Origin: a bacterium
GTDB lineage: Bacteria > Bacillota_I > Bacilli_A > RFN20 > CAG-826
Length of the DNA stretch: 64,000 nucleotides
Direction of reading: 5' to 3'
NCBI GenBank assembly: GCA_963622135.1
Contig: CAVFGR010000015.1
Coordinates: 1,064 to 65,063, forward strand
The position numbers and the translations under genes were made by a program. Of this stretch, positions 1 through 64,000 are shown one piece after another; the first letter of the stretch is position 1, and every line of letters starts with the position of its first letter. The notes beneath the pieces were generated by a model, which was not told the origin of the DNA, ran no database searches, and saw only the letters and a program-made list of their open reading frames with translations.

Positions 1-1688
1 TTAAAAAAATCCTTATAAGCGGCGCGAATAATTTATATAACCATTACCCGGAAGTCGATAGACTGAACGTTTTCCCTGTTCCAGATGGCGACACCGGCAT
101 CAACATGAATCTCACCCTCACCACTGGGTCGACGGCGATTGCCAATCGAAATGACGAGAATATTTACAATATCGCCAGGGCTTTTGCGACCGGCTTAGTC
201 ATGGGCTCCCGTGGCAATTCGGGCGTTATCACCTCCCAAATTTTCTCTGGCTTCGCCAATGGCTTAAGCGGCAAAGAGAAAATCGGCGTCAAAGGCTTCG
301 TCGAAGCTTGGGAAGAAGCTAAAAAGATTGCTTATAAGGCCGTCAATAACCCGGTTGAAGGCACCATTCTTACCGTTATCAGAGAATCTTCCGATGATTT
401 AGCCAAGCATTTCGAGACCAAAAAGGATATGTCAATCGAAGAAGCGATGGACTATCTCTTCAAAGCCGCTAAGAAATCCTTGAAACATACCCCCGAACTC
501 CTTCCTGTCTTAAAGGAAGTCGGCGTTGTCGATTCCGGCGGCGCGGGCTTATGCTTCGTGATGGAAGGCATGCTCAAAGCCATGAAGGGCAAATTCGTCG
601 AAAGAAGCGATATGAACGATGCGGTCGCCAAAGATGATTCGATGACATCCTTCCTTAAAAACGGCGAAGGTTATGCCGGCGCGAAATTATCCGAAGGCGA
701 AGAAGGCTACGGTTATTGCACCCAGTTCTTGCTCCGCTTAGGGAAACCGGAAGAAGGCAAGCGTCCGTTCGTGGATAAGAAATTCGAAACCTTCTTAGCC
801 AGCCATGGTAATTCGGTCGTCCTCGTCCATGACGGCGATATCGTCAAGGTTCACGTTCATACCTTATCTCCTGGCAACATGTTGAATTACGCCCAAAACT
901 ATGGCGAATTCCTCTCCATCACCATCGAGAATATGTCCGAAGAACATGACAACATCTCCAATGGCCACGCGGCCATGGATATGGAATCCAATATCGAGAG
1001 AAAGAGAGAAAAAGAATGGTCGGAAAACGCCATCATCGTTGTCTCTTCTGGATCGGGATTGGATGAGGTTTTCAAAGAATTGGGGGCCACGAGCATCGTC
1101 TCCGGCGGCCAGACCATGAATCCGTCAACCGAAGACTTCACCAAAGCCATTGAGCAAGTTCATGCCCATAATGTCTATATCTTCCCGAATAACTCCAACA
1201 TCGTTATGGCTGCCAATCAGGCCGCTGAGCTCTTAAGCAATGAAGAGCAGAAGATAAGAGTCGTGCCGACCAATACCATCCCTGAAGGCATTGCCAGCAT
1301 GATGCAATTCGCCGAAGACGGAGATAGAGAAGAAGCCTTCGAAGCGATGAAAGATGCCATTTCGACCGTTAAATCGGGTTCCGTTACCTTTGCGACTAGG
1401 GACACCGATATCGACGGAGTCCATGTCACCAAAGACCAATATCTGGCGATGACAGGAAAACACAACATCGTCTCCTGCGTCCCTGATAAGAAGCAGGCCT
1501 TAAAAGATGTTCTTGATTCGTTGGTCGATGAAGATAGTTCTATGATCACCATCTTCGCCGGCGAGGATGTCAAAGATGAGGAAATCGATGACATTGCTGG
1601 CGGATTAACCGAGAAATACCCATTGGTGGACATCGATGTCCGTCGTGGAAACCAGCCGGTTTATTCCTTCTTGCTCGGCATTGAATAA
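1..1688 (+). CDS. DAK2-domain protein (YloV/FakA-like), 5'-truncated by window edge
   Basis: The frame is open from nt 3. The translation upstream of the first ATG (...ISGANNLYNHYPEVDRLNVFPVPDGDTGINM) matches the DAK2 N-terminus. Position upstream of recG-plsX matches the yloV locus. Confidence 0.85.
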   Translation, partial: KKILISGANNLYNHYPEVDRLNVFPVPDGDTGINMNLTLTTGSTAIANRNDENIYNIARAFATGLVMGSRGNSGVITSQIFSGFANGLSGKEKIGVKGFVEAWEEAKKIAYKAVNNPVEGTILTVIRESSDDLAKHFETKKDMSIEEAMDYLFKAAKKSLKHTPELLPVLKEVGVVDSGGAGLCFVMEGMLKAMKGKFVERSDMNDAVAKDDSMTSFLKNGEGYAGAKLSEGEEGYGYCTQFLLRLGKPEEGKRPFVDKKFETFLASHGNSVVLVHDGDIVKVHVHTLSPGNMLNYAQNYGEFLSITIENMSEEHDNISNGHAAMDMESNIERKREKEWSENAIIVVSSGSGLDEVFKELGATSIVSGGQTMNPSTEDFTKAIEQVHAHNVYIFPNNSNIVMAANQAAELLSNEEQKIRVVPTNTIPEGIASMMQFAEDGDREEAFEAMKDAISTVKSGSVTFATRDTDIDGVHVTKDQYLAMTGKHNIVSCVPDKKQALKDVLDSLVDEDSSMITIFAGEDVKDEEIDDIAGGLTEKYPLVDIDVRRGNQPVYSFLLGIE

Positions 1689-1754
1689 AAACATGATAGA
1701 CGTTCCTTCCGGAGCGTCTTTTTCTTTTTCTAGGCTAAAGCCTATAATAAACGT

Positions 1755-3755
1755 ATGAAGAAATTCAGCCTCTCCTCTTCCAAGGTCATGAACGCTAAGC
1801 TGGCGTTGATGGGGATTTTCACCTACGAAGACGTATTGTTCCATCTTCCTAGCCGTTACGAGGATTATACCTATACCAAGTTGAAGGATATCTACCAAGA
1901 CAAAGAAAGGCTTGTCATTCTCGGGCATTTGGAAGGCAACGTTAAAATCAACCGTTTCGCACATCGAAGCTTAGCGACCTTCATGTTGGTGACTGAAGAA
2001 GGCTACCTTTTCAAAGTCGAAGCCTGGAACCGCCCATATTTATCGAAAGTCATAAAGCCAAATGAGGAATATTCTCTCATCGGCTACTACGATAAGCAAA
2101 GGCATACGGTGGTGATGTCTAACTGCCTCAAGGGCAAGATTGACAAAAATGAGGCCTTAAAGCCCGTTTATCGCTTACCTGACGGAATTAGTAATCATTC
2201 CTTTGTTTCGCTCGTAAATCGGGCCCTAATCGCTTTAAGGGGCAATTTGGAAGAACAAATCCCCTTTGAGTTCCGCAAAAAATATCGATTGGATTCCATT
2301 TATGAGTCTTTGCGTATGCTTCATCAGCCAGAAAGCAGAGACGATCTCTATCGGGGCATGAGATCCCTTAAATATCTGGAAGCCCTCAGGTTTTCTCTTA
2401 AAACTCAAATCGTCAGAGACGAGAATAGAGACCTCGTCAAAGGGCACAGGCATCTTATTGATAGAAACAAACTTGAGGAATTTATTGATTCCCTCCCATA
2501 TCCATTGACTGTTTCTCAACGGAAAGCTTTGAGGGAGTGCTTGGACGATATGGATTCCCCTTCCGTTATGTATAGGCTTCTCCAAGGCGATGTCGGAAGC
2601 GGAAAAACTTTGGTCGCCGCTTTGGCGGCTTACGCTTGTTATCTAAGAGGCGAGCAGACGGCCTTGATGACTCCGACCGACGCTTTAGCCAAACAGCACT
2701 TCGAGACATTGAAAGGCTTATTCAAAGAAACCGAAGTTCATATCGGTCTTCTGACAGGTTCGATGGATCCGCATGAAAAGAGAAATACCTTAGCGGATTT
2801 AAGCGACGGGACTTTGGATATCGTCGTTGGCACGCACGCCTTATTTGCCAAATCGGTGGAATATAATTCCTTGGGTTTGGTCATCATCGACGAACAACAT
2901 AAGTTCGGCGTTAACCAAAGGACTACGTTATTAGGCAAAGGCGAGCACGCCGACCTTCTATCGATGTCGGCTACCCCGATTCCGAGGACGTTGGCCTTGA
3001 CCTTATATGGCGACTTGGATGTTTCGACCTTGACGGAATTCCCATCTGGCAAGCGCGATGTCATAACCAAAATCATGTCCCCTCATGACAAAGAAATAGG
3101 AAAATATGTTGAATCCTGTTTGAATTCTGGACATAGGATGTATGTTGTTGTTCCTCGCATCGAAAGCGACGAAAACCCATATAGCTCGGTCAAAAAGGTC
3201 TTTTCGATGTATGAAAAACGTTTTCCGAATAAGGTGACTATGCTTCATGGCTCTTTGAATCAGGAAGATAAGGACGTAGCTAACCTAGCCTTTAGAAGCG
3301 GGCTTTGTCCTATCTTGGTGGCCACATCTTTGATCGAAGTCGGGATCGACGTCAAACAAGCCAATCTCATGTTGATTTATTCTCCTTCTCACTTCTCTTT
3401 ATCGTCGTTGCACCAACTTAGAGGTCGTATCGGGCGCGATGGTTCCAAAGCCAATTGCCTCTTATTATCCGATGAAGCGGAAGAAGCCGAGAAGCTACAA
3501 GTTTTGGTCAATACGGAAGATGGTTTTGAGATTGCCGAAGCCGATTTGAAGATGCGAGGACCGGGCGAAGTCGCCGGCATTAAACAATCGGGTTTGCCTG
3601 ATTTTGCCTTTGTTAATCCCATCAATGACATAAAGATTTTCGAATGCGCCAGAGATGACGCGAAATACATCAAAGAACACAAAAACGAGGATGGAGAATT
3701 GCTCGCTTTCTATCAAAAATGCGAGGAAGAGGCCAAAGAAGTTTCCATCAGCTGA
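1755..3755 (+). CDS. recG: ATP-dependent DNA helicase RecG
   Basis: 666 aa. Walker A GDVGSGKT, DEQH box, helicase C-terminal motifs; conserved position before plsX. Confidence 0.9.
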   Translation: MKKFSLSSSKVMNAKLALMGIFTYEDVLFHLPSRYEDYTYTKLKDIYQDKERLVILGHLEGNVKINRFAHRSLATFMLVTEEGYLFKVEAWNRPYLSKVIKPNEEYSLIGYYDKQRHTVVMSNCLKGKIDKNEALKPVYRLPDGISNHSFVSLVNRALIALRGNLEEQIPFEFRKKYRLDSIYESLRMLHQPESRDDLYRGMRSLKYLEALRFSLKTQIVRDENRDLVKGHRHLIDRNKLEEFIDSLPYPLTVSQRKALRECLDDMDSPSVMYRLLQGDVGSGKTLVAALAAYACYLRGEQTALMTPTDALAKQHFETLKGLFKETEVHIGLLTGSMDPHEKRNTLADLSDGTLDIVVGTHALFAKSVEYNSLGLVIIDEQHKFGVNQRTTLLGKGEHADLLSMSATPIPRTLALTLYGDLDVSTLTEFPSGKRDVITKIMSPHDKEIGKYVESCLNSGHRMYVVVPRIESDENPYSSVKKVFSMYEKRFPNKVTMLHGSLNQEDKDVANLAFRSGLCPILVATSLIEVGIDVKQANLMLIYSPSHFSLSSLHQLRGRIGRDGSKANCLLLSDEAEEAEKLQVLVNTEDGFEIAEADLKMRGPGEVAGIKQSGLPDFAFVNPINDIKIFECARDDAKYIKEHKNEDGELLAFYQKCEEEAKEVSIS

Positions 3756-3853
3756 CCTCAAAGATAAAGCCTATCGTTTTATAATGCCTACCAAAAGTAG
3801 CGTCCTTGAATTACAATAGGTGCGTATCGCTTTAAAAGCGATGAGGTAGCTAT

Positions 3854-4828
3854 ATGATCAAAATCGCCATCGACATGATGGGCGGGGACAATGGTTCCGC
3901 CGCCACCAAAGAAGCCGTCCGACAATTTTTAAAAGACTACAAAGATGTCGAATTGATCGTATGCGGCAAGAAGGAAGAACTCTCAGATTTAGAAGGCGTG
4001 ACCTTAATCGAAGCCAACGAAGTCATCAAGATGGAGGCGGGCGTCATGGAGGTTTTAAGAAAGAAAGATTCCTCTATGGTCAAAGCCATCCGCGCCGTTG
4101 AGGCAAACAATTGCCAAGCCGTTGTTTCTTGCGGTTCTACGGGGGCTTTCCTATCTGCTTCGACCCTTATCTTGAAGAAAATCCCAGGTGTTAAACGCCC
4201 TGCCTTATGCGCCCAGTTCCCAAATATCAAAACCGGCGGTTATGTCTCGGTTCTCGATGTCGGGGCCTCGAATGAAAATACCCCAGAAGAAATCGCCCAG
4301 TTTGGCTATATGGGCACCTTATATTGCCGCGCGGCCAATGGGGTGAAAAACCCATGGGTCGGTTTGCTTTCCAATGGTTCCGAGGAGGGCAAAGGCTCTC
4401 CGGAAGGCAAAGAGGCTTATACCCTATTAAAAGGCGATGATCGCATCAGCTTCATTGGCAACGTCGAAGGCGATATGGTCATCAATTCCCGTGTCGATGT
4501 CGTCGTTACCGATGGATATTCTGGCAATATCTGCATGAAATCAACCGAAGGCGCCGCGAAAGGTTTAGGCTCTCTCCTCAAACAGGGCTTCAAGAAAAAT
4601 CTCTTTACCAAAATCGGCTATCTATTCTCTAAGTCCGCCATCAAGGAATTAAAAAATAGAATGAGTTCCAAAAAAGTAGGAGGAGCCGTCCTTTTGGGCG
4701 TCAACGCCGTGGCGGTCAAAGCCCATGGCAACTCCGATGCCGAGGCTTTCTATCATGCCATCGCTTTAGCTTATAGATTGGCGAAAGCCGATATCTGCGA
4801 AGAGATGAGGAAAGGATTTGTTGAATGA
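3854..4828 (+). CDS. plsX: phosphate acyltransferase PlsX
   Basis: N-terminus MIKIAIDMMGGD is typical of PlsX. GAGGT RBS 8 nt upstream. Confidence 0.9.
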   Translation: MIKIAIDMMGGDNGSAATKEAVRQFLKDYKDVELIVCGKKEELSDLEGVTLIEANEVIKMEAGVMEVLRKKDSSMVKAIRAVEANNCQAVVSCGSTGAFLSASTLILKKIPGVKRPALCAQFPNIKTGGYVSVLDVGASNENTPEEIAQFGYMGTLYCRAANGVKNPWVGLLSNGSEEGKGSPEGKEAYTLLKGDDRISFIGNVEGDMVINSRVDVVVTDGYSGNICMKSTEGAAKGLGSLLKQGFKKNLFTKIGYLFSKSAIKELKNRMSSKKVGGAVLLGVNAVAVKAHGNSDAEAFYHAIALAYRLAKADICEEMRKGFVE

Positions 4829-5505
4829 GCCGTTTTGATAAGCTTTTCAAAACTTTGAATATCGCTCCTAACGATCTAGCGTTATACGAGATGGCTTTTT
4901 CGCATCCTTCCGTTCATGGTGACCCGGATTACAAGGGTGGCGATTATGAACGCTTGGAATTCTTAGGCGATTCGGTTCTCGGCTATGTTTTAGCCGACAT
5001 CGTTTACAGAGAACACCCTGAATTGGATCAAGGCGGTTTATCCAAAGTCCGCACGCAGTTTGCCAAAGGCTATGCGGAAGCCGACCTTTCTTCCAAACTC
5101 GATTTGCTTAGCTATGTCAGAGTAGGCCGCGGCTTTGTTTGGGGCGAAAAGAACAAAAGAAAGATCTTAGAAGACGTATTCGAATCCTTGATTGGGGCGA
5201 TTTATCTTGATCAAGGGATGAAATTCATCTTCGCTTTATTAAGCGACATTTTCAAAGAAAAGGTCTCGGAAGCCACGCCTTCGAGCGATCCAAAGACTAT
5301 CCTTCAGGAAGCTTTGCAGGCCGAAAGGGAAATCTTTGAGTATCGTGTTCTCAAAGAAGAAGGGCCAGCCAATCAGAGAACCTTTCTCGTTGCCGTATAT
5401 GTTGATGGCACGGAATATGGGCGTGGAGCGGGAGCTTCCAAGCAAGAAGCGGAAACCAATGCCGCCAAGGACGCCCTCAGCAAGTACGCCCCGTTAGGAG
5501 ATTAA
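4825..5505 (+). CDS. rnc: ribonuclease III
   Basis: RNase III signature ERLEFLGDS and a C-terminal dsRBD. ATGA overlap with the plsX stop. Confidence 0.9.
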   Translation: MSRFDKLFKTLNIAPNDLALYEMAFSHPSVHGDPDYKGGDYERLEFLGDSVLGYVLADIVYREHPELDQGGLSKVRTQFAKGYAEADLSSKLDLLSYVRVGRGFVWGEKNKRKILEDVFESLIGAIYLDQGMKFIFALLSDIFKEKVSEATPSSDPKTILQEALQAEREIFEYRVLKEEGPANQRTFLVAVYVDGTEYGRGAGASKQEAETNAAKDALSKYAPLGD

Positions 5506-5506
5506 A

Positions 5507-6487
5507 ATGGGTCTCATATCATTTATCAAAAGCAAGTTCGGTGGCAAAAAAGACGCCAAAGCCTCGAAGTATGACCGTTCTCTTACGAAGTCTCGCTCAG
5601 CTTTCGCTGATAAGTTAAACAAATTGACCGAACGTTATAGCAAGGTCAACGAAGAATACTTCGAAGAACTAGAGGAAATTCTCATCGAAGCCGATGTCGG
5701 GGTTAAGCTTTCTTTGTCTTTGATAGACAACCTTTTATCCAAATCCGAAGAAGAAAACATCACCGACCCCAAGGCCATTAACGAAGCCTTGGTCGATATG
5801 ATGTTCGTTTCCTATATTGAAGGCGGCGACTCCGTCATCAATGAAATCTCCTTCAAAGAAGGCACTCCTACCGTTTTATTGGTCGTCGGCGTCAATGGAG
5901 TCGGGAAAACAACCACCATCGCCAAGTTAGCCAAGCGTTACCAAGATAAAGGCAAGAAAGTGATGCTGGTAGCCGCTGACACCTTCCGTGCCGGAGCGGT
6001 GGAACAGCTTTCCATTTGGGCCGAAAGACTCCATTGCCCAATCGTCGTTGGCAAAGAAAATGGCGATCCTGCTTCCGTCGCATTCGATGGGGCGAGATAC
6101 GCTAAAGAACACAACATCGATTTATGCATTGTAGACACTGCCGGAAGATTGCAAAACAAAGCCAATCTGATGGCGGAATTAGGCAAGATCAAGCGCGTTA
6201 TCGAAAGAGAAATCGAAGGCGCCCCACAGGAGACCTTCTTGGTCATCGATGCGACTACTGGCCAAAATGGCGTCGTTCAAGCCAAAGCCTTCAAAGAAGT
6301 CACTGACTTAACTGGCGTTGTCATCACCAAGATGGACGGCACCGCCAAAGGTGGCATCCTTCTTTCCATCCGTGATGAAATCGGCGTTCCTGTTCGTTTC
6401 ATCGGCTTAGGCGAGAAGATGGATGATTTGGAAGAATTCGACTTAGATCGTTACCTCCACGGCTTACTGATTGGGGGAGAAGAATGA
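5507..6487 (+). CDS. ftsY: signal recognition particle receptor FtsY
   Basis: SRP GTPase motifs [20 protein letters not shown]. Confidence 0.9.
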
Positions 6488-6780
6488 AAATCGAAGATAG
6501 AAACAATCTGAACATCCTCCTTGATCGATATGGAAGTTTGCTAACTTCCTCCCAACTGGAAATCATGACCGATTATTGCGCTTATGACTTATCGTTAAGC
6601 GAAATAGCCGAGTCCCGCTCCATTTCCAGAGCAGCGGTGGAAGATGCCATCAAGAAAGCCACCAAAAAATTGGTGAATTACGAAGAAAACATCAAGTTGG
6701 AAGACTTGAAAAAGAGATTGAGCAAAGCCTTAAAAGATAAGGACTTAGATAAATTGGAGGAAGAGATCAATGGCATTTGA
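6484..6780 (+). CDS. ylxM: YlxM/UPF0122 putative DNA-binding protein
   Basis: 98 aa ORF lying between ftsY and ffh, the conserved ylxM position. Confidence 0.75.
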   Translation: MKIEDRNNLNILLDRYGSLLTSSQLEIMTDYCAYDLSLSEIAESRSISRAAVEDAIKKATKKLVNYEENIKLEDLKKRLSKALKDKDLDKLEEEINGI

Positions 6781-8095
6781 AAATTTAACGGATCGCTTCC
6801 AAAGCGTCTTTAAAAAACTCAGAAGAGAAACCACCATCACCGAAGAGAATGTTGATGCGGCTTTAAAGGAAATCCGCGTGGCTTTATTAGAAAGCGACGT
6901 CAATTTCAAAGTGGTCAAAGCCTTCCTTAATTCCGTAAAGGAAAAGGCCTTGAACACCGAAGTCATCAAGAACGTCAACCCAGGCGACCAAATGGTCAAA
7001 ATCTGCCACGATGAATTAGTTGAACTCCTTGGCAAAGACAATGCCCCGTTGGACTTTAAAAAGAAACCGACAATCATCATGATGGTTGGTCTTCAGGGTT
7101 CGGGTAAAACCACGACCGCTGGTAAATTGGCTTACCTAGCCAAAAAGAAGTATGGCAAAAAAGTCTTGCTCGCCGGTTTGGACGTTTATCGTCCAGCCGC
7201 TATTGAACAATTAGGGACTTTAGCCAAATCCATCGACACCGATTTCTTTGAAATGGGAACTTCTGTTTCTCCGGTCGATGTTGCCAAAAAAGCCAAAGAC
7301 CGCTGCATTAACGAAGGGTACGACATCCTTATTTTGGATACCGCTGGTCGTTTGCAGATCGACGAAGGCCTAATGCAGGAATTGGTCGATATCGAAAACG
7401 CCGTGAACCCAGACGAAGTCTTATTGTTAGTCGATTCTATGGCGGGTCAAGAAGCCGTCAATGTGGCCAACTCCTTCCATCAGCAAGTTAAACTCACTGG
7501 TTTGATCATGTCCAAATTGGATGGCGACGCCAAAGGCGGCGCTGCTTTGTCCATCAAATATATGACCGGGCTGCCTATCAAATTCGCTGGCGTCGGCGAG
7601 AAGATCGATGAATTAGATATCTTCTATCCAGACCGTATGGCGGACCGTATCTTGGGCATGGGCGACGTTATCTCCTTAGTCGAGAAAGCCAAAGAGAGTA
7701 TCGATGAGAAAGAAGCCGAAAAAGAAGCCAAGAAGATGATGTCCGGCAACTTTACCTTGAACGATATGCTTAAACAAATGAAGATGGCAAATCGTTTAGG
7801 CTCTCTATCCAAAATCGCCGCGATGATTCCGGGTATGCCGCGCATCACCGAAGAACAGCAAGCCCAAGCCAAGAAGGAAATGAAGACCTTCGAGGCCATC
7901 ATCAATTCGATGACACCATATGAACGAAATCACCCAGAATGCTTGAAGAACTCCAGAAAGGTCCGTATCGCGAATGGTTCTGGAAAGACCAACGCCGACG
8001 TCAACCGTGTTTTAAAGAAATACGAACAAACCAAGGAAATGATGAAACAATTCAAGCAATATCAGAATTCACCAAAAGGCGGAATGTTCAGATAA
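6770..8095 (+). CDS. ffh: signal recognition particle protein Ffh
   Basis: GLQGSGKTTT, DTAGR, SKLDGD motifs and an M-domain. Confidence 0.92.
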   Translation: MAFENLTDRFQSVFKKLRRETTITEENVDAALKEIRVALLESDVNFKVVKAFLNSVKEKALNTEVIKNVNPGDQMVKICHDELVELLGKDNAPLDFKKKPTIIMMVGLQGSGKTTTAGKLAYLAKKKYGKKVLLAGLDVYRPAAIEQLGTLAKSIDTDFFEMGTSVSPVDVAKKAKDRCINEGYDILILDTAGRLQIDEGLMQELVDIENAVNPDEVLLLVDSMAGQEAVNVANSFHQQVKLTGLIMSKLDGDAKGGAALSIKYMTGLPIKFAGVGEKIDELDIFYPDRMADRILGMGDVISLVEKAKESIDEKEAEKEAKKMMSGNFTLNDMLKQMKMANRLGSLSKIAAMIPGMPRITEEQQAQAKKEMKTFEAIINSMTPYERNHPECLKNSRKVRIANGSGKTNADVNRVLKKYEQTKEMMKQFKQYQNSPKGGMFR

Positions 8096-8100
8096 AAAAG

Positions 8101-8134
8101 AAAACCTCCAAGTTCGGAGGTTTTTTATTTTTTG
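8101..8134. terminator. bidirectional rho-independent terminator (ffh / trmD convergent)
   Basis: Stem CCTCCAAGTTCGGAGG followed by a T-run. On the opposite strand an A-run precedes the stem. Confidence 0.7.
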
Positions 8135-8898
8135 ATGAACTTGTGGCCTTTCTCTAAAGCGGTGGTTTCCCACTTCGGAGTGATACCTTCGTCAGCTTCT
8201 TGAAGAAGTTTCTTATCTTGTTTTGATAATTCCAGCTTCTCGAAAAGGTCAGGACGATATTTCCTAGTTAGGAGCAAAGATTGTTTCCTTCTCCATTTCT
8301 TGATGGCTTCATGATTGCCGGAATAGAGGATATCCGGCACGGTTTGACCTTCGTAATCGTAAGGTTCCGTGTATTGAGGATATTCAAGAAGTGGTTCGTT
8401 GAAGGATTCATCTTCCAAGGAATCGGAAGTGATGGCTCCATCTAGTAAACGCATCACAGCGTCAGTAACCGCCATGGCTGGAATCTCTCCGCCGGTGAGG
8501 ACATAATCGCCGATGGAAATGAGCTCATCGACATAGTCGTTGACTCGTTCGTCAACTCCTTCGTAATGTCCGCAGACCAAGACCAAGTGATCCATTTTGG
8601 CAAACTCTTTGGCTTTGCTCTGGTTGAAGGTTGAGCCCCTCGGAGAGAATAAGCAAACGTGGCTGTTCTCATTGGAGACGGCTTTGATGCAATCGACCAA
8701 TGGTTGGCATTTGAAGATAAGGCCGGCCCCTCCTCCGATAGGTGGTGTGTCGGTTCTTCCGTATTTGTCCTTGGTGTAATCCCTGATGTTGATGACTTCC
8801 ACTTCGATGGCTTTCTTTGAGATGGCACGTTTCAAAATGGAGGTATCTAAATACCCCTGAAACATCTCTGGAAATAAGGTAAGAATGGTAACTTTCAT
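8125..8898 (-). CDS. trmD: tRNA (guanine37-N1)-methyltransferase TrmD
   Basis: 257 aa, TrmD/SPOUT fold motifs; lies downstream of rimM. Confidence 0.9.
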   Translation of the reverse strand: MKVTILTLFPEMFQGYLDTSILKRAISKKAIEVEVINIRDYTKDKYGRTDTPPIGGGAGLIFKCQPLVDCIKAVSNENSHVCLFSPRGSTFNQSKAKEFAKMDHLVLVCGHYEGVDERVNDYVDELISIGDYVLTGGEIPAMAVTDAVMRLLDGAITSDSLEDESFNEPLLEYPQYTEPYDYEGQTVPDILYSGNHEAIKKWRRKQSLLLTRKYRPDLFEKLELSKQDKKLLQEADEGITPKWETTALEKGHKFIKK

Positions 8899-9407
8899 TA
8901 ATCTAACATCCCTGGGATAACGTTGATGATGATTTTATGGTTAATTTCATCGACTTCTTTGATAAAGACTTTTGGAAGCCATGGAACAAAGAAATCTTTG
9001 TTGCCATCTCTTCTGACTCGAAGGCTCTTGGTGGCGCAGTTATCGATTAATTCGATCGCGTGTCCCAACTTATTGCCATCTTGGTCGTAAACATCCGAAG
9101 CAAAGATATCTTCATAACGAACCATACCTTCCGGAAGGACGGCTTTTTCTTCTGGGATCATGATGTCCCATTTGATATATGGCTCGACCGAAGCGATATC
9201 TTTTAACCCCTCGAAGGAGAGATAACAATAATCGCCGGAATCTCTATAAGAAGAGATAGTGGTTTCGATTTGGCTTTCGCCTTTTACCAAGAAGACCGAA
9301 TTGCCCTTCTTGAATCTTAACTTCGGGAAATCGGTATGCAAAAAGCAGAGGACTTCGCCTTTGAGCCCGAAGGTTTTTCTGATTTCTGCCAAAAGAATCA
9401 TTTTCAT
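8898..9407 (-). CDS. rimM: 16S rRNA processing protein RimM (ATG start chosen; the ORF track uses an upstream GTG at 9428)
   Basis: MKMILLAEIRKTFGLKGEV matches the RimM N-terminus. The start codon is ambiguous between 9428, 9407 and 9401. Confidence 0.75.
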   Translation of the reverse strand: MKMILLAEIRKTFGLKGEVLCFLHTDFPKLRFKKGNSVFLVKGESQIETTISSYRDSGDYCYLSFEGLKDIASVEPYIKWDIMIPEEKAVLPEGMVRYEDIFASDVYDQDGNKLGHAIELIDNCATKSLRVRRDGNKDFFVPWLPKVFIKEVDEINHKIIINVIPGMLD

Positions 9408-9431
9408 AACAAATAGAGAAAACGGCACCCT

Positions 9432-9710
9432 TTATTCGGCGCCGTTCTCCTTGCTTTCACTGAAGCTTTCAAATCTTAAATGAACGCGGATGTTGCTGTT
9501 ATCGGCCTTTCCGCAAATACCGATGGCTTCACGGAGGGCATTGGCGACGGAGCCGCGCTTGCCGATCAAGCGGGCGCAGTCATCGTCATCGGCGATAATC
9601 AAGAGAGTGACATCTTTCTTACTGCCGTTAGAAATTTCCTTAACGACGACGCTTTCTGGCTTTTCGACGAGCGGATCGATCAAAGAGTGGATGATCTTTT
9701 CGAAATCCAT
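9432..9710 (-). CDS. KH-domain RNA-binding protein (YlqC/UPF0109-like)
   Basis: IGKRGSVANALREA, a KH-type GxxG loop. Conserved position between rpsP and rimM. Confidence 0.75.
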   Translation of the reverse strand: MDFEKIIHSLIDPLVEKPESVVVKEISNGSKKDVTLLIIADDDDCARLIGKRGSVANALREAIGICGKADNSNIRVHLRFESFSESKENGAE

Positions 9711-9712
9711 GC

Positions 9713-9985
9713 TTATTTGCTTTCCTTTTTAGCAGCGGCCTTGGCATTCAAACCTTTACGGTTGAACATGGCGCGGACAGAATCGGATGGGGTGGCACCA
9801 GCGGCTAACCACTTGAGGGCCAATTCTTCGTTGATTTCAGCACCTTCTGGTCCTTTGTTCGGGTTGTAGAGACCGATCTGTTCGATGTAACGGCCATCAC
9901 GGGCAAAACGGGAGTCCGCGGCGACGATACGATAGATTGGGTCCTTATGACGACCGATTCTGGTTAATCTGATTTTAACTGACAT
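9713..9985 (-). CDS. rpsP: 30S ribosomal protein S16
   Basis: MSVKIRLTRIGRHKDPIYRIV; AAAGGAG RBS. Confidence 0.9.
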   Translation of the reverse strand: MSVKIRLTRIGRHKDPIYRIVAADSRFARDGRYIEQIGLYNPNKGPEGAEINEELALKWLAAGATPSDSVRAMFNRKGLNAKAAAKKESK

Positions 9986-10012
9986 GGTAGTAATCTCCTT
10001 TATGCGTGGCTA

Positions 10013-10041
10013 ATACTATGCCTGTGTATGTATTGTGTCAA
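10013..10041 (-). promoter_or_regulatory. sigma-A-like promoter for the rpsP-KH-rimM-trmD operon
   Basis: On the minus strand, TTGACA, a 17-nt spacer, then TAGTAT, about 25 nt upstream of the rpsP RBS. Confidence 0.55.
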
Positions 10042-10103
10042 GCAAATTCGCTTTACAGATAAAAAATAATCAATGCTATGCATTAAGGGCTATAATTAAA
10101 ACC

Positions 10104-10844
10104 ATGAAACACACTTTTAAACATTATCCGAAACAATTTTATCTGGGCATCTGTCATCGCGGACTTCACGATGAGACATGTTCGGAAAACGGCATGAAGG
10201 CCTTTGAAAACGCCATCAACAACAATATGGCCTTCGAATTGGACATCCATTTATCGAAAGATGGCGTCTTGTTCGTTTCTCATGATGCCGAGCTCGAAAG
10301 GATGACCGGTAAAAAGGGAATCATTGAAGAATTGGATTCAAAGACCATCAAATCGGAGTACCGTCTTCATGACGGTGGGGAGATACCAACCCTCCAAGAA
10401 GTATTGGATTTAAACAAAGAAAAGGTCCTTATTGTCGTCGAAGTAAAAGTTTATAACGACAATTACAAGGCGGTCGCTAAAGCCACAAAAGAGATTCTTA
10501 AACAAATTAAAGATAAGAGCAAAATCGCTATCATTTCTTTCGATCCAAGAGCCTTAATTCGTGTAGGAAGTCGCTTCGAACGTCAATTATTGCTTTTAAA
10601 GGAAAAAGAATGGGTCCGACATTTCGTGCCATTCTTCGAATCCATCGATATCGAATATACGATGGCCAAAGAAGACTGGGTGAAGCGTTATAGAAAGCGT
10701 GGCGGAATCGTCAATTGCTGGACAATCGAAACAAAAGAGCAAGTCGAAGAATATTCTCAATATGTAGACGCGATGACGTTCCAACATGTCGACAAGGATA
10801 TCGTCATCAAAGATCGTGAGAGCTATCTAAAAAAGAGATTGTGA
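10104..10844 (+). CDS. glycerophosphodiester phosphodiesterase (start at MKHTF; longest ORF begins 10035 but would overlap the rpsP promoter)
   Basis: GDPD motifs HRG..HDE..ELDIH..HD. Confidence 0.7.
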   Translation: MKHTFKHYPKQFYLGICHRGLHDETCSENGMKAFENAINNNMAFELDIHLSKDGVLFVSHDAELERMTGKKGIIEELDSKTIKSEYRLHDGGEIPTLQEVLDLNKEKVLIVVEVKVYNDNYKAVAKATKEILKQIKDKSKIAIISFDPRALIRVGSRFERQLLLLKEKEWVRHFVPFFESIDIEYTMAKEDWVKRYRKRGGIVNCWTIETKEQVEEYSQYVDAMTFQHVDKDIVIKDRESYLKKRL

Positions 10845-10977
10845 AGTCTTATCTTCTTGCCAACGCGCTTCCGCGAGCGTAATATACTCACTGCGTCCAT
10901 TAGGACGATGCGTGGGGTCCGCCAGCATAGACTGTGAACCTACTAAGAAAACGATTCGTTAAAGGAGGTAACATATC

Positions 10978-11331
10978 ATGAATACCAATATCGTGAATGA
11001 GATTACCGCCCGTCAGATTCGCACCGACATTCCTTCCTTCAAAGGCGGCGACACCGTTAAGGTCTACGTCCGTATCGTTGAAGGCAAAAAGGAACGTATC
11101 CAGGCCTTCGAAGGCGTTGTCATCAAACGCCGCGGCGAAGGCGTCAGCGAGACCTTCACCGTCCGTAAGATGTCCGCTGGCATCGGTGTCGAAAGAACTT
11201 TCCCAGTCAACTCCCCAGCCATCGCCAAAATCGATGTCTTGAAGTCTGGTAAAGTCCGCCGCGCCCGCATCTACTATATGCGTGGCTTATCTGGCAAGGC
11301 TGCTCGTATCAAAGAAGTCGAGAGCAAGTAA
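10978..11331 (+). CDS. rplS: 50S ribosomal protein L19
   Basis: 117 aa L19. AAAGGAGGT RBS. Confidence 0.92.
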
Positions 11332-11345
11332 TCAGAAAAGAAATC

Positions 11346-11373
11346 AGGCTCGCCTATGGCGGGCCTTTTCTTT
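11346..11373 (+). terminator. rho-independent terminator after rplS
   Basis: AGGCTCGCC-tat-GGCGGGCCT hairpin followed by a T-rich tail. Confidence 0.55.
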
Positions 11374-11405
11374 ACCTAGCAAAAACTAAAAGATAGAATA
11401 TCCCT

Positions 11406-12275
11406 ATGAATCAGCAACAGCAGAAAAACGTTCATTATTTCCCTGGGCATATGAAAAAGGCCCTCATCTCTTTGGAGAAGTTTATTTCTGCTATCGATTT
11501 GGTCGTCGAGGTGGTGGATGCCCGCATCCCTCTTTCTTCGAGAAATCCTTTGCTTGATAAGCTAATCGGCAACAAAGCCCGCATCGTTTTTATGTCCAAA
11601 GAAGATTTGGCGGATGAAAACATCACCAAAGAATGGCTTAACTATTTCAAAGAGAAAGGCGTGATGGCTTCTTCTTCTGATTTAAAGAACGAGAAAGCGA
11701 TGCGTTTGATTGAAGAAGCCAGCAAGCCATACATTGAAAAGAAAAGATCCAAAGAGGCCAAAATCGGCATGAAACCACAGCCGTGTAGGCTCCTTATTGT
11801 CGGTGTTCCAAATGTCGGAAAATCCACCCTTATCAACAACTTGGCAGGCAAAAAAGTCGCCAAAGCAGGCAATAAGCCAGGCGTCACTCGTGCGGAGCAA
11901 TGGATAAAATTGCCATCATCTTTCATTCTTTTGGATTCCCCTGGTATTTTGCCGATGCGCTACGAAGATAAAATGGCGGCCGTCAACCTGGCTTTGACCG
12001 GTTCCATCAAAGAAGAAGTCCTCCCCATCGATGAGTTAGCTAACTTCCTATTGGATATCGTTAAGACCCGCTACCTCGAGGCCTTGAATGAACGTTACTC
12101 GATCGAAGCTTTTAGCGACACCCCTAATGACGAAATCTTTTCGGCTATCGCTCTGAAGCGTGGCTATCTTTTAAAGGGCGGTTCGCCTGATATTGAAAAA
12201 GCCAACTCCCTCCTTATCAAAGAATTCCAAGCCGGCTATCTTGGCAGGATTTCTTTAGAGGCACCGAATGCTTAA
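11406..12275 (+). CDS. rbgA: ribosome biogenesis GTPase A (YlqF/RbgA)
   Basis: Circularly permuted GTPase with VGVPNVGKST. Lies upstream of rnhB as in Bacillus. Confidence 0.85.
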   Translation: MNQQQQKNVHYFPGHMKKALISLEKFISAIDLVVEVVDARIPLSSRNPLLDKLIGNKARIVFMSKEDLADENITKEWLNYFKEKGVMASSSDLKNEKAMRLIEEASKPYIEKKRSKEAKIGMKPQPCRLLIVGVPNVGKSTLINNLAGKKVAKAGNKPGVTRAEQWIKLPSSFILLDSPGILPMRYEDKMAAVNLALTGSIKEEVLPIDELANFLLDIVKTRYLEALNERYSIEAFSDTPNDEIFSAIALKRGYLLKGGSPDIEKANSLLIKEFQAGYLGRISLEAPNA

Positions 12276-12885
12276 CAAAGAAACTGAATTCTATTCCAAA
12301 ACGGTGAGATTGATTGCGGGCGTTGATGAGGCTGGGCGCGGTCCTTTGGCGGGCCCGGTGGTTGCTGCGGCAGTCGTTTTCCCGCCGTCGTATCAAAACG
12401 AAGATATCAACGATTCTAAGCAGCTGACTGCCAAAAAGAGAGACGAGTTGTTCGAAGAAATCAAAAAGAATGCAATCGCCTATGGCATCGCTTCCGTCTC
12501 GGCGGAAAGAATCGATGAGATAAATATCTATGAAGCCACCAAAGAGGCTATGAGGGATGCTATCAAGCAGTTAAAGGGCCAATATGACCTAATAATCACC
12601 GATGCGATGAAACTCTCTTTGGATAAGCCGGTAATTGCCTTAATCAAAGGGGATGCCCAATGTTTGAATGTGGCAGCGGCCTCAATTTTGGCTAAGGTTA
12701 CCCGTGATAGATATATGGAAGATCTTGATAAGAAATATCCGGAATATAAATTCGCAAAACACAAAGGCTATGGGACAAAAGATCATCTCGAAGCCCTGAA
12801 AGAACATGGCCCAATCGAAGGCGTTCATCGGAAATCATTTAGGCCAGTCAAAGAGTTTTATATCGAGCAATTGAAATTATTTTAG
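12268..12885 (+). CDS. rnhB: ribonuclease HII
   Basis: N-terminal GVDEAGRGPLAGPVV motif. Confidence 0.9.
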   Translation: MLNKETEFYSKTVRLIAGVDEAGRGPLAGPVVAAAVVFPPSYQNEDINDSKQLTAKKRDELFEEIKKNAIAYGIASVSAERIDEINIYEATKEAMRDAIKQLKGQYDLIITDAMKLSLDKPVIALIKGDAQCLNVAAASILAKVTRDRYMEDLDKKYPEYKFAKHKGYGTKDHLEALKEHGPIEGVHRKSFRPVKEFYIEQLKLF

Positions 12886-12929
12886 GAAATTACCTCCGCT
12901 AACCGCTATTAGGAAGTGGAGGTATTTTT

Positions 12930-13715
12930 ATGACCGGAAGAGAAATGCTGATCGCCTCATCCATCAAAGTCAATGGCGATTGGGACTCATTGCTGAGAAT
13001 GATAAAAAACAAAGAAACGCTTGAAGAGAATGAAGCGAAAACCCTTCTAGCGAGCCTTAAATGCAAGGCCGTCACCTTGATTGATGAGGATTATCCAGAA
13101 TCTTTAAAGAGGTGCCCAAAGCCACCTATCGTCCTCTTTTATTATGGGGATTTGTCCTTAGCGAGCGACCATAGCCGAAACGTCGCTTACATCGGGAGCC
13201 GAGACGCGACCGATTATGGAATAGAAATGGCTAGATACTTCTCCGACGCCTTGGTGGAGCGCGGAGCCGTAGTCGTTTCCGGCATGGCTCGCGGCATTGA
13301 CGCGGCGGCCCATGAAGAAGTCTTGAAACAAAGAGGAAAGACAATCGCCGTTCTTGGCTCTGGCATCGATAGGCCGTTCCCTGCCTCATCTGCCAATCTA
13401 TATAAAAGGATTAAAACAGATGGGTTGATTCTATCGGAATATCCGAATGATACGGCTCCGGATCAGAAACAATTCCCATTCCGAAACAGAATCATCGCCG
13501 CCTTGTCGAATTTGGTCATTGTCGGGGAAGCAAGCAAAAGGAGTGGAACGCTTATTACAGTGGGATATGCTTTGACTTGCGGATCGGAGGTGGCCTGCGT
13601 CCCGACGAGGGCTGGACAACAGGCAACGACCAACAATCTGATCAAGGAAGGCGCCCATCTTTTGGACTGTGCTACCGACTTGGACGTATTCCTCAAAAGC
13701 GACCCCAAAAAATAA
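12930..13715 (+). CDS. dprA: DNA processing protein DprA/Smf
   Basis: Rossmann-like DprA domain GSRDATDYG...VVSGMARGID. Confidence 0.8.
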   Translation: MTGREMLIASSIKVNGDWDSLLRMIKNKETLEENEAKTLLASLKCKAVTLIDEDYPESLKRCPKPPIVLFYYGDLSLASDHSRNVAYIGSRDATDYGIEMARYFSDALVERGAVVVSGMARGIDAAAHEEVLKQRGKTIAVLGSGIDRPFPASSANLYKRIKTDGLILSEYPNDTAPDQKQFPFRNRIIAALSNLVIVGEASKRSGTLITVGYALTCGSEVACVPTRAGQQATTNNLIKEGAHLLDCATDLDVFLKSDPKK

Positions 13716-13832
13716 GAAAATTTTCTATAAATAATCCTTTATTTATATATAGGTATAAGAGCGTTGGGTCGCTTGACAGCCTTTTAAAATGCTCGTATGG
13801 TTGCTAACGGAAAAAGCAAGAGACACCTTTTT

Positions 13833-15956
13833 ATGAAGCTCATCATCGTCGAATCCCCGAAGAAATGTGACACTATCGCCCACTACCTTGGTGCCGACTA
13901 TAAAGTCATGGCCTCCCAAGGTCATATCCGCGATTTAAGCACTAAAGGGAAAGGCGGTTTGGGCATCGATATCGAGCATGATTTCATGCCTAATTTCGTC
14001 ATTTCAGACGGTCGTGAACACATCGTCAACGAATTGAAGGCCGCTGCTAAAAACGCCGATGAAGTCATTCTTGCAACCGACCCTGATCGCGAAGGGGAGG
14101 CTATCTCTTGGCATCTTGCCAAGGTTTTGGGCCTTGATGTCAAAACCAATAAGAGGCTTCAATTCCACGAAATCACCAAACCTGCTATTTTGGAAGCTTT
14201 GAAAGATCCAAAAACCATCGATCTGAACTTAGTTGAATCCCAAGAGACGCGTCGTATGTACGATCGCATCATCGGTTTCAAGCTGTCCTCTTTGCTCAAG
14301 AATCGCATTGGTTCGACATCGGCCGGCCGTGTTCAATCCGCTACCTTGAAAATGATTGTCGATAACGACGATGAAATAAAGGCTTTCGTCCCGGAAGAAT
14401 ATTGGGACATCACCATTGAATTGAAGGCTGGCAAGCGCAAGCTCACTTTATCTTTAGATAAGGTCGATGGCAAATCCGTCGATATTAAAAACGAGGCAGA
14501 CGCGGAGAAAATCCTTTCTCGCATCGGTGATGAATTGGTTTTGGTTAGTTTGGCCACTTCGAAAAAATCCATCCCTTCGAAGCCTGCTTTAACCACATCG
14601 ACGATGCAGCAAGAAGCTTACGCTCGCTATCGCTTCTCCACTTCCAAAACCCAATCTTTGGCTCAAAAACTATATGAAGGTCTGACTGTTAACGGGGAAC
14701 ATGCTGGTTTAATTACCTACATGCGTACTGATTCCACCCGCTTATCACCTGTTTTCTTCAATGGACAAGCCAAGCCATATATCGAAGAGCATTTCGGAAA
14801 AGAATATGTTGGGCACATCAAAGAAGGCAAAAAGCAAGCCAACGCCCAAGATGCCCACGAGGCCATTCGTCCAACATCGGTCGAACGCACTCCAAAAATG
14901 GTTGCCGCCTCCCCGAATGTAACTTCTGACGAAGCAAAACTTTATCGTTTGATTTATGAACGCACCTTGGCCAGCTGCATGACGGATCACGTCCAAGACG
15001 TGACTACCGCCATATTCGAAACCAACGGGCTCACATTTAAGATTTCTGGCTCTAAAACCGTCTTCCCTGGCTATTGGGCATTGCTCAAGGATGAAGATGA
15101 AAGCAAGGAACTCCCTGAGTTGGAACAAGGCAAGCAATATTCCTTATTAAGTAAAGAAAAAGAGCAAAAATTCACCAAAGCACCTGCTCGTTTTACCGAG
15201 GCTAAAATCGTCAAACTAATGGAAGAAAAAGGCATTGGTCGACCATCGACCTACGCCACCACTCTTCGCACTCTCCAACAACGTGGATATATCACTTCGA
15301 AAGGCGGCGTTGTCACTCCGACGGAATCTGGCAGCAAGACCACTTTCGTCTTGAATAAGTATTTCCCAGAAATCGTTTCGGTCAAATATACCGCCGATAT
15401 GGAACGGACATTGGACGAAATATCTGAAGGGGAAATGAAATATTCGAAAGCCATGAAGGATTTCTATGATCCATTCATGAAAAAATTCGAAGAAGTCTCG
15501 AAGAAGATGTATAAGGATCCCGACCAAGAAACGGGTGAATTATGTCCGGTCTGTGGCTCTCCTTTGGTCATCAAAAAGGGCCGTTATGGACAATTTGTCG
15601 CGTGTGGCAATTATCCGACTTGTTCTTATGTTGAGAAGAAGCCAAAGGCCGAAGTTATATACGTTGGCCGTGACTGCCCGGTTTGCGGGAAGCCTCTCGT
15701 CGAGAGGAAGGATAAAAAAGGCAAGACCTTCGTCGCCTGCTCGGGATACCCAAGTTGCACCTACATCGAAAATGCCCAAGAACAAAAGAAAGCTACGGCC
15801 TACACCGAAGCTGACTACATCAAGGATTGCCCAAGTTGTAAAACGGGGCATATCGTCCTCAAGCACGGCAAGAAGGTAGATTTCTACGCTTGCACCAATT
15901 ATCCTAAATGCAAGTATCACGAATGGTTGACGACCAAAAAGAAAAAGACAAAATGA
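13833..15956 (+). CDS. topA: DNA topoisomerase I (start at MKLIIVESP; longest ORF begins 13797)
   Basis: TOPRIM domain, active-site Tyr region, four C-terminal CxxC zinc ribbons. TTGACA-17-TATGGT promoter at 13773-13801. Confidence 0.9.
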   Translation: MKLIIVESPKKCDTIAHYLGADYKVMASQGHIRDLSTKGKGGLGIDIEHDFMPNFVISDGREHIVNELKAAAKNADEVILATDPDREGEAISWHLAKVLGLDVKTNKRLQFHEITKPAILEALKDPKTIDLNLVESQETRRMYDRIIGFKLSSLLKNRIGSTSAGRVQSATLKMIVDNDDEIKAFVPEEYWDITIELKAGKRKLTLSLDKVDGKSVDIKNEADAEKILSRIGDELVLVSLATSKKSIPSKPALTTSTMQQEAYARYRFSTSKTQSLAQKLYEGLTVNGEHAGLITYMRTDSTRLSPVFFNGQAKPYIEEHFGKEYVGHIKEGKKQANAQDAHEAIRPTSVERTPKMVAASPNVTSDEAKLYRLIYERTLASCMTDHVQDVTTAIFETNGLTFKISGSKTVFPGYWALLKDEDESKELPELEQGKQYSLLSKEKEQKFTKAPARFTEAKIVKLMEEKGIGRPSTYATTLRTLQQRGYITSKGGVVTPTESGSKTTFVLNKYFPEIVSVKYTADMERTLDEISEGEMKYSKAMKDFYDPFMKKFEEVSKKMYKDPDQETGELCPVCGSPLVIKKGRYGQFVACGNYPTCSYVEKKPKAEVIYVGRDCPVCGKPLVERKDKKGKTFVACSGYPSCTYIENAQEQKKATAYTEADYIKDCPSCKTGHIVLKHGKKVDFYACTNYPKCKYHEWLTTKKKKTK

Positions 15957-17239
15957 AGAAAAAAGCGGTAAAGATCATCGGAGGCGGTTTGGCCGGATGT
16001 GAGGCCGCTTATTTCTTATGCAAAAAGGGCGTTGAGGTCACCATGTATGAACGCCGCCCCATCTATGATGACAAAGCTCATGAAACCGAGCTATTAGGTG
16101 AGTTGGTTTGCTCCAACTCTCTTAAATCATTTCAACTTTCCAATGCTTGCGGGCTTTTGAAGGAAGAAATGCGAAAAATGGGCTCCATTATGATGGAAGC
16201 CTCCGATGTTTCATCTATCCCTGGTGGAAACGCCTTAACCGTAGATCGCACATTGTTCGCAGAGGCGATGACGAACATCTTGCTTAAGTTTCCAAACTTC
16301 CATTTAATCCGCGAAGAAGTAACTGATTTTGACGACGAAATAACCATTTTGGCCACTGGTCCTTTGACCGATGGAGCTTTATATGAGAAATTAGGCGAAA
16401 TTTGTCAAAGCAAGCATCTCTCTTTCTTTGATGCGTCAGCCCCAATATTGGCGAAATCTTCTTTTGATTTCAGCAAGGTTTACGCCAAATCTCGCTTCTC
16501 GCAAGACGATGACGCCTATCTCAATTGCCCATTCACCAAAGAAGAATACCTTCGTTTCGTTGATGAACTTCTTAAAGCCGAGAGGGCCCATATCCATTCC
16601 ATTGACACGGAATATTTCGAAGGCTGCTTGCCCATCGAAATCATGGCATCCAGAGGAGCCGAAACTCTTAGACATGGCATGTTGAAGCCTTTTGGTTTAG
16701 GTACCGATGAGCACCCAAAACCATATGCCGTCGCTCAGTTAAGACAGGATACCAAATTAGGCGATTATTATAATCTTGTCGGTTTTCAAACGAACTTGAC
16801 CTATCCTGAGCAAAAACGTGTTTTCCGCCTTATCCCAGGCTTGGAAAACGCCGAGTTCATCCGTTATGGGTTAATGCATAGAAACTCTTATCTCGATGCC
16901 CCTCGCTGTCTCAACGAAGACCTATCTTTGAAGAATAAAAGCAATGTCTTTGTTGCTGGCCAATTATCGGGGGTGGAGGGCTATGTTGAATCGGCGGCAA
17001 CCGGCATCATCGCCGCGGTGGAAGCCCTTCGCAGAATCGAAGGAAAAGAGCATATCTCCGTTCCGAAAGAAACGGTCATAGGCGCCCTGCTCGATTACGT
17101 CACCCACGCAACCTCAAATTTTGCTCCGATGAATGCGAATTGGGCCTTGTTCCCCGGAAGTGATAAAAAACATCGTGAAATAACAATCGAAAAAGCTTTG
17201 AATGCGATAGAATCGTATTGGAGCCGAATCGATGAATAA
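15953..17239 (+). CDS. trmFO: methylenetetrahydrofolate-tRNA-(uracil54-C5)-methyltransferase TrmFO (Gid)
   Basis: MKKKAVKIIGGGLAGCEAA FAD-binding fold. ATGA overlap with the topA stop. Confidence 0.9.
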   Translation: MKKKAVKIIGGGLAGCEAAYFLCKKGVEVTMYERRPIYDDKAHETELLGELVCSNSLKSFQLSNACGLLKEEMRKMGSIMMEASDVSSIPGGNALTVDRTLFAEAMTNILLKFPNFHLIREEVTDFDDEITILATGPLTDGALYEKLGEICQSKHLSFFDASAPILAKSSFDFSKVYAKSRFSQDDDAYLNCPFTKEEYLRFVDELLKAERAHIHSIDTEYFEGCLPIEIMASRGAETLRHGMLKPFGLGTDEHPKPYAVAQLRQDTKLGDYYNLVGFQTNLTYPEQKRVFRLIPGLENAEFIRYGLMHRNSYLDAPRCLNEDLSLKNKSNVFVAGQLSGVEGYVESAATGIIAAVEALRRIEGKEHISVPKETVIGALLDYVTHATSNFAPMNANWALFPGSDKKHREITIEKALNAIESYWSRIDE

Positions 17240-18149
17240 ACCTGAAAAAGAATTTTTGGATCACCTCTCCAAACAACTCAATTATTCCGACAAGACGATC
17301 GACGCCTATCGTCGCGATATTGATGTTTTCTTTTCTTTCATCAACGAAAAAGAAATACTTTTCGACCAAGTTACCAAACAAGATATCAGGGATTTTTTGA
17401 GCTACGAGCTCGATAGAGGAGTCTCTAAAAGGACCCTGCAACGCAGAATGTCGGCCCTCAGAGGGTTTTACACTTTCCTTACCGAAAACAAATATTCGGA
17501 GACTAACCCATTCGTGATGATCACCTCACCAAAGAATCCCGTTCGTTATCCGAGCGCCCTTTCTCTTGAACAAATCGATACCCTCATGAAGAAAAATAAT
17601 GAGAGAACCGACGAGTTAAAGGCCCGCGACCAATCTATTTTGGAACTTATGTACGCCTCTGGAATGCGCGCTTCCGAAGTGGTCGGTTTCACGCCTCAAC
17701 AGATAGATTATTCCAATCGCATCATCCGCATTTACGGGAAAGGCAAAAAAGAACGCTTGGTTCCATTTTCAAAATCTGCATCGCTTGTGATGAAAACATA
17801 CCAAAAGGAACTCCGCCCAATTCTTTTATCTCGTCATATGAGTTCTAAATCTCCGGTTACCTTTTTCCTATCTGCGAAAGGCGATCCTCTCACCACGAGG
17901 GGCTTGGAATACATTCTCAAAGAAATTGAGAGGAAGACGGGCTGCTATTATGGACTGCATCCACATGAGTTCAGACATACATTCGCTACCCATTTGTTAG
18001 AGGGCGGAGCGGATTTGAGAATGATTCAGGAATTGCTTGGCCATGAAAGCCTGAACACCACCCAGGTTTATACCCATGTGACGAAGGAAAACATGAAAAA
18101 TCAATACGATTCATTCTTCCCTCGAGCCAAGAAAAAGGACGAAAACTAA
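17232..18149 (+). CDS. xerC: tyrosine recombinase XerC (CodV-like)
   Basis: R..H..R..Y catalytic tetrad (HEFRHTF...LGHESLNTTQVYTH). Conserved topA-trmFO-xerC order. Confidence 0.8.
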   Translation: MNKPEKEFLDHLSKQLNYSDKTIDAYRRDIDVFFSFINEKEILFDQVTKQDIRDFLSYELDRGVSKRTLQRRMSALRGFYTFLTENKYSETNPFVMITSPKNPVRYPSALSLEQIDTLMKKNNERTDELKARDQSILELMYASGMRASEVVGFTPQQIDYSNRIIRIYGKGKKERLVPFSKSASLVMKTYQKELRPILLSRHMSSKSPVTFFLSAKGDPLTTRGLEYILKEIERKTGCYYGLHPHEFRHTFATHLLEGGADLRMIQELLGHESLNTTQVYTHVTKENMKNQYDSFFPRAKKKDEN

Positions 18150-18335
18150 ACAAAATCAGAGTTTCCGTTAAGGAAGTTCTTTTTTCTTCCTCGCATACGT
18201 GATAGTATACGTCTCGGCTCTTTAAAAGAGCTTATGCACACTCCGGGAATTCACCGCCGTGTTCCCATTCGGGCGAAGCAGCTTAAAAAGCGAATGGGTG
18301 GTCAGGTGTTCGAACTGGAGGAGGTCTAAAAACAA

Positions 18336-19391
18336 ATGGAGGTCACCAAAATGAGTGACGAATTAAACAAGGTTGAAGTTGAGGCCGAAGTCGCCGAACC
18401 AACCATGGACGAGATCGTTCACGATCCAAACGCCCCGATCATCACGATCAAAAAACTTTTGAATGCCGGTGTCCACTTCGGCCATCAAACCCGCCGTTGG
18501 AACCCAAAGATGGGCCGCTACATCTATGGCGCCCGTAATGGCATCTATCTCATCGATCTTTCCAAGAGCGCTGAGCAAACCAAAGCCGCTTATGCCGCTT
18601 TGAAGACCATCGTCGAAAACGGCGGAAAGGTCCTCATCGTCGGTACCAAGAATCAGGCCCAACAAATCGTTATTGAAGAAGCCACCCGTTCCGGCAGCTT
18701 CTACATCTCTCACCGTTGGCTTGGCGGAACCCTTACCAACTTCCGCACCATCCTCGGCCGCACCCGCCGCTTGAAGGATTTGCAAGCCATGGAAGAATCT
18801 GGCGCTTTCGAAAAACTTCCTAAGAAGGAAGTCGCCTTACTCCGCAAGGAATTAGACAAATTGTCCAAGAACCTCGAAGGTATTAAGGAAATGCGTCGTT
18901 TGCCACAAGCTTTGATCGTCGTCGATCCAACCGTTGAGCACAACGCCGTCAAAGAAGCCACTGCCCTTAAGATCCCAGTATTCGCTATCTGCGACACCAA
19001 CGATGACCCAGACTTGGTCACCTTCCCAATCCCATCCAACAATGACGCCACCAGCGCCATCAAACTTCTCGTTGGCGTCTTAACCGATGCTATCGTCGAA
19101 GCCAAGGGTGGAATCACCGAAATCGCTTATGTCCCAGACGAAGGCGAAGAGGCCACCATGAAGGATGCCGTCAAGAACGCCGATATGATCAACGAACAGC
19201 GCCGTGCCGCTATCCGCAAAGCCCGCAAAGAACGTGAAGAACGCTATGCTAAGATGCAGGCTGAGCGCCAGGCTCGTTTCGCTGCTAGAAAAGCCGCCAA
19301 AGAAGGCAAGAACGCCGAAGGTTCCGAGGAAGCTCCTGCCGCTGAGGCTCCAGTCGCTGAAGAAGCCCCAAAGGCTGAGGAGGCCAAATAA
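18336..19391 (+). CDS. rpsB: 30S ribosomal protein S2 (extended; N-terminal acidic leader and C-terminal K/A/E-rich tail)
   Basis: LLNAGVHFGHQTRRWNPKM core. GGAGGAGG RBS. 351 aa versus about 250 aa for a typical S2. Confidence 0.85.
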   Translation: MEVTKMSDELNKVEVEAEVAEPTMDEIVHDPNAPIITIKKLLNAGVHFGHQTRRWNPKMGRYIYGARNGIYLIDLSKSAEQTKAAYAALKTIVENGGKVLIVGTKNQAQQIVIEEATRSGSFYISHRWLGGTLTNFRTILGRTRRLKDLQAMEESGAFEKLPKKEVALLRKELDKLSKNLEGIKEMRRLPQALIVVDPTVEHNAVKEATALKIPVFAICDTNDDPDLVTFPIPSNNDATSAIKLLVGVLTDAIVEAKGGITEIAYVPDEGEEATMKDAVKNADMINEQRRAAIRKARKEREERYAKMQAERQARFAARKAAKEGKNAEGSEEAPAAEAPVAEEAPKAEEAK

Positions 19392-20230
19392 TGGCTGAAG
19401 GAAATCAAATCCAATTAATCAAAGACATCCGTGAAAGAACCGGTGCTGGCATGATGGATTGCAAGCACGCTCTCGAAGAGTGTGGTTGGGACATCGAAAA
19501 AGCCATCGACCTTCTCCGTGAGAAGGGCATCGCCAAGCAGGCCAAGCGTGCCGGCAGAACCGCCAGCGAAGGCTTGACCACCATCAAGGTCTGCGACAAG
19601 TGCGGCTGTGCCGTCATCGTCGAAACCAACTGCGAAACAGACTTTGTTGCCGCTTCCGATAAGTTCATCGCTTTCTCCAATACCGTCGCCGAAAAGGTTC
19701 TCAAGAACAAACCGGCCACCATCGAAGAAGCCAAGGAACTCGTTGCCAGCGACTTGAACGATTGCGCTCTCGCTTGTGGCGAAAAACTCGACTTCCGTCG
19801 CTTTAACATCTTCAACAAAGAGGATGGACAAGCTTATGGCACTTATTCCCATATGGCTGGCAAGATCGGCGTTGTCGTCGTTCTTTCCAAGGATGATCCA
19901 GAAGTCTCCAAACCAATCGCCATGCACATCGCTGCCAACGCTCCTCTCTACATCGCTTTAGAGAACGTTCCGGCCGCCGATCGTGAAAGAGAGAAGAACA
20001 TCGCCCTCGCCGAGGTTCACGATGATCCGAAACTCGCCGGCAAGCCAGAACAGATGCTCGCTAACATCGTTGAGCGCAAAGTCGACAAGGTTTTGTCTCA
20101 GAGCTGCTTAGCTTTGCAACCGTTCTTGATGGACGATTCCAAGACCGTCGGCCAATTCCTCAAGGAAAAAGGCGTCGAGGTCATCTCCTTCGTTCGTTAT
20201 CAGGTTGGCGAAGGCATCGTCAAAGAATAA
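19391..20230 (+). CDS. tsf: elongation factor Ts
   Basis: UBA-like N-terminus LIKDIRERTGAGMMDCKHAL. Confidence 0.9.
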   Translation: MAEGNQIQLIKDIRERTGAGMMDCKHALEECGWDIEKAIDLLREKGIAKQAKRAGRTASEGLTTIKVCDKCGCAVIVETNCETDFVAASDKFIAFSNTVAEKVLKNKPATIEEAKELVASDLNDCALACGEKLDFRRFNIFNKEDGQAYGTYSHMAGKIGVVVVLSKDDPEVSKPIAMHIAANAPLYIALENVPAADREREKNIALAEVHDDPKLAGKPEQMLANIVERKVDKVLSQSCLALQPFLMDDSKTVGQFLKEKGVEVISFVRYQVGEGIVKE

Positions 20231-20244
20231 CGATTCATCGAATT

Positions 20245-20277
20245 AATCCTCACTTAAACGGTGAGGATTTTTTCTTT
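20245..20277 (+). terminator. rho-independent terminator after tsf
   Basis: AATCCTCAC-ttaaacg-GTGAGGATT hairpin followed by a T-run. Confidence 0.75.
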
Positions 20278-20338
20278 TGTCTCAAACTTTACAAAAAAAT
20301 GAGCCCTAGGGGCTCTTTCTTTGTATAATAGAAGCAAT

Positions 20339-21061
20339 ATGAAACCTAAATACACCAAAGTCATCATCAAAATCAGCGGCGAATCCTTGGCCGATCGCTC
20401 TGATTCGACCATTCTCGACAATGCCCAATTGGCTAATGTCGCCAAGGCCATCAAGAGCGTGAAAGATCTTGGCGTCGAAGTCGGCGTCGTGGTCGGGGCC
20501 GGCAACATTTGGAGAGGGCGCTTGGCCGAGAAAATCGGCATCGAAGCCTCCGTGGCCGATTATATGGGAATGCTCGGAACCATTATCAACGCATTAGCTT
20601 TGCAATCCGCCTTCGAAGCGGCTGGCATGGAATGCCGCGTTATGAGTTCCATCAATGTTCCGCAAGTTTGCGAGCCATACCTTAGAAGGAAAGCCATCCA
20701 TCACTTGGATTCTGGAAGGGTCGTTATTTTTGCCGGCGGAACTGGGAACCCATTCTTCACTACGGATTCCGCTGCGGCCTTAAGGGCCAAAGAAGTCGGC
20801 GCCGAAGCCATCCTTATGGGCAAAAACGGGGTGGAAGGTGTCTTGGATGATGACCCACGTGTCAATCCGAATGCCAAATTGATCAAGAAAATCACTTTCA
20901 GAGAGGTGGTTGAAAGAAAACTTGGCGTCATGGATTTGACGGCGGTGGCGATGCTTGAAGACAGCGATATCGATATCAGAGTCTTCAACATGGCTTCGCC
21001 AGAAGTTCTCAAAGATGTCGTCTGCGGAGCAGATTTAGGCACTATTGTCAGCAAGGAGTAA
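20339..21061 (+). CDS. pyrH: UMP kinase (start at MKPKYTKVIIK; longest ORF begins 20321)
   Basis: KISGESL and the UMP kinase fold. Confidence 0.88.
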   Translation: MKPKYTKVIIKISGESLADRSDSTILDNAQLANVAKAIKSVKDLGVEVGVVVGAGNIWRGRLAEKIGIEASVADYMGMLGTIINALALQSAFEAAGMECRVMSSINVPQVCEPYLRRKAIHHLDSGRVVIFAGGTGNPFFTTDSAAALRAKEVGAEAILMGKNGVEGVLDDDPRVNPNAKLIKKITFREVVERKLGVMDLTAVAMLEDSDIDIRVFNMASPEVLKDVVCGADLGTIVSKE

Positions 21062-21063
21062 AT

Positions 21064-21609
21064 ATGGATCCATTAGTAAACGAAGCGAGAGAATCTCTCA
21101 AAAAATGCATCGAATCTTTGAATTACAACCTTTCGAAGCTTCGCTCAGGCAGAGCAAACCCTGCCATTTTAACGGGCATTAAATGCGATTATTACGGAGA
21201 ACAGATGGATATCAGCTCCCTTTGCCAGATTTCCATGCCGGAACCACGCCAACTTCTCGTTAAGCCATATAGCAGAGAAGACATCAAAACCATCAGCGTG
21301 GCCATCGCAGCCGCTAATATCGGCATCAATCCGCAGAATGAAGCGGATGCCATTCGTTTGGTTTTCCCACCTATGACCGAAGAAGTTCGTAAGAATGTCG
21401 CGAAAGACGCGAAGAGAATTGCCGAAGAAGCCAGAGTTGCTATCCGCAATATCCGCCGCGATTTCATGGATTTGGTCAAATGTGACGAAGAGATGAGCGA
21501 GGACTATCAAAAGAGAGTCCAAGAAGATATCCAAAAGGAAGTCGATGCCGTCAACAAACAGGTCGATGAGATTTTGGAAGGCAAAACGAAAGAAATTCTT
21601 TCTATCTAA
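21064..21609 (+). CDS. frr: ribosome recycling factor
   Basis: 181 aa, RRF family. Confidence 0.9.
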   Translation: MDPLVNEARESLKKCIESLNYNLSKLRSGRANPAILTGIKCDYYGEQMDISSLCQISMPEPRQLLVKPYSREDIKTISVAIAAANIGINPQNEADAIRLVFPPMTEEVRKNVAKDAKRIAEEARVAIRNIRRDFMDLVKCDEEMSEDYQKRVQEDIQKEVDAVNKQVDEILEGKTKEILSI

Positions 21610-21614
21610 CTAAA

Positions 21615-22649
21615 ATGCCAAATACCGAAGAACACGAAACAAAGAAAATACAGCCTAACGAGCTAACCTCGGAACAAAAGACCAGCATTAAGACTCGCAC
21701 ATTGGTGGCGATTCCTTTGGTGGCCACTTTCTTGGTGGCTCTTATTTTCGGTGGCTGGGTCATGATGGCTTTCATCGCCTTGCTGGCTGGCTTCGGAATC
21801 TACGAAATCATCAAATCGGCCAAGAAGAAATTCCAACCATGGGTCTGGATTTTGACCTATGTTTTCGGATATGTTCTTATTTTTTGGCCGTTAATTGATC
21901 ATAACGTTCAAAATGCGATGGCCGCTAAAGAAGCGGGGACGACATTCGTTTTCGAGCTCGAGACCTCCTTCGCTCACTTGAATGTGCCTATAACTATCAT
22001 CGGTTTATGCTTGATGATTTATTTCTTAACCGGCATTTTGGACGAAAAGCTTAACTTCAAGGATATCGCCCATTTGTTTGCCTTTGTATTCTTGGTGGCT
22101 TTAGGCCTCCAAGCTATGCTTGTATGCCGTTTCTTCCCGTTTGTCGCCTATGCGCCTTATTCATCAATCGACACTCAGTCTTACGGATTTAAATGGGCTT
22201 GGTCGGCAGGGTTGCTCTTTGTCGTATACGCCGTCTGTTCCTTAACCGATGTCTTTGCTTATTTCGGTGGGATGTTATTCGGCAAGCATAAAATGAACCC
22301 AAGAATCTCCCCAAAGAAAACTTGGGAAGGATTCTTCATTGGTTGGGCTTTTGGCGCCGCCATCGGAATGGGCATCATGTTCTTAATGGCTGGCTTGGAT
22401 TATCCGGTTATCCCTGCTTTGGACATGGACCATTGGTGGGGAATCGTCATTTTAGGAATTTTATTGCCGCTTATCGGCACCTTAGGAGATTTGGCTTTCT
22501 CGCTCATCAAGCGTAGTGAGGAAATCAAAGACTTCTCCAATTTGCTTCCGGGACATGGCGGAATCTTGGATCGATTCGATTCGCCGATTTTTGCTAGTTT
22601 AGGAACCGCCATCATCATTTCCTTCTTCGTCCAAGGATGGGTCCTATAA
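21615..22649 (+). CDS. cdsA: phosphatidate cytidylyltransferase CdsA (N-terminally extended)
   Basis: C-terminal CTP-transferase signature KRSEEIKDFSNLLPGHGGILDRFDS. Confidence 0.8.
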   Translation: MPNTEEHETKKIQPNELTSEQKTSIKTRTLVAIPLVATFLVALIFGGWVMMAFIALLAGFGIYEIIKSAKKKFQPWVWILTYVFGYVLIFWPLIDHNVQNAMAAKEAGTTFVFELETSFAHLNVPITIIGLCLMIYFLTGILDEKLNFKDIAHLFAFVFLVALGLQAMLVCRFFPFVAYAPYSSIDTQSYGFKWAWSAGLLFVVYAVCSLTDVFAYFGGMLFGKHKMNPRISPKKTWEGFFIGWAFGAAIGMGIMFLMAGLDYPVIPALDMDHWWGIVILGILLPLIGTLGDLAFSLIKRSEEIKDFSNLLPGHGGILDRFDSPIFASLGTAIIISFFVQGWVL

Positions 22650-23782
22650 TGAGGACTCTCATATTATTGGGGGCTTCTGGTTCCATCGGCAGCCAAACCA
22701 TCGAATTGCTAGAGGGCGATCCCTCTTCTTTTCGTTTGTTAGGCGTAAGCGTAGGCACGCGCACACAATGTCTACATTCCATTATCGAGAAGTTCCCATT
22801 TTGCAAATATATCTGCGTCAAAAACGAAGCGGATATGACCTCTTTTAAAGAAAAATACCCTGAAATCAATTGGTATTTCGGCGACAAAGGATTGTTAGAT
22901 TTAATCAAGGATTCGTCGGCCGAAATGGTCGTTAATGCCTTACTTGGATTTGCGGGTTTGGAGCCAAGCGTCTATGCGTTGGAAAACGATAAGATTCTTT
23001 GCCTTGCAAATAAGGAATCTTTGGTTTGCGGAGGCCATTTGATCAAAAAAGCTTTAAGGGATCATGACGGAAAACTTTATCCGATCGATTCCGAACATGT
23101 CGCCATTGCCAAGTGTTTGCATGAAAACCGCAAAGAGATAGAAAAAGTCATTTTGACGGCGAGCGGCGGCCCGTTCTATTTCAAAGATGTGGATTTCAAT
23201 AAAGTCACCAGAGATGATGCCTTAAAACATCCTTCCTGGAAAATGGGGGCTAAAATAACCATCGATTCTTCCACCTTGATGAATAAGGGCTTTGAGGTTA
23301 TCGAGGCCTGTGAACTATTTGATTTGCAGCCTGACGATATCGAGATTGTTGTTCATCCTCAATCCTATGTGCACTCCGGTCTTTTATTAAAAGACGGCAC
23401 GTATTTGATTCAAGTTGGTAAGCCCGACATGAAAGGGCCTATCGAGTATGCTTTGAGGGAAGGAAATGTGTCTTATGAGGATGTCATTTCGGTCGGTTCC
23501 TTGAATGAACTGCCTTACGATTTCGCGAATTTCAACGAAAAAAGATTTCCTGCCGTTTCTTTATGCAAAAAAGCACGGAAAATGGGCGGTGGAGCCTTAA
23601 CAATTCTTAACGCGGCTGATGAGATATCCGTTCATCTTTTTTTAGAAAACAAGATGAAATATTTGGACATAGTACATTCATGCGAATTGGCATTGGATAA
23701 CGTATCCAATATAATTGACCCATCGCTTGACGATTTGAAAAAGTTGGATTCATTGACTCGTCAATGGATTCAAAAAAGATAA
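22649..23782 (+). CDS. dxr: 1-deoxy-D-xylulose 5-phosphate reductoisomerase (start MRTLILLGASGSIGS; AAGGATGG RBS)
   Basis: GASGSIGSQT NADPH-binding motif. Confidence 0.88.
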   Translation: MRTLILLGASGSIGSQTIELLEGDPSSFRLLGVSVGTRTQCLHSIIEKFPFCKYICVKNEADMTSFKEKYPEINWYFGDKGLLDLIKDSSAEMVVNALLGFAGLEPSVYALENDKILCLANKESLVCGGHLIKKALRDHDGKLYPIDSEHVAIAKCLHENRKEIEKVILTASGGPFYFKDVDFNKVTRDDALKHPSWKMGAKITIDSSTLMNKGFEVIEACELFDLQPDDIEIVVHPQSYVHSGLLLKDGTYLIQVGKPDMKGPIEYALREGNVSYEDVISVGSLNELPYDFANFNEKRFPAVSLCKKARKMGGGALTILNAADEISVHLFLENKMKYLDIVHSCELALDNVSNIIDPSLDDLKKLDSLTRQWIQKR

Positions 23783-23792
23783 GAGGGGGGAT

Positions 23793-25226
23793 ATGGGTAC
23801 TGTTTTGAATATCATATTGACCATCGTCCTTCTTATCGCGATTTTGGGCATTTTGGTCTCCGCCCATGAAGCGGGGCATTTCTTCTTTGCTAAGATCTTC
23901 GGCGTTTATTGCAACGAATTCTCTATTGGTTTTGGTCCAAAGATCTTCTCTAAACGCAGAAAGAAAGGCGAGACGACCTTCTCTTTGCGTGTCATTCCAT
24001 TGGGCGGATATGTTTCGATGTATTCGGCCGAGGGGCAAGAAAAGGAAGCTAAACGCAACGGCGAAGAATATGTCGCCAATGAAGAAATTGGCCCCAATGA
24101 GATGCTTGACGCCAATGGCAAACCAATTCCTCTGGAACGTTCTTTGGAACACAAGGCCTTATGGAAACGTATCATCATCCTTCTTGCCGGGGTGGCAGTA
24201 AATTTCATCCTTTCCTTCGTTTTCTGCCTTATTTATGCGACCGCCTATCCTCAATATCGCGTCGGTTATCGCATGTCTACGGGTATCACGTTCAGTGAAG
24301 ACTCTACCGGCATTGTTGGAAGTGATTATGGCAAAGTGAACTTATTTGCTTCCGGAACAGAGAATTACATAATCGGCTTCATCTCTTCTTACGATGAATC
24401 TCTCGGCTGGCCGGAAGGATACATTGCCTCCCCGGCTTTGGCAGAGAACAACAAAGAAACGGAGATGGGCTATATCATCGATAATCACGCGGTTCTCACT
24501 TCTTTGGGAGAAAATCGCGACGTCACGGCTCTTTATTATCCGAAATATGAAACGAAGGCCAACGATTTATTATCCTGCCTAACCTTCTATAACAATTCCG
24601 ATGTTTTGATCGTGAATGAAAACGTCAAGAATCTAGGGGTTACCGTGATGCCAAATATGGAGGCGGGAGCCGTGGGCATTTTAGAAGGTGATGCAATATC
24701 TTTCGAAATCAGATCGGTGGAGAAAGATGCAGAAGGCTCATATTCAATTGTCACGCACTTGGTCACTTCGACCTACAAAGAAGGGGCTTGGGATTTCAAT
24801 TTAATCCAAATGACTCCTAAAAAGGCTCAAGAGACCTATGGGGAAAGACTGAAAACAGGATGTGAACAATGGGTTTCTTTCTTCCCGACTATCGGAAACG
24901 CTTTGAAGCAGGTATTCAGCTTCAACTTCGATAACATCGGTGGCGTGGTGGCCATGGGCGCCTCCATCTCATCTTTGACCACCTATATGGGGGCCGGAAG
25001 AACCTTCTTCCTCTACGGCGGCTTGATTTCCTTGAATCTGGCGATTCTCAACTTGCTCCCGTTCCCTGGCTTGGATGGTTGGCAAATCGTTGTCGCGATC
25101 GTAGAAAAAGTCGCTAGAAAGAAGATTCCTTTGAAAGCTAAGCGAATCATTCAAATCGTTGGTTTTGCACTTCTCGCGGTTCTCGCAATCTTCATTATGG
25201 TAAAGGACATCATTAGGCTCGTATGA
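23793..25226 (+). CDS. rseP: RIP zinc metalloprotease RseP/RasP
   Basis: HEAGHF site-2-protease motif. GAGGGGG RBS. Confidence 0.85.
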   Translation: MGTVLNIILTIVLLIAILGILVSAHEAGHFFFAKIFGVYCNEFSIGFGPKIFSKRRKKGETTFSLRVIPLGGYVSMYSAEGQEKEAKRNGEEYVANEEIGPNEMLDANGKPIPLERSLEHKALWKRIIILLAGVAVNFILSFVFCLIYATAYPQYRVGYRMSTGITFSEDSTGIVGSDYGKVNLFASGTENYIIGFISSYDESLGWPEGYIASPALAENNKETEMGYIIDNHAVLTSLGENRDVTALYYPKYETKANDLLSCLTFYNNSDVLIVNENVKNLGVTVMPNMEAGAVGILEGDAISFEIRSVEKDAEGSYSIVTHLVTSTYKEGAWDFNLIQMTPKKAQETYGERLKTGCEQWVSFFPTIGNALKQVFSFNFDNIGGVVAMGASISSLTTYMGAGRTFFLYGGLISLNLAILNLLPFPGLDGWQIVVAIVEKVARKKIPLKAKRIIQIVGFALLAVLAIFIMVKDIIRLV

Positions 25227-28200
25227 ATAGTAAAATGTTTCGTTTCTTAGGTTCCGTTGGCATTGACAATGTCGATTCTTTTGATATGGATTTTGAACAA
25301 GTCCAATACGACCTTAATGACCCGAACGTTCTCTTAATGGTCATAAGGAAAAAAACCGGATGGGATTACTATGACTATGAACGATTCGAAGGGGCATTAA
25401 CCAAAATCGATTACGATTATCGTCTTTCCTTCGTATATGATTCGATCGATGAGGAATCGTTGGCCAATTTCTTCCAAGATTGGCTTTTGAGTCAAAGGAC
25501 GATCTTTTTCGGAGTTGAAGCCAAGTTGGTTGAGAATACCTTAAGAATTTCTTATAGAAACTCAGCAGACGGGAAACGACTCAATGACTTAACCAAAGAA
25601 CTCAAAAAATTATTCGAACATATCAATTACCCTTTTGACATACTCGTTGAGGAAAATCTCGAAGACGAAGAGCTTCTCAGAAAAGCGGGGGCCGAAGAAA
25701 CCGAAAAAGAATATCTCGCCGCCCAACGCGTAGAAAAATACAACATCAAAGGTAATTACCTGAAACTAAACAGAATTGAAGAAGTGTGGTCGTTATTGCC
25801 TCAAAACATCGATATCGTTGGAGAAATATTTAACCTCGATAGCAAAACCGTAAAAGGTGCCAAAATCCTTGTTAAATTTGGTATCGGCGACAATGAAGGC
25901 GCCATCAATTGCAGTGCCCTCCAAAACGATAAAACCCTCGAAAGAGGTCAACTGCAGGACCTTAAAAATGGAGCTCGCTTAGAAGTCAGAGGCAAGATGG
26001 ATTTTGATAAGTTCAGCGGTGAGCGCATCTTGAAGGCCGATTATATTGAGGCCCTTCCTCCATTGCCACTTAGAACAGATCCGGAAGTCGAAAAACGTGT
26101 CGAGCTTCATCTTCATAGCAAAATGTCCGCGATGGATGGCTTAGGCGAAGTCGAAGATTATTGCAAAGTCGCGAAATCGATGGGAATGAAGGCGATTGCT
26201 TTGACTGATCACGGCAACATTCAAGCTTTCCCTGAACTTCAGAAATTTGCCGCAAAGAACGACTTAAAGCCGATTTATGGCTGCGAATTTTACATGTTCG
26301 AGCCACATCAAAAATATGTTTTCAATCCTTGCGATAGGATCTTAAGCAAGGCTCGCTATTGCGTCCTGGACTTGGAATCTACCGGCTTGTCAGCCATCTA
26401 TGACCGAATCACCCAGTTTGGTGGTTTCATCATCGAAAACGGAGAAAAAATCGGAGAGCTGAACATTCTTGTCAATCCTCAAATGCCAATCCCAAAGAAA
26501 ATTCAGGAGAAAACGCATATTACCGATGAAATGGTCAAGGATTGCCCGACCATCGAAGAGGTCATGGACCAAATCGAAGAATTCATCGGTGACTCCATCT
26601 TGGTAACTCATAACGCCTCATTCGACTTTGGCCTTTTAAACGAAGCTAGGACTCGTATGGGCAGAGAGATTTTCCATAACCCTGTCATCGACACCTTGGC
26701 GCTATCGCATTATTTGTTCCCGGAACGCAGAACCCATAAGTTAGGTGCTTTCGCCAAAGCGTTGGACGTTGATGGCTATGATGATGAGAAGGCTCACGCC
26801 GCCGACTTCGACGCTGAGATATTGTATTTGGCTTGGGTTCAGGCGTTGAACAGATATTTGGATCCAAACGGCACCGTCAAGCATGAAGATTTGCTCAAAT
26901 TGGATTTCACGGAAGCCAATTTCCCGAATTTGAAAGGCGAGGAGCTTCAAAGAAAAATCAAAGGAACGCGGTCTTCGTTCTATAAGAACATTCGTCCTTC
27001 CCACGTTGTTGTTTTAGCCAAAGACGAACAGGGGTTGAAGGATTTATACAAATTGATTTCCTTATCCAACACCGAATATATGGCGGATGTGCCGAAGATT
27101 CCGAAGGAGTTAATAGCCGAAAATCGCGAACATCTTTTGATTGGCTCCGGCTGTTTCAACGGAGAAGTTTTCGATAAAGCCAAATACTGCAATTTCGAGC
27201 AGTTGAAGGATTTTATATCCTTCTATGACTACATCGAGATTCAGCCAATAGAAAACTATTCATATCTTATAAATACGGATGAGATAAGTGAGGAGCGTCT
27301 CTACCAGACGTTGAATTTGATTATTAAAGCGGCGGATGAGGCGAAAGTGAAAATCGTCGCGACCGGCGATTGCCATTATGTCAATCCGGAAGACAAAATT
27401 GCCCGTGACGTCTTTATTGAGACCAAGGCTATCGGTGGCGGTCGCCATCCTTTAAACCCGCCATACAGAGACAAATTGCCTCGATTCCCGAATCCTGATC
27501 AACATTTCCGCTCTACCAGAGAAATGCTGGACTCTTTTGAGACTTGGGTTTCGAAAGACAGAGCTAAAGAGTTTGTCGTTACCAATTCCAATTGGGTGGC
27601 AGATCAAATAGAGGTTGTCCATCCAATCAAAGAGGGCACTTTTGCTCCGAACGCGAACCTTCCTGGTTCGGATAAGCTTTTAAGAGAACTTTGCTATCAA
27701 AACCTCGAAAAGTATTACGGACCGAATCCGGATGCAAAAATCAAAGAACGTTTGGACAAAGAACTTAACGGTATCATCAATGGTGGCTATTCGGTCATTT
27801 ATTGGATTGCCCATAAAATCATCAAAAAAGCATCGGAAGATGGCTATTTCGTTGGTTCTCGTGGATCGGTTGGCTCCTCTTTCGTCGCGACGATGGCGGA
27901 TATCACCGAAGTCAATCCACTTGAGCCACATTACCTATGCCCGAAGTGCAAACATTTTGAATGGAGCACCGATCCAAAGATTCGTTCAGGCTTTGACCTC
28001 GAAGACAAAAAATGCCCAGTATGTGGCACATTGATGGAAGGAAACGGGCAAAATATTCCGTTTGAAACATTCTTAGGCTTCAACGCCGATAAGACGCCGG
28101 ATATCGACTTAAACTTCCCGCCAGACTATCAGGCAATCGCCCATAACTACACACGTATCTTGCTCGGGCCTAAAAACTGCTTTAGAGCCGGTACGATCCA

Positions 28201-29578
28201 AACCGTTGCCGATAAGAACGCTTTCGGCTATGTTCGTGGATATTTCGAAAAGCAAGGCGTCAACCCAGATTCGATTCCATCCGCCAAAATCGCGATGATC
28301 GCGAATATGTGCAAAGGGGTTAAACGCACGACGGGTCAGCATCCTGGCGGCATCGTCGTCATCCCTGCCGATATGAACGTTTATGACTTTACCCCATTCC
28401 AATATCCTGCCGAAGATATTGAAGCTGATTGGCTTACAACGCACTTCGACTTCAACTCCATGCATGATGAAGTTCTTAAATTGGATTTGCTTGGTCAGCT
28501 CGAACCTTTGGTCCTTCGTAAAATTGCTCTCAGCTCAGGGGTTCCTTTCGATACGATCCCGATGAACGATCGTAAGGTCCTTTCGCTTTTCTCTTCGCCT
28601 AAGGCTTTAAAACTGAAGACGAATCCTTTGAAATTCCAAACTGGAGCGATGGCTATCCCTGAATTTGGCACCTCATTCGTCCAAGGCTTGCTTCAAACCG
28701 CCAAGCCGAAGACCTTCAATGACCTTTTGGCAATTTCTGGTTTATCGCACGGCACCGATGTTTGGACCTTCAACGCCGAGGATTTAATCAAAGCGGGTAA
28801 GGGCGATATCACGACCGTTATCGGCTGCCGTGATGATATTATGCGTTACCTTATCGAAATGGGCTGCGACCGTCTTGAATCTTTCAAATTCATGGAAACG
28901 GTTCGTAAGAACAAAGGCCATGCGAACCGCACCAAAATCGAAGAAAAGGTGGGAATGCTACGCGAACATGGCGTTCCTGAATGGTATATCGAATCATGCC
29001 GCCGCATCCAATACCTCTTCCCGAGAGCACACGCTACAGCGTATGTCATCAACGCCGTCCGAAACGCTTGGTATAAGTTATACAAACCGCTCCATTTCTA
29101 TAGCATCTTCCTTTCCGACCACATCGATAAATTTGAAATCAAAACAATGGTCAAGGGTTTAGACGCGGTGGTGGAAAGGGTCAATGTCTTAGAGACCCGT
29201 TCAAATACGCGTAACGATAAACTGTCAGAGAAAGAGGAAGAAATCTTGAAAGGATTAAAGGTCTGCGCCGAATTCTTGGATCGCGGGTTCACCTTCCATA
29301 ATATCGATTTATATAAGTCCGCGGCTCACGACTTTGTCGTCGATGAGGATAATAAGGCATTGTATCCGCCTTTTACCGTTATCGATGGTCTTGGCCTAAG
29401 CGCCGCTGAATCGGTGGTAAAAGCAAGGGAAAATGGCGAGGAATTCATTTCCAAGGAAGATCTTAAAAAGAGGACTTCTCTTTCCGAAGCCAATATCAAT
29501 GATTTGAGTGAGGCGGGAGCCTTGGAAGGCTTAGGGGATAAGAACCAATTGTCTCTCTTTGATTTCTTCGATTGTTAG
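25223..29578 (+). CDS. polC: DNA polymerase III PolC-type (Gram-positive replicative polymerase)
   Basis: 1451 aa containing PHP, exonuclease and polymerase domains. The frr-cdsA-dxr-rseP-polC synteny matches Firmicutes. Confidence 0.95.
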   Translation: MNSKMFRFLGSVGIDNVDSFDMDFEQVQYDLNDPNVLLMVIRKKTGWDYYDYERFEGALTKIDYDYRLSFVYDSIDEESLANFFQDWLLSQRTIFFGVEAKLVENTLRISYRNSADGKRLNDLTKELKKLFEHINYPFDILVEENLEDEELLRKAGAEETEKEYLAAQRVEKYNIKGNYLKLNRIEEVWSLLPQNIDIVGEIFNLDSKTVKGAKILVKFGIGDNEGAINCSALQNDKTLERGQLQDLKNGARLEVRGKMDFDKFSGERILKADYIEALPPLPLRTDPEVEKRVELHLHSKMSAMDGLGEVEDYCKVAKSMGMKAIALTDHGNIQAFPELQKFAAKNDLKPIYGCEFYMFEPHQKYVFNPCDRILSKARYCVLDLESTGLSAIYDRITQFGGFIIENGEKIGELNILVNPQMPIPKKIQEKTHITDEMVKDCPTIEEVMDQIEEFIGDSILVTHNASFDFGLLNEARTRMGREIFHNPVIDTLALSHYLFPERRTHKLGAFAKALDVDGYDDEKAHAADFDAEILYLAWVQALNRYLDPNGTVKHEDLLKLDFTEANFPNLKGEELQRKIKGTRSSFYKNIRPSHVVVLAKDEQGLKDLYKLISLSNTEYMADVPKIPKELIAENREHLLIGSGCFNGEVFDKAKYCNFEQLKDFISFYDYIEIQPIENYSYLINTDEISEERLYQTLNLIIKAADEAKVKIVATGDCHYVNPEDKIARDVFIETKAIGGGRHPLNPPYRDKLPRFPNPDQHFRSTREMLDSFETWVSKDRAKEFVVTNSNWVADQIEVVHPIKEGTFAPNANLPGSDKLLRELCYQNLEKYYGPNPDAKIKERLDKELNGIINGGYSVIYWIAHKIIKKASEDGYFVGSRGSVGSSFVATMADITEVNPLEPHYLCPKCKHFEWSTDPKIRSGFDLEDKKCPVCGTLMEGNGQNIPFETFLGFNADKTPDIDLNFPPDYQAIAHNYTRILLGPKNCFRAGTIQTVADKNAFGYVRGYFEKQGVNPDSIPSAKIAMIANMCKGVKRTTGQHPGGIVVIPADMNVYDFTPFQYPAEDIEADWLTTHFDFNSMHDEVLKLDLLGQLEPLVLRKIALSSGVPFDTIPMNDRKVLSLFSSPKALKLKTNPLKFQTGAMAIPEFGTSFVQGLLQTAKPKTFNDLLAISGLSHGTDVWTFNAEDLIKAGKGDITTVIGCRDDIMRYLIEMGCDRLESFKFMETVRKNKGHANRTKIEEKVGMLREHGVPEWYIESCRRIQYLFPRAHATAYVINAVRNAWYKLYKPLHFYSIFLSDHIDKFEIKTMVKGLDAVVERVNVLETRSNTRNDKLSEKEEEILKGLKVCAEFLDRGFTFHNIDLYKSAAHDFVVDEDNKALYPPFTVIDGLGLSAAESVVKARENGEEFISKEDLKKRTSLSEANINDLSEAGALEGLGDKNQLSLFDFFDC

Positions 29579-29609
29579 TGATATATTTACGACTGCGATT
29601 TAATCGCAA

Positions 29610-29685
29610 CGGGACGTAGCACAGTAGGTAGTGCGCCTGGTTCGGGACCAGGAGGTCACGAGTTCGATTCTCGTCGTTCCGACCA
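29610..29685 (+). tRNA. tRNA-Pro (anticodon CGG)
   Basis: Cloverleaf folded by hand; loop UUCGGGA with G37; T-loop TTCGATT; encoded ...ACCA 3' end. Confidence 0.8.
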
Positions 29686-29696
29686 TATCGTAATAT

Positions 29697-29723
29697 AGGC
29701 ATGTCGTAAGGCATGCCTTTTTC
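29697..29723 (+). terminator. terminator after tRNA-Pro
   Basis: GGCATG-tcgtaa-GGCATGCC hairpin followed by TTTTT. Confidence 0.6.
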
Positions 29724-29743
29724 AATCCCAAAACGATGGTTTA

Positions 29744-30373
29744 ATGTTATACAATATCGGCATGAACAAAGTTCAAATTTATTACGCCAAGATCAAGCCT
29801 TTCGGTTCCGAGGAATTTGCCTCGATAGTTGAGGAACTGCCAAACATCAAGAAAACTCAGCTTATGTCGTTCCGCCTTGGAAAAGATAGAGACGCATCTT
29901 TGTCGGCTTATTTGTTATTAAAAGAAGCGTTGAAGGCTAACGATATCAAAATCAATGACTACGAATATGTGGTAAGTGAAAAAGGCAAACCCTCCTTGTT
30001 CTATTGCCCATATCAGTTTTCAATCAGCCACACCGGTGGTTTGTGCGTGGTTGCCATAAGTATCGATGAGGTTGGAATTGACGTAGAAAAAATCAAACCG
30101 TATACGCTGAAAATCGAGCGCATCTTCACTCTTTCCGATTGCGAGTTTATTAATACCTCAGAACAAAAAGAGAAGGCCTTCTATCAAATTTGGACTTCTA
30201 AAGAAGCTTATGTTAAGGCACTGGGTACAGGATTATCTACCGCCTTTAATTCTTTTGAAGTCGTTAACTTGAACGAAAAGCATTTGGTTCATTTCGAGAT
30301 TGGCGACTATATGATTAGCGCATATACAAAAACTTGTTCCGAATTTGAGAAGCCAGTTGAAGTCATCCTTTGA
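29744..30373 (+). CDS. Sfp-type 4'-phosphopantetheinyl transferase
   Basis: PPTase motifs SISHTGGLCVVAIS, GIDVEKI, WTSKEAYVKALG. Confidence 0.7.
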   Translation: MLYNIGMNKVQIYYAKIKPFGSEEFASIVEELPNIKKTQLMSFRLGKDRDASLSAYLLLKEALKANDIKINDYEYVVSEKGKPSLFYCPYQFSISHTGGLCVVAISIDEVGIDVEKIKPYTLKIERIFTLSDCEFINTSEQKEKAFYQIWTSKEAYVKALGTGLSTAFNSFEVVNLNEKHLVHFEIGDYMISAYTKTCSEFEKPVEVIL

Positions 30374-30707
30374 TAAATCTTTTAGCGATATCGTGTCGGT
30401 CTATGGCTAAATCCGTAAAGTGGCGCATCCGATGGATCGCCCGCCAACGGCTATAAGACAGACAATTTAAATGTCGCAAAACTGCCGAGTTGAAAGAATG
30501 ATTTTGTTTGAACAACCAACTTCTAAATGCGCTATTTGCTCATCACCTTTCGGAACGTTAATAAAATGCTTTTCGAAATGCGTTATGGCTAAACTATGGA
30601 TGAGAAAGGCGTCCAAGGACACAAATGAATGGGCTTTCTTGTAAGAAACTACCCAATTTAAGACAAAGAGAAGTATAATTATTTTCTTCGATGAGGAGGT
30701 AAGGCCA

Positions 30708-31484
30708 ATGAATACTTTAGGCAATATCGTAACCATCGATCAAAAGATCGCTGAATGGTTCAATAATAATTTCTCCACCACCCCGCTTCCGGAAGGTCAG
30801 TGGAGTTATGGCAATTTGATTCTCTGCCTAGTCGCCATCTTGCTTTGCACGTTGCTAACGGGCTTGATTGGCATGGAGCGTGAGAAACGTAGAAGAAGTG
30901 CTGGCCTCCGTACCCACCTATTGGTCGGTCTTGGCTCCTGCGTGGTCATGATTATTTCCATTTATGGTTTCCCTCTCACGGATACCCAACGTGATGCTGC
31001 TCGTTTGGCCGCTCAGGTCATCGCTGGCATCGGTTTCCTTGGCGCCGGCACCATCATGCATAATCGCGCCGGTGTTTCCGGCTTGACTACCGCTGCTTCC
31101 ATTTGGTCTACCATGGCCGTTGGCTTGGCCTGCGGTTCGATGAACTTCATCTTGGCTGTCCTTGCAACGATTATCATCCTCTTCGTTCTTATTTATTTCC
31201 GTAGGGCTGAAGAAAGAATCGCTTCTGTCTCGCCAATCTTTGTCATTGTCGCTCCAGCTGATCAGCCATCGCTGACGAGCCTCAATAAGATTGCTGAAGA
31301 AGAAGGTTGGGAACTTTCTAGGGTCGCGTCACGTTTAATCACCGATTCCACCAACCAAGGCGCACTTGAAATAAGTTTCGTCGTCACCGCCAAAGATAAG
31401 AGAAAGCTTGATAAGAATCAGGTCATGACTATTATTGATTCGAAGATGACACTTATCAGTATCCTTCCTGTCGAAAACATGTAA
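30708..31484 (+). CDS. mgtC: MgtC/SapB family Mg2+ transport-associated membrane protein
   Basis: MgtC motif GLIGMEREKRRRSAGLRTHLLVGLGS. GAGGAGGT RBS. Confidence 0.8.
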   Translation: MNTLGNIVTIDQKIAEWFNNNFSTTPLPEGQWSYGNLILCLVAILLCTLLTGLIGMEREKRRRSAGLRTHLLVGLGSCVVMIISIYGFPLTDTQRDAARLAAQVIAGIGFLGAGTIMHNRAGVSGLTTAASIWSTMAVGLACGSMNFILAVLATIIILFVLIYFRRAEERIASVSPIFVIVAPADQPSLTSLNKIAEEEGWELSRVASRLITDSTNQGALEISFVVTAKDKRKLDKNQVMTIIDSKMTLISILPVENM

Positions 31485-31505
31485 TATGCCTCTTAGGAGG
31501 CTTAT

Positions 31506-31582
31506 GTCGCCGTAGCTCAGCTGGATAGAGCAACTGCCTCCTAAGCAGTAGGTCAGCCGTTCGAATCGGCTCGGCGACGCCA
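31506..31582 (+). tRNA. tRNA-Arg (anticodon CCU)
   Basis: Cloverleaf; anticodon loop CUCCUAA; encoded CCA; terminator follows at 31595-31616. Confidence 0.8.
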
Positions 31583-31639
31583 CTACGCTTATTAAGGTCC
31601 GCTTGTCGGGCCTTTTTCTATCAAAGTAATATCATTAAC

Positions 31640-31668
31640 TTGACAACGAGCCTCCTAACGCATATATT
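31640..31668 (+). promoter_or_regulatory. sigma-A-like promoter for tRNA-Ala
   Basis: TTGACA, a 17-nt spacer, then TATATT, 25 nt upstream of the tRNA 5' end. Confidence 0.55.
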
Positions 31669-31693
31669 CTTCAATGCGCTAAGCGCAAAGTTT

Positions 31694-31769
31694 GGGGCGT
31701 TAGCTCAGCTGGGAGAGCGCCTCCATGGCATGGAGGAGGTCGAGAGTTCGATCCTCTTACGCTCCACCA
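31694..31769 (+). tRNA. tRNA-Ala (anticodon GGC)
   Basis: The G3:U70 alanine identity pair is present. Loop AUGGCAU. Encoded CCA. Terminator at 31783-31806. Confidence 0.8.
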
Positions 31770-31927
31770 AACTTGAAAATCAACCGTCCGTGTGGGCGGT
31801 TTTTTCTTTGTTTTCTCCCAAACAAAAAACGGACCGTTGGGAAAAATTCCCAAATAGGTAATTCTTTTTCGATAAATATCTTAAAAGTTGTCTATAATCA
31901 TTTGAGAAGAAAGACTCCATCTAAGCC

Positions 31928-34336
31928 ATGAAGAAAAACAAATGGAAACAAGAAGGTATAACCGCCGAAGAGTTACTTCGGAGCCTTCACGATAAAGACA
32001 AAGCCACCCTTCTTTATGGAAACGGGGATTCTTTAAGCAACGCTTTGCCGAAATACGATGTTCCGGCCTTCAGGATGCGCAACGGTTCGTGCGGCGTTGC
32101 TTTTGATTTCAACAAACAATCTTTATGTTTTCCTTGCCCGTCTGCTGTTGCGGCGACATGGAACAAAAATCTCGCCAACTTGATGGGCAAAGCCATAGCC
32201 AACGAAGCGATCAAAGCTAACGTGGATGTGATATTGGGCCCTTCTTTGAGCATTAAACGCAATCCATTGTGCGGAGATAGTTTCCAACATTATTCAGAAG
32301 ATCCCCTTCTTACTGGAAAAATGGGCGCTTCTTTCGTATCTGGCATCCAATCGATGGGGGTTGGGGCTTGCATCAAAGATTTTGTTTGCAGCAATCAGGC
32401 CACTTCCCGTTCGCATATGGACGCCGAAGTCGATGTCAGGGCTCTCAAGCAGATTTATCTCAAGCCTTTTGAAATTGCCATCAAGGAAAGCGATCCTTGG
32501 ATGTTAATGACCGCCTATAACAAATTAAATGGTGTCGATTGTTCCGAAAATGAATCGCTTCTAAATGATATCTTGAAAAAAGAAATGAAATTCAGAGGGG
32601 TCGTCGTTTCCGCTTGGAGCGCCTGCCCGAGCCCAATTCGTTCCCATGCTGCCGGCGTTGATTTGGAGATGCCATGCTGGGTTAAAAGGAACAAGGATAT
32701 CGTCAAAGCCGTTAAAAAGGGAGAAATCGACAGGGAACAATTCGAAGATTCCGCAAAACGTGTTTTAACCTTGGCTTTGAAAGCTAAGCAAAGACCAAAA
32801 ACTGTCTCGGTCAGCGACCAAGAACAATATCAGATTGCGCAGGAAGTTGCGGAAGAAAGCATCGTCTTAGCCAAAAACGAAGATAACACATTGCCGCTCT
32901 CTTCATATAAAGATACTTGCGTCGTGGGCGCTATGGCGGAGAGTTTCCAAATCGATGGCTTGGCTATCACAAACGTAAATCCACAAGAGTCTCACTCCTT
33001 ATTAAGAGAGATCGCCAAATACGCTCAAGAATCCGGTGATACTTTGGCCTATGCCCCTGGATATTCTTTGAGAGACGACACCCCACAAGGAGAAATTGAC
33101 AGACTGATCGTCGATGCCGAGGAACTGGTTTCCAAATATAAGAGAGTCATTTATGTGGTTGGCCCGGAACATGGGGCATCCACGACAAAATACGATCGTT
33201 CTAACATGCGATTGCCCCATGACCAATTGATGCTCTTTAAACATCTCTATGAGCATAACAAGAACATCATATTGATTGTTGTCACCGGAGCGCCAATCGA
33301 ATTACCGATGATCGACGATGTCAAAGCGGTCGTCATTAACTACTTTGGGGGCGAGATGTCGGCGAAAGCCTTGCATCGCGTCTTGATCGGCAGGGTCAAT
33401 CCATCTGGCCGTTTGCCAGAGACTTGGCCAATAAGCTATTCCTCCGTTCCATCTAGCTGTTTCTATCCCATTCACAGAGTTCCATCTCCATATAAGGAGT
33501 CCATTTATGTGGGCTATAGATACTACCAATCCGCTGGGATACCGGTTCTTTTTCCTTTCGGTCACGGCCTCAGTTATAGCCGTGTCGTTCTCAAAGATTT
33601 GTCTATAGATAAAGAAACAATTGGGGAAGGCGATAAATTCGAAGTCTCTTTGAAGGTCCATAACCTAAGTCGCCGCATCGTTAAGGAAACGATCCAATTT
33701 TATGTTTCCCCAAAGGGCGGGAATATTTATAAACCGACGAAAGAACTCAAAGATTTCGTCAAAGTCACCTTAAAAGAAGGGGAGACGAAAGAAGTCAAAG
33801 TCACCATTGCGTATAAGGACTTAGCCCTTTGGGCATTGGAAACCAAGAAGTGGTTGGTTGAAGAAGACGACTATGACATTCTGGTCGGCAAATCGGTGGA
33901 GAACCTCCAACTTGCCGGGACAATTCATATCAATTCCGGCTGGAAGCCGAAGCGTATGACAATGCTCTCATCCTATTACTATTTTACGAACAAATCGTTA
34001 TATATTCCTGGCGATTATGAGTTCGAACGCATCTTGAAGCACCGCATCAAAAACAGATCTTTGGCTGAGCCTGATCCTTATAGTTTTGAAAGCACCGTTA
34101 AGTCCCTCGGTGAGACCAACATCGGAAGAAGAATCATAAAAGGGATTCAGGAACAGATGGATCCAAGCCTCACCGACTCATATCGAAAGATTCTCTTTGC
34201 TAACCTTCTTGAGATGCCAATTCGCTTGCTCGTTAATTATGGCGCCCCTGAGCATAGGCTTATGTCCGCGTTGGATTTGGCAAACGGAATGCTTTTGCAT
34301 GCTTTCTTCCACTTGTTTGGAGGGAGAAGAAAATGA
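31928..34336 (+). CDS. glycoside hydrolase family 3 beta-glucosidase
   Basis: 802 aa with GH3 N- and C-terminal domains (KHF/GDS...SDW-like regions). No signal peptide. Confidence 0.8.
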   Translation: MKKNKWKQEGITAEELLRSLHDKDKATLLYGNGDSLSNALPKYDVPAFRMRNGSCGVAFDFNKQSLCFPCPSAVAATWNKNLANLMGKAIANEAIKANVDVILGPSLSIKRNPLCGDSFQHYSEDPLLTGKMGASFVSGIQSMGVGACIKDFVCSNQATSRSHMDAEVDVRALKQIYLKPFEIAIKESDPWMLMTAYNKLNGVDCSENESLLNDILKKEMKFRGVVVSAWSACPSPIRSHAAGVDLEMPCWVKRNKDIVKAVKKGEIDREQFEDSAKRVLTLALKAKQRPKTVSVSDQEQYQIAQEVAEESIVLAKNEDNTLPLSSYKDTCVVGAMAESFQIDGLAITNVNPQESHSLLREIAKYAQESGDTLAYAPGYSLRDDTPQGEIDRLIVDAEELVSKYKRVIYVVGPEHGASTTKYDRSNMRLPHDQLMLFKHLYEHNKNIILIVVTGAPIELPMIDDVKAVVINYFGGEMSAKALHRVLIGRVNPSGRLPETWPISYSSVPSSCFYPIHRVPSPYKESIYVGYRYYQSAGIPVLFPFGHGLSYSRVVLKDLSIDKETIGEGDKFEVSLKVHNLSRRIVKETIQFYVSPKGGNIYKPTKELKDFVKVTLKEGETKEVKVTIAYKDLALWALETKKWLVEEDDYDILVGKSVENLQLAGTIHINSGWKPKRMTMLSSYYYFTNKSLYIPGDYEFERILKHRIKNRSLAEPDPYSFESTVKSLGETNIGRRIIKGIQEQMDPSLTDSYRKILFANLLEMPIRLLVNYGAPEHRLMSALDLANGMLLHAFFHLFGGRRK

Positions 34337-35265
34337 TTCTTACCTTGTTAGCTAGAAAAGAAATGAAAAAGACTTTGGATCATAGATGGGATGGCAACCC
34401 TAACCTCCCATATTACAATCCAAAAGACCTCTCGTTGGAAGAGGAGCCTTTTTCTTTTATGGACAACGGTCATAGGATTGATGGCTCTAGATATTGCATA
34501 AAAGATATGAAGCCAAAGGCTTTGGTTTGCTTTTTCCACGGGATCGGTGCTGGAAGAAACGCTTATATGAAAGAAATCTCTTTGCTTTGCAAAGAAGGCT
34601 ATTTGGTTTATGCCTATGACAATCTTGGCTGCGCATATTCGGAAGGTATCGGAATTGGTTCCCTTGGCCGTCCTTATGAGACCCAAAGGAAGTTTTTTGA
34701 ATGGCTCGACAAAGATGAGAGATCCCAAGGTTTGAAAAGATACGCGATGGGGCATTCTTGGGGCGGATATGGGGCGATGATAGCCCTTAAGACCGAATAC
34801 AAAATTGAGAAAAGCGTTTCTCTGGCTGGTTTTCTAAGGCCAAGCACGATTATTTTCAAAAGGGCGAAGGGCCATCTCAAAAGAGCAGGCCTTTTGTCTA
34901 TTCGCATAGCCAATCGCCTTCTCGGCGGGAAAAACTCCGATATCGACGCCGTAGATATCGTTCGTCAAAGCGGGGGAAAACTCCTTTATATCGTTGGGGA
35001 TAAAGACCCTCTCGTTCCGATGTCGTTTAACGGTGAAGCATTGAAAGAGGAATTTGATGGATCTCCTCGCTTCTCTTATATGGTCATCCATGGGTCCGGT
35101 CATCAGGTTCATTACACCCAACAAGCGGAGAAATATATCCTTGAGTTGACCGAAAAGGGTTTAACTTCTATCAATTCTCCGGTTGGTTTGCATATGGATA
35201 TAGATAGGGCTACGGAGATGAATATGGACGTTTTTAAGGCCATATTCGACTTTTTAAAGGACTAA
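34333..35265 (+). CDS. alpha/beta-hydrolase fold protein
   Basis: GHSWGG nucleophile elbow. ATGA overlap with the GH3 stop. Confidence 0.7.
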   Translation: MILTLLARKEMKKTLDHRWDGNPNLPYYNPKDLSLEEEPFSFMDNGHRIDGSRYCIKDMKPKALVCFFHGIGAGRNAYMKEISLLCKEGYLVYAYDNLGCAYSEGIGIGSLGRPYETQRKFFEWLDKDERSQGLKRYAMGHSWGGYGAMIALKTEYKIEKSVSLAGFLRPSTIIFKRAKGHLKRAGLLSIRIANRLLGGKNSDIDAVDIVRQSGGKLLYIVGDKDPLVPMSFNGEALKEEFDGSPRFSYMVIHGSGHQVHYTQQAEKYILELTEKGLTSINSPVGLHMDIDRATEMNMDVFKAIFDFLKD

Positions 35266-35282
35266 GAGTAATATTTTTAAGC

Positions 35283-35366
35283 GCGCTGGTGGCGGAATGG
35301 TATACGCTCTAGCCTCAGAAACTAGTGGGGAGACCCGTGCGGGTTCAAGTCCCGCCCAGCGCACCA
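35283..35366 (+). tRNA. tRNA-Leu (anticodon CAG), class II long-arm
   Basis: 84 nt, long variable arm, loop CUCAGAA, encoded CCA. There is a C31-A39 mismatch in the anticodon stem. Confidence 0.75.
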
Positions 35367-35407
35367 ATAAACATTTAATTTATCACTTACAATAAAAGGA
35401 AAACTAT

Positions 35408-35950
35408 ATGGGCACTCTGATGAAGATAATTGCCATATTATCTCTCTTGGCTAGCGTTGCTCTAGGTATTTCGTATGCCTACACATCGGTTGAGGTGTTG
35501 CTTACTTTAGCCATAACCTTTGGGGTGATTGCCTATCATTTCATCATGCGTTTGCTCGTTGGTTTTATTTATAGTCTTACGATGAAAAATAAGGCCGATT
35601 ACCACAAACGGTGGTATCGAGTTAGCGAACGCGAGTTCGCTTTCTATCAAAAACTGAAGGTTAAAAAATGGAAAGGCAACATTCCGACTTACGACAAAGC
35701 TTCATTTGATATAAAGACGCATTCTTTGGAAGAGATCGTCGGTGCGATGTGCCAAGCTGAATTGGTCCACGAAACCATCATTCCATTGAGTTTCCTACCA
35801 GTTATCTGCGGAATATGGTTTAGTCCTTGGTGGGTGTTTTTAATCACTTCTCTTGCAGCGGCCATGTTTGATTCCGTGTTCATCATCGTGCAAAGATATA
35901 ACCGTCAAAGGATAATCAAATTGTTGGAACGTAAGAGCAATTTGAAATAA
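35408..35950 (+). CDS. hypothetical polytopic membrane protein
   Basis: 180 aa with four predicted TM segments. AAAGGAAAA RBS. Confidence 0.5.
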   Translation: MGTLMKIIAILSLLASVALGISYAYTSVEVLLTLAITFGVIAYHFIMRLLVGFIYSLTMKNKADYHKRWYRVSEREFAFYQKLKVKKWKGNIPTYDKASFDIKTHSLEEIVGAMCQAELVHETIIPLSFLPVICGIWFSPWWVFLITSLAAAMFDSVFIIVQRYNRQRIIKLLERKSNLK

Positions 35951-35977
35951 AGCAAAACGGAAATTGGAGGCAAACGC

Positions 35978-36676
35978 ATGGACCAATATTTAAAAGAAAC
36001 CAAAATGTTGGATTTTTCTTCTCCTTCGATTCAAAAACTAATTGATGAAAAAGGCTGGAACAACCTTAACGAATTTGATCGCCTGAAGGGCATCTACAAC
36101 TATGTTCGTGACGAAATCCTATTCGGATATAACGTCGATGATAATATCCCCGCTTCGAAGGTTCTGAAAGACGGATATGGTCAATGCAATACAAAAGGAA
36201 CGTTGTTTATGGCCTTACTTCGTGCTTGCGACATTCCTTGCCGAATCCATGGATTCACAATCGATAAGAAACTACAAAAAGGGGCAATGACGGGACTCGT
36301 CTACAAGAAAGCCCCCAAAGAAGTTTTCCATAGTTGGGTGGAAGTTTATTTCGAAGGCGAATGGTATGAACTTGAAGCCTTTATATTGGACTCCGGATAT
36401 CTAAAGAAATTGCAAACTAAATTCAGCGATTGCGATGGCTCATTCTGCGGTTATGGAGTAGCTACCGCGGACTTCAAACACCCAACGATAGATTTCAATC
36501 GAAACAACACCTACATTCAAAGCGAAGGCATCGTCAAAGATTTTGGTGTTTATGATTCTCCTGATGAACTACTTAAGGAGCATCACCAAACGATGTCTAA
36601 ATTCAAAGCCTTCTCTTACCGGCATCTTGGCCGACATTTAATGAATAGAAACGTGAAAAGGATAAGAAACGGATAA
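35978..36676 (+). CDS. transglutaminase-like cysteine protease superfamily protein
   Basis: Catalytic Cys context GYGQCNTKGTLFMALLRA with downstream His (HSWVEVY) and Asp. Confidence 0.6.
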   Translation: MDQYLKETKMLDFSSPSIQKLIDEKGWNNLNEFDRLKGIYNYVRDEILFGYNVDDNIPASKVLKDGYGQCNTKGTLFMALLRACDIPCRIHGFTIDKKLQKGAMTGLVYKKAPKEVFHSWVEVYFEGEWYELEAFILDSGYLKKLQTKFSDCDGSFCGYGVATADFKHPTIDFNRNNTYIQSEGIVKDFGVYDSPDELLKEHHQTMSKFKAFSYRHLGRHLMNRNVKRIRNG

Positions 36677-36934
36677 TTAAGCACGAAAGATAATTAATTG
36701 AAATTTGATAGGAAGCGCCACGCTTTGTACTCAAAAAATGTAAAAAGATGGTGAAGGAACTTGTTACAAGCTTATAAAAGCCACGACTTTGGGTAATGGA
36801 GAACGTTGCGACTATGCCATAAATGGATATAAAGGTCCTTATGTTAATAAACACGAGGAATATCATGGCGAATTAGGCCGACGGCGGAACCATTAACCAA
36901 ATTGACTTTGGTTTGTGCTTTAATATTAGAGCGT

Positions 36935-37012
36935 GTGCCTGTAGCTCAGTTGGATCAGAGCGCAAGCCCCCGAAGCTTGAGGCCGGCAGTTCGAATCTAC
37001 CCAGGCACGCCA
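36935..37012 (+). tRNA. tRNA-Arg-like (anticodon CCG), atypical
   Basis: Good acceptor, D and anticodon stems. The loop is CCCCGAA (C33 where U is expected). There is a C51-A63 mismatch in the T-stem. Confidence 0.55.
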
Positions 37013-37028
37013 TCCTTTATTCATTTTC

Positions 37029-37057
37029 TTGAATAAGGAAGACTTAATCCCTATAAT
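37029..37057 (+). promoter_or_regulatory. sigma-A-like promoter for tRNA-Leu(CAA)
   Basis: TTGAAT, a 17-nt spacer, then TATAAT, 19 nt upstream of the tRNA. Confidence 0.6.
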
Positions 37058-37075
37058 ACTTTTCGCACATTCAGT

Positions 37076-37162
37076 GCCCGAGTGGTGGAATGGTAGACGC
37101 GGCGGACTCAAAATCCGCTGGATGCATAATCCGTGCGGGTTCAAGTCCCGCCTTGGGCACCA
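37076..37162 (+). tRNA. tRNA-Leu (anticodon CAA), class II
   Basis: 87 nt, loop CUCAAAA, long variable arm, encoded CCA. A strong terminator (CTTCAGG-gaga-CCTGAAG then T7) lies at 37174-37199. Confidence 0.85.
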
Positions 37163-37275
37163 AAGCAAAAACGGCTTCAGGGAGACCTGAAGTTTTTTTG
37201 TTTATGATAGAAACGTTATTCAAAACACTTTCTCTCATAACTAAACGTGAAGAAACGGATATAATACAAAGGATT

Positions 37276-38136
37276 ATGGAATACGTTATCTCGATAGATT
37301 TAGGCGGAACCAACTTAAGAGTTGGCATCGTATCCGACGATTTAAAGATCGTCAAAGTTCTTAGGGAAAGAACCGTCAAAAACGACAAAGAACAACTCTT
37401 TGAGCAAACTTGTCGCATGATAGATTCTTTGCCATATAAGGAATACGGCGTCACCAAAGTGGGTATTTCGGCTTGTGGTTTAATTGACGGTGATCGTATT
37501 TCTTTTGCAGGGAATCTCGGAATCACGGATTTCGATTTGAAAGGTAAACTCGAGAAAAAATATGGATTCAAGGTAGCCATCAGAAACGACGCGAACTGCA
37601 CGGCTCTGGCGGAGGCCACTTTTGGCTCAACCAAAGATGTCAAAGACTCATATTTCATGACCATCTCGACCGGAATCGGTGGATGTCTTATTCATAATCA
37701 TGAAATGATCAATCTTCCTTTTGAAATAGGACATGAATTAATTGGATACAAAGGCGGGTACCAGGAATTCGAACAGCTCTGTTCCGGGACCGGAATCGTC
37801 AAATTATGCGCATCGAATTCGTTGGATATTGAAAACGCCGGCGATTTCTTTGCCAAGGTGGAAAACAAAGACGAGCTCCCTCTTAAGGTGCTCGATATCT
37901 GGACAGACTTAGTTGCGGTCTTTATCGCCAACACCCAAATGGAATTCAATGTTGATAAGTTCTGTTTGTCCGGCGGAGTCATGAAATCCAGCGGTTGCTT
38001 CATAAAAGACATTGAAGACAAAGCCAACAAAATATTGGCTCCATATCCATTTAAAAAGGTAAATATCGTTCTTGCCGAGATGGACCAGGATGCTGGTTTG
38101 TTCGGTGGTGTTGCCGTTGCTTTAAAAATCAAATAA
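37276..38136 (+). CDS. ROK-family sugar kinase (no HTH domain; start MEYVISIDLGGTN)
   Basis: ROK ATP-binding motif IDLGGTNLRVG and ROK signature. The longest ORF (37090) overlaps tRNA-Leu and was trimmed. Confidence 0.75.
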   Translation: MEYVISIDLGGTNLRVGIVSDDLKIVKVLRERTVKNDKEQLFEQTCRMIDSLPYKEYGVTKVGISACGLIDGDRISFAGNLGITDFDLKGKLEKKYGFKVAIRNDANCTALAEATFGSTKDVKDSYFMTISTGIGGCLIHNHEMINLPFEIGHELIGYKGGYQEFEQLCSGTGIVKLCASNSLDIENAGDFFAKVENKDELPLKVLDIWTDLVAVFIANTQMEFNVDKFCLSGGVMKSSGCFIKDIEDKANKILAPYPFKKVNIVLAEMDQDAGLFGGVAVALKIK

Positions 38137-38204
38137 ATAAAAGGCTTTGAGATAAAAATCATCAAATAAGTTGCAATCTTTATTAATAAGTATAGAGTAT
38201 GTGC

Positions 38205-38222
38205 AGTTAGCCATGACTAACT
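38205..38222. promoter_or_regulatory. palindromic operator candidate AGTTAG-N6-CTAACT (copy 1)
   Basis: AGTTAGCCATGACTAACT, 110 nt upstream of feoA. Confidence 0.5.
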
Positions 38223-38298
38223 AGTGATTGTTTTTAGTTCCTCGAGGCACTAAAAGAATCATAACGTAGCCAAAAGCTAACATATTTTTTCGAAAAGT

Positions 38299-38316
38299 AG
38301 TTAGCGGACACTAACT
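38299..38316. promoter_or_regulatory. palindromic operator candidate AGTTAG-N6-CTAACT (copy 2)
   Basis: AGTTAGCGGACACTAACT, immediately 5' of the feoA RBS AAAGGAGG. Confidence 0.5.
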
Positions 38317-38331
38317 AAAGGAGGACACGGC

Positions 38332-38544
38332 ATGCCATTGATGATTGCGCCAATGAACGTTGACCTAAAAGTCAAAAAAGTCATTGTCGATGACAAACTC
38401 AAAAAGCATCTCCAATCCTTGGGAATCACCATCGATGCGGAAATCAAAGTCATTGATAACGTGAATGGCAATCTCATCGTCATCGTCAAAGGGGTTAGAT
38501 TGGCGTTGGACAAGGGCATTGCGGGGAAAATCTTCGTTGCATAG
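38332..38544 (+). CDS. feoA: ferrous iron transport protein A
   Basis: 70 aa FeoA SH3-like fold. Confidence 0.8.
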   Translation: MPLMIAPMNVDLKVKKVIVDDKLKKHLQSLGITIDAEIKVIDNVNGNLIVIVKGVRLALDKGIAGKIFVA

Positions 38545-38556
38545 GAGGTAGGAGTT

Positions 38557-38790
38557 ATGCAGAAAAAACTAAACGAATTCGAAATAGGCGAGACTGGCCT
38601 AATTAAAAAAGTGGAAGGCGAAGGCCGTCTGCGTCGCAGGCTGTTTGATATGGGCGTCACCCCTGGCGCTACCGTCTCCATGAAGAAAAAAGCCCCTCTG
38701 GGTGACCCGATCGAGATCACTATCAGAGGTTACGAACTGTCTTTGAGAAAGGACGAAGCCAGTTTGGTCGTTATGGAGGTGGAAAAATGA
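38557..38790 (+). CDS. feoA: ferrous iron transport protein A (second copy)
   Basis: 77 aa FeoA. AGGAGGTAGGAG RBS. Confidence 0.8.
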   Translation: MQKKLNEFEIGETGLIKKVEGEGRLRRRLFDMGVTPGATVSMKKKAPLGDPIEITIRGYELSLRKDEASLVVMEVEK

Positions 38791-41114
38791 AACACGTAGC
38801 TTTAGCCGGCAACCCGAACTGTGGTAAAACCACCTTATTTAATGTTCTCACCGGATCTACGGCGCACGTTGGTAACTGGCCGGGTGTTACGGTGGATAAG
38901 AAAACCGGAACTTACAAAAAACTAGAAGAACCACTCGAAATCGTGGACCTTCCGGGCATTTATTCCCTCTCGCCATACACCCCAGAGGAAATTGTTTCTA
39001 GAAACTATATCCTCGACGAGAAACCGGATGTCGTTATCAATGTCGTTGATGCGACCAACATCGAGAGAAACCTCTATTTGACCACCCAGTTGATGGAAAT
39101 CGATGTCCCTGTTGTCATCGCCCTCAACATGTGCGACCTTCTTAAGAAAGATGGAAGCAAGATCAATCCTGAAGTCTTATCTGGCAAATTGGGAGTCCCA
39201 GTCGTTGAGATCTCCGCTTTAAGAGGCGAGGGTCTTGAAGAATTGATGAAAGCCGCTCTCGAAGCCGCCAAGACCAAGAGAGAAGGCAAGACCATGCTCG
39301 AGGATCAAAACCTCATGCATTTGGTCAGAGATGTCACCATCGCTTTCGAAGGAAAAGGCGTCGAGAATCCATTATTCCACGCTGTGAAGCTCGTCGAAGC
39401 CGATGAAATCGAAACCCAAAACCATGGCGATCTCATGCCGATGGTTACAAAGTTCAAAGAAACCTTCAGCGACGATACCTTCGGTGATGATTTCGAAGCT
39501 TTAATTGCCGATGCTCGTTATAAGTTCATCGCCAAAGAATTCGGCAAAGTCGTCGTCAAGAAAGAAGCCGAACCAGAGCCGGAAGTCATCGAGGATAATA
39601 CTGACGGCAAAAAGAAAAAGAAGAAAAAAGCCAAGGTCGGCACCAAATCCGACCGCATCGATAAGGTTTTGACCCACAGAATCTGGGGTCTCCCAATCTT
39701 TATCGTCATCATGTTCTTCTTGTTCCATTTCACCTTCTCTGAAGACTTACTCTTCATGGGCAAGATGGGACTTACCATCGAAAACGAAGCCGCCATCAAC
39801 TTCTTCACCGGCATGGGTTATGAAGGTGAAGCGATGGAAGGCATTCCTTCCTTAGGTGTCTGGCTGCAAAGCTGGATGGGATACATAACCGGGCAGATCA
39901 CCGCTGGATTCCAGTGGTTATGCAATGGTTGCAAGGACTTCGGCGAAGTCGCCGCGGCCAATGCCAGCGCCACTTGGTATGGATCTCTCATCTGCGACGG
40001 TATCTTAAATGGCTTGGATGCGGTTTGCTCCTTCATCCCGCAGATCATGCTCTTATTCTTCTTCATCGCGATTATGGAAGACACTGGCTACATGGCCCGT
40101 ATTGCCTTCATCTTGGATAGAGCCTTCAGAAAGTTCGGTCTTTCGGGCAAGGCCTTCATCCCAATGCTTACTGGCTTTGGCTGCTCGGTTCCGGGCATCA
40201 TGGCCACCCGTACGATCGAAAACGACGTCGAAAAGAACAGAACCATCCGCTTGATGACCTGCTTCTCTTGCGGCGCGAAAGCTCCTATTTGGGCTTTATT
40301 GGCCGGCGTTGCCAACGCCTGCGGATACGGCTATGGCGATGTCTTCGTCTTCACCATTTATATCGGCGGTATCGCGTTAGCGATTATCCTTGCCATCTTC
40401 ATGCGTGTCTTCTCCAAAGAAAAGTACGTTTCCCCATTCATCATGGAATTGCCGCAATACCATTTGCCGCAAGCGAGAAACGTTGCCGCTCACCTTTGGG
40501 AGAAACTGAAACACTACGTCATCAAAGCCGCGACTATCTTAACTGCTTCCTTGATCGTCATTTGGTTCCTTAAGACCTTTGGCGTCGAAGGCGGCAAGTT
40601 CTGCATGGTCGAGGATATCGATCATTCCTTGATTGGCTACATCGGCATGGGCTTGAAGTACATCTTCTATCCATGTGGCTGGGCTATCAATGCGGATGGT
40701 TGGAAATACGCTGCCGCTTCTGTCACTGGCTTAGTTGCCAAGGAAGACGTCGTCGGCACTATGGCGGTCTTGTTCAACGGTGGAAACGAGGATTCCCTCG
40801 CCGAAGCCTTGACCAGTTTATCCGCTTCAGGCGTTTATTCCTTCGCTATCTTCAACTTATTGACCTTCCCTTGCATGGCGGCCATCTCTACCGCCAGAGC
40901 TGAGCAGACCAGAAAGGAATTCTGGAAGACCTTGCTCTTCTGGTTCAGCGTTTCTTACATCGCTTCCGCCTTGGTTTATTGGGTTGGAACCTTGTATGAG
41001 ATTGCCTGGTGGGGTGGATTGCTCGTCACCTTGGCTCTCATCGGTGGCGTTGTCACCGCGGCCATCTTGGTCGTCAGAGGCAATAAGAAAGCCGCTCAAA
41101 AGACCGTTGCTTAA
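38787..41114 (+). CDS. feoB: ferrous iron transport protein B
   Basis: G-domain GNPNCGKTTLFN, the gate motif and a C-terminal polytopic permease. Contains a K7 insert. Confidence 0.92.
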   Translation: MKHVALAGNPNCGKTTLFNVLTGSTAHVGNWPGVTVDKKTGTYKKLEEPLEIVDLPGIYSLSPYTPEEIVSRNYILDEKPDVVINVVDATNIERNLYLTTQLMEIDVPVVIALNMCDLLKKDGSKINPEVLSGKLGVPVVEISALRGEGLEELMKAALEAAKTKREGKTMLEDQNLMHLVRDVTIAFEGKGVENPLFHAVKLVEADEIETQNHGDLMPMVTKFKETFSDDTFGDDFEALIADARYKFIAKEFGKVVVKKEAEPEPEVIEDNTDGKKKKKKKAKVGTKSDRIDKVLTHRIWGLPIFIVIMFFLFHFTFSEDLLFMGKMGLTIENEAAINFFTGMGYEGEAMEGIPSLGVWLQSWMGYITGQITAGFQWLCNGCKDFGEVAAANASATWYGSLICDGILNGLDAVCSFIPQIMLLFFFIAIMEDTGYMARIAFILDRAFRKFGLSGKAFIPMLTGFGCSVPGIMATRTIENDVEKNRTIRLMTCFSCGAKAPIWALLAGVANACGYGYGDVFVFTIYIGGIALAIILAIFMRVFSKEKYVSPFIMELPQYHLPQARNVAAHLWEKLKHYVIKAATILTASLIVIWFLKTFGVEGGKFCMVEDIDHSLIGYIGMGLKYIFYPCGWAINADGWKYAAASVTGLVAKEDVVGTMAVLFNGGNEDSLAEALTSLSASGVYSFAIFNLLTFPCMAAISTARAEQTRKEFWKTLLFWFSVSYIASALVYWVGTLYEIAWWGGLLVTLALIGGVVTAAILVVRGNKKAAQKTVA

Positions 41115-41116
41115 TA

Positions 41117-41521
41117 ATGGAATGGTATGAATATCTGATTATCGTCGTCGCCGTCTTCTTGGTGGTGGGGCCGATAGTTAGTTACTTCGTTAAAAAGAAA
41201 AAAGGCACTTTGAAATGCGAGTGCGGTCACCTTCAAAGTGAATGCACTGGTAACTGTGCCTCTTGTTCCCTGACTAAAAAAGATAGCAAAGGCAAAAAAG
41301 GCACTTTGACTTATGTTGTTTCCGTCCAAGGGATGAAATGTGGTATGTGCGAAAGCCATATCAACGACATCATCCGCAAGGAATTCGACGTGGTCAAAGT
41401 CAAATCATCGCGAAAGAGCCAAACCACGACAATCGTCACCAAGAGAATCTTAAACCCCTCCAAAATAAGATCAGCAATTGGTTCTCTTGGCTACAACGTT
41501 CTCTCGGTGAGGCTTAAATAG
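41117..41521 (+). CDS. FeoB-associated Cys-rich membrane peptide fused to a heavy-metal-associated (HMA) domain
   Basis: N-terminal TM followed by CECGH..C..C.SC, then GMKCGMCESHI...AIGSLGYNV (GMxCxxC HMA fold). Confidence 0.7.
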   Translation: MEWYEYLIIVVAVFLVVGPIVSYFVKKKKGTLKCECGHLQSECTGNCASCSLTKKDSKGKKGTLTYVVSVQGMKCGMCESHINDIIRKEFDVVKVKSSRKSQTTTIVTKRILNPSKIRSAIGSLGYNVLSVRLK

Positions 41522-41529
41522 GTAAGATT

Positions 41530-41560
41530 AGAGGAGATAGCCACTCCTCTTTTCTTTTTC
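41530..41560 (+). terminator. terminator after the feo operon
   Basis: AGAGGAG-atagccact-CTCCTCT hairpin followed by TTTTCTTTTTC. Confidence 0.65.
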
Positions 41561-41700
41561 TTTGTGCCGATGGAATCACACACTTAATGAAATCAATAAG
41601 CCGGCTTTCAAATGTAAAAAACGATATGGTTGCTCTTTGTTATATTTATTGTGATACAATAATTCATTCCGTATGCCTTTTTAGGCAACAAGGAGAATTT

Positions 41701-44121
41701 ATGAGAAAAATTAGTAAATTAACAATTCTGACATTAGGGGCGATCGCTTCTGCGTGTTTGGCCTCTTGCGGGCCTGATGCCAGCGATTCCTCTGATCATA
41801 GCAGCGTTCAGCAAACGCTTACCAGCATCAAAATCGTCTCCGGCTCCATCAAGACCAGCTTCAGCCAAGGCGCAACCCCGAATTATAACAATCTCGCCAT
41901 CAACCTTCTCGACCAAGACGAGAAGAAGATGGATACCTTAAAATGGGTTGATAACAAGGACAAGATCACTTTCACGGAAATCGATACTTCCGAGTTGGCG
42001 ACGGATAAGGTCTTCACCGTTACCTATAACGATGGTCAAAACGAATTCACCGACACTTTGAAATACAATGTCGTTGAGGCCTACACTCTTTCTTCCTGGG
42101 CCGCCAATCCGAATTATTCCTATACGACCGGATATCAGGCCAACAACAAGATCTCTACCGACGAAGATAACTTGGAGAAGGGATTCATGAAGACCGCCAC
42201 CTTCTATGTTGGCAACATGAACTCCGTCAATTTGCTTCCAGAATTAAATGGTTTGAACAAAGAGACCTATGAGGTTACTGAACTTACCACCATTCCAACC
42301 GGCGCGACTGTTAAATTGGTTTCCGAAGGCAAGGATATGGTCGTTGACTCTTATATTGAAAACGCCGATTCCTTCATCAAAGATGGCCAATTGAAATTCA
42401 AAGATGGTGTCACCGGCTCTTTCGCTATCACCCTCAGCTATTCAGGCTTGCAGGATATCGTTTATAACGTCGAAGTCGTCGATGCTTATAACGTCAGCAA
42501 AGCGACCGATTTGTACGCTTTCTACACTAACAACACCAACGATTCTTCTATCTTCACTCCAGTCCATGAATTCAAGAAAGAATTAGGATTGCCTGATGCC
42601 GATAACATTGTTATCCAAAACGACATCACCATCGGCAAGAACGACATCCCTTCCGCCTTCATCTGGCAAGAAAATTGCGACGAAGTCGTCAAAGGAAGCT
42701 TGAAAGACTGGATCCGTCTTTATGAGCATCAATTCGATGACGCCAATGAAACCGCCACTGTCTATGGCAACCTCCATAAGATTTCCTTCAACACCGATGA
42801 AGACGACGAGAATATGTTCCCGTATGTCATAACCGACTCACAGGAAGGTATCGCCCAAAGCGAATCCAAGCCAATCTCTTGTCACGCTTCTTTGTTCTAT
42901 GGCACTTATGGCGCCAATCAAGATCCGTTCAATTGCCAGATTATCTTCAAAGATCTTCAGGCTTCCGGCAATAATGGCGTCGATGATACCGCCACGACAG
43001 CCAAAAAAGTTGGTCCGATGTTCTTGAAGTCCGAAGTTAACTCCAAATTTGACAACGTTTTGGTTAACAGTTTCTATATGGCTGCCATGGCTGACGGTCC
43101 TTATTCTTGGTATGAGAACGGCGTTAAGAAGTATGGCAAGCAAATCGATGGTGTCTTCATTGATCCAAAAATCGAAATTGATTCCTGTCGTTTCAATGAC
43201 TCCGCCAACGCTGCCCTCTATTTCTTCGGTCAGTCCAAAGGCGATATCAAGAACTCCGATATCACCAAAGCCGGTGGACCATTGATCTTCACCAACCCAC
43301 AAATTGAGCCGTTGCCAGATGATGTCATCTCCGCGTTAAGCTACGCCCCGACATTCTCCACTGAAGTCAATATCGATGAAAACAGCTTCCTTTCCAACTA
43401 TACCGCTGGCAAAGGCGGATGGTTCGATGCTTATAGTGCCAGCGCTATTGCCGGAACCTTACAATCCATGGATGGACTTTTCACCCCTTATGGCATGTCC
43501 TTCTTAAGAACGAAGAACGATGTTAAGAAATTCAATCTTATCTTAGTTAATCTTCCTATTTCTGGAGAAGAAGCCCTTGCGTTGCCATCTTTGGATGAAG
43601 GCTGCACCAATGTCACCATTAAGAAAGGCAACAACGTTGTTTACAGCACCCTTGATGGTTATCAAGAAGTTATGACTGCTTATGCCGCTCTCGCGGCCGC
43701 CACTCAATCTGCTGCTTCGGCTGAGGAATTAGCCACCCTCTATCAAGCTTATGCCGATGCTATCTCCAGCAGTTTCTATGGCAATAACTTAGCCTACGCT
43801 AACATTCAGAACGAAATGGTCTTTGCGGCCACTAACGGCGAAGGCAAACATGAATTTGGCATCGTCAATGTTGATCAAAGCAGTGGACAATACTATCTCT
43901 GCTCCAGCGACTACGCCATCAAAGCCGGAATGGCTGCCGCTAGCATCCCTGTCACCGTTCCAAGCAGCTATCAGCCAGGCGAAACTATGAAGAGCGCTGG
44001 ATTCTTATCCGCCACCATCAACGGAAACATCGTTTATGGCTCTTCCCAGCTTACTACCCCGACCGCCTATAACGGCGCCAACAACTACGGCGTCATCTTA
44101 GGCGACTATCACGCTATCTAA
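41701..44121 (+). CDS. large surface lipoprotein (807 aa), function unknown
   Basis: Signal peptide with lipobox LASC (MRKISKLTILTLGAIASACLASCG). AAGGAGAA RBS. Asn/Asp/Gly-rich repeats. The longest ORF (41587) was trimmed. Confidence 0.7.
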   Translation: MRKISKLTILTLGAIASACLASCGPDASDSSDHSSVQQTLTSIKIVSGSIKTSFSQGATPNYNNLAINLLDQDEKKMDTLKWVDNKDKITFTEIDTSELATDKVFTVTYNDGQNEFTDTLKYNVVEAYTLSSWAANPNYSYTTGYQANNKISTDEDNLEKGFMKTATFYVGNMNSVNLLPELNGLNKETYEVTELTTIPTGATVKLVSEGKDMVVDSYIENADSFIKDGQLKFKDGVTGSFAITLSYSGLQDIVYNVEVVDAYNVSKATDLYAFYTNNTNDSSIFTPVHEFKKELGLPDADNIVIQNDITIGKNDIPSAFIWQENCDEVVKGSLKDWIRLYEHQFDDANETATVYGNLHKISFNTDEDDENMFPYVITDSQEGIAQSESKPISCHASLFYGTYGANQDPFNCQIIFKDLQASGNNGVDDTATTAKKVGPMFLKSEVNSKFDNVLVNSFYMAAMADGPYSWYENGVKKYGKQIDGVFIDPKIEIDSCRFNDSANAALYFFGQSKGDIKNSDITKAGGPLIFTNPQIEPLPDDVISALSYAPTFSTEVNIDENSFLSNYTAGKGGWFDAYSASAIAGTLQSMDGLFTPYGMSFLRTKNDVKKFNLILVNLPISGEEALALPSLDEGCTNVTIKKGNNVVYSTLDGYQEVMTAYAALAAATQSAASAEELATLYQAYADAISSSFYGNNLAYANIQNEMVFAATNGEGKHEFGIVNVDQSSGQYYLCSSDYAIKAGMAAASIPVTVPSSYQPGETMKSAGFLSATINGNIVYGSSQLTTPTAYNGANNYGVILGDYHAI

Positions 44122-44127
44122 TAATTT

Positions 44128-46590
44128 ATGACAAATAAGGCCCTGAAAAAGAACATTTGCCTCTTTGCGGGCCTTTTTGTCGTTTTAGGGCTATCGTTCG
44201 GCTTATCTTTCATCAATAAGAGCAACTACGCTCTTAATTTCTTGCCGTTTGTCTTGCTCTTATTGGTCTTAATCGGCGGCTTCATCTTATTGAAACGCTA
44301 CCTTAAAGACCATAAAGCGAAGTCTTTTAAATCCAAATGGCTCACCAAGATGAGTGCTAGATTAGCCACCAAAGAAGGCCGTTATAAGTACCTGCTTTGT
44401 CTCCTTTCCATCATTCTTGGAATCTTGTTTTTCGCCCGTTTCTATTTCTTCAAAGGCACTTACGATTATGTAGATGCTTACGGTGGGGCGGGCTCTTTCA
44501 CTTACTACGACATTTTCCATCTCGAAAGTCAGCTATTGATGCTTCGTTTGGATCCATTGATGCTAGCTAAATACGAGTCGGTTATCGGCACGTTGGCTAA
44601 TGATTTATGGACGGCGTTGGTCGTATTGAGCTTGGTCAGCGCTTTCTATTTGGAAGAATCTTCCTTAAGCGTCCGTCGTTATATCGGCGTTCCTGGCGCC
44701 ATCTTGATCACCCTAGCCTTCCCAATCGTCCTTAAGGGCATCGTTGGGTCCGATGCGGTTTCTTATCGTTCCATCCTTATGGGCTTGGAATTGGCTATCA
44801 TTGATTTCTATTTCTTCCATAGCCTTTTTGAAGAAGGAAAGTTCAAGCTCAATAAGAAAGAGATAAGGAAAATCATCGCCATTTTGATTCCGATGTTATT
44901 GACGATGGCGACCGCTTATTCCCCATCCTTATTATTCGGAAGGACGGTTAATTTGGGCGGTTACACCTTAACCAATCCAAAAGGACCGAAGAATTTATCC
45001 CATCGTATCTATCTATATTTGGCTTTCATCTTGCCAATTTTGTACTTTGCCTTGCTATATCCTATGAGCAAAGAAGAAAGAAGAGGCGCTTTGCTGCAGA
45101 TATCATTAGGTACTTTGATTGGCTATGCCTCTATTCATCGTTATGACATCTGGACGGATTTGTCCTCTTGGCCATTACATCTTTGCAACACCGCCATGTA
45201 CACGATGCCGATAACTTTGTTATTTGCTAGTTACGGTCTTTATTACTTCACCTTCTTCGTTAACGTGTTAGGTGCTTTCTTAGCGTTATTGATGCCTAAT
45301 TTCTCGGAAACCCTATATGTTTTCGATCCGAAAATCGTGGCTTTCTTCATCAACCATTTGAACGCCTTCTTCATGCCGGTGCTAATCGTCATGTGCGGAG
45401 TATATAAGCGACCGAAGATGCGTTACTTCTTATATTCCCAGATAGGGTTCTTTGTGTATTTCGCTTTCGTTATGGCGGTCAACACTATCCTTACCGCCCA
45501 TGGCGTCTCTAGCGACTTCTTCTTCATCAATTCCTCATTCGTCGCCGATAAGTTGGGCGAATGGGCCAAAAACCTATTTAAGACAACGATTTCTTGGGAA
45601 AGCAAAGGATATACCTATGTCTTGCATTTGGCTTACGACATATCCTATTACCTTGTCTATGTCGTCTTAGCCTTCGGCATGTGGTTCTTATACGAATTGT
45701 TATTCCGAGTGACCGACGAATTGGCTGCCATTCGCTTAGCCAAAGAAAAATCAATCAGCCGTCATAAGGCTTACTTAGCCATTCACCAAGGAGGAAAAAT
45801 CATGAGCGAGAAAATTGAATTAACCATCTCTCATCTTTCCAAACGCTATCACGGGAACGATTTCTTTACCGTCAAAGATTTCTCTCTGGACTTAGAGGGC
45901 GGAAAGATCTACGGATTCCTTGGCAAGAATGGCGCAGGCAAATCTACCATCATCAAATCCATCGTTGGTATCCATGGCTTTGAGGGTGGCGAGATTGACG
46001 TCTGCGGGCATAATGTCATCGAAGAGCCATTGGAAGCTAAAAAAGAAATCGGCTTCGTTCCTGATAACTATGCCTTATATGAGAACTTGACCGGCAGACA
46101 GTACATCAGCTATATTGCTGACCTTTATCATGTTTCCAAAGAGCAAAAAGAAGAAACTGAAGAGAATCTCGTTGCCCGTTTGGAATTGGTGGACCGTTAC
46201 GACAAGCCGATGAAATCTTATAGCCACGGCATGAAGCAAAAAATCACCATCATCGCCGCTCTTATTCATAAGCCGAAAATCTGGATTTTGGATGAGCCTA
46301 TGACTGGTTTAGATCCAAATTCCATCTATCAGATCAAAGAATGCATGAGAGAACACGCTAAAGAAGGCAACATCGTCTTCTTCTCCTCCCATATCATCGA
46401 TGTCGTTAAGAACCTTTGCGACGAAGTTGTCATCATTAAGAAAGGTGACCTCATCAGGCGCATTGATTTAGACGCTGAGCCAGAAGAAAGGGAGAACCTC
46501 GAAGAGACCTTCCTTCGTTTAACCAGCGACAGTGAGGAAGAATCAAACATTTTGATTGAAGAAGAAAAGAAGGAGAAAGGAATCGCGTGA
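44128..46590 (+). CDS. polytopic membrane protein (about 14 TM, YwaF/TMEM164-like C-terminal part with PLHLCN) fused in frame to an ABC-transporter ATP-binding domain
   Basis: Continuous 820-aa ORF. The ATPase domain starts at residue 559 (Walker A GKNGAGKST, signature YSHGMKQK, Walker B ILDEP). Internal AAGGAGG plus ATG at 45788-45804. Confidence 0.7.
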   Translation: MTNKALKKNICLFAGLFVVLGLSFGLSFINKSNYALNFLPFVLLLLVLIGGFILLKRYLKDHKAKSFKSKWLTKMSARLATKEGRYKYLLCLLSIILGILFFARFYFFKGTYDYVDAYGGAGSFTYYDIFHLESQLLMLRLDPLMLAKYESVIGTLANDLWTALVVLSLVSAFYLEESSLSVRRYIGVPGAILITLAFPIVLKGIVGSDAVSYRSILMGLELAIIDFYFFHSLFEEGKFKLNKKEIRKIIAILIPMLLTMATAYSPSLLFGRTVNLGGYTLTNPKGPKNLSHRIYLYLAFILPILYFALLYPMSKEERRGALLQISLGTLIGYASIHRYDIWTDLSSWPLHLCNTAMYTMPITLLFASYGLYYFTFFVNVLGAFLALLMPNFSETLYVFDPKIVAFFINHLNAFFMPVLIVMCGVYKRPKMRYFLYSQIGFFVYFAFVMAVNTILTAHGVSSDFFFINSSFVADKLGEWAKNLFKTTISWESKGYTYVLHLAYDISYYLVYVVLAFGMWFLYELLFRVTDELAAIRLAKEKSISRHKAYLAIHQGGKIMSEKIELTISHLSKRYHGNDFFTVKDFSLDLEGGKIYGFLGKNGAGKSTIIKSIVGIHGFEGGEIDVCGHNVIEEPLEAKKEIGFVPDNYALYENLTGRQYISYIADLYHVSKEQKEETEENLVARLELVDRYDKPMKSYSHGMKQKITIIAALIHKPKIWILDEPMTGLDPNSIYQIKECMREHAKEGNIVFFSSHIIDVVKNLCDEVVIIKKGDLIRRIDLDAEPEERENLEETFLRLTSDSEEESNILIEEEKKEKGIA

Positions 46591-48326
46591 AAAAGGTAGC
46601 GAACGAAAAAACATCTGCTTTCCGACGCTTTTTCGCGGTTGATTGGCGTGCCTTTTGGGTGTTGGTGAAAATGCTTTTCTCCAACTCCATGTCCATCAAC
46701 TGGAAGAAAGATAAAAAGAAAGCCATCATCAAGATCGTTTTGAGCTTGGTCGCTTTCGCAGCGGTTGCTGCCTTATCTTACGTTTTCTTCTATTTCTGTA
46801 TTCGCTTTAGCATTTTCTCCTTGCTAGCCTTCGTTCCGATGAGCGTTCCATCTATCGTGGTGACCGTCTTATTGATCATCTCGTTTATTGCTTCCTTATC
46901 AAAAGTTACGGAAGAACTTTATTTCGGAGAAGATAACAAGGTTTTGCTCACTTTGCCAACGAACGGGAATACCTTGTTCTTGTCCCGATTGGCGGTACGC
47001 TACATCACCTCATATCGCCGTTCCTTGTTATTAGAAATCCCATTCTTGATTGGTTATTTTGCTGTTAGCAGATATCCGGTTTATATGTATTTCGTCTTGT
47101 TTGTTATCTGGGCGTTGATCGACTTAGTGATGTTATTGCTGGCTTCCCTCATAAGCGTCCCTGTTTATTACATCAAAAAGGCAATCCGCACCCACACTTG
47201 GGCTAGCATCATCGCTAAATCCATCATCTTTGCCATCATCTTGGCTTTATGTATCACCGTCATTGTCCTTGTACCTGATAATATCGATATTTTCTCGAAC
47301 TGGGGCACATACTTTGCCAAGATTCAGAACGGTCTAAATTACTACAAAAACAACCTTGGGTTCTTCTATCAAATTTCCATGGTCTATTTGGGCAATTTCA
47401 CTGGATTCAGTTTCTATTTCATGTCTCGTTCGGCTATTGCTGGTCTATGGACTTTATTGGCCATAATTGGCCTTATCGTCGTTCTATTCGTGGCATCGTT
47501 AGCTTTGGCTAGCCCGCTATATTTGAAGTTAGCCAGCGGCACTGGAGAACTTCAGGCCAAGGGCAGGAAGAATGCCAAAGAAAAAGAAAACAAGTCTTTG
47601 CCTCCGTTCATTTCTCAAATCAAGAAAGATGCCATTCTGTTCTTCAAGAATTCAGATATTTCTTCTTCCTATCTCGGAACCTTTACAGCTTTGCCTTTGT
47701 TGATCGCTTTGTTGGCCAAAATCTTCAACGCGATGGACTTAAATAGCCGTGGGGACGCTTTGGTGCAGGTCGTGAGCTTACTAATTGCTCTGCTTATCGG
47801 CTTAAGCACCAATTCGGTAATTGCCCGCATCTATTCCGAGGAAGCTGGAGCCTTCAAATTGGCGAGAACCTATCCACTTAAAGAGCATTACGCCGTCGGA
47901 AGTAAGCTCTTTATTCCTGGCGTATTTGGCTGTTTGAGTCTTGTGGCGTGCACTATCTCTTTATGTTACATCCGTCCGGAGATGCTCGAAGGAACTACCT
48001 TCATGGGCGTTGCTATGATCTTCGTTTATGTCGGACATTTGCTATACAGCGCCGGACTCGACTTCACCAATCCAAGTTCTACGTTCGGCGGTGGTTCTTT
48101 CTTAGCTAGAAACGAAAATCGCTCGGTTATCATGGCTTTTATCACTTCGGCCTTCTTTGCGGCTTTGTACTACTATTATTTCCAAGACCACATATTGTGG
48201 CTCTCGTCCTTGCAAGCGACCGCCGGATTCAAGGTATTCATCTTAGGTGTCATCTATCTAGCTTTTAACATCATTCTCTATATTCGCAAAATCAAATACA
48301 TTTACAAAACGGGGGAGGTCTTATGA
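46587..48326 (+). CDS. ABC-2-type exporter permease-like polytopic membrane protein
   Basis: 579 aa with about 12 TM. GTG start overlapping the upstream stop (GTGA). AAGGAGAAAGG RBS. Confidence 0.65.
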   Translation: MKKVANEKTSAFRRFFAVDWRAFWVLVKMLFSNSMSINWKKDKKKAIIKIVLSLVAFAAVAALSYVFFYFCIRFSIFSLLAFVPMSVPSIVVTVLLIISFIASLSKVTEELYFGEDNKVLLTLPTNGNTLFLSRLAVRYITSYRRSLLLEIPFLIGYFAVSRYPVYMYFVLFVIWALIDLVMLLLASLISVPVYYIKKAIRTHTWASIIAKSIIFAIILALCITVIVLVPDNIDIFSNWGTYFAKIQNGLNYYKNNLGFFYQISMVYLGNFTGFSFYFMSRSAIAGLWTLLAIIGLIVVLFVASLALASPLYLKLASGTGELQAKGRKNAKEKENKSLPPFISQIKKDAILFFKNSDISSSYLGTFTALPLLIALLAKIFNAMDLNSRGDALVQVVSLLIALLIGLSTNSVIARIYSEEAGAFKLARTYPLKEHYAVGSKLFIPGVFGCLSLVACTISLCYIRPEMLEGTTFMGVAMIFVYVGHLLYSAGLDFTNPSSTFGGGSFLARNENRSVIMAFITSAFFAALYYYYFQDHILWLSSLQATAGFKVFILGVIYLAFNIILYIRKIKYIYKTGEVL

Positions 48327-48838
48327 AAAAAGGTGTTGCCGTCTTAGTTAGCGCGATATGCCTTTTGGCCGTGGTTTTCGTTACGGTCTTCGGCACTCGC
48401 CCACAAGGTATCGTCCCTGTCATTTACATTACCAATCTCACCATCAAGCCAAGTGACAACAGCCGCTACTGGACCACTGATAGCGGTGTGCATCAATGCG
48501 TTATCGAATATGATCCAAATAAGGAAGTCACCGATGGCGAAGATTGCTATATGCCTTATATTTTTGTCACTGACATTCTTCCTGAAAACGCAACGAACAG
48601 AAGCTTTGTTTATACCCTCGCTAAGGAATATGAAAACTACATCACCTTCTCTTCTGGCGACCAAGCTGCTAGACAAGGCGCTTTCCTTATCAAAAAGATC
48701 ACTGACCGTGCAGATCCAATGGTCGTTTCCATCTCCGTTTCCCCGCAAGATGGCGGCAGTGGCAAAGGCGACACTTTAAAGATCGTCATTGTCTACGACA
48801 AGGTCTATGGAAGTTCTTCGACTCCAAGTGGCGATTAG
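48323..48838 (+). CDS. small signal-anchored exported protein
   Basis: N-terminal TM/signal MKKGVAVLVSAICLLAVVFV. GGGGGAGG RBS. ATGA overlap with the upstream gene. Confidence 0.55.
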   Translation: MKKGVAVLVSAICLLAVVFVTVFGTRPQGIVPVIYITNLTIKPSDNSRYWTTDSGVHQCVIEYDPNKEVTDGEDCYMPYIFVTDILPENATNRSFVYTLAKEYENYITFSSGDQAARQGAFLIKKITDRADPMVVSISVSPQDGGSGKGDTLKIVIVYDKVYGSSSTPSGD

Positions 48839-48914
48839 CCCGTTCTTTTATTCAATAATCTAGAATGCTAAAATCTTGACGGATATTTTACTTTGCAAAA
48901 TATCACTATAAACG

Positions 48915-51734
48915 ATGCAATATTTCTACCTAACATTAGTAGCTCTTTCTCCGGTTGTTCTCAGCATCGTTTTCTTTTTGCTTGATAAATACACGAAATT
49001 CAAGAATCTCAAATACATAGTCAAACAAATTATCTACGGCATCGCTTTCGGCGGACTAGCCATAGTTGGCACTGAATGTGGCATTCCTATCTCGGGGGCT
49101 CAAATCAATTGCCGTGACGCTGCCGTATTAACTGCTGGGCTTATGTTTGGTGGGCCAGCCGGCATGATTGCTGGTGTTATCGGTGGCGTTGAACGTTTTG
49201 TTAGCGTTTATTGGGGCGTTTCCTCTTTCACCCAAATCGCTTGCAGCGTCTCTACTATTTTGGCTGGCGCTTACGCTTGGTTAATTCGCAAATTCATGCT
49301 TGAAAACAATCGCCCGGGAATCTTCTTTGGCTTTTGCGCTGCGGTGGTTATGGAAATCTTCCATTTGGCCATGATTTTCTTCACCAACTTCAGCGCTCAA
49401 GCGGAAGCTATGGCGGTGGTTAGGGCCGCAACCCTCCCAATGGTTTTAAGCAATGGATTGTCTGTGGCGGTTTCAACCTTAGTCATGACCTTGCTTAACA
49501 AGGAGAAACTTTTTGCTAAACTTAGAGACACGAAAACATCGAAAATCGTTCAGCAATGGCTTCTTTTGACGGTTGTTATTGGTTTCTTAGCTTCCGGTGT
49601 TTTCGTTTATAGCTTCCAAACCTCATTAGCCAAGAGCGAGGCTAAAGAATCATTGAATTTGGCTATTTCGGATACCGAGGCGGACATCAAAGATAAGTCT
49701 GATGCGAACATCTTATCTATTTGTCATGATGTGGCCTCTGATTTAACAGCGGGTGATGACATCGATCTTATCGCTGATAGACGTGACGTAACTGATATTC
49801 ATGTCGTTAATAGCAAAGGCATCATTATCAAGAGCACTGATCTATCCTTAATTGGTTGGGATATGCATAATTCCGACCAATCGGAAGAATTCCTATGCCT
49901 TTTGGATGGAAAGACCACGTCTTATGTTCAGGCTTATGGACCGATTGGCTCAAATGAAGAAATCTATCGTAAGTTTGCAGGCGTTACCTATGATGATGGC
50001 TTCGTTCAAGTTGGATATGATGGCGAGCGTCTTCAAAGAGATATTGCCGAGCAAGTCAACAACGTAACCAAGAACCGCCATATCGGCAAAGGAGGATGCG
50101 TCCTCGTCCTCGACCAAAATAAGCAAATAGTTTCTGGCCCAGATTCATTTATGAAGGGCGGGCCGCTGGAAAGTGGCAACAGTTCCTTCCCAATTTCCGA
50201 TACTTTCAAAGTTACCGTAAAGGGAACGGAATACTATTGTGTCTATGCCATGTCGGAAGGCTATTACATCGTTTCCTTGTTGCCAATCGAAGAAGCTTTG
50301 GCTGATCGCAACGTTTCGTTATACCTAAGCACCTTCATGGAAGTAATTGTTTTCGCAATTATATTTGCTTTGGTTTACGGCTTAATCGAAAAGACGGTCG
50401 TCAAGCAACTTAAGCATGTCAATAAGACCTTGTACGCCATTTCCAATGGAGACCTTTCATTGGCGGTAGATGTTAGAGGTTCATTGGAAATGTCCTATCT
50501 TTCCAACGACATCAATAGAACCGTTGATTCGATGAAGAAGTTGATTTCCGAAGCCAACCAAAGAATCGACGATGAGTTGGAATTCGCTAAGCAGATTCAA
50601 TCGTCTTCCTTACCGGTTATCACTGAAAAAGTGAGTAAGCGGCAAGAATTCGATATATACGCCTCTATGAAAACCGCCAAAGAAGTCGGTGGGGATTTCT
50701 ATGATTTCTACGGAAATGAAAAGAACTTCAACATTATGATTGCCGATGTCTCGGGCAAAGGCATTCCAGCCGCGATGTTTATGATGCGTGCCAAAGCCGA
50801 CCTTAGGACCTTGACGGAAGCTGACAAGCCTTTAGATGAGGTTTTTACCTCTGCTAACTCCTCTTTGTGCGATCGTAATGATGCCGGAATGTTCGTCACG
50901 GCGTGGCAAGGGAACATCGATTTAGAAACCGGTCTTCTTACCTTCGTCAATGGTGGACATAACCCTCCATTAATCAAAAAAGCCTCAACTGGAAAATTTG
51001 AATACCTTAAGTCTAAAGCCGGCTTTATCTTAGGCGGGATGGAGGGATTCAAATATCGTTCCAATACCCTTCAATTGGAACCTGGGGATGTTCTTTTCCT
51101 TTATACCGACGGTATCACCGAAGCCGTTGATAACGATCTTAAATTGTATGGCGAACAACGTCTGCTTGATTTGCTCAATAAGACCGAGGCTAAGAATATG
51201 AAAGAACTCTGCCTAGAAGTCTCGAAAGATATCGAAGTTTTCTCCAACGGTGCCCAGCAGGCTGACGATATCACTATGCTGGCCTTCGAATATAAAGGGA
51301 TTGTGCCAATTCCAAGCATTCATTTCGATGAAGCTAAGTTAACGGATATTGAGCAAATGACCGAATTCCTTAATGCCGAACTAAACAAATGCCAATGCCT
51401 TAAGAAAGAACGTTATCAGCTCGATGTCGCCCTTGATGAAGTGGTCTCTAACATCATCAATCATGGATATGACGGGAAGCCGGGGCCACTTACGATGTCT
51501 GTCGAATATCGTGAAGACAGGAATGCCATCTATCTCAAATTTATCGATAAGGGCATTCCGTACAACCCGCTTCATAATTCCGATCCAAACCTCGATGTTT
51601 CCTTGGAAGAGAGGAAAGTCGGCGGAGTTGGCATCTATATCGTCAAGAACACGATGGACGATATGAAGTACAAATATGAAGATGGGCAAAATATTTTGAC
51701 TTTGACAAAGCTTCTTAATAAGGAAGGGGAATAA
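48915..51734 (+). CDS. membrane sensor protein: 7-TM + periplasmic sensor + HAMP + PP2C (SpoIIE/RsbU-type) phosphatase + GHKL anti-sigma-type Ser kinase (RsbW-like) domain
   Basis: PP2C motifs GGDFYDF, DVSGKG, TDGITEA, ADDIT. HATPase_c_2 motifs VVSNIINHGY...GGVGIYIV. Confidence 0.85.
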   Translation: MQYFYLTLVALSPVVLSIVFFLLDKYTKFKNLKYIVKQIIYGIAFGGLAIVGTECGIPISGAQINCRDAAVLTAGLMFGGPAGMIAGVIGGVERFVSVYWGVSSFTQIACSVSTILAGAYAWLIRKFMLENNRPGIFFGFCAAVVMEIFHLAMIFFTNFSAQAEAMAVVRAATLPMVLSNGLSVAVSTLVMTLLNKEKLFAKLRDTKTSKIVQQWLLLTVVIGFLASGVFVYSFQTSLAKSEAKESLNLAISDTEADIKDKSDANILSICHDVASDLTAGDDIDLIADRRDVTDIHVVNSKGIIIKSTDLSLIGWDMHNSDQSEEFLCLLDGKTTSYVQAYGPIGSNEEIYRKFAGVTYDDGFVQVGYDGERLQRDIAEQVNNVTKNRHIGKGGCVLVLDQNKQIVSGPDSFMKGGPLESGNSSFPISDTFKVTVKGTEYYCVYAMSEGYYIVSLLPIEEALADRNVSLYLSTFMEVIVFAIIFALVYGLIEKTVVKQLKHVNKTLYAISNGDLSLAVDVRGSLEMSYLSNDINRTVDSMKKLISEANQRIDDELEFAKQIQSSSLPVITEKVSKRQEFDIYASMKTAKEVGGDFYDFYGNEKNFNIMIADVSGKGIPAAMFMMRAKADLRTLTEADKPLDEVFTSANSSLCDRNDAGMFVTAWQGNIDLETGLLTFVNGGHNPPLIKKASTGKFEYLKSKAGFILGGMEGFKYRSNTLQLEPGDVLFLYTDGITEAVDNDLKLYGEQRLLDLLNKTEAKNMKELCLEVSKDIEVFSNGAQQADDITMLAFEYKGIVPIPSIHFDEAKLTDIEQMTEFLNAELNKCQCLKKERYQLDVALDEVVSNIINHGYDGKPGPLTMSVEYREDRNAIYLKFIDKGIPYNPLHNSDPNLDVSLEERKVGGVGIYIVKNTMDDMKYKYEDGQNILTLTKLLNKEGE

Positions 51735-51736
51735 GC

Positions 51737-52918
51737 ATGGACAACATTAGTTACAAATTGGAAAATGGGACTTTAACGGTTTTCGTTTCAGGGAGAATCG
51801 ATTCTTCGAACGCTCAAGAGTTTGATAGCGAATTAGAATTAATCCGCACGAATAATGCACACAATGCATTGGTGCTAGACGCCGAGAATCTTGAATATAC
51901 CTCCAGCGCCGGTTTACGCGCTATCCTACGCGTTTTGAAACTCGAACCGGGTATGAAAATCATCAATGCCTCCAGCGAAGTTTATGACATTTTCGAGATG
52001 ACTGGTTTCACCGAATTGATGACTATTCAAAAGGCTTACCGTCACATTTCGGTGGAAGGAGCTGAACTTATCGGACAAGGTGCGACGGGCAAAGTCTATA
52101 GAACCGCACCTGACACCATCGTTAAAGTCTATTTCGATTCAAATTCCCTTTCTGATATCGAAAGAGAAATCAAAATGGCTAGAAGGGCCTTCGTTTTAGG
52201 CATTCCGACCGCGATTCCGTTTGATATCGTCAAGGTTGGCGATAATTTTGGTTCGGTTTTCGAGATGCTTAACGCCGATTCCTTCGCGAAGTGCGTCATC
52301 AATGATCCCAATAATATTGATAAATATATCGATTTAAGCGTCGATCTTATGAAGAAAATCCATCACGCCGAAGTGAAGCCTGAAGAGATGGCGGACCAAA
52401 AGGCCGTTTTCCGTAAGAGAGTCGACTTTGCTAAAAATTACCTAAGCAAAGAAAGATACGAGAAATTGTCGAAGATGTATGAAGCCATCCCGGAAAGCAA
52501 TCACATGCTTCACGGCGATCTCCATTTCAAAAACATGATGATGCAAAATGGCGAAGTCCTCTTGATCGATATGGACACCCTTTGCCATGGAGACCCAATC
52601 TTTGAATTTGCCAGCATCTATGATGCCTACCTTGGCTTTTCGGAATTTGATCACGAGAACATTCATGATTTCTTAGGCATTACCTATGAGCAGGGCCAAC
52701 ACGTCTGGCAAAAGACGGTTGAGGACTATTTCGAGACTAAAGATGAAAACCGCATCAAAGAAATAACCGAGAAAGTACAAGTTTTAAGCCATCTTCGCCT
52801 CTTCCATCACATCATTACCCATGGGTTGGATACCGATGAAGAACATAAAAAGCAAAGAGACGGCTATCTCCATCTTCTCGAAAAAGCCATCGATGACGTT
52901 GATAACCTAATTCTCTAG
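51737..52918 (+). CDS. STAS (anti-sigma antagonist) domain fused to an APH/protein-kinase-like phosphotransferase domain
   Basis: STAS loop LEYTSSAGLRAIL. Kinase motifs IGQGATGKVYR, VKVY, HGDLHFKNMMM, LIDMD. Confidence 0.8.
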   Translation: MDNISYKLENGTLTVFVSGRIDSSNAQEFDSELELIRTNNAHNALVLDAENLEYTSSAGLRAILRVLKLEPGMKIINASSEVYDIFEMTGFTELMTIQKAYRHISVEGAELIGQGATGKVYRTAPDTIVKVYFDSNSLSDIEREIKMARRAFVLGIPTAIPFDIVKVGDNFGSVFEMLNADSFAKCVINDPNNIDKYIDLSVDLMKKIHHAEVKPEEMADQKAVFRKRVDFAKNYLSKERYEKLSKMYEAIPESNHMLHGDLHFKNMMMQNGEVLLIDMDTLCHGDPIFEFASIYDAYLGFSEFDHENIHDFLGITYEQGQHVWQKTVEDYFETKDENRIKEITEKVQVLSHLRLFHHIITHGLDTDEEHKKQRDGYLHLLEKAIDDVDNLIL

Positions 52919-52927
52919 GAGTTGAAG

Positions 52928-53227
52928 ATGGAAATAACTAAAAATTTAGATAGTGGGAAAGTCATTCTTTCCCTCAAAGGAAGGCTCGATACGGTCACTT
53001 CGCCAGAACTTGATAGAGTCATGAAAGAGACCTTTGAAGAAACCAATGATCTCGTTCTCGATTTAAAGGGACTGGACTATGTTTCATCTTCGGGCTTGCG
53101 TTTGTTTTTGATTGGTTATAAAACCATGTCCGGGAAAGGCGGACGCTTCTCCCTTATAAATGTCAATGAAGTCGTTATGGATGTCCTTGAAATGACGGGC
53201 TTCAACGATCTTCTATCCAACAATTAA
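52928..53227 (+). CDS. stand-alone STAS-domain anti-sigma-factor antagonist (SpoIIAA/RsbV-like)
   Basis: Phosphorylatable loop DYVSSSGLRLFL. TAGGAG RBS. The ORF track starts at an upstream TTG at 52922. Confidence 0.8.
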   Translation: MEITKNLDSGKVILSLKGRLDTVTSPELDRVMKETFEETNDLVLDLKGLDYVSSSGLRLFLIGYKTMSGKGGRFSLINVNEVVMDVLEMTGFNDLLSNN

Positions 53228-53243
53228 AATCTGGAGGTACAAC

Positions 53244-53885
53244 ATGTTGAAATTATTGGCCAGCTCTTCCGATTCAGGAAAAAATGTCGATGTCGGTTTA
53301 ATCGTCGCGATTGTCTTAGGCATCGCTCTTATTGTCACGTTGGTTGTCTTTATTATCTACACCATCAATCTTAAAAAAGGTGTCTCTTTCTTATACACCA
53401 TCGTCGGCAGCGAAGCCGATACGACCATCGATTCGGCCATCGAAAAGAACGAAACGGCCAAAAAAGACATGAAGAAAGGCGTCGTCACCGACTATAACAA
53501 GCAAAGAAAAGAAATCGCTAAGGAATACGATAAAAAGATCAAAGAGATTAACGCTGGCTACGCCAAACAAGTTAAAGAGACCAGAAAGCAGGCCAACGCC
53601 GCCATCAAGGTAGCGAAGGAAGACGAAGATGCCGAAGGACTTACCCAAATCCGCGAGAAATTAGACATCGACGTCCGCAATATCAACGCTTCCAAACGCG
53701 CTGAAGTTGATCCGGTGGTTACCGAAAAGAACGCTAAGTTAAAGGAAATCGAAGACCAATATAAGCCATCGCTTATCACCTATCAGAGGGTTTTGGCGGT
53801 TTCTAGACACACAAAACCTGTCGCAAAAATTTTAAAGAAATGCAAAGAAAAAGAATACGCTTTGCCAGACTACGATAAGCAATAA
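53244..53885 (+). CDS. membrane-anchored coiled-coil protein
   Basis: One TM (LIVAIVLGIALIVTLVVFIIY) followed by a K/E-rich helical region. GGAGGT RBS. Confidence 0.55.
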   Translation: MLKLLASSSDSGKNVDVGLIVAIVLGIALIVTLVVFIIYTINLKKGVSFLYTIVGSEADTTIDSAIEKNETAKKDMKKGVVTDYNKQRKEIAKEYDKKIKEINAGYAKQVKETRKQANAAIKVAKEDEDAEGLTQIREKLDIDVRNINASKRAEVDPVVTEKNAKLKEIEDQYKPSLITYQRVLAVSRHTKPVAKILKKCKEKEYALPDYDKQ

Positions 53886-53895
53886 AAGATTAGGC

Positions 53896-53935
53896 GGTTG
53901 CGGAGCTTAAGCCTTGGCAATCGCTTTTTTTATTT
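53896..53935 (+). terminator. terminator closing the 41.7-53.9 kb cluster
   Basis: GCGGTTGC...GCAATCGC stem followed by TTTTTTT. Confidence 0.55.
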
Positions 53936-54111
53936 TATGGGTGGGAAACTTTTTTATTCGTTGACACTTTTTAAGGCCATCAAAAAAATGTATCCGCTTT
54001 CATTTATGAGGGTTAAAATTATTTTACAATCGAAATAAGCTATTCGGCTTTCTAGGGAGGATTTTTGCCACATAGTTTATTTCCAAAAACTTGCAAATAG
54101 AAAGGAAACAC

Positions 54112-56181
54112 ATGAAAAAATATTGGCAAGAGCACAAAAAGAGCCTGCTCTGGTTGATTATTGGAATCGTCATGATCTTTGTCACCAGCTTTGCTCAATT
54201 TTTGGTGCAAACAGACGGCTGTAGTGTCAAGGTCTCTGATTTAAGAGATGAGACCAATACCGGCACTATCAGCTTGAATTACACGGACGACACCGGCGCC
54301 TCCGCGACCGGCGACTTCGAAATCAAAGGCGAAGTCAAGTCTGGCATCTTATTCGTCCCTAAGGATGCCTCCGCTGAAAACAAGAAGCCTGGCATCGTCC
54401 TCACTCACGGCTATTTGAATAACCGTGAACTCCAGCTTCCTAACGCTATCGAATTGGCAAGAAGAGGCTTTGTCGTCTTGACCGTTGACCGCGAAGGTCA
54501 TGGTAACTACAACAACGACGATGATGCGGGCGCGTTGATGGCCACCAAGGGCTTATATGAATCCGCTAAGTATTTATATAACCTTGATTACGTTGATCAG
54601 AGCATGATCGGTATCTCCGGTCACTCCATGGGTGGTTTCACCACTGCCATGGCCTTGATCACCGATATGAGTCAGCAGACCTTAACCCTCAATCGCAAGA
54701 GCGTTAAAGCTGATGGTTATCACATCATCAAAGCTGGTCTTATGCAAGGTTGGAGCTCCTTCATGGGCGCCGCCCCTGATGTCAGCGTTGGCTTATTGAA
54801 AGCCACTGATGACGAATTCTTCTTCACTTCTAAGGATTTGGAAGGAAATAAGACCATTTCCAGAGAATTCCTTCATAGCACCGGTGCCGCTTCCTTCGTT
54901 AAGATGGACACCACTGGTTTAACCGAAATCAACGTTCAGAACTGCGCTCGTTACGTCAATGGCGTCGTCGTTGACAAGAAGCCTGGCGAAGCCGTTGGCG
55001 AACCGTTCCGTGCTATCTACGAAGCCGATGAAATCCACCCACTCAACCACTGGTCAGTGACCAGCACCAGAAACGTCTTAGACTTCTTCTACGGCGCTTT
55101 CGGTACCCCAAACGGACACAAATACATCGCCGAAGGTCGTCAGACCTGGGTCGTTAAGGAATTATTCTCCTTCGCCGGCATGCTTTCCTTGTTGTCCTTA
55201 ATCGTCCCATGCGTCAGCTTGATGCTCACTATCCCGTTCTTCAAGTCATTGAAGAAAAAACGCATCGCTGCAGTCGCTGCCGATGGCACTATCGCTACCA
55301 GAGAAGTCGAAGTTACGAAAGAAGCCATCGAAGAAGAAAAGAAACCTCTCAAGAAGTGGTATTCTCACTTGTTCTATTGGATCCCAGCCGTTGTTTGCGC
55401 GGTCTTCGCGGGCTTCTCTATCCAGAAGTTCTGCACCGAATGGGCCGATAAGATCTTCCCGAATTCTCAGTTGTTCCCGCAGGATACAACCAACTGGGTC
55501 GCTGTCTGGACTGCCGCTTGCGGTATCTTCGTCTGCATCGTGACCTTGCTCGTCTACATCGTTAAGTACTGCATCAACAAGGGCAGAGTCGCCCATGGCA
55601 AAGAGCCAATTGATGCTGATAACCCATTCGCTACCGCCAAGGTTTCTTCCTTCGGTAACGCCTTAAAGACCATCTTATTGGCCTGCATCGTCGTCTTCTT
55701 ACTCTACTTAGTCGTCTTCATCAACTGGAAAGCCTGGGTTGTTGACTTCCGTCTCTGGACGCTCGTCATCAAGGTCTTCAACGTCTCTAGCATGATGCCA
55801 ACCATCCTCCGCTACTTGCCGTGGTTCGCCGTTTACTACATCCTTTCCGGCATTGCCAACCAGACCTTCAGAGCCAAGAACATCCCAGATTGGGCCACCA
55901 TCGCCATCAACTCGTTCTTCAACGTCGTTGGCTTGGTCTTGGTTATCGCCATCCAGTATGGCACCTTCAAGTCCACTGGCGTCTTATGGCAGGGGAATAT
56001 GGCCTTAGGCTACATCGTCCTCTTCCCGACGATCGGCGTCCTTATCATCGCCGCCATCCTTTCCCGTGTTCTCTACAAGAAGACCGGAAACATTTGGCTT
56101 GGTTCCTTAATCAACGCTCTCTTATTCACCATCATCACAGTTTCCAACACTGCTGCTAGCTGGGGATATGTCTTCGCGTAA
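54112..56181 (+). CDS. alpha/beta-hydrolase (dienelactone hydrolase/S9-like) domain fused to a C-terminal polytopic membrane domain
   Basis: GISGHSMGG nucleophile elbow, N-terminal TM, about 8 C-terminal TM. AAAGGAAA RBS. The ORF track starts at 54091. Confidence 0.7.
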   Translation: MKKYWQEHKKSLLWLIIGIVMIFVTSFAQFLVQTDGCSVKVSDLRDETNTGTISLNYTDDTGASATGDFEIKGEVKSGILFVPKDASAENKKPGIVLTHGYLNNRELQLPNAIELARRGFVVLTVDREGHGNYNNDDDAGALMATKGLYESAKYLYNLDYVDQSMIGISGHSMGGFTTAMALITDMSQQTLTLNRKSVKADGYHIIKAGLMQGWSSFMGAAPDVSVGLLKATDDEFFFTSKDLEGNKTISREFLHSTGAASFVKMDTTGLTEINVQNCARYVNGVVVDKKPGEAVGEPFRAIYEADEIHPLNHWSVTSTRNVLDFFYGAFGTPNGHKYIAEGRQTWVVKELFSFAGMLSLLSLIVPCVSLMLTIPFFKSLKKKRIAAVAADGTIATREVEVTKEAIEEEKKPLKKWYSHLFYWIPAVVCAVFAGFSIQKFCTEWADKIFPNSQLFPQDTTNWVAVWTAACGIFVCIVTLLVYIVKYCINKGRVAHGKEPIDADNPFATAKVSSFGNALKTILLACIVVFLLYLVVFINWKAWVVDFRLWTLVIKVFNVSSMMPTILRYLPWFAVYYILSGIANQTFRAKNIPDWATIAINSFFNVVGLVLVIAIQYGTFKSTGVLWQGNMALGYIVLFPTIGVLIIAAILSRVLYKKTGNIWLGSLINALLFTIITVSNTAASWGYVFA

Positions 56182-56201
56182 TTAAACTAAGGTAACTAAA
56201 A

Positions 56202-56228
56202 GGCTCAGGTTAATCCTGGGCCTTTTTT
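56202..56228 (+). terminator. rho-independent terminator
   Basis: GGCTCAGG-ttaat-CCTGGGCC followed by TTTTTT. Confidence 0.7.
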
Positions 56229-56251
56229 CGTGCCTATAGCCATAAATATTA

Positions 56252-56269
56252 AGTTAGCATTCGCTAACG
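56252..56269. promoter_or_regulatory. palindromic operator candidate AGTTAG-N6-CTAACG (copy 3)
   Basis: AGTTAGCATTCGCTAACG, 15 nt upstream of a TATAAT box (56284-56289) and 50 nt upstream of the antiporter start. Confidence 0.5.
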
Positions 56270-56318
56270 TAATATACGGGCCTTATAATGTGTCCCGTTG
56301 CCTTAAGGAGGCAGTATT

Positions 56319-57431
56319 ATGTGGTGGATATATCCGGTTTATCTAGTCTTGGTCGCAGCGGTGGTTTATGTTTCCATCAAGCTTGGCGATATGGTCGATT
56401 TATTGGACAAGAAAACCAAAATCAGCGGCGCTTTTATTGGCGGCGTTCTTTTGGCGGCCGTTACCTCCTTGCCAGAATTATTCACCGCCATCTCGTCTGT
56501 CCTTATCGTTGAAGATCCTAGCTTGGCCATCGGTGATATCTTGGGCTCCGATATTTTCAATTTGATGATTTTAGGCGTATATACCTTGATGTTTTTCAAA
56601 AACTTCAGGCATTGCAAAATCAACAAGTTCCATATTTACTCATTGCTCGTTTTGATTTTCTTCTACGCTTGCACGGCCTATGCGGTGTTCGCCCCTGCTT
56701 CTTGGCAACCGATGTTGGGTGATATCAATGCTTTCAGCATTATCATCTTCATCGTTTATGTTCTTACTATCATCTTCCAGCCAAAATCCGAGGAAAAAGA
56801 AGAGGAAGTCAGTGCTGTGCCTGAAAAGGAATCGAAGCTTTCTTTGAAAGTCATTATCATCTTGTTCATCGTCTTATCCATTGTCTTAATCGGCCTTTCC
56901 ATTGGCATCTCCTTAGTAACCGAAAAGATCATCGACCAGATTCCGGCCTTGGCGGGTTCTGTCGGCGGAGCGATCCTTCTTGGTGTTTGCACTTCTCTTC
57001 CTGAAGTCATCTCGACCTTCCATCTGTTCCGTTTGAAAAACTACGATGCCGGTTATGGCAACATGATTGGCTCTTGCACCTTCAATTTCTCCATTTTGGC
57101 CATTGCCGACTTCATTTCATGGGAAGGCTTATATAAGGCCGATGAACAGGAAACAATCCGTAAGTGGATTTCCGAGCGTGGCATTTTCTGCAATGACGCC
57201 AGCGCCCAATGGATGATTATTTTTGGCGCGATCGTTATCCTTGCCGTTTTGGTCACGACCTGCCTTAAATGCTTCACTAAATTCTTCGAGGGCAAGGCAA
57301 GAGGACTTGTCGCCGCTATCTTCTTGGCGCTTATCGTCCTCGGTGGCTATGTTTGTTCGTTGGTATTAAAAATCGATCTGATCAATGGTACAGTTCCGGC
57401 CACGACTAGCCTAATAGCTATTCTAAATTGA
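56319..57431 (+). CDS. CaCA-family cation (Ca2+/Na+)-type antiporter (YrbG-like)
   Basis: Two alpha-repeats with GxxxxAAVTSLPEL and GVCTSLPEV. AAGGAGG RBS. Confidence 0.8.
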   Translation: MWWIYPVYLVLVAAVVYVSIKLGDMVDLLDKKTKISGAFIGGVLLAAVTSLPELFTAISSVLIVEDPSLAIGDILGSDIFNLMILGVYTLMFFKNFRHCKINKFHIYSLLVLIFFYACTAYAVFAPASWQPMLGDINAFSIIIFIVYVLTIIFQPKSEEKEEEVSAVPEKESKLSLKVIIILFIVLSIVLIGLSIGISLVTEKIIDQIPALAGSVGGAILLGVCTSLPEVISTFHLFRLKNYDAGYGNMIGSCTFNFSILAIADFISWEGLYKADEQETIRKWISERGIFCNDASAQWMIIFGAIVILAVLVTTCLKCFTKFFEGKARGLVAAIFLALIVLGGYVCSLVLKIDLINGTVPATTSLIAILN

Positions 57432-58185
57432 TGTCCAATTCGATTGGACAATGATCGGAGCCGTAGATTTCGTTGTGAATCTTCGCGTCTTCCACTTTAT
57501 CCATCAATCTTTGCGAGACTAAGAAATAGTCGATTCTCCAACCGATGTTTTTCATTCTCGATTGGAAACGATATGACCACCAACTATATTCCACTTTATC
57601 TGGATAAAGGGCTCTGTAAGTATCAATAAAGCCTTTGGACAAGAGGTTGGTGAAGGCGTCTCTTTCTTCTTTGGTATAACCTGGATTTCCTTCATTGGAG
57701 ACTGGGTTTTTTAAGTCAATCGGCTTATGGGCAACATTTAAGTCCCCTGTATAGATAATTGGCTTCTTTTTGTCTAAATCGGTTAGGTAGTCCACTAAAT
57801 CTTTTTCGTAGCCCATTCTGAAATCAAGACGTTTTAAGCCATCTCCCGCATTCGGGACATAGGCCGCCACAAAATAGAAGTTTTCGTATTCAAGGGTAAT
57901 AACCCTTCCTTCTTCGTCATATTTGCCGTCTTTAAGTCCATAATGAACAGAAAGTGGCTCTTTTTTGGCGAAGACGGTGACACCAGAATATCCTTTGCGG
58001 ACCTTCGAAACGGTCCAATAGGTGTTATAACCTTCTGGCTCAAAAGGAAAAGAAAGATGGAGATCCTCACTGAATTTAGATTCTTGGATGGCGAATATAT
58101 CGGCATCAAACGATAAGAAGTCCCTAGCGAAGTCTTTGCCTAAAATGGCTCTGATGCCATTAACGTTAAATGAGATGAGTTTCAT
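57418..58185 (-). CDS. xth: exodeoxyribonuclease III (Xth/ExoA)
   Basis: EEP-fold motifs FNVNG, QESK, GDLNVAH, SDHCPI. Confidence 0.88.
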   Translation of the reverse strand: MKLISFNVNGIRAILGKDFARDFLSFDADIFAIQESKFSEDLHLSFPFEPEGYNTYWTVSKVRKGYSGVTVFAKKEPLSVHYGLKDGKYDEEGRVITLEYENFYFVAAYVPNAGDGLKRLDFRMGYEKDLVDYLTDLDKKKPIIYTGDLNVAHKPIDLKNPVSNEGNPGYTKEERDAFTNLLSKGFIDTYRALYPDKVEYSWWSYRFQSRMKNIGWRIDYFLVSQRLMDKVEDAKIHNEIYGSDHCPIELDINLE

Positions 58186-58226
58186 GTGAATAAGGTAATC
58201 TAAAATAATTGCAAACTCAACAAGAT

Positions 58227-58248
58227 AAATAAAAGGCCCATACGGGCC
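58227..58248 (-). terminator. terminator of the minus-strand ABC operon
   Basis: GGCCC-gtat-GGGCC followed by a T-run on the minus strand. Confidence 0.55.
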
Positions 58249-58254
58249 AATTAT

Positions 58255-60102
58255 TTAAAGAGGTAAATCCTTCTTTTTGAATTTTACGGTGCCAATCACA
58301 TAGCCCGCTATTCCGATCACTAACAAAATGGCTAACTTCCAATAGATATTCACCGAATTTCTCGTGATATCCATGACGTCGAACAAAGTGATTATGGAGA
58401 AATAGTTGAAGACATTCAAAGCATCGAATCTGATGATGGAAGGAACGATTTCACTTCCAAACATGCCGACGATAGTGGCGACTAAGGCGAAAATGGTAAG
58501 CCCGCCTCCGATGGCCAAAGAGAATCTCGAACGATTGCAGAAACAACTGACGGCAAAGCAGAAACCACTTAAAGCGAATAAGACTAAGAAAGCCCCGAGG
58601 TTCATCAAGAAGATGCCGCCCAAAGTGACCGAGGTTGCAAGACCGTGCATGGTAAGGTAGCAAGTCACGGATGTGGCGGTGGTGCACAAGAACATTAAGA
58701 AGAGGCTTATCGTCATAAATAGCCCTTGTGTCAAAGTGACGGACTCTCTGCGTGTGCCGGTCGAAATGACATAAGCCATCGAACCGGAATCGACTGAGCC
58801 TGCGACCATATTGTTGATACCGAGAATCATATAAATCATCGGTAAGAGCAAGCCGGCGATTTTATAGAAAATGTATCCGACGATCAAACCATAAATATCC
58901 ATCTGACCGACTTCTTCGATTGCCCCGGAAACATCCTCAGGAAGCGAAGATAAGAAAGAACCGGCAAGTTTTTCGACCAAAGAATTCATCATCTCCTGGA
59001 CCTTTTCGGCGTAAACCTTATCATCCCAGCCTTCTTTGGCGGCCTGCGCATTCAGAAGTTCCAAACGGTAATTGTAATCAACCTCGTAAGAGAGGATTCT
59101 CTCATAACAATCGTTATAAACCTTATCGTAGGTATAGCCGAAACTCATGAATGTTTCTTCATCGATGCCATAATCTTCGACCATGTTTAAAAGGATTCTT
59201 AAGGATTCCTCGGCCGTTAAGGTACAGGCAGCCATCTTACAAGCCGCAACTCTTGAACGGGCGATTTGATATTCATTTCTTTCAGCGGAAGTTAGATAGG
59301 TGTCGATGGTGTTGTCGAAAATGTGGGTAATTAGGGAATCGACGTCGTAATCTGGCAAAAGCTCGATGCCGTTGTCTTCATACATTTTGATGACGTTATC
59401 CATCGGACAAACCGGACCGGTGCCGGCCTGAACGACCATAATCCAGTTATCATCCCATTGCTTATAACCCAAACTTTGGGCGTACTGATCATAGAAATTC
59501 GTGAGGGTCTCGTTGGAAGAGGCAACCGCCGTCTCTTTGGAGAACTTTTCTGCGGTTGGTCTGGAAGCCGTCCATTCATCGATGGAGCCTGTGCTTGGCT
59601 TAGATTGAATCCAATTGACGAAGGAAGTCGCGTAAGAGGTGCAAGAAGCAACACTTGAAGTTGGCTTGGAGGCCATCCAATTGTTATAGGCTTCTTGATA
59701 TTCTTCGACGGTGGCATAGCTGCTTTCGGTTGGCATATCTTCATACCATTCGTCGACCAAAGGCGTGAAATCTTTTACTTCCTTATAGCAGGTATCAAAA
59801 TCGGAAACGAAATAGGAATCGTATTTGGTCTCGGCGACCATGCCGACCGAATAGAAATTGAGAGACATCTTGCCGACATACCCATCCAATTCGGATTTCA
59901 TGACGCTGTCTCTGATGGAAGAAATCAAAACACCGATGGAATCACCGCCGGTGATGACCATTATCGAAGCGACCATGACGCATTCGAGAATCGTGATGAT
60001 GAGCCAGCTTAAACCGTTGGTCTTTAGGCATTGCTTGAATAAGGCTTTGCTCAATCTATGATCGTTGAACCATTGTTTAACTGCCATTTTATTTGCTTTC
60101 AT
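58255..60102 (-). CDS. ABC transporter permease with a large (about 330 aa) extracytoplasmic domain
   Basis: Start MKANKMAVK, with AAGGAGGG 5 nt upstream and a 14-nt overlap with the ATPase gene. The longest ORF begins at 60171. Confidence 0.7.
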   Translation of the reverse strand: MKANKMAVKQWFNDHRLSKALFKQCLKTNGLSWLIITILECVMVASIMVITGGDSIGVLISSIRDSVMKSELDGYVGKMSLNFYSVGMVAETKYDSYFVSDFDTCYKEVKDFTPLVDEWYEDMPTESSYATVEEYQEAYNNWMASKPTSSVASCTSYATSFVNWIQSKPSTGSIDEWTASRPTAEKFSKETAVASSNETLTNFYDQYAQSLGYKQWDDNWIMVVQAGTGPVCPMDNVIKMYEDNGIELLPDYDVDSLITHIFDNTIDTYLTSAERNEYQIARSRVAACKMAACTLTAEESLRILLNMVEDYGIDEETFMSFGYTYDKVYNDCYERILSYEVDYNYRLELLNAQAAKEGWDDKVYAEKVQEMMNSLVEKLAGSFLSSLPEDVSGAIEEVGQMDIYGLIVGYIFYKIAGLLLPMIYMILGINNMVAGSVDSGSMAYVISTGTRRESVTLTQGLFMTISLFLMFLCTTATSVTCYLTMHGLATSVTLGGIFLMNLGAFLVLFALSGFCFAVSCFCNRSRFSLAIGGGLTIFALVATIVGMFGSEIVPSIIRFDALNVFNYFSIITLFDVMDITRNSVNIYWKLAILLVIGIAGYVIGTVKFKKKDLPL

Positions 60103-61000
60103 GTTCGCCCTCCTTGAATTTACGATTGAAATAGTTTTGTAAGGTATCGTGGTTCTCCACGATGGAAACAATTGGATAATTCGATAGAACCTTCAAAAAT
60201 TCTGATGCGTTTTCTCTCTGAATTTTGAATTCCAACTTCGTTTTAGATGATGTTCTTTGAACTTTGAATGGCGATTTTTTCAAGATATCTTCCGCATCAT
60301 TCTCAGAGCTCATTTCGACATAGAAAGTTTGAATATCTGGGTCGGATATCTTGGATATCTCTACCAAATCGATGATCTTCCCCTTATCAATCAAGGCAAC
60401 CCTGTCGCAAGTGGCTTCGACCTCTTCATAAAGGTGGGTGGACATAAAGATGGTTTTGCCTTTCTTATGTTCTTCCTCGATGATGGAGAGGAATTCATCT
60501 CTCATCAAAGGGTCCAAGCCGGTGGTAGGCTCATCGAGGATGATGATTTCCGGATCATTCATCAAGGCTGCCACCAAAGCGGTTTTTTGTTTCATGCCTT
60601 TCGACATACGCTTGAGGGAGGCGTTCGGATCTAAAGCCAGCTTTTGAATGAGATAGTTGGCCTTGGAAAAGTCTTTCAAGCCGTACAATTCGGCCTGCAA
60701 TTTTAAGAAAGTTATGCCGTTCTTTAAATCAGGGAAGGCTATTTCCCCTGGGACGTAGCCGATTAACTTCGCAATCTCGGATTCGTGCTCATGACATTCC
60801 AAACCATTGATGGTGATGGAACCGGAAGTCGGCTTTAAAAAACCCATTATGTGACGGATGGTCGTTGTTTTGCCCGCTCCATTTGAACCGACAAAGCCGA
60901 TCATCTCGCCTTTTTTGATTTCGAAGTTCATATCGAAAATGCCGCGACCTAAGCCGTAGTCTTTGGTTAAATTTGTGGCTTTGATAACTACGTCGCTCAT
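60089..61000 (-). CDS. ABC transporter ATP-binding protein
   Basis: GSNGAGKTTT, LSKGMKQK, ILDEPTTGLD. Confidence 0.85.
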   Translation of the reverse strand: MSDVVIKATNLTKDYGLGRGIFDMNFEIKKGEMIGFVGSNGAGKTTTIRHIMGFLKPTSGSITINGLECHEHESEIAKLIGYVPGEIAFPDLKNGITFLKLQAELYGLKDFSKANYLIQKLALDPNASLKRMSKGMKQKTALVAALMNDPEIIILDEPTTGLDPLMRDEFLSIIEEEHKKGKTIFMSTHLYEEVEATCDRVALIDKGKIIDLVEISKISDPDIQTFYVEMSSENDAEDILKKSPFKVQRTSSKTKLEFKIQRENASEFLKVLSNYPIVSIVENHDTLQNYFNRKFKEGEHESK

Positions 61001-61938
61001 TTGATGACCTCGAATTTCTTATTTGATGAATAAAATTTCATGAAGTAGTCTTCCAAGGACTCCTTCTTGTTGCTAAATGAGACGATCTCGTATTTGGATA
61101 AGTCTTTAACCAAATCGTTCACCTCTTTGTCTTCCATGCCAAAGAACAACGTGTTCTTTTTCTCGGTTGCAAAATAAACGAGATTAGGATGGTTTTCTCT
61201 AAAACTATTCATATCCGTTTCGTTTTCGAAGACGACCGTGTAAGACTGGTTGGAGGCGTTCTTTAAAGAATCGGTGGTGATTTCCGAGACTAACTTGCCG
61301 TCTTTGATGATTAACACTCTCGTGCAACAGGCATCGACTTCCGAGAAGATATGAGAAGAAAGCAAAATGGTTTTGCCCTTTTCCTGCTCCTTCTTGATGA
61401 GTTCGATGAATTTTTCCTGCATCTTATGGTCCAAGCCGGAAGTCGGTTCATCCAAAATGAGGATGTCAGGATCTTTCATAAAAGCCGAGATGATGGCTAA
61501 TTTGCGTTTGTTTCCCAATGACATGCGCTTGGTATCGACCTTCATCTCATTCGGACTCAACTCAAAATATTCAATCAATTCATTCTTCAATTGATCGTTA
61601 TGGTCATTGGAAAGAGATTGCTCGAAAGAAAGGAATTCATTTCCATTCAACCCAGATGGCAAAGCGATTTCCCCTGGGACATAGCCGATGTAACGCAGAG
61701 TCTGGCTATATTCTTTTCTTGCATCTAGCCCTTCGATTGTAATATCGCCTTTATCAGGGGTGGAGAATCCCATAATGTGGCGGATGGTTGTGGATTTTCC
61801 GGCTCCGTTAGGGCCTAAAAACCCAAGACATTCACCTCTATACAATTTGAAGTCGACATCAAAGATTCCACGTCCAGAGCCATAGTCTTTGGTGATGTGG
61901 TCAACGTTGATTAATGCGGTCTTCTCGAAATTTGGCAT
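60997..61938 (-). CDS. ABC transporter ATP-binding protein (second ATPase)
   Basis: GPNGAGKSTT, MSLGNKRK, ILDEPTSGLD. Confidence 0.85.
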   Translation of the reverse strand: MPNFEKTALINVDHITKDYGSGRGIFDVDFKLYRGECLGFLGPNGAGKSTTIRHIMGFSTPDKGDITIEGLDARKEYSQTLRYIGYVPGEIALPSGLNGNEFLSFEQSLSNDHNDQLKNELIEYFELSPNEMKVDTKRMSLGNKRKLAIISAFMKDPDILILDEPTSGLDHKMQEKFIELIKKEQEKGKTILLSSHIFSEVDACCTRVLIIKDGKLVSEITTDSLKNASNQSYTVVFENETDMNSFRENHPNLVYFATEKKNTLFFGMEDKEVNDLVKDLSKYEIVSFSNKKESLEDYFMKFYSSNKKFEVIK

Positions 61939-62017
61939 GGGGAAATAATAGACCTAATTCATTACATGAAAAGGAAGAAAACCCTCCTTTTTTAAAATAA
62001 CCGACTCCCTATTCATT

Positions 62018-62037
62018 TTGAAGAACAATTTCTTCAA
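62018..62037. promoter_or_regulatory. perfect palindrome TTGAAGAA-caat-TTCTTCAA in the divergent intergenic region
   Basis: 8-bp arms. Overlaps the -35 region of a TATAAT box (62053-62058) for the 62066 gene. Confidence 0.45.
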
Positions 62038-62065
62038 ATTAGAGATTTGATATATAATTGTTTTC

Positions 62066-62692
62066 ATGAGCAGATTCATCAACCAATTCAAATATCATGC
62101 GAAGCGGACCTTCGCCTTGATTTTCATTGTTTTAGCCATCGCTTTAGAGGTGGCCAATTTCATTCTTGGTATCTATGTTTACATCTCAACCCGAACCAGC
62201 TCCTTAAGCTTTATTTGGAACTTTGCCATCTTGATGGTTTGCTATGTTCGAATGCTTAAAGGCAATGTTGAGAATGATATGCGAGCCATGATGGGTGTTT
62301 TGACCTTTATTATTCTTTCTACCATCACTCTCGCCTTCGATAGCGTTTATTCGGTCATTATGATCGGGGCTTCTTCCGATACCGTTGAATTGATTATATA
62401 TATCGTTCTTTTCGCCATTATCGGTGGCGAAGCCGCTTTGGGCATCATCACCTCGATCAAACTTCGTAGACTCCTTTATGGATATGGGAGAACGAATATC
62501 AAGCAAGTCAAAATCCTCGCTGGGTTCTTCTTCGGCTTATTAATTGCTGGGCAGGCTTTATATATCGCTATGTGGATTGTGCTGGGATTAGCTTCATCCT
62601 CACTAATCTCCCTCTTTTTGATTTTCCTATCGCCTTTGGGCGAATTCTTCGCCGCCATCGCGGCTTGGATTACCCTTTCTCGAATTGAATAA
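62066..62692 (+). CDS. hypothetical polytopic membrane protein
   Basis: 208 aa with 5-6 TM. Confidence 0.5.
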   Translation: MSRFINQFKYHAKRTFALIFIVLAIALEVANFILGIYVYISTRTSSLSFIWNFAILMVCYVRMLKGNVENDMRAMMGVLTFIILSTITLAFDSVYSVIMIGASSDTVELIIYIVLFAIIGGEAALGIITSIKLRRLLYGYGRTNIKQVKILAGFFFGLLIAGQALYIAMWIVLGLASSSLISLFLIFLSPLGEFFAAIAAWITLSRIE

Positions 62693-62722
62693 GAAATAGA
62701 ATTGGGTTATATTATTTGCCGT

Positions 62723-62798
62723 GCCGACTTAGCTCAATTGGCAGAGCAACTGAATCGTAATCAGTAGGTTGGTGGTTCGATTCCGCTAGTCGGCACCA
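62723..62798 (+). tRNA. tRNA-Thr (anticodon CGU)
   Basis: Cloverleaf; loop AUCGUAA; encoded CCA; terminator AGGCTCA...TGAGCCT followed by T6 at 62812-62836. Confidence 0.8.
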
Positions 62799-62875
62799 TT
62801 AATAAAGTGAGAGGCTCAATGATGAGCCTTTTTTCTTTCGCCCGAAAAAAGGCAAGAAGGTCGGTTAATTTCTGC

Positions 62876-62904
62876 TTGCGTGCCGATAGGCTCGCTCATA
62901 TAAT
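62876..62904 (+). promoter_or_regulatory. sigma-A-like promoter for tRNA-Val
   Basis: TTGCGT, a 17-nt spacer, then TATAAT. Confidence 0.55.
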
Positions 62905-62937
62905 AATGAACGCGCTAAAAAGCGTGTCCAGCTAAGT

Positions 62938-63013
62938 GGGTGTTTAGCTCAGCTGGGAGAGCACCTGTTTGACGTACAGGAGGTCGTGAGTTCGATCCTC
63001 GCAGCACCCACCA
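62938..63013 (+). tRNA. tRNA-Val (anticodon GAC)
   Basis: Cloverleaf; loop UUGACGU; encoded CCA; terminator CCGAG...CTCGG followed by T7 at 63029-63055. Confidence 0.8.
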
Positions 63014-63090
63014 CTCTATTACACAAAGAACCGAGGTCAGCACTCGGTTTTTTTGTTTTTGCCAAAGATTGCGTATATAATCTTTTTACT

Positions 63091-63164
63091 GCGCGTGTAG
63101 TTCAATGGTAGAATTCCAGCTTCCCAAGCTGGCTACACGGGTTCGATTCCCGCCACGCGCTCCA
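63091..63164 (+). tRNA. tRNA-Gly (anticodon CCC)
   Basis: 74 nt; loop UUCCCAA; encoded CCA; TATAAT box at 63074; terminator CTTCGATA...TATCGAAG at 63176-63210. Confidence 0.8.
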
Positions 63165-63295
63165 ATTGAAAGCAAGACTTCGATAAATTTCTATCGAAGT
63201 TTTTATTTTTCGATGGCCTTTGCATGTAGAAAAACGCCATTCTAGTTAGCCACTTCGTTTCAACTCGCTATAATCAAAAAATGCAGGGGTCTTTT

Positions 63296-64000
63296 ATGAA
63301 AATCACCAAAGAGCTAAAAAATGGTATGGAATTCATCCGAATTTCCAATAATGACAACATGGAAGTCGTGCTTTCTCCACTAGGAGGGAGCGTTTATTTG
63401 GTAACCATCGATGGGAAATGCATGACATTAACGCCGAGCGATGTGTCCGTATGGTCCAAGGGCAATATGTATCATGGCAAGATCGTTGGCAGGGTTTGCA
63501 ATAGAATCAAGGGCAACGTCGTGGAGTCGGAAGGAAAACAATATAAGATCGAAAATAACGAAGGCGAAAACACCTTGCATGGCGGGGTTCACGGATTGTC
63601 TACTCAAAACTTCGATTATGAGATAGAAAGCCATGACGATTTCACTTTGGTGACATTCCATCATTTAAGCGAAGACGGTGAAAGTGGTTTTCCTGGCGAA
63701 TTGGACGTAAAGGCAATCTATAAGATTCATGAAGCAAGAAACCAAATCGATTTGACCTTGCTTGCCAAGTCCAATAAGAAGACTTTGTGTTCTTTAACGA
63801 ATCATTCTTATTTCGGCTTAGGAGAAGAAAACATAGATTCCTTATCTTTGTTAATTAAAGGAAACAAATACATCGTTCCCGATGAGAAGACCTTACTTGG
63901 TAAAGGAATCGATGTAGCCCCTGATTATCTAGATTTTTCTAAAGGCAGAGCCATCGGCAAAGATGTCAATTTACCAGTACTTATAAATTCGGCGGTTAAA
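63296..64000 (+). CDS. aldose 1-epimerase (galactose mutarotase), 3'-truncated by window edge
   Basis: Frame open to the end of the window. Motifs HGG..NHSYF. TATAAT box at 63268. An alternative start lies at 63281. Confidence 0.7.
   Translation, partial: MKITKELKNGMEFIRISNNDNMEVVLSPLGGSVYLVTIDGKCMTLTPSDVSVWSKGNMYHGKIVGRVCNRIKGNVVESEGKQYKIENNEGENTLHGGVHGLSTQNFDYEIESHDDFTLVTFHHLSEDGESGFPGELDVKAIYKIHEARNQIDLTLLAKSNKKTLCSLTNHSYFGLGEENIDSLSLLIKGNKYIVPDEKTLLGKGIDVAPDYLDFSKGRAIGKDVNLPVLINSAVK

Follow-up and report, generated by a model that had tools for sequence, protein, structure and literature searches.

What does a STAS domain do when it is covalently attached to an APH-like kinase? The question is raised by an open reading frame in the 64,000-nucleotide stretch of DNA analysed here (the window), which an earlier note interpreted as a phosphorylation-gated kinase or a STAS-gated small-molecule phosphotransferase. 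To answer it, one has to ask whether the kinase half is intact, what sets the state of the STAS half, and on what substrate the enzyme would act.

Domain composition and conserved residues

The coordinates given for the reading frame in the earlier note are exact, and it lies on the + strand. The ATG lies 2 nt past the stop codon of an upstream sensor gene and is preceded by the ribosome-binding site GGAAGGGG. The assignment of the gene draws on the reading frame itself, Pfam, an AlphaFold2 model, Foldseek, and conservation. Its features are as follows.

51737..52918, + strand: gene for the STAS-APH-like kinase fusion (STAS-APH; 393 aa plus stop)
51752..52033, + strand: STAS domain, aa 6–99 (Pfam STAS, E 5.8e-10, above the gathering score)
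51905..51907, + strand: codon of Ser57, the predicted phospho-acceptor and second S of YTSSAGL (kept in 121/124 STAS-bearing representatives)
52049..52915, + strand: APH/choline-kinase-like domain of protein-kinase-like fold, aa 105–393
52511..52534, + strand: catalytic loop H259-G-D261-L-H-F-K-N266 (HxDxxxxN; H259 in 149/149, D261 in 148/149, N266 in 149/149)
52568..52576, + strand: metal-binding D278-M-D280 (LIDMD) with the DFG-equivalent Asp (D278 in 150/150)

Both halves that had been proposed, a SpoIIAA-like STAS domain at the N-terminus and an APH/CotS/choline-kinase-like fold at the C-terminus, were recovered. Pfam APH (PF01636) matched aa 110–300 with an E-value of 1.9e-14 (54.4 bits; cutoff 23.2), and a Foldseek search with the model again retrieved the STAS and APH families, at about E 1e-9. 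The N-terminal domain has the STAS alpha/beta fold; on the fused STAS, the anti-sigma-factor antagonist model TIGR00377 scored 48.3 bits, below its cutoff of 53.45. The C-terminal region, for which the earlier note named a non-kinase fold as a refuting outcome, came out as a kinase in Pfam and fold searches alike; it is bilobal, with a Gly loop (G113–G118), K130, E144, and a C-terminal helical lobe. The AlphaFold2 model has a mean pLDDT of 93.6; it is the pTM of 0.79 and the linker pLDDT of 84–90 which suggest that STAS and kinase may be rigidly coupled.

The nearest structural neighbours of STAS-APH are small-molecule kinases throughout, at 10–16% identity, and identity to any characterised member of the APH-like families is only 10–17%. 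The best fold matches of the kinase were APH(2''), APH(3'), APH(4), the amicoumacin kinase AmiN, macrolide 2'-phosphotransferases, and corramycin kinase, a list biased by the heavy enrichment of the PDB in resistance kinases. Sequence searches of the PDB, made with the single protein and with the family profile, gave weak kinase matches (hygromycin-B kinase, E 1e-4 to 2e-3) and pointed to no specific kinase subfamily, so that fold searches were required. The nearest named relative is TIGR02172, an uncharacterised APH-like paralog family, which matched aa 109–326 with 110.8 bits (E 8.5e-32), below its cutoff of 228.2. STAS-APH also scored below the cutoff for the CotS/CotI spore-coat kinases (TIGR02906, 172.7 bits) and far below those of every NCBIfam equivalog model and of the NCBIfam AMR models, including APH(6)-I (25.6 versus 325 bits) and Mph(C) (18.9 versus 550). 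With the APH, choline, MTR, and FN3K kinases (PF01636) and with TIGR02172 it shares the bilobal fold, the Gly loop, the Lys–Glu pair, HxDxxxxN, and the DFG-like Asp, but it differs from them in the low identity, the STAS fusion, and a G-x-P-T-A-I motif of its own.

Conservation was scored in a sample of 150 sequences, each representing a 50%-identity cluster, with denominators that vary by position and with 124 STAS-bearing representatives used for Ser57. The motifs named in the earlier note (Gly loop, IVKVY, HGDLHFKN, and LIDMD) are all present and conserved across this sample. G113 was retained in 138/145 and G115 in 145/145 sequences, K130 of IVKVY in 147/147, and E144 in 141/149. The APH catalytic set (Gly loop, beta3 Lys, alphaC Glu, HxDxxxxN, and metal Asp) is thus complete and about 94–100% conserved; judged by these residues, the kinase domain is catalytically intact. 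The conservation of the motifs is far beyond chance, and they are under selection. Nearly all positions with at least 90% identity fall in the phospho-loop, the catalytic elements, or the family-specific G-x-P-T-A-I motif. Along the whole protein, the STAS half is better conserved than the kinase half in 40 of 50 loci.

HMMER aligned the YTSSAGL loop of STAS-APH to the 'SSAGL' loop of 4hyl. Ser57 is a phosphorylatable residue in a D-S-x-G-L-type loop at the start of helix 2, and its phosphorylation is predicted; the other refuting outcome named in the earlier note, a serine of TSSAGL that varies among orthologs, was not observed. We take Ser57 to be the counterpart of SpoIIAA Ser58 and of the D-S-A-G-L serine of TM1442, on our own alignment, made for SpoIIAA with its known sequence.

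The operon and the wider family

All three components of partner switching (PP2C, GHKL, and STAS) are encoded together in the operon of the window, which contains two STAS domains. Apart from STAS-APH, the following features were recognised.

48915..51734, + strand: 939-aa membrane sensor with phosphatase and kinase (Pfam, NCBIfam, motifs in the translation)
49011..49484, + strand: 5TMR-LYT membrane sensor module, aa 33–190 of the sensor (Pfam PF07694, 5TM-5TMR_LYT, E 1e-22)
50718..51293, + strand: PP2C/SpoIIE phosphatase domain, aa 602–793 of the sensor (Pfam PF07228, E 4.6e-51)
51333..51710, + strand: RsbW/SpoIIAB-type GHKL serine-kinase domain, aa 807–932 of the sensor (Pfam PF13581, HATPase_c_2, E 2.5e-20)
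52928..53227, + strand: stand-alone STAS protein, 99 aa from ATG 52928 (alternative TTG 52922; Pfam STAS, 1.3e-16)
53244..53885, + strand: uncharacterised 213-aa protein; N-terminal transmembrane helix, coiled-coil rich in Lys and Glu (GGAGG ribosome-binding site)

The domains of the upstream sensor follow each other in the order 5TMR-LYT, probable extracytoplasmic segment, linker, SpoIIE-type PP2C, and RsbW-like GHKL (HATPase_c_2). Its translation contains the PP2C motifs GGDFYD, DVSGKG, TDGITEA, and DDITML as well as the GHKL N-box EVVSNIINH. Weak NCBIfam matches to SiaA, RsbW, and SpoIIAB were obtained for this protein, the RsbW match on the GHKL domain (8.2e-10) being below cutoff, as was a dCache_1 match at aa 379–454 (E 0.004).

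Downstream, STAS-APH is separated by 3–9 nt from the stand-alone STAS gene, which in turn is followed after 16 nt by the gene for the 213-aa protein; both have ribosome-binding sites, that of the STAS gene being AGGAG, 6 nt 5' of the ATG. The stand-alone STAS carries the phospho-loop DYVSSSGL and was matched by TIGR00377 with 79.6 bits, above the cutoff. A Pfam search with the 213-aa protein gave nothing above threshold. Its gene is the last tightly packed one of the operon and is kept by close relatives only, with synteny in loci L001–L004, L006, and L049. A domain search of the operon proteins revealed no sigma-factor gene in this operon, and a scan for promoters and terminators around it performed no better than on shuffled sequence.

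The fusion of STAS and APH is neither rare nor peculiar to the window: it defines a family of hundreds of 50%-identity clusters (431 at E<=1e-30), which belong to gut and rumen Bacillota. The family is chromosomal and widespread, at times with paralogs in one genome (L016/L031; L047). Literature searches that combined STAS, partner switching, and APH, or SAH and STAS, or used the Pfam and TIGR identifiers, turned up no publication that describes this architecture. The STAS region is absent from 26 of the 150 representatives, some of which are fragments (P0125, P0142, P0163, and P0184 are examples), and also from L057, and in some relatives the same kinase domain is fused to other enzymes. P0152 and P0247 carry, fused N-terminally to the kinase, domains of about 200 aa for which Pfam returned nothing up to an E-value of 1; a degenerate Fic motif considered in them was rejected as unsupported. 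Weak Pfam matches to TCAD9 in some relatives were dismissed as below-cutoff cross-matches of the kinase fold.

Genomic linkage was counted within a radius of 6 kb in 56 species-level genome loci, 42 of them with adequate flanks. The neighbourhoods were surveyed with iterated local HMMs over all ORFs, since plain tblastn with the neighbours from the window missed some PP2C and GHKL genes in the more distant loci. PP2C and/or GHKL occurred within this distance of STAS-APH in 28/56 loci (25/42 of those well flanked), and an additional STAS was found nearby in 25/56. Linkage to partners is frequent and not obligatory, because 19 of the 56 loci have no partner gene within 6 kb. The architecture of membrane sensor, PP2C, and GHKL upstream of STAS-APH recurs in L001–L006, L016, L017, L049, L052, L065, and L066. 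Natural STAS-APH-GHKL and GHKL-STAS-APH fusion proteins were identified as well (L035, L039, L040, L042, L043, P0124, P0149, and P0222). The recurrent neighbour clusters of the 56 loci comprised only PP2C/GHKL, STAS, HD_4, PHP, and lineage-specific genes; neither a sigma factor nor a free anti-sigma gene was among them. All 29 short STAS-only ORFs in L001–L060, one of which (L056) is a truncated STAS-APH, carry the loop (E/D/K/Q/A)Y(I/V/T)SS(A/S)GL. Fused and free STAS domains have the loop EY(I/V)SS(A/S)GL in common and are therefore probably served by one kinase and phosphatase.

Phosphohydrolase partners in sister loci

An HD_4 gene adjoins STAS-APH in 18 of the 56 loci and a PHP gene in six. 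The reciprocal survey gave the same picture: in all six HD_4 homologs, which were picked solely for the length of the sequence carrying them, a GHKL gene stands before and a STAS-APH gene directly after. The HD_4 partner, annotated as "bifunctional (p)ppGpp synthetase/hydrolase", is a protein of about 190 aa that consists of the hydrolase domain only. It is closest to RelH_Lm (4YF1), RelH_Ll (7QOE), and RelH_Cg (7QOC), with E-values of 1e-22 to 1e-28, and keeps the HD..ED motif. The PHP partner is pAp-phosphatase-like. Fusions of the type HD_4-STAS-APH (P0183), STAS-APH-PHP (P0168), HD_4-STAS (L021), and STAS-HAD (L063) were also detected. For the HD_4, PHP, and HAD partners, the best matches are hydrolases of nucleotides or sugar phosphates rather than protein phosphatases.

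The HD_4 and PHP neighbours hint at a small and possibly nucleotide substrate of STAS-APH. The window contains no HD_4 ORF, and its sole PHP match is the PolC polymerase; for the window protein, the suggestion of a nucleotide-type substrate is therefore borrowed from orthologs with 45–58% identity. Neither the four proteins of the operon nor the HD_4 partner matched a PADLOC model, and a defence-system function was rejected on this basis.

A more far-reaching proposal, which we offer as tentative and consider less likely than not, is that STAS-APH and the RelH-type HD_4 protein form a signal-gated writer/eraser pair acting on an unrecognised phosphorylated ribose or nucleotide metabolite, for example a nucleotide phosphorylated at 3' or 2' that serves gut and rumen Firmicutes as a second messenger. 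Its level would be set by a partner-switch phospho-relay in place of an RSH enzyme or two-component signalling. An adjacent or fused PHP or, in L063, a STAS-fused HAD would replace HD_4 in other lineages, and the window would represent the HD_4-less version. In sister loci, the pairing of phosphoryl-adding with phosphoryl-removing domains (fused in P0183) resembles the logic of Rel/SpoT. The synthetic partner, however, is an APH-fold kinase in place of the synthetase of RSH nucleotidyltransferase fold, the alarmone chemistry is putative, and HD_4 is missing from the window.

Proposed function, rival explanations, and precedents

We propose, with a probability of about 0.5, that STAS-APH is the output component of an RsbU/RsbV/RsbW-type partner switch without a sigma factor. 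The GHKL and PP2C domains of the upstream sensor would set the phosphorylation of Ser57 and of the matching serine in the stand-alone STAS, which would compete for the GHKL and PP2C sites. The APH-like kinase would respond to the state of the STAS domain, either along the linker, which is short and conserved, to the lobe with the Gly-rich loop, or by GHKL binding or release, or by both routes; the target of the kinase would be a hydroxyl on a small molecule. Other partner switches and All4160 (see below) suggest by analogy that the dephosphorylated STAS would be the ON state and PP2C the signal-activated step. In sister loci, the product would probably be removed by the RelH-type HD_4 hydrolase or the PHP phosphoesterase, which would make a ribose-containing or nucleotide-like metabolite the most likely substrate. 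The gated kinase suggested in the earlier note gains strength because PP2C and GHKL lie on one polypeptide upstream, a STAS gene lies downstream, and GHKL is fused to STAS-APH in relatives; the gating itself, its sign, and the substrate are predicted.

NCBI names the relatives of STAS-APH 'anti-sigma factor antagonist', a label that implies another function: the STAS domain would titrate an RsbW-like anti-sigma kinase and free a sigma factor encoded elsewhere, while the APH-like domain would be a nucleotide- or metabolite-binding sensor that modulates STAS availability. The better conservation of the STAS half agrees with this, and sensor-STAS fusions are familiar, RsbR and YtvA being well-known examples in which N-terminal domains modulate STAS. 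We nevertheless consider it unlikely, given that sigma-factor and free anti-sigma genes do not recur in the neighbourhoods, that the same kinase domain occurs without STAS and fused to other enzymes, and that the base D261 and the metal ligands N266 and D278 are conserved to about 99–100%, which is unexpected for a mere ligand sensor. Another, and in our judgement likewise unlikely, arrangement would have the APH-like domain act as a protein Ser/Thr kinase of STAS, targeting the free STAS or Ser57 of the fusion itself (in cis or in trans), so as to supplement or replace GHKL; the fusion would then be a self-contained switch, not an output enzyme. A second STAS-kinase would be redundant, however: the window and about half of the loci have a GHKL domain encoded beside STAS-APH, and in several proteins the two are fused. 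The top structural neighbours and the hydrolase partners, too, direct attention to small molecules, and STAS is already served by PP2C.

The fold matches to resistance and antibiotic kinases, together with the LytS-type 5TMR membrane domain of the sensor, could be taken to indicate an enzyme that modifies an aminoglycoside, macrolide, or peptide antibiotic under envelope-stress control via the STAS switch. We regard this as highly improbable: identity to any resistance enzyme is only 10–17%, the NCBIfam resistance models scored far below cutoff, and the composition of the PDB biases the matches. Moreover, the family is chromosomal, widespread, sometimes paralogous, and tied to RelH-type and PHP hydrolases, not to resistance or mobility genes.

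Partner switching is usually taught as sigma-factor control; direct action on an enzyme is, to our knowledge, documented for a few examples only (SiaC–SiaD and All4160). From the SpoIIE/SpoIIAA/SpoIIAB and RsbU/RsbV/RsbW switches of Bacillus subtilis, the system described here differs in having no sigma factor in the operon, in carrying phosphatase and kinase on one membrane-anchored polypeptide, and in bearing a 290-aa kinase-fold domain on one of its two STAS domains. Fused RsbW-like kinase/PP2C regulators of STAS proteins reportedly occur in Vibrio fischeri (SypE–SypA), Pseudomonas aeruginosa (HsbR–HsbA), and Mycobacterium tuberculosis (Rv1364c). As predicted for the window, one polypeptide with both activities acts on STAS in these systems, and they lead to outputs other than sigma factors (biofilm, c-di-GMP); their inputs, however, are REC or PAS domains instead of 5TMR-LYT, and their partners are single-domain STAS proteins that bind other proteins. 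The SiaABCD system of P. aeruginosa, in which a PP2C/kinase pair is said to toggle SiaC and unphosphorylated SiaC to switch on the diguanylate cyclase SiaD, is similar in leading from such a pair via a partner protein to the enzymatic production of a small signalling molecule. There, however, SiaC and SiaD are not fused, and a GGDEF cyclase takes the place of the APH-like kinase.

An existing precedent for a STAS-fused enzyme under control of this kind is All4160 of Anabaena PCC 7120, a STAS-glycosyltransferase switched by the PP2C HenR and the serine kinases Alr3423 and All2284, with phosphorylation being inhibitory (PMC13555669; All4160 is also mentioned in PMC8256260). The predicted STAS-APH system would share with it an N-terminal STAS fused to an enzyme, STAS-serine kinases and a PP2C, the lack of a sigma factor, and direct action on the enzyme. 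All4160 differs in being a cyanobacterial glycosyltransferase with separate kinase and phosphatase, with no fused membrane sensor adjacent, and with no known hydrolase partner.

The survey thus reveals a STAS switch fused to an intact kinase of the small-molecule type, present in hundreds of clusters from dominant gut and rumen Bacillota and masked by its current label; the annotation of both the STAS-APH family and the HD_4 partner is corrected accordingly. The reciprocal linkage to a small-alarmone-hydrolase-like gene provides a lead to a kinase/hydrolase pair that may share one metabolite and be controlled by the membrane sensor. Should the substrate be a nucleotide, the pair would define a new signalling-nucleotide pathway; otherwise, STAS-APH would still be a clean model of a STAS phospho-switch regulating a fused catalytic domain.

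STAS-APH and its operon

The gene for STAS-APH, a protein combining a STAS domain and an APH/choline-kinase-like kinase domain on one chain, was found exactly where the earlier note had placed it, second in the following operon:

48915-51734 (+): sensor gene, 939 aa; its stop lies 2 nt before the STAS-APH start codon
51737..52918 (+): STAS-APH, 393 aa
52928-53227 (+): stand-alone STAS gene; starts 9 nt past the STAS-APH stop, with an AGGAG site before it
53244-53885 (+): small membrane/coiled-coil protein of unknown function

Pfam searches assigned residues 6-99 to STAS (E 5.8e-10) and residues 110-300 to the APH phosphotransferase family (E 1.9e-14). Both matches exceed the curated cutoffs, which bears out the proposed fusion of STAS to an APH-like kinase fold and disposes of a non-kinase C-terminal fold. 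The AlphaFold2 model, built from 70 homologs, was confident along the whole length (mean pLDDT 93.6; pTM 0.79; inter-domain linker pLDDT 84-90). The fusion is real, well beyond chance.

The kinase part alone, searched against 1.84 billion cluster representatives, gave 2409 matches at E<=1e-3; of these, 1220 reached E<=1e-10 and 431 reached E<=1e-30. The best 150 representatives were aligned; 124 of them contain the STAS domain, and the predicted phospho-acceptor Ser57 is kept in 121 of these, so that the serine of the TSSAGL loop cannot be called non-conserved. Also retained were K130 (147/147), E144 (141/149), H259 (149/149), D261 (148/149), N266 (149/149), and D278 (150/150). Positions with at least 90% identity fall almost exclusively in the phospho-loop (Y54, S56, S57, G59, L60, and R61), the catalytic elements, or a G155-x-P-T-A-I160 motif specific to the STAS-APH family. 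By sequence criteria, the APH-like domain is not a pseudokinase. The STAS half was the more conserved one in 40 of 50 loci.

In the 939-aa protein encoded upstream, Pfam recognized three parts: the membrane domain 5TMR-LYT, a PP2C phosphatase of the SpoIIE type (E 4.6e-51), and a serine kinase of the RsbW type, HATPase_c_2 (E 2.5e-20). Its sequence shows the metal-binding motifs of PP2C and the N-box of GHKL. The stand-alone STAS protein passes the anti-sigma-antagonist model. With PP2C and GHKL encoded upstream and a free STAS downstream, STAS-APH therefore sits inside a complete partner-switching cassette without a sigma factor.

The window is ordinary Bacillota chromosome (GC 43-46%, PolC gene present) with a near-identical counterpart in contig CAVCXC010000002.1 of assembly GCA_963606165.1. 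Four tightly packed genes directly upstream of the operon (41587-48838, +) encode, in this order, an 844-aa protein without a Pfam match, an 820-aa protein in which a TMEM164-family membrane domain is joined to an ABC ATPase, a 579-aa polytopic membrane protein, again without a Pfam match, and a 171-aa protein whose N-terminus resembles a signal or TM segment. Synteny with the operon holds for at least the last three in L001-L003, close relatives whose contigs reach far enough upstream, and for the last two also in loci L049 and L056; they may therefore be functionally connected to it. The gene downstream (54091-56181, +) is kept in the closest relatives only; its 696-aa product joins an alpha/beta-hydrolase half (Peptidase_S9/PETase-like, weak matches) to a long, multi-TM C-terminal half.

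Partner-switch genes around STAS-APH

The neighbourhood survey covered one genome per species and yielded 57 loci, 56 of them usable and 42 with good flanks. Open reading frames were called and searched with iterated local HMMs. All 57 loci came from gut or rumen MAGs, mostly of Oscillospiraceae, Acutalibacteraceae, Lachnospiraceae, Ruminococcus, Erysipelotrichaceae, and Bacilli.

Genes within 6 kb of STAS-APH (usable loci; loci with good flanks)
PP2C and/or GHKL: 28/56; 25/42
Extra STAS: 25/56; 22/42
RelH-type HD_4: 18/56; 14/42
PHP: 6/56; 6/42
None of these: 19/56; 13/42

Kinase and phosphatase occurred in all combinations: as a 940-aa membrane sensor like that of the window, as a soluble PP2C-GHKL protein, or each from a gene of its own. 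The GHKL domain may also lie on the STAS-APH chain itself, as in L040, P0149, and P0222 (STAS-APH-HATPase_c_2) and P0124 (GHKL-STAS-APH). All 29 short STAS-only ORFs in L001-L060, including one truncated STAS-APH (L056), carry the same loop as the fused STAS, (E/D/K/Q/A)Y(I/V/T)SS(A/S)GL. This likeness argues that free and fused STAS would be served by one kinase and phosphatase.

Near STAS-APH, L051:615-2387 (+) encodes a 590-aa protein that joins a MatE/MurJ-like transporter domain to an RsbW-type HATPase_c_2, an uncommon way to anchor a partner-switch kinase in the membrane. L004 and L056 are contigs of CAYPED01, a MAG labelled 'uncultured Staphylococcaceae'; its locus proteins are 84-95% identical to those of the window's Oscillospiraceae/Eubacteriales-type operon, and the label therefore looks wrong.

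Phosphohydrolase partners and fusions

An HD_4 protein of ~190 aa is encoded directly before STAS-APH in 18 loci. Among solved structures it comes closest to three RelH-type small alarmone hydrolases, RelH_Lm (4YF1, 9e-28), RelH_Ll, and RelH_Cg, and next to Rel hydrolase domains and Mesh1; the HD..ED motif was present in 120 of 120 homologs. For a reciprocal test, the six members on the longest contigs (54-68% identity) were taken from 3769 HD_4 homologs. All six are followed directly, on their own strand, by a gene for a STAS-APH of 386-393 aa and have a GHKL gene shortly before them. Two of the six, L065 and L066, possess the window's 5TMR-LYT-PP2C-GHKL sensor in the order sensor-STAS-HD_4-STAS-APH. 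In six other loci, STAS-APH is followed by a PHP protein best matching the 3',5'-nucleoside-bisphosphate phosphatases 3e0f and 2yb1 and RNase AM; its NCBIfam score (1e-37) is below the equivalog cutoff. Neither HD_4 nor PHP was found in the window's own locus.

Fusion proteins also unite such domains on one chain:

P0183: HD_4-(degenerate STAS)-APH
P0168: STAS-APH-PHP
P0252: STAS-APH-PolyA_pol head
P0202: HD-CE-STAS-APH
L021:5407-6303 (+): HD_4 (RelH-type hydrolase) with C-terminal STAS, directly before STAS-APH
L063:3394-4518 (+): STAS with Cof-type HAD phosphatase (Hydrolase_3, E 2e-55)

In L021, putative eraser and putative writer each have their own STAS. The L063 protein adds another type of STAS-fused enzyme to the module; its locus has free STAS, GHKL kinase, HD_4, and STAS-APH, and no PP2C. 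P0237 (809 aa) places a Na+/H+ exchanger membrane domain before STAS-APH, with the catalytic Asp replaced (HGS for HGD); this layout recalls SulP/SLC26 transporter-STAS proteins but differs in the appended, probably inactive kinase domain. P0152 and P0247 share a ~200-aa N-terminal domain without any Pfam match even at E<=1, ahead of the APH-like domain; a STAS lies between the two in P0247 and is absent from P0152.

Two STAS-APH copies lie 3 kb apart in L047 (5905-7032 and 10098-11252). One MAG (JAZQPL01) has paralogs in L016, with membrane sensor and free STAS and without HD_4, and in L031, with HD_4; a second copy elsewhere in the window's genome is therefore possible.

Proposed mechanism and family assignment

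SypE, HsbR, and Rv1364c are fused kinase/phosphatase regulators of STAS proteins and comparable to the STAS-APH system, as is SiaABCD. The earlier idea of a phosphorylation-gated kinase or STAS-gated phosphotransferase is supported and extended. We class the system as partner switching whose output domain has a kinase fold. The closest functional precedent is All4160 with its PP2C, HenR, in which STAS is fused to a glycosyltransferase and phosphorylation is inhibitory (PMC13555669).

A signal at the 5TMR-LYT sensor would alter the ratio of its PP2C to its GHKL activity. These would determine whether Ser57 and its counterpart in the free STAS are phosphorylated, a step supported by gene linkage and the fusions. 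Unphosphorylated STAS would leave the attached kinase active, and phosphorylated or GHKL-bound STAS would switch it off; this polarity follows the analogy with All4160 and general partner-switch logic. The kinase would then phosphorylate a hydroxyl group on a small metabolite, probably one resembling ribose or a nucleotide, to judge from structural neighbours and the hydrolase partners. We give this four-step scheme as a whole a probability of about one half.

The repeated pairing of three unrelated phosphohydrolase folds with one kinase is what a writer and an eraser of a single phospho-metabolite would be expected to show. The two best-matched hydrolase types target nucleotides at ribose 3'(2')-phosphoryl groups. 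That STAS-APH belongs to a new gated phospho-nucleotide writer/eraser system is a tentative proposal, which we consider rather unlikely.

Rival readings, all less likely, differ in the role of the APH domain. It could be a kinase of STAS or another protein; the hydrolase partners point to a small metabolite. STAS-APH could instead be a true anti-sigma antagonist with APH as sensor, and its relatives are indeed publicly annotated as "anti-sigma factor antagonist" (HD_4 as "bifunctional (p)ppGpp synthetase/hydrolase"), or it could be a regulated antibiotic kinase. At the domain level the protein qualified both as STAS and as a member of the APH superfamily, and it remained below the curated cutoffs of all specific families tried: TIGR00377 for anti-sigma-factor antagonists, the APH-like paralog family TIGR02172, APH(6), Mph, CotS, CcrZ, and thiamine kinase. 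PADLOC gave no match, and no mention of the architecture was found in the searched literature. STAS-APH marks out a large family, so far uncharacterised, for whose chemistry there is a specific and testable lead.
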